Positions 1 to 4,869 of a DNA stretch of 4,869 nucleotides are shown one piece after another. The notes under the pieces were generated by a model. It was not told the origin of the DNA. It saw nothing but the letters and a program-made list of their open reading frames with translations, and did no database searches. The stretch is from a virus. Its lineage: Duplodnaviria > Heunggongvirae > Uroviricota > Caudoviricetes. How positions within the stretch are numbered: position 1 is the first letter of the stretch; each line of letters starts with the position of its first letter. The position numbers were made by a program, and so were the translations under genes. The DNA lies in the IMG/VR virus record IMGVR_UViG_3300018486_000082, one strand, 5' to 3'.

Positions 1-1
1 C

Positions 2-1429
2 CGGGCAGATGATCTGGTGCGCAATAACGGAATAGCGGCTAATGCGGTGGCCCTGCATAAGGATCACATTGTCGGGCATATGTTTCTGATCAGCTACCGT
101 CCGAACTGGCGCTGGCTGGGGATGCGGGAGACCGCAGCAAAAAGCTTTGTCGATGAGGTGGAGGCGGCCTGGTCGGAATACGCAGAAGGGATGTCTGGCG
201 AGATCGACGTGGAAGGAAAACGCACATTTACGGAGTTTATCCGTGAAGGTGTTGGCGTTCATGCGTTTAACGGCGAAATCTTTGTGCAGCCGGTCTGGGA
301 TACGGAAACCACGCAGTTATTCCGTACGCGTTTTAAAGCTGTGAGTCCGAAACGGGTGGACACGCCTGGACACGGTATGGGGAACCGTTTTCTGCGGGCC
401 GGTGTGGAGGTCGATCGATATGGCCGTGCCGTCGCGTACCATATCTGTGAGGATGATTTTCCGTTCTCTGGGAGTGGACGATGGGAACGGATCCCGCGTG
501 AACTTCCCACCGGGCGTCCGGCCATGCTGCATATTTTCGAGCCGGTGGAGGACGGGCAGACCCGTGGGGCCAATCAGTTTTACAGCGTCATGGAACGGCT
601 GAAGATGCTCGATTCCCTGCAGGCAACACAGCTTCAGTCGGCCATAGTGAAGGCGATGTATGCAGCGACGATTGAAAGTGACCTTGATACCGAAAAGGCC
701 TTTGAATATATCGCCGGTGCGCCGCAGGGGCAGAAGGATAATCCGCTTATTAATATTCTGGATAAGTTCTCCACCTGGTATGACACGAATAGCGTGACGC
801 TGGGCGGTGTCAAAATTCCGCACCTTTTCCCTGGTGATGATCTGAAACTACAGACTGCGCAGGATTCAGACAATGGATTTTCTGCGCTTGAACAGGCGCT
901 GCTGCGGTATATCGCCGCCGGTCTTGGCGTTTCCTACGAACAGTTGTCCCGTGATTACTCGAAGGTCAGTTATTCAAGTGCCCGCGCATCCGCCAATGAG
1001 TCGTGGCGCTATTTTATGGGGCGGCGAAAATTTATTGCGGCCCGGCTGGCCACGCAGATGTTTTCCTGCTGGCTGGAAGAGGCACTTCTTCGGGGGATTA
1101 TTCGTCCGCCACGGGCACGTTTTGATTTTTATCAGGCGCGATCAGCCTGGTCACGGGCAGAGTGGATTGGTGCCGGAAGAATGGCCATTGACGGGCTCAA
1201 GGAAGTCCAGGAATCAGTGATGCGCATTGAGGCCGGACTGAGCACGTATGAGAAAGAGCTGGCGCTGATGGGCGAGGATTATCAGGACATTTTCCGCCAG
1301 CAGGTCAGGGAATCTGCAGAGCGGGAAAAAGCCGGACTCTCACGTCCGGTGTGGATAGCGCAGGCGTATCAGCAGCAGATAGCGGAGAGTCGCAGGCCGG
1401 AAGAGGAGACAACACCCCGTGAGACGTAA
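2..1429 (+). CDS. B: Portal protein (lambda gpB-like), 5'-partial; the reading frame is open to the window edge so the true start lies upstream
   Basis: Frame is open from nt 2 (RADDLVRNNG...) with no stop, so the ATG at 17 in the ORF track is probably internal. About 475 codons present, consistent with a portal of roughly 530 aa. Sits immediately upstream of, and overlaps, the head protease gene, as in lambda B-C. Stop TAA at 1427-1429. Assignment rests mainly on synteny and size; I cannot align it to gpB from memory. Confidence 0.78.
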   Translation, partial: RADDLVRNNGIAANAVALHKDHIVGHMFLISYRPNWRWLGMRETAAKSFVDEVEAAWSEYAEGMSGEIDVEGKRTFTEFIREGVGVHAFNGEIFVQPVWDTETTQLFRTRFKAVSPKRVDTPGHGMGNRFLRAGVEVDRYGRAVAYHICEDDFPFSGSGRWERIPRELPTGRPAMLHIFEPVEDGQTRGANQFYSVMERLKMLDSLQATQLQSAIVKAMYAATIESDLDTEKAFEYIAGAPQGQKDNPLINILDKFSTWYDTNSVTLGGVKIPHLFPGDDLKLQTAQDSDNGFSALEQALLRYIAAGLGVSYEQLSRDYSKVSYSSARASANESWRYFMGRRKFIAARLATQMFSCWLEEALLRGIIRPPRARFDFYQARSAWSRAEWIGAGRMAIDGLKEVQESVMRIEAGLSTYEKELALMGEDYQDIFRQQVRESAEREKAGLSRPVWIAQAYQQQIAESRRPEEETTPRET

Positions 1430-2924
1430 TCTTTCACACATTATTGCCGCAGCATTCAATGAACCGCTGCTTCTGGAGCCCGCCTATGCGCGGGTTTTCT
1501 TTTGCGCGCTCGGGCGCGAGATGGGGGCAGCAAGTCTTTCGGTACCACAACAGCAGGTACAGCTTGATGCTCCCGGAATGCTGGCTGAAACGGACGAGTA
1601 CATGGCCGGAGGTAAACGACCGGCCCGTGTTTACCGGGTGGTGAACGGTATTGCGGTACTGCCGGTGACCGGCACGCTGGTGCACCGGCTGGGGGGGATG
1701 CGGCCATTTTCCGGAATGACTGGCTATGACGGCATTGTCGCCTGTCTTCAGCAGGCAATGGCAGATAGCCAGGTGCGGGGCATACTGCTGGACATTGACA
1801 GTCCGGGCGGGCAGGCCGCCGGCGCGTTTGACTGCGCTGACATGATTTACCGCCTCCGTCAGCAGAAGCCGGTCTGGGCACTGTGCAATGACACGGCCTG
1901 TTCTGCAGCCATGCTGCTGGCGTCGGCCTGCTCCCGACGGCTGGTTACCCAGACATCCCGTATCGGCTCCATTGGCGTGATGATGAGCCATGTCAGCTAT
2001 GCCGGTCATCTGGCGCAGGCCGGTGTGGATATCACGCTGATTTACTCAGGGACGCACAAGGTGGATGGCAATCAGTTTGAAGCCTTACCGGCAGAGGTTC
2101 GCCAGGACATGCAGCAGCGCATTGATGCGGCGCGCCGGATGTTTGCCGAAAAAGTGGCGATGTTTACCGGTCTGTCTGTTGATGCCGTCACGGGAACAGA
2201 GGCCGCCGTTTTTGAAGGTCAGTCCGGCATTGATGCCGGGCTGGCGGATGAATTAGTCAATGCGTCGGATGCCATCAGTGTGATGGCCACGGCGCTGAAC
2301 AGTAATGTCAGAGGAGGCACTATGCCGCAATTAACTGCAACGGAAGCCGCCGCGCAGGAGAACCAGCGAGTGATGGGGATCCTGACATGCCAGGAAGCGA
2401 AAGGACGTGAACAGCTTGCCACGATGCTGGCAGGACAACAGGGCATGAGCGTTGCACAGGCCCGGGCGATTCTGGCCGCGGCGGCACCGCAGCAGCCGGT
2501 GGCATCCACGCAGAGTGAAGCCGATCGCATTATGGCGTGTGAAGAAGCGAACGGTCGTGAACAACTGGCGGCAACGCTGGCGGCGATGCCGGAGATGACG
2601 GTGGAAAAAGCCCGCCCGATCCTGGCTGCTTCACCGCAGGCGGATGCCGGACCCTCACTCCGTGATCAGATCATGGCACTGGATGAGGCAAAAGGGGCTG
2701 AGGCGCAGGCTGAACAGCTGGCTGCCTGCCCGGGAATGACTGTGGAGAGCGCCCGGGCTGTGCTGGCTGCGGGATCAGGTAAGGCAGAACCGGTCTCTGC
2801 ATCCACAACCGCCCTGTTTGAACGCATCATGGCGAACCATTCACCGGCAGCGGTACAGGGTGGCGTGCCACAGACGTCAGCAGACGGTGATGCGGACGTG
2901 AAAATGCTCATGGCTATGCCATGA
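1419..2924 (+). CDS. C: Head maturation protease (S49/SppA-ClpP superfamily, lambda gpC-like) fused in frame to a C-terminal scaffold domain
   Basis: GTG start at 1419 preceded by GAGGAG (1403-1408, 10-nt spacer); overlaps the portal stop by 11 nt. N-terminus MRRNLSHIIAAAFNEPLLLEPAYARVFFCAL closely resembles recalled lambda gpC (..NLPHIASMAFNEPLMLEPAYARVFFCAL..). Conserved S49 core: NGIAVLPVTGTL, LLDIDSPGG, GAFDCADMI, KPVWALCNDTACSAAMLLASACSRRLVTQTSRIGSIGVMMSH, LIYSGTHKVDGN, GLADELVN. 501 aa; stop TGA 2922-2924. Confidence 0.9.
   Translation: MRRNLSHIIAAAFNEPLLLEPAYARVFFCALGREMGAASLSVPQQQVQLDAPGMLAETDEYMAGGKRPARVYRVVNGIAVLPVTGTLVHRLGGMRPFSGMTGYDGIVACLQQAMADSQVRGILLDIDSPGGQAAGAFDCADMIYRLRQQKPVWALCNDTACSAAMLLASACSRRLVTQTSRIGSIGVMMSHVSYAGHLAQAGVDITLIYSGTHKVDGNQFEALPAEVRQDMQQRIDAARRMFAEKVAMFTGLSVDAVTGTEAAVFEGQSGIDAGLADELVNASDAISVMATALNSNVRGGTMPQLTATEAAAQENQRVMGILTCQEAKGREQLATMLAGQQGMSVAQARAILAAAAPQQPVASTQSEADRIMACEEANGREQLAATLAAMPEMTVEKARPILAASPQADAGPSLRDQIMALDEAKGAEAQAEQLAACPGMTVESARAVLAAGSGKAEPVSASTTALFERIMANHSPAAVQGGVPQTSADGDADVKMLMAMP
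2322..2924 (+). CDS. nu3: Scaffolding protein (lambda gpNu3-like) from an internal in-frame start within the protease gene
   Basis: ATG at 2322 is in frame with the protease ORF ((2322-1419)/3 = 301) and is preceded by a near-consensus Shine-Dalgarno GAGGAGG (2311-2317) with a 4-nt spacer. Lambda Nu3 is likewise the in-frame C-terminal portion of C. The 200-aa product is Ala/Gln/Glu-rich and carries the RIMGIL..EEA.GREQ..PGMTV..AR.ILAA motif recalled from lambda Nu3. Separate expression is inferred, not shown. Confidence 0.6.
   Translation: MPQLTATEAAAQENQRVMGILTCQEAKGREQLATMLAGQQGMSVAQARAILAAAAPQQPVASTQSEADRIMACEEANGREQLAATLAAMPEMTVEKARPILAASPQADAGPSLRDQIMALDEAKGAEAQAEQLAACPGMTVESARAVLAAGSGKAEPVSASTTALFERIMANHSPAAVQGGVPQTSADGDADVKMLMAMP
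2367..2822 (+). repeat. Three tandem in-frame coding repeats (~47-53 codons each) inside the scaffold domain
   Basis: Protein-level repeats: R1 RVMGILTCQEAKGREQLATMLAGQQGMSVAQARAILAAAAPQQPVASTQSEAD (nt 2367-2525); R2 RIMACEEANGREQLAATLAAMPEMTVEKARPILAASPQADAGPSLRD (2526-2666); R3 QIMALDEAKGAEAQAEQLAACPGMTVESARAVLAAGSGKAEPVSASTTALFE (2667-2822); a fourth partial unit begins RIMANH at 2823. Shared motif I-M/L-x-x-x-E-A-x-G-x-E-Q-L-A...P-x-M-T/S-V-E-x-A-R-x-I/V-L-A-A. Nucleotide similarity between units is only moderate, so the duplication looks old. Confidence 0.7.
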
Positions 2925-2960
2925 AGTCAGTGCTGACCATCAACAGGAGGTTTTTACAAT

Positions 2961-3308
2961 ATGGTAACGAAAACCATCACTGAACAGCGTGCGGAAGTAC
3001 GTATTTTTGCCGGTAATGATCCGGCTCATACCGCCACAGGCAGCAGCGGGATTTCCTCGGCAACACCGGCACTGACGCCCCTGATGCTGGATGAAGCTAC
3101 CGGGAAACTGGTGGTCTGGGACGGACAGAAAGCCGGTAGTGCGGTTGGCATACTGGTACTGCCGCTTGAAGGCACAGAGACGGTACTGACGTATTACAAG
3201 TCGGGGACCTTTGCGACGGAGGCAATCCGCTGGCCTGAAAGTGTGGATGAACACAAAAAGGCAAATGCCTTTGCCGGCAGTGCCCTGAGTCACGCGGCGC
3301 TGCCGTAA
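2961..3308 (+). CDS. D: Head decoration protein (lambda gpD-like capsid stabilisation protein)
   Basis: ATG 2961 preceded by AGGAGG (2944-2949). 115 aa versus roughly 110 aa for lambda gpD. Motifs match recalled gpD: DPAHTAT, TPLMLD, KLVVWDG, AVGIL, YKSGTF, WPE, AFAG. Lies between the protease/scaffold and major capsid genes as in lambda. Stop TAA 3306-3308. Confidence 0.9.
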   Translation: MVTKTITEQRAEVRIFAGNDPAHTATGSSGISSATPALTPLMLDEATGKLVVWDGQKAGSAVGILVLPLEGTETVLTYYKSGTFATEAIRWPESVDEHKKANAFAGSALSHAALP

Positions 3309-3315
3309 CACGTTA

Positions 3316-3337
3316 TCAGGCCACCGCGGTGGCCTGA
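3316..3337. promoter_or_regulatory. Perfect 22-bp palindrome / GC-rich hairpin in the D-E intergenic region
   Basis: TCAGGCCACCGCGGTGGCCTGA is its own reverse complement (9-bp stem, 4-nt loop as RNA). Starts 8 nt after the D stop and ends 28 nt before the E start. Followed only by a short TTT, so not a canonical strong intrinsic terminator. Function unknown. Confidence 0.35.
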
Positions 3338-3365
3338 CTGATTTCTGAATGAAAGGAACTGATTT

Positions 3366-4394
3366 ATGGGATTGTTTACGACCCGCCAGTTACTCGGTTA
3401 TACCGAACAAAAAGTTAAATTTCGTGCGCTGTTTCTGGAGCTGTTTTTCCGCCGTACGGTGAATTTCCATACCGAAGAGGTGATGCTGGACAAAATTACC
3501 GGAAAAACGCCGGTGGCGGCCTATGTCTCCCCGGTTGTTGAAGGAAAAGTGCTGCGTCATCGTGGTGGTGAAACCCGCGTGTTACGTCCGGGCTACGTCA
3601 AGCCGAAACACGAATTTAATTACCAGCAGGCGGTTGAGCGCCTTCCTGGTGAAGATCCGGCTCAACTGAACGATCCGGCTTACCGCCGTCTGCGTATCAT
3701 TACCGATAACCTCAAACAGGAAGAGCACGCGATTGTCCAGGTGGAAGAAATACAGGCGGTAAATGCTGTGTTGTATGGCAAATATACGATGGAAGGAGAC
3801 CAGTTCGAGAAAATTGAGGTCGATTTTGGCAGGTCGACGAAGAATAACATCACTCAGGGTAGTGGTAAGGAGTGGTCAAAACAGGATCGTGACACGTTCG
3901 ATCCTACACATGATCTTGACCTCTACTGCGACCAGGCCAGCGGTCTTGTGAATATTGCCATTATGGACGGTACCGTCTGGCGTCTTCTGAATGGTTTTAA
4001 GCTGTTCCGCGAAAAACTGGATACCCGTCGCGGTTCAAATTCTCAACTCGAAACGGCAGTGAAAGATCTGGGCGCAGTGGTGTCCTTCAAGGGGTATTAC
4101 GGCGATCTGGCCATTGTGGTGGCGAAAACGTCTTATATAGCAGAAGACGGTATCGAAAAACGTTATCTGCCGGAGGGCATGCTGGTTCTGGGGAATACTG
4201 CTGCAGATGGGATCCGTTGTTACGGTGCCATTCAGGATGCGCAGGCGTTGTCCGAAGGTGTGGTGGCTTCTTCCCGTTACCCGAAACACTGGCTGACCGT
4301 GGGCGATCCGGCCCGTGAATTTACCATGACGCAGTCCGCACCGCTGATGGTGCTGCCGGATCCGGATGAGTTTGTGGTGGTGCAGGTGAAATAA
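3366..4394 (+). CDS. E: Major capsid protein (lambda gpE-like)
   Basis: ATG 3366 preceded by AAAGGA (3351-3356). 342 aa versus roughly 341 aa for lambda gpE. Extensive matches to recalled gpE: TT.QLL, YVSP, PGYVKPKHE, DPAYRR.RII, QVEE.QAV.AVL.GKYTM, NNITQ, EWSK, EKLDTRRGSNS.LETAVKDLG, GDPAREFTM.QSAPLM, DPDEFV.VQ. Stop TAA 4392-4394. Confidence 0.93.
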   Translation: MGLFTTRQLLGYTEQKVKFRALFLELFFRRTVNFHTEEVMLDKITGKTPVAAYVSPVVEGKVLRHRGGETRVLRPGYVKPKHEFNYQQAVERLPGEDPAQLNDPAYRRLRIITDNLKQEEHAIVQVEEIQAVNAVLYGKYTMEGDQFEKIEVDFGRSTKNNITQGSGKEWSKQDRDTFDPTHDLDLYCDQASGLVNIAIMDGTVWRLLNGFKLFREKLDTRRGSNSQLETAVKDLGAVVSFKGYYGDLAIVVAKTSYIAEDGIEKRYLPEGMLVLGNTAADGIRCYGAIQDAQALSEGVVASSRYPKHWLTVGDPAREFTMTQSAPLMVLPDPDEFVVVQVK

Positions 4395-4402
4395 TCCGTG
4401 AG

Positions 4403-4431
4403 CGGGGGCGAAATGCCCCCGTGTCTTTTTT
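4403..4431 (+). terminator. Candidate Rho-independent (probably partial) terminator just after the major capsid gene
   Basis: Stem CGGGGGC (4403-4409), loop GAAAT (4410-4414), stem GCCCCCG (4415-4421); then TGTC and a TTTTTT run (4426-4431). The 7-bp all-GC stem plus T6 is terminator-like, but the 4-nt gap before the T-run is non-ideal. The next gene's SD lies immediately downstream, so read-through must occur if that gene is expressed from the same transcript. Confidence 0.5.
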
Positions 4432-4445
4432 CACAGGGGGCTGAT

Positions 4446-4829
4446 ATGGCAACAAAAGAAGAAAATCAGAAACGTCTTCGTCAACTGGCTGGCCTGCTGG
4501 GGCGCGAGGCGGATATGTCGGGGAGTGCTGCGGATATTGCGCAACGTGTGTCTGAGTGGGAAGAGGAGCTTGCTGCTTCCCGGGAGGGCATTATGCCTGG
4601 TGATGAGAGCGGGCCTGAGCAAAATCACACAGACGATGGTGAGCAGTTGCACAACACTGATGCTACGGATGATGTTAAAGCGGTCCGTGTGCGGAAATGC
4701 CTGCATGTGATGGGGTATTGCCCGGAGACAGGCCGTCCCGTTGAACTGACGTACCGGGGCATGCGTGTTCTGGTGCCGTCACCACTGGCGACAGCCATGA
4801 TACAGCACGGAACGGCTGAGCATGCGTGA
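4446..4829 (+). CDS. FI: DNA-packaging / head-completion protein, lambda gpFI-like (tentative)
   Basis: ATG 4446 preceded by AGGGGG (4435-4440, 5-nt spacer); 127 aa versus roughly 132 aa for lambda gpFI. Position directly after the major capsid gene matches lambda E-FI. Charged helical N-terminus (KEENQKRLRQLAGLL...AQRVSEWEEELAA), acidic linker and a small C-terminal domain resemble gpFI architecture as I recall it. The ORF track's upstream GTG at 4398 would translate through the terminator hairpin and lacks an SD, so I prefer 4446. Stop TGA 4827-4829. Confidence 0.55.
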   Translation: MATKEENQKRLRQLAGLLGREADMSGSAADIAQRVSEWEEELAASREGIMPGDESGPEQNHTDDGEQLHNTDATDDVKAVRVRKCLHVMGYCPETGRPVELTYRGMRVLVPSPLATAMIQHGTAEHA

Positions 4830-4841
4830 TTTTCAGAATGC

Positions 4842-4869
4842 AGATCGGAAGAGCGTCGTGTAGGGAAAG
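4842..4869. other. Illumina TruSeq adapter sequence (library artefact) at the 3' end of the window
   Basis: AGATCGGAAGAGCGTCGTGTAGGGAAAG is an exact 28/28 match to the start of the standard adapter read-through sequence AGATCGGAAGAGCGTCGTGTAGGGAAAGAGTGT (reverse complement of the TruSeq universal adapter 3' end). Not biological sequence. Confidence 0.85.

Follow-up and report, generated by a model that had tools for sequence, protein, structure and literature searches.

The head protease encoded in this phage DNA carries three diverged tandem copies of a module of about 40 to 48 residues, which together span residues 307-452 of the 501-residue protein. The best explanation for this stretch (window 2337-2774), to which we assign a probability of about 0.88, is that it encodes three anciently diverged modules of the Nu3 type, the Tri boxes of phage 21, on both the protease and the scaffold protein.

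The triplication is already known and ordinary, and its prior description rests on GenBank annotation. The record M81255.1 ("Bacteriophage 21 head gene operon") places three repeat regions inside the nested gene 6, the "Tri1 box", "Tri box" and "Tri3 box", all three noted as "function unknown; putative". The gene analyzed here is 98.3% identical in nucleotides to phage 21 gene 5 over all 1506 bases, with no gaps; in this ungapped alignment (offset 1082) the boxes fall at window positions 2389-2492, 2529-2639 and 2670-2783, where they coincide with the units that were found independently. Judged by this alignment, the three units are almost certainly the Tri1, Tri and Tri3 boxes. Gene 5/6 of phage 21, which encodes the head-tail preconnector gp5 and the scaffold gp6, has the same putative nested start, the same ribosome binding site (RBS) and three units at the same positions, and is flanked by the same portal, decoration (shp) and major capsid genes. 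The two proteins differ by point substitutions only (12 of 501 residues), two of which lie inside units (A346E and A373V) and four in the tail. The original prediction had placed the repeat in a variant of a known system, and this is the phage 21 gene 5/6 and lambda C/Nu3 type. The original phage 21 head-gene paper is reportedly that of Smith and Feiss (Gene 1993).

The window, which is the whole stretch of 4,869 bases that was analyzed, contains a lambda-like block of head genes. These comprise: the 3' part of the portal gene (17-1429; TIGR01539, E = 6e-198); the head protease/scaffold gene in the ORF list (1419..2924, plus strand; phage 21 gene 5, lambda C homologue), which has a GTG start and overlaps the end of the portal gene; a D/shp-like decoration gene of 115 residues (2961-3308) and an E-like major capsid gene of 342 residues (3366-4394), both assigned by ORF list and profile search; and an FI-like gene (ORF 4398-4829). 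In this order, which is collinear with phage 21 and lambda, the protease/scaffold gene follows that for the portal and precedes those for the decoration and major capsid proteins. The window is 97.5% identical to the phage 21 head operon from base 1 to about 4567, and can be classified as a head module of the phage 21 type (Jouyvirus-like) from an E. coli prophage.

It departs from phage 21 only downstream, after about 4567 inside the FI-like gene, beyond which a single 33-base match remains (4809-4841). Over all of the interval from about 4567 to 4841, many E. coli prophages match the window at 99.8%, with the annotation gpFI, and position 4567 can be read as a mosaic junction within the FI-like gene. 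The last 28 bases of the window (4842-4869; AGATCGGAAGAGCGTCGTGTAGGGAAAG) resemble what we take to be the start of the Illumina TruSeq adapter. The E. coli genome matches all end at 4841, which indicates that 4842-4869 is adapter contamination; since these bases are adapter, the source of the window is a short-read contig. The ORF list, or any other reading of the 3' end of the window, should leave these bases out.

Layout and predicted structure of the three units

A profile of the unit (unit HMM) has exactly three matches in the protein, at residues 314-354, 367-405 and 414-452, with scores of 72-78 bits. Aligned in pairs by Smith-Waterman, the units score 81-97, where shuffled sequences average 25-28 (z = 10-14); in 2000 composition-preserving shuffles no score was as high. 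In addition, three PHROG scaffold families each match the region in three stretches. The three consecutive units that were predicted in the scaffold part of the S49 protease/scaffold protein are therefore borne out. The predicted span of 2367-2822 (residues 317-468) does cover the units, but begins about ten residues past the predicted start of helix 1 of unit 1 at residue 307.

All three units lie on the plus strand. Unit 1 (residues 307-354; 2337..2480) has its HMM match at 314-354 with 71.7 bits, and its predicted helices are 307-322, 331-338 and 345-354 (pLDDT 92-96). It overlaps the annotated 'Tri1 box', and of the three copies it most resembles the family consensus and the one unit of lambda. 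Unit 2 (residues 367-405; 2517..2633) is matched over its whole length with 77.8 bits, has helices at 367-377, 380-389 and 395-403, overlaps the 'Tri box' and aligns to unit 1 with z = 14.2. Unit 3 (residues 414-452; 2658..2774), again matched throughout with 73.1 bits, has helices at 414-435 and 442-452, overlaps the 'Tri3 box' and aligns to unit 2 with z = 13.2 and to unit 1 with z = 10.1. Between them are two linkers that are probably flexible, judging from the model. Linker 1 (residues 355-366; 2481..2516, plus strand), AAPQQPVASTQS, is rich in Pro, Gln and Ala and has pLDDT below 50 at 362-365; linker 2 (residues 406-413; 2634..2657, plus strand), SPQADAGP, falls below 50 at 407-412.

The C-terminal tail (residues 453-501; 2775..2921, plus strand), which includes ALFERIMA, has no unit HMM match, and its pLDDT is below 50 from residue 474. 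The start of a fourth unit had been predicted here, at FERIMA (residues 466-471), but this segment scores at z of about 0 or below, and the candidate was rejected; phage 21 reads FEHFMA at the same position. The sequence rather suggests that the segment is part of an ordinary C-terminal tail, even though the automatic alignment did not set the lambda tail opposite it: in lambda, a comparable segment, ALDRLM, comes after the single unit, and a short motif in this place is also kept by the consensus of 88 homologous sequences.

DNA identity between the units is only 57-66%, and over half of the conserved residues are encoded by different codons, so the duplication must be old. Tandem Repeats Finder and a seed-based repeat finder returned only short chance matches on the DNA, because the repeat is visible only at the protein level. 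No family for the unit was found in Pfam or NCBIfam, where the sole match was a sub-threshold HHH (E = 0.095), and a PDB sequence search with the scaffold part gave only the Lac repressor at chance level (E = 0.33-0.59).

The module is the best-conserved element 3' of the protease in the 88 homologues, where its consensus is ERxRIxxILxxxEAxGRxxLAxxLAxxTxMSVExAxAxLAAAP, and it was found in 83 of 116 diverse homologues that had been chosen by their protease domain. In scaffolding domains of the lambda Nu3 type, this module forms the conserved core. AlphaFold2 predicts a single unit to be a three-helix module (pLDDT 92), where a helix-turn-helix had been expected; in its model of the whole protein, linkers with pLDDT below 50 set the units apart. 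The predicted architecture is therefore one of beads on a string, with three small modules on flexible linkers. In BFVD the same fold recurs in C-terminal regions of further S49 prohead proteases from phages, with query-normalized TM-scores (TMq) of 0.79-0.85 and E-values of only 0.017-0.45. A coat-binding domain in the form of a two-helix hairpin at the very C terminus, the feature of P22-type scaffolds, was looked for and not found.

The near-invariant core positions I20, A26, A33, A37, A47 and L51 are all retained in units 2 and 3. Retention of the core residues while synonymous sites are scrambled points to purifying selection. In unit 3 (2658-2774), both near-invariant arginines are lost (R16 to Q, and GR to GA) with the hydrophobic and alanine core intact, and this loss may reflect functional divergence of the unit.

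The protease, the nested scaffold gene and their relatives

The 501-residue protein belongs to the head maturation protease family phrog_53 (E = 3e-228). The protease part as a whole covers approximately residues 1-298, and within it the S49 peptidase domain (1854..2297, plus strand) is delimited by Pfam PF01343 at residues 146-293 (E = 4.8e-35). Its profile matches the SppA structures 4kwb and 3rst (E = 1e-40), residues S162 and K214 are invariant in the 88 homologues, and the domain is modelled by AlphaFold2 with pLDDT above 90.

Downstream of this domain, a Shine-Dalgarno sequence, AGAGGAGG, can be read directly at 2310..2317 on the plus strand, and the RBS annotated in the phage 21 records (locus 3393-3397) corresponds to window 2311-2315. 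An ATG sits at 2322, 4 nt past GGAGG (AGAGGAGGcactATG), and both phage 21 records (M81255.1 and OL657228.1) have a coding sequence, gene 6 or scaffolding protein, that starts at the equivalent position. On the basis of this motif and the phage 21 annotation, the internal GGAGG-ATG is predicted to start a separate Nu3-like scaffold protein of 200 residues, from a nested in-frame gene (2322..2924, plus strand; start Met302) that corresponds to phage 21 gene 6 and is the analogue of lambda Nu3. The repeats would then be made in two proteins, the 501-residue S49 protease (gp5) and the 200-residue scaffold (gp6), the second by way of the predicted internal start. Two CII binding sites (TTGYN6TTGY) annotated in the scaffold gene of OL657228, the complete phage 21 genome, correspond to window 2327-2340 and 2561-2574 on the minus strand. 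They are at chance level, with two observed against 0.88 expected, and at least two were reached in 41 of 200 shuffles.

Lambda gpC/gpNu3 shares with this system the gene order, the S49 domain, the protease-plus-scaffold design and the conserved module, ENSRIMGILNCEEAHGREEQARVLAETPGMTVKTARRILAA, in the scaffold part. However, as had been predicted, lambda has one module where three are found here: both the unit HMM and direct alignment place exactly one unit in the 439-residue gpC, at residues 357-397, and the lambda protein is 62 residues shorter. It also has a 36-residue insert before the module that is absent from the window protein. No DNA similarity of the scaffold region to lambda was found at the megablast level. 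The annotated start of lambda Nu3 is Met239 of gpC, within the protease part, whereas the predicted start here is Met302. The lambda-type start is unavailable here because the residue matching Met239 is Ile (window 2103-2140). Lambda also has a Met at the place equivalent to Met302 (GGRMTKE; lambda L003 2333). The annotated scaffold N-termini differ, and the scaffold lengths are nearly equal, at 201 residues in lambda and 200 in the phage 21 type. A study on gpNu3 is said to have been published by Medina et al. in 2011.

A second relative is the prohead protease of the Salmonella phage Gifsy-1 (YP_001700609.1, 498 residues), a lambda gpC homologue that has three units in the same order. Against the unit HMM these reach 45-63 bits, with i-E-values between 1e-16 and 1e-21, and its two downstream units are shorter than its first, as are units 2 and 3 here. 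Identity to the window protein over the scaffold part is only 57.5%.

Distribution, history and natural alleles of the triplication

Of 5426 complete E. coli genomes, 1864 (34%) contain the 603-base scaffold region at a coverage of at least 80%, and 3195 contain the lambda-type Nu3 region with its one unit. The search with the 603-base region gave about 2900 places in E. coli. Among 60 rows sampled evenly down the E. coli ranking, 58 match as an ungapped 603 bases. By frequency, the three-unit type is among the top two scaffold alleles of E. coli prophages. Among phage records, the whole three-unit region is covered in 20 of the 115 with any match, and these include phage 21, ev017, 4A7, the PhiR phages and Salmonella phage Gifsy-1.

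The wider family was surveyed with only the protease part (residues 1-300) as query against 1.84 billion cluster representatives, and units were counted by an iterated profile in the 116 representatives of at least 400 residues. One unit was found in 82 of these, none was detectable in 33, and three were present in a single representative (P0123, 505 residues). One unit is the norm in the family, and the triplication is confined to one lineage that is abundant in enterobacterial prophages. Within the phage 21-type lineage, the three-unit form is the predominant allele. The original prediction called the triplication unusual, and named a common state of three or more units as the finding that would speak against this. 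That description fits the diverse family, in which three units occur once in 116 and one unit is the rule, but not E. coli, where three units are common in prophages, nor Gifsy-1, which has them as well. In three distant representatives, P0129 (844 residues), P0264 (698 residues) and P0259 (613 residues), the protease domain begins only at about residue 300-410, which suggests that an upstream gene, possibly portal, is fused to it or that gene calling missed a stop.

Comparison with P0123 bears on the age of the triplication. The first units of the two proteins share 78% identity, whereas between units 2 and 3 and the downstream units of P0123 the figure is 50-57% in all combinations, with no clear one-to-one orthology. 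Relative to unit 1 and to the one-unit homologues, helix 1 is about three residues shorter both in units 2 and 3 (2517-2774) and in the downstream units of P0123 (residues 369-456). This shortened helix is a shared derived feature, which suggests that the triplication probably took place before the phage 21 lineage and the P0123/Gifsy-1-like lineage split.

Several natural alleles from E. coli, otherwise near-identical to the window protein, differ in copy number (proteins P0084, P0097, P0040, P0002 and P0001). Two of these have two units: a 451-residue form in which units 1 and 2 are fused at CQEA|NGREQL, and a 452-residue form in which unit 2 is removed, with its junction, AAAPQ|ADAGPS, at linker 1. 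A 482-residue form, present in at least 1000 contigs, has a 19-residue deletion that takes away the second half of unit 2 and leaves about 2.5 units. In the other direction, a 551-residue form has four units (junction ACPGMT|EMTVEKARP), and a single record of 657 residues has six unit matches from a larger duplication. The junctions of the 451-, 452- and 551-residue forms lie at equivalent motif positions of different units, as would be expected from unequal recombination between units.

Possible role of the repeated module

Procapsid assembly in lambda requires the scaffold Nu3, which the protease degrades and which mature heads do not contain; Nu3 is reported to interact with itself and with C, B and E (PMC3224144). 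By analogy, each module may bind proteins, in contacts with other scaffold molecules, with the coat or with the portal. Such modules would build the initiator and bring coat subunits and the protease into the procapsid; with three copies, both the scaffold and the protease, which share the same tail, would be multivalent during procapsid nucleation; and the S49 protease would later degrade the modules together with the scaffold. Tandem three-helix binding modules of this kind can be compared with the domains of staphylococcal protein A and the GA albumin-binding module of streptococci. The multivalent-binding mechanism, which is drawn from lambda Nu3, is a tentative proposal that we hold somewhat short of even odds.

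An unlikely, though not negligible, alternative is that units 2 and 3 are dispensable duplicates from unequal recombination that act only as a spacer, with unit 1 working alone as in lambda. A single unit is indeed enough in lambda and in 82 of the 116 diverse homologues, and common natural alleles (451, 452 and 482 residues) appear to do without all or part of unit 2. Against P0123, moreover, units 2 and 3 are far less similar than unit 1, and unit 3 is without R16 and the GR arginine. Mere spacers, however, would fit poorly with the intact hydrophobic and alanine core of units 2 and 3, with conserved residues that are retained despite codon divergence, and with the three well-scoring units of Gifsy-1. 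The predominance of the three-unit form in its lineage, with 58 of 60 sampled E. coli matches ungapped, also argues against dispensability.

That an assembler expanded or collapsed a tandem repeat is very improbable, although the window does come from a short-read contig with adapter at its end: at 57-66% DNA identity the units are too diverged for assembler confusion, and the same structure recurs in 1864 complete genomes, in the independent records M81255.1 and OL657228.1 and in many isolated phages, which rules this out and agrees with the predicted DNA-level divergence of an old duplication. Chance similarity within an alanine-rich, low-complexity helical region is just as improbable; the region is rich in Ala, Gln and Glu, and the supposed fourth unit does score at chance, but for units 1-3 chance is ruled out by the shuffles and by profile matches, since a profile from independent homologues matches each unit with 72-78 bits as well as the units of Gifsy-1, and the three PHROG scaffold families agree.

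The preferred reading thus remains that of three diverged Nu3-type modules, the phage 21 Tri boxes. As a discovery this carries little weight, the triplication having been public since the deposit of M81255.1. What our survey adds is a quantified distribution, evidence that the triplication probably preceded the split of the lineages, and a confident model of the unit as a predicted three-helix module. A more speculative idea, which we regard as improbable, is that the number of units (1, 2, about 2.5, 3 or 4 in natural alleles of E. coli prophages) is a recombinationally adjustable valency that tunes the engagement of coat or portal by scaffold and protease, with units 2 and 3 specialized in function through their shortened helix 1 and, for unit 3, the lost arginines. 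If so, changes in copy number would alter how efficiently or faithfully assembly proceeds, or which capsid alleles are compatible. Natural alleles that range from one to four units offer ready material for experiments on the function of the unit.

Follow-up and report, generated by a model that had tools for sequence, protein, structure and literature searches.

The ATG at position 2322 of the 4,869 bp stretch of DNA analysed here (the window), together with the GAGGAGG that precedes it, is very probably the translation start of a nested scaffold gene, gene 6, a homologue of lambda Nu3 that lies inside the protease gene 5. The nested scaffold start is already known, the site having been in GenBank since 1993.

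The ATG (2322-2324) follows a 4 nt spacer, CACT, which is preceded by the GAGGAGG at 2311-2317; the region reads AAT GTC AGA GGA GGC ACT ATG CCG CAA TTA ACT GCA. Since (2322-1419) mod 3 = 0, the ATG shares the frame of the open reading frame 1419-2924. A preliminary description of this DNA had pointed to GAGGAGG, a 4 nt gap and an in-frame ATG at 2322, and this is borne out by both sequence and frame. A separate product of 200 amino acids, starting MPQLTATEAAAQ, is predicted to be made from this ATG; it would be an acidic protein of about 20.5 kDa with a pI of 4.6. The same description placed the site at the boundary between protease and scaffold, and the domain limits agree with this placement. 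The internal methionine is residue 302 of the gene 5 product; with the S49 match running to residue 290-293, it stands 9-12 residues past the end of the S49 fold, and the first of three repeats lies downstream. Coordinates are collected in Table 1.

Table 1. Features of gene 5 and of the nested gene 6, in window positions
Feature	Position	Strand	Basis or remark
Shine-Dalgarno (SD)-like GAGGAGA, 9-10 nt before the GTG of gene 5	1403..1409	+	Duplex energy -9.1
Gene 5, S49/SppA-family head maturation protease fused to scaffold domain	1419..2924	+	ORF, Pfam, phage 21 records
S49 protease core, residues about 77-293 of gene 5	1647..2297	+	Pfam, PDB SppA, TIGR00706
Internal Shine-Dalgarno GAGGAGG	2311..2317	+	Codons AGA GGA GGC (Arg-Gly-Gly); RBS in M81255.1 and OL657228.1
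Nested in-frame gene 6 (Nu3 homologue), predicted scaffolding protein	2322..2924	+	ORF; GenBank annotation; phrog_8399, 1.2e-34
Tri1 box, first of three protein-level repeats	2389..2492	+	M81255.1 repeat_region, offset 582; repeat alignment
Tri2 box	2529..2639	+	M81255.1 annotation; repeat alignment
Tri3 box, counterpart of the single repeat in lambda Nu3 and phi80	2670..2783	+	M81255.1; alignment

The window carries a head operon with the lambda-type gene order. Over five window open reading frames the Pfam matches come in the order PF05136, PF01343, PF02924, PF03864 and PF14000, which represent a lambda-family portal, an S49 peptidase, head decoration protein D, major capsid protein E and packaging protein FI. 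Gene 5 encodes 501 amino acids (about 52.3 kDa), and its GTG start overlaps the stop of the portal gene (1427-1429). The assignment of the protease part rests on several profiles: Peptidase_S49 (PF01343) matches residues 146-293 at 4.8e-35, the SppA structures 3rst/4kwb match residues 77-290 at about 1e-15, TIGR00706 matches residues 78-291, and phrog_53, 'head maturation protease', matches the gene 5 product at 1.5e-150.

The closest known system is phage 21, represented by M81255.1 ('Bacteriophage 21 head gene operon') and by the complete genome OL657228.1. Nucleotide identity over gene 5 is 98.3%; there are 25 base differences in the gene, one of them between 2250 and 2420, and none falls within -30 to +20 of the internal ATG. 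Phage 21 and the window also have in common the order portal, protease/scaffold, decoration, major capsid and FI. Unlike the type phage, the window represents a copy from a prophage or a short-read contig. Both phage 21 records carry a ribosome_binding_site feature at the equivalents of window positions 2311-2315/2312-2316 (2311-2315 in M81255.1), and in both a nested gene 6 CDS begins at the ATG equivalent to 2322. Gene 6 is labelled there as 'head-tail preconnector gp6' or 'scaffolding protein'; the 2021-era record OL657228.1 uses the latter name and describes the nested CDS as similar to lambda Nu3. M81255.1 also annotates the gene 5 ribosome-binding site, at the equivalent of window 1404-1409. 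The exact 200-amino-acid sequence is already public as a protein on 15 contigs.

Within the window, the internal SD stands out by strength. The anti-SD duplex at ATG 2322 has an energy of -12.0 kcal/mol, the lowest among the 282 ATG, GTG and TTG codons on the + strand and better than that of any accepted gene start in the window; the 26 other internal methionine codons of gene 5 range from +0.7 to -7.8. The hexamer AGGAGG occurs just twice in the window, both strands counted together, and the second copy is the ribosome-binding site of the decoration gene. For the exact 14-mer GAGGAGGNNNNATG, again counting both strands, 0.02 occurrences per window are expected, and 4/200 shuffles contain one; the shorter GGAGGNNNNATG (pattern GGAGGN4ATG) is not rare, with 0.23 expected per window in dinucleotide shuffles. 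For E. coli, a gap of 4 nt from GGAGG to ATG counts among the shorter spacings that still function. The surroundings of the ATG are also weakly structured. Among 482 segments of +/-25 nt taken across gene 5, the one centred on 2322 has the least structure, with a minimum free energy of -6.6 versus a mean of -14.4 (sd 4.0), and its GC content is third lowest of the 482. This rank varies with the segment size taken, being 1/482 at +/-25 nt, 38 at +/-30 and 51 at +/-20.

An SD-like string could also arise as a by-product of a protein-level signal, a Gly-Gly hinge or cleavage site followed by a conserved methionine, with no internal initiation. G299, G300 and M302 are indeed invariant in phage 21, lambda, Gifsy-1 and phi80. 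When synonymous codons are resampled with R-G-G-T-M held fixed, 35% of trials still reach -9 or better, and 3.9% reach -12.0 or better (p = 0.039). Such single-sequence nulls, the short-pattern shuffles and the synonymous resampling alike, are weakly significant on their own. Reliance is therefore placed on comparison among homologues, and it is this comparative evidence that is decisive against chance.

The comparison covered 145 protease-scaffold homologue loci from phage records, species-representative genomes and IMG/VR. In pairwise alignments covering 120 distinct proteins, nearly all encode the residue matching Met302 by an ATG whose SD scores -9.3 to -12.0; in six weaker homologues an in-frame ATG is still found at the boundary, with an SD of -5.8 to -10.3. 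A codon alignment was made of 25 representatives with 49-96% amino acid identity. The ATG is kept in all 25, in a single column in 24 of them and two codons upstream in a Providencia locus (L010). The third codon before the ATG is GGA in 24/25, and the codon after it begins with G (GGN, GTN or GAA), which results in a module of GGAG(G), 4-5 nt and ATG; the short GGAGG-ATG spacing is thus retained across homologues. The pattern GGAGN5ATG is present in 134 of the 145 loci, at the homologous position except in L010, and is usually the sole match in a locus. Most of the remaining loci (L053-L055 and L058-L064) end before the site; the remainder also includes L065, at 26% identity. Phage 21, lambda, Gifsy-1, phi80 and 20 further lineages all have the internal start at one alignment position. 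Conservation of the SD-ATG pair among homologues had been proposed as a check on the site, and the pair is conserved throughout the homologues studied. The contention that so strong an SD within a coding region is unlikely to be accidental stands as well, given the strongest duplex in the window and the conservation of GGA-G and ATG.

These alignments also bear on the hinge or cleavage site. The first glycine is encoded by GGA in 24/24 of the homologues that have it, whereas GGA accounts for 47/400 codons (11.75%) at 16 invariant glycine columns elsewhere in the same genes, where third positions are near saturation (about 1.7 bits). The residues that flank the conserved GGA-G vary, with R, T, K, S, L, Y, I or P before it and T, N, D, R, S, Q or V after it. 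In five lineages the second glycine is replaced by valine or glutamate, yet the codon still begins with G and GGAG is retained, a pattern that points to selection on the RNA and not on the peptide. The Providencia locus lacks the Gly-Gly altogether, yet it has AAGAGGA with an ATG two codons away. Beyond the ATG, the codons are AT-rich and the region is the one of least structure noted above, which also counts against a protein-level signal. A by-product of a hinge or cleavage site is therefore a very improbable account of the string, and the alignment shows that the SD-ATG module is under purifying selection at the nucleotide level across the homologues.

Internal initiation is to be weighed as well against an effect on ribosomes that are already elongating. 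SD-like sequences within genes have been proposed as pause sites, and a position 9-12 residues beyond the S49 fold would suit a signal for pausing, drop-off or co-translational folding. The SD-pause signal is, however, among the artefacts of earlier ribosome-profiling protocols. A pause signal would have no need of an ATG at a fixed 4-5 nt, yet the ATG is never lost among the representatives. In PMC6377232, a revised bacterial ribosome profiling is reported to remove artefacts of earlier protocols, which speaks against this account, as does lambda genetics, by which Nu3 is defined as a separate essential function (PMC3224144, PMC10695390). It is hardly credible that the internal SD acts mainly on elongation and not on initiation.

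In lambda, Nu3 interacts with C, B and E and is indispensable as a scaffolding protein (PMC3224144, PMC10695390). Procapsid assembly depends on it, and the protease then removes it (PMC3224144, PMC10695390). PMC8508860, citing Shaw and Murialdo 1980, states that the lambda protease and scaffold derive from one gene. Lambda C is an S49 protease homologue with a C-terminal scaffold domain and 53% amino acid identity overall; as in the window, the long form has a GTG start, and synteny is shared. In the same alignment column as Met302, lambda C has an in-frame methionine, Met309 (5342), preceded by CAGGAGGG (-10.8). Since Met302 aligns with this SD-bearing methionine, the relation is one of homology. 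The lambda scaffold part differs in having one Tri-type repeat and 131 amino acids from the conserved methionine, against three repeats and 200 amino acids in the window. The likeness to the lambda C/Nu3 arrangement, suggested in the preliminary description, accordingly rests on a shared methionine column; the match is to lambda 5342 and not to the start annotated in RefSeq.

The RefSeq lambda record (NC_001416.1) places nu3 at 5132-5737, a product of 201 amino acids, in contrast to the conserved start at 5342. This annotation favours a reading in which the nested scaffold begins at another in-frame codon, either the equivalent of the RefSeq nu3 start (5132, residue 239 of C) or Met319 (ATG 2373), which has a moderate SD of -7.4. 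Position 5132 corresponds to Met239 of C, a codon within the S49 fold that lacks an SD (-2.7) and is replaced by isoleucine in phage 21, in the window and in phi80; the RefSeq start thus appears to be non-conserved and without an SD. Met319, for its part, is explained by the repeat motif R-V/I-M-G-I-L and has a much weaker SD than ATG 2322. A start at either of these codons can be given almost no credence, and ATG 2322 is the preferred start.

The same column is occupied in two further phages. Gifsy-1 (STM2605) has GGTM with ACAGGAGGCACTATG and three repeats, and phi80 gene 5 has GGTM with CTTGGAGGAACTATG and one repeat; the nested gene is without annotation in the records of both. Protease and scaffold with a common C-terminus are also found in phage Mu I/Z, herpesvirus UL26/UL26.5 and P2 gpO, with protease families that are unrelated or distant. 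The logic in Mu, herpesvirus and P2 is that a minority protease-scaffold fusion is targeted to the procapsid via the C-terminal domain of the free scaffold. UL26.5 has its own transcript, and P2 gpO is not known to give rise to a nested product of its own. PMC2949831 and PMC8508860 likewise refer to UL26/UL26.5 and to P2.

The scaffold part of gene 5 consists of three diverged repeats of about 45 amino acids after Met302, the Tri repeats, with 37-56% identity to the lambda Nu3 segment. They are visible at the protein level alone, as Tandem Repeats Finder detected no DNA-level tandem repeats over 2200-2960. The profile phrog_8399, 'head scaffolding protein', matches the C-terminal part in three stretches (1.2e-34), and phrog_8940 matches the C-terminal domain at 1.5e-30; no NCBIfam model covers the scaffold part. 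The phrog_8399 profile comprises 131 positions, which equals the length of the lambda product from Met309. In a single-sequence AlphaFold model of the 200-amino-acid product, which is of low confidence (pLDDT 64, pTM 0.30), each Tri repeat is modelled as a helix-loop-helix. The Tri copy number is one in lambda and phi80 and three in the window and Gifsy-1; a natural two-repeat variant is found at one homologous locus (L128), via a clean fusion of Tri1 and Tri2.

Taken with the lambda system, these features suggest that two proteins with a common C-terminus would be made from one late mRNA. Initiation at GTG 1419 would give the 501-amino-acid protease-scaffold fusion, and de novo ribosome binding at the internal SD would give the 200-amino-acid protein, which would function as a scaffold on its own. 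By analogy with lambda, the shared helical C-terminal domain would co-assemble with the major capsid protein and the portal; in this way a few protease domains would enter a procapsid for which free scaffold supplies most of the framework, and degradation of the scaffold by the protease would follow. The 200-amino-acid product would be expected to outnumber the fusion, judging from SD strength, the low local structure and lambda biology. In several homologues, the SD of the protease start is equally strong (-11.7 to -12.3). A design with a weak upstream start and a strong internal start is consequently not general, and scaffold excess is not readable from SD strengths alone; an argument on stoichiometry would instead rest on lambda biochemistry.

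More speculative roles can be considered, all of them unlikely. The Tri copy number could set the valency of scaffold-capsid contacts, and the SD-ATG geometry could tune the ratio of scaffold to protease. The latter notion stems from the geometry itself, GGAG(G), an unusually short spacer of 4 nt, ATG and then AT-rich codons, which is invariant in all lineages regardless of how strong the protease start upstream is. The internal SD-ATG might also pause ribosomes elongating along gene 5 or let them compete with initiating ones.

Two other candidate features were rejected. An SD-stimulated programmed frameshift is set aside, as a slippery heptamer is lacking and no open reading frame in another frame follows the SD. 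CII-binding sites are annotated in OL657228.1 on the minus strand, at the equivalents of window 2327-2340 and 2561-2574. The motif TTGYN6TTGY occurs at chance level, with two found, 0.88 expected and at least two in 41/200 shuffles; the first site is lost in relatives by a change of CAA to GAA.

Both lambda Nu3 and its nested counterpart in phage 21 are textbook examples, and the value of the site as a discovery is limited. Its practical value is in annotation. Of 5426 complete E. coli genomes, 2038 contain a match to the head module, and among the matches listed the RefSeq records annotate an 'S49 family peptidase' alone and omit the nested scaffold gene. A GGA-G followed after 4-5 nt by an ATG, located where the S49 fold ends, offers a simple rule by which the nested gene can be annotated in lambdoid prophages.

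Two minor observations concern the sequence records themselves. The window is homologous to phage 21 and E. coli genomes up to 4841, and positions 4842-4869 are an Illumina adapter, AGATCGGAAGAGCGTCGTGTAGGGAAAG. Lambda-identical C genes were also found on contigs of about 1x coverage in many 'genomes' of unrelated taxa, which looks like contamination.

The start of the lambda scaffold gene nu3 is placed in the RefSeq lambda sequence (NC_001416.1) at record position 5132, which is position 2333 of L003, the fetched lambda locus. It corresponds to Met239 of C and gives a product of 201 amino acids. The codon has no Shine-Dalgarno (SD) sequence (anti-SD duplex energy -2.7 kcal/mol) and lies within the S49 protease fold; in the alignment, phage 21 and phi80 have Ile at the column of Met239. 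The conserved start, which carries an SD, CAGGAGGG (-10.8 kcal/mol), is found in lambda at Met309 (record position 5342, L003 position 2543). The product from this start is 131 amino acids, equal in length to the PHROG 8399 'head scaffolding protein' profile. The annotated RefSeq start of nu3 is probably wrong.

Gene 5, the protease-scaffold fusion of the window, begins with GTG, as does lambda C, and its first 11 nt are shared with the end of the portal gene (GTGAGACGTAA). The overlap suggests that synthesis of the fusion is translationally coupled to that of the portal protein.

Coordinates of features in the window
Feature	Position	Strand
Gene 5 start/portal gene end overlap	1419-1429	
Annotated CII site	2327-2340	minus
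Tri1-3 repeats	2389-2783	
Annotated CII site	2561-2574	minus
Illumina TruSeq adapter	4842-4869	

The number of copies of the scaffold repeat differs between relatives, with one in lambda and phi80 and three (Tri1-3) in the window and Gifsy-1. At locus L128, Tri1 and Tri2 are cleanly fused, which leaves two copies and a 150-amino-acid product, and at L115 there is a 19-amino-acid deletion in Tri2. In a low-confidence AlphaFold model, each repeat consists of a long helix joined by a loop to a short one.

Two binding sites for 'transcription factor CII' are annotated in the complete phage 21 genome (OL657228.1), based on the pattern ttgyN6ttgy. Occurrence of the pattern is at chance level (2 found vs 0.88 expected), and the first site, at 2327-2340, is not kept in relatives.

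The head module (window 1-4841) is matched in 2038 of 5426 complete E. coli genomes, at a median of two places per genome. Among the RefSeq records listed, the nested scaffold gene is missing from the annotation and only an 'S49 family peptidase' is present. The final 28 bases of the window are adapter sequence (AGATCGGAAGAGCGTCGTGTAGGGAAAG), and homology to phage 21 and E. coli genomes stops at 4841, so the end of the contig is an artefact of sequencing or assembly.

C genes identical to that of lambda are also present in assemblies labelled Kitasatospora, Shewanella, Pseudomonas, Oceanobacillus, Akkermansia MAG and Enterococcus, among others (genome contigs L014, L016-L018, L020-L024, L039, L041, L042, L047-L052 and L056). 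These loci look like contamination of the assemblies with lambda DNA and not genuine prophages; where coverage is given in the contig name, it is ~1x or less.

What the first reader, a model, noticed from the sequence alone, without database searches (positions are those of the whole stretch)
4842..4869. Window ends in untrimmed Illumina adapter, so the 3' junction is artefactual
The final 28 nt exactly match the canonical TruSeq adapter read-through sequence; a chance 28-mer match is negligible. Whatever follows the FI-like gene in the real genome (an FII-like head-tail joining gene would be expected) is therefore missing. The apparent ATG at 4838-4840 and any ORF running into the adapter must not be annotated. 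It also suggests the contig was assembled from incompletely trimmed reads, so other contig ends in the dataset may carry the same problem.
Basis: partly seen in the sequence, partly recalled or inferred. Interest (0 to 1): 0.6.

Follow-up and report, generated by a model that had tools for sequence, protein, structure and literature searches.

The report
Sequencing adapter stuck on contig end
The last 28 bases of the window are a leftover Illumina TruSeq library adapter, not phage DNA, so the sequence is only trustworthy up to base 4841; this is an ordinary assembly artefact, useful for quality control only.

Summary
Observation confirmed and interpretation supported, with small corrections. 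Bases 4842-4869 are an exact copy of the first 28 nt of the TruSeq universal-adapter read-through sequence (AGATCGGAAGAGCGTCGTGTAGGGAAAG...). The chance expectation is about 1e-13. The rest of the window (1-4841) aligns in one ungapped piece to E. coli lambdoid prophages, up to 98.5% over the full length and 99.8% over the last 542 nt. That homology stops exactly at 4841; the relatives aligned across the junction continue CTTTGATGCTGCC.

The same 28-mer sits at the ends of at least 120 unrelated IMG/VR contigs. 122 of 127 copies lie within 200 nt of an end and point outward, and each follows a different sequence. The phage-adapter junction itself occurs in none of three public contig collections.

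- The FII gene is not wholly missing. In relatives it starts at window 4822, overlapping the FI stop codon, so its first 20 nt (MRDFQN) are present.
- The ATG at 4838-4840 is genuine phage DNA, but it is out of frame with FII and is not a start codon.
- The adapter supplies a false TAG stop at 4861-4863.
- The adapter also opens two spurious minus-strand frames at the window end.

There is no biological novelty. Trim at 4841.

The parts
4842..4869 (+). First 28 nt of the reverse complement of the Illumina TruSeq universal (P5) adapter, i.e. the Read 2 read-through sequence. Base 4842 (A) corresponds to the A-tail/T-overhang ligation base. Not biological.
   Evidence: Exact match, 0 of 200 shuffles. 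Listed as a library adapter in the literature. No homology to any relative. Found at the ends of at least 120 unrelated IMG/VR contigs.
4822..4841 (+). Genuine 5' stub of the head-tail joining gene FII: ATG plus 5 codons plus 2 nt, MRDFQN. It is cut off by the adapter. Base 4841 is the last trustworthy base.
   Evidence: The annotated FII CDS in E. coli 2013C-3264 and phage PhiR12_2_star starts at the equivalent position. DNA is identical up to 4841. Translations.
4838..4840 (+). It is genuine phage DNA but 16 nt after the FII start, so out of frame and not a start codon. Its reading frame runs into the adapter (MQIGRASCRE).
4861..4863 (+). False TAG stop supplied by the adapter in the FII frame, giving a spurious 13-codon ORF (MRDFQNADRKSVV*).
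   Evidence: compared with the 117-aa FII of a relative.
4446..4829 (+). DNA-packaging protein FI gene, 127 aa from the ATG used in annotated relatives. The longest ORF starts at GTG 4398. This is the last complete gene of the window.
   Evidence: Pfam PF14000 Packaging_FI, E=1.5e-14. Annotation in relatives. The exact protein is listed in 6084 blocks of the public assembly collection.
4628..4869 (-). Two spurious minus-strand frames open from the window end: 4869 down to 4678 (64 codons) and 4867 down to 4628 (80 codons). They begin with adapter-coded peptides (LSLHDALPI..., FPTRRSSDL...) and run antisense to FI. An edge-tolerant gene caller could call them.
   Evidence: Neither product is on record in the public gene index.
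2..4394 (+). Genuine context, a lambda-type head module: portal gene with its 5' end cut by the window start (2-1429), S49 protease/scaffold C-Nu3 (1419-2924), decoration protein D (2961-3308) and major capsid protein E (3366-4394).
   Evidence: Pfam PF05136, PF01343, PF02924 and PF03864. One-piece alignment of window 1-4841 to E. coli prophages at up to 98.5% identity.

Best explanation
The 28 bases are a technical artefact.

What is shown: the window is 4841 nt of genuine E. coli lambdoid phage or prophage DNA followed by 28 nt of TruSeq adapter.

What is inferred:
- A DNA fragment from a lambda-like E. coli phage or prophage ended at window base 4841. It was A-tailed and ligated to a TruSeq-type Y adapter.
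- The insert was shorter than the read length, so a read in Read 2 orientation ran through the insert end into the reverse complement of the universal (P5) adapter.
- Adapter trimming was absent or incomplete, and the assembler used that read to extend the contig tip.
- Extension stopped there. Either no read went further, or adapter k-mers are shared by many unrelated reads and form a branching hub in the assembly graph.

In the real genome the sequence after 4841 continues CTTTGATGCTGCC..., the body of the FII head-tail joining gene.
For: - Exact 28/28 match with chance expectation about 1e-13. The sequence is listed as a library adapter in the literature.
- Window 1-4841 aligns as one piece to E. 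coli prophages. The listed best hits reach 98.5% over the full length and 99.8% over 4300-4841. Every listed alignment stops at 4841.
- Six relatives aligned across the junction all continue CTTTGATGCTGCC where the window switches to AGATCGG.
- The 28-mer behaves as a promiscuous terminal tag in public data. At least 120 IMG/VR contigs carry it. 122 of 127 copies lie within 200 nt of an end and point outward, at a median of 13 nt from the end. All 127 upstream 20-mers are different. 104 of 127 continue exactly with the downstream universal-adapter sequence.
- It is essentially absent from finished genomes of the host: 1 of 5426 complete E. coli genomes has it, inside a frameshifted fliI pseudogene. 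It occurs in only 7 of 50,697 phage records, from unrelated hosts.
- The specific phage-adapter junction occurs in no viral, metagenome or genome contig collection.
Against: No reads are available, so read-through is inferred, not observed. The origin of the window is unknown and I could not find its source contig. It is therefore not shown that the window end is a contig end. Only 28 of the 58 adapter bases are present, so the continuation AGTGTAGATCTCGG... cannot be checked.
Confidence: 0.95

Rival explanations
1. Internal adapter chimera. The window is cut from a longer contig in which the adapter, or a head-to-head adapter pair, joins the phage head module to unrelated DNA. On this reading it is still an artefact, but a mis-join and not a contig tip.
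For: About 4 of 127 copies in IMG/VR are internal. L072 shows a head-to-head adapter pair joining two segments. L063 shows a full-length adapter plus poly-A inside a contig.
Against: 122 of 127 public copies are terminal and point outward. Here the window stops after 28 adapter bases, and 7 of 127 IMG/VR copies are likewise flush with the end. Nothing is known beyond base 4869.
Confidence: 0.04
2. Polishing or consensus artefact. Untrimmed short reads used to polish a long-read assembly wrote adapter bases into the consensus.
For: The RefSeq complete genome NZ_CP123349.1 carries the same 28-mer inside fliI, flanked by genuine fliI sequence and annotated as frameshifted.
Against: Such insertions are internal with genuine sequence resuming afterwards. 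Here the sequence ends in the adapter, and a 4.9-kb fragment cut inside the portal gene looks like a short-read contig.
Confidence: 0.01
3. Genuine biological sequence: a phage variant that really carries these 28 bases after codon 6 of FII.
For: None.
Against: - Chance expectation about 1e-13.
- No listed prophage or phage alignment extends past 4841. The 28-mer occurs in only one complete E. coli genome, in fliI and not next to FI.
- The junction is absent from all three contig collections.
- It would truncate the essential FII gene to 13 codons.
Confidence: 0.001

Closest known systems
Illumina TruSeq universal adapter (P5 arm), reverse complement: the standard Read 2 trimming sequence AGATCGGAAGAGCGTCGTGTAGGGAAAGAGTGT
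   Same: Identical over all 28 bases present. Terminal and pointing outward, like 122 of 127 copies in IMG/VR contigs.
   Different: Only the first 28 of 58 bases are present because the window ends. The downstream part (AGTGTAGATCTCGGTGGTCGCCGTATCATT, seen in full in L063) cannot be checked here.
TruSeq index-adapter read-through (Read 1 trimming sequence AGATCGGAAGAGCACACGTCTGAACTCCAGTCA)
   Same: Shares the first 13 bases, AGATCGGAAGAGC.
   Different: Diverges from base 14. The window follows the universal arm for all 15 remaining bases, so it is not this arm.
Head module of lambda-like E. coli prophages (portal B, C/Nu3, D, E, FI, FII), e.g. in O55:H7 strain DEC5B and phage PhiR12_2_star
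   Same: Same gene order and 93-99.8% DNA identity up to base 4841. The FI stop overlaps the FII start as in relatives.
   Different: FII is cut after 20 nt by the adapter. The portal gene is cut at the window start.

Membership tests
Illumina TruSeq universal-adapter read-through artefact | Sequence identity to the published adapter | tested here: met
   28/28 exact. The string is listed as 'adapter 2' in PMC7303419 and occurs in 728 papers.
Illumina TruSeq universal-adapter read-through artefact | Bases beyond the shared 13-nt prefix match the universal (P5) arm and not the index arm | tested here: met
   k-mer comparison: the index arm matches only 4842-4854, the universal arm matches 4842-4869.
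Illumina TruSeq universal-adapter read-through artefact | Homology to related genomes stops exactly at the first adapter base | tested here: met
   Listed alignments end at window 4841. The six relatives aligned across the junction continue CTTTGATGCTGCC.
Illumina TruSeq universal-adapter read-through artefact | Located at a sequence end and pointing outward | tested here: met
   It occupies the last 28 bases of the window on the + strand. 122 of 127 public copies have the same geometry. Whether the window end is the contig end is unknown.
Illumina TruSeq universal-adapter read-through artefact | The same tag is attached to many unrelated sequences | tested here: met
   127 copies with 127 different upstream 20-mers in IMG/VR. 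Phage records from Klebsiella, Bifidobacterium, Enterococcus and other hosts also carry it.
Illumina TruSeq universal-adapter read-through artefact | Read-level signature: support only from 3' ends of short-insert reads | not testable with these tools
   No reads are available and the source contig was not found.
Lambda-type head module (context of the junction) | Portal, S49 protease/scaffold, decoration D, capsid E and FI in this order | tested here: met
   Pfam PF05136, PF01343, PF02924, PF03864 and PF14000, all above the curated cut-offs. Same order in annotated relatives.
Lambda-type head module (context of the junction) | FII (PF05354 Phage_attach) gene follows FI and overlaps its stop | tested here: inconclusive
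   Only the first 20 nt are present. They are identical to relatives. The rest is replaced by adapter.

The most novel reading that the evidence does not exclude
The most unusual reading not excluded is that the window is part of a longer chimeric contig, in which the adapter joins this head module to unrelated DNA. Separately, the true genome downstream might be the deleted form in which FI is followed by a short FII stub fused to a C-terminal fragment of tail fibre J, as in some E. coli cryptic prophages with the identical FI protein. Both are still ordinary.
Probability: 0.05. Interest if true: 0.08.

Novelty: not a real feature. Interest (0 to 1): 0.07.

Why it matters
It matters only for data hygiene.
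- The window should be trimmed at 4841.
- FII should be annotated as a 3'-partial gene starting at 4822, or not at all.
- No ORF touching 4842-4869 on either strand should be kept.
- Untrimmed adapter at a contig tip suggests that the whole dataset was assembled from poorly trimmed reads. Other contig ends, and any termini, repeats or terminal genes inferred from them, deserve the same check.
- The public-data scans show the problem is widespread: at least 120 IMG/VR contigs, 7 GenBank phage records and one RefSeq complete E. coli genome carry the 28-mer.

Tried and rejected
- **Source contig.** I tried to find it, to show that the window end is a contig end. The 36-nt junction has no exact match in viral, metagenome or genome contigs. 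Exact-protein look-ups of the partial portal and of the two spurious minus-strand products found nothing. The exact C/Nu3 protein led only to a different 3399-bp ENA contig, which is 98.9% identical and ends inside the capsid gene, so it does not reach the junction.
- **Other adapters.** I scanned the window for other adapters (TruSeq index arm, Nextera, small-RNA, MGI; sequences from my own knowledge). Apart from the 3' end, the only hit was a 12-nt match to the reverse complement of the TruSeq index tail at 4139-4150. I reject it as chance, because it lies inside the capsid gene within the unbroken alignment to E. coli prophages.
- **The 5' end.** It carries no adapter. The alignment to relatives starts at base 1.
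- **Assembler k-mer size.** 28 adapter bases would equal k-1 for a de Bruijn graph with k=29. This is untested speculation, and a read simply ending there explains it equally well.
- **ATG at 4838 as the FII start.** Rejected, because it is out of frame with the annotated start at 4822.

Full report
**1. The observation**

The window ends ...TTTTCAGAATGC|AGATCGGAAGAGCGTCGTGTAGGGAAAG. A pattern search finds the 28-mer once, at 4842-4869 on the + strand, with no mismatch. None of 200 dinucleotide-preserving shuffles gave a match, even with 3 mismatches allowed. The analytical expectation for an exact 28-mer on either strand of 4869 bases is 1.3e-13.

The string occurs in 728 papers of the library. 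The one I read gives it as a library adapter: 'adapter 2, AGATCGGAAGAGCGTCGTGTAGGGAAAGAGTGTA' (PMC7303419). The two TruSeq arms share only their first 13 bases. The remaining 15 bases of the window follow the universal (P5) arm, which is the sequence seen when Read 2 runs through a short insert (the arm assignment rests on my own knowledge of the adapter sequences). The observation and its coordinates are correct.

**2. What surrounds it**

The rest of the window is an ordinary lambda-type head module:
- portal, cut at the window start (2-1429, PF05136);
- S49 protease/scaffold (1419-2924, PF01343);
- decoration protein D (2961-3308, PF02924);
- major capsid protein E (3366-4394, PF03864);
- FI (4446-4829, PF14000).

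All five score above Pfam's curated cut-offs. Window 1-4841 aligns as a single piece to E. coli prophages. The best hit is 98.5% identical (O55:H7 strain DEC5B), and 1549 records cover at least 80% of the query. The last 542 genuine bases are 99.8% identical to many prophages and 93.6% identical to phage PhiR12_2_star. The 5' end is genuine from base 1, so only the 3' end carries adapter.

**3. The junction**

Every listed alignment ends at window 4841. Aligned base by base, six relatives are identical to the window through ...CAGAATGC. They then continue CTTTGATGCTGCC..., while the window switches to AGATCGG. The genomic base expected at 4842 is C and the window has A, so the boundary is unambiguous. 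The leading A of the adapter string is the A-tail/T-overhang ligation base of TruSeq-type chemistry (established knowledge). This fits a physical fragment end at 4841.

**4. Effect on genes**

In annotated relatives FI ends at the TGA at window 4827-4829. The head-tail joining gene FII starts at the ATG at 4822-4824, overlapping that stop. The window therefore keeps the first 20 nt of FII, coding MRDFQN. These residues match the 117-aa FII of a relative.

In that frame the adapter adds DRKSVV and a false TAG stop at 4861-4863. Only its continuation, MQIGRASCRE, is artefactual.

On the minus strand two frames are open from the window end, for 64 and 80 codons. They begin with the adapter-coded peptides LSLHDALPI and FPTRRSSDL and run antisense to FI. 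A gene caller that allows partial genes at contig edges could report them.

**5. Behaviour of the 28-mer in public data**

Among the 127 copies in those contigs:
- 122 lie within 200 nt of an end and point outward, at a median of 13 nt from the end;
- 7 are flush with the end, as in this window;
- 104 continue exactly with the expected downstream adapter bases;
- all 127 are preceded by a different 20-mer.

L063 shows the full 58-nt adapter followed by poly-A. L072 shows a head-to-head adapter pair joining two segments inside a contig. Sixteen of the 80 listed contigs come from one IMG dataset, 3300045988.

Among finished records the 28-mer is very rare. Only 1 of 5426 complete E. coli genomes has it, inside a fliI gene annotated as frameshifted. 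Only 7 of 50,697 phage records have it, from unrelated hosts and several at record ends. None is next to FI.

**6.

A 36-nt string spanning the junction has no exact match in the viral, metagenome or genome contig collections. In the ten loci fetched for the identical capsid protein, FI is followed by an overlapping PF05354 (FII) gene.

The fliI case adds a caution. An assembly can carry the 28-mer flanked by genuine sequence on both sides and still be an artefact. Read-level or PCR evidence would be needed, not another assembly.

**7. Mechanism**

Shown: the window is 4841 nt of phage DNA plus 28 nt of adapter.

Inferred: a short-insert fragment ending at 4841 gave a Read 2 orientation read that ran into the adapter. 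Trimming missed it, and the assembler used it to extend the contig tip. Extension then stopped, because no read went further or because adapter k-mers form a hub in the assembly graph.

The rivals are also artefacts:
- an internal adapter-mediated mis-join, if the window is cut from a longer contig (about 4% by analogy with IMG/VR);
- a polishing artefact of the fliI kind.

A genuine biological origin is excluded for practical purposes.

**8. Limits**

I could not find the source contig. It is therefore not shown that base 4869 is a contig end, and the state of the rest of the dataset is unknown. No reads are available.

**9. Verdict**

This is a correct quality-control catch with no biological content. 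Trim at 4841, treat FII as 3'-partial from 4822, and discard any ORF touching 4842-4869 on either strand. Interest is low and the novelty rating is 'not a real feature'.

Noticed in passing
L134 301-329 (NZ_CP123349.1, 702310-702338): A RefSeq 'complete' E. coli genome (strain AREA_R485) carries the same 28-nt adapter inside fliI, with genuine fliI sequence on both sides. The gene is annotated as a frameshifted pseudogene. This is probably an assembly or polishing artefact and not a real flagellar defect.
   Followed up: partly
L124, L129, L131, L133 (loci), about 3377-3826: Several E. coli genomes with an FI protein identical to the window's lack an intact FII. The next gene called after FI carries a PF12421 (Ig_GpJ_C) domain and is followed by lom and tail-fibre genes. 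In L131 and L133 that gene starts at the FII start and is called as a 149-aa product. This looks like a deletion of the tail genes from FII to J in cryptic prophages. These loci still match the window up to 4841 and continue CTTTGATG, so the deletion point lies further downstream.
   Followed up: partly
L072 1142-1215 (IMGVR_UViG_3300045988_159093): A head-to-head pair of universal-adapter copies sits inside a 38.8-kb IMG/VR contig. This suggests an adapter-mediated chimeric join of two unrelated segments.
   Followed up: no
one search list (IMG/VR): Adapter-tipped viral contigs cluster by dataset. 16 of the 80 listed come from IMG dataset 3300045988, and many others come from the series 3300018470 to 3300018492.
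   Followed up: no
one search hits H53-H59: Seven GenBank phage records carry the 28-mer, for example Klebsiella phage OU509537.1, Escherichia phage vB_EcoP-R1 OQ703102.1 and Enterococcus phage SSMH01 OR360270.1. Several have it within a few tens of bases of a record end. Two have it under annotated genes: a 'hypothetical protein' in MW202825.1 and an 'endonuclease' in PQ462667.1.
   Followed up: no
window 1347-3238 versus 3327-4841: The window is mosaic relative to individual prophages. L124 and L125 are 99.4% identical over 1347-3238 but 95.1% over 3327-4841. Other prophages are 99.8% identical over 4300-4841 but only about 96-97% identical over the longer stretches compared (2800-4841 for L001, 1446-4841 for L126-L133). 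This is ordinary lambdoid recombination.
   Followed up: no
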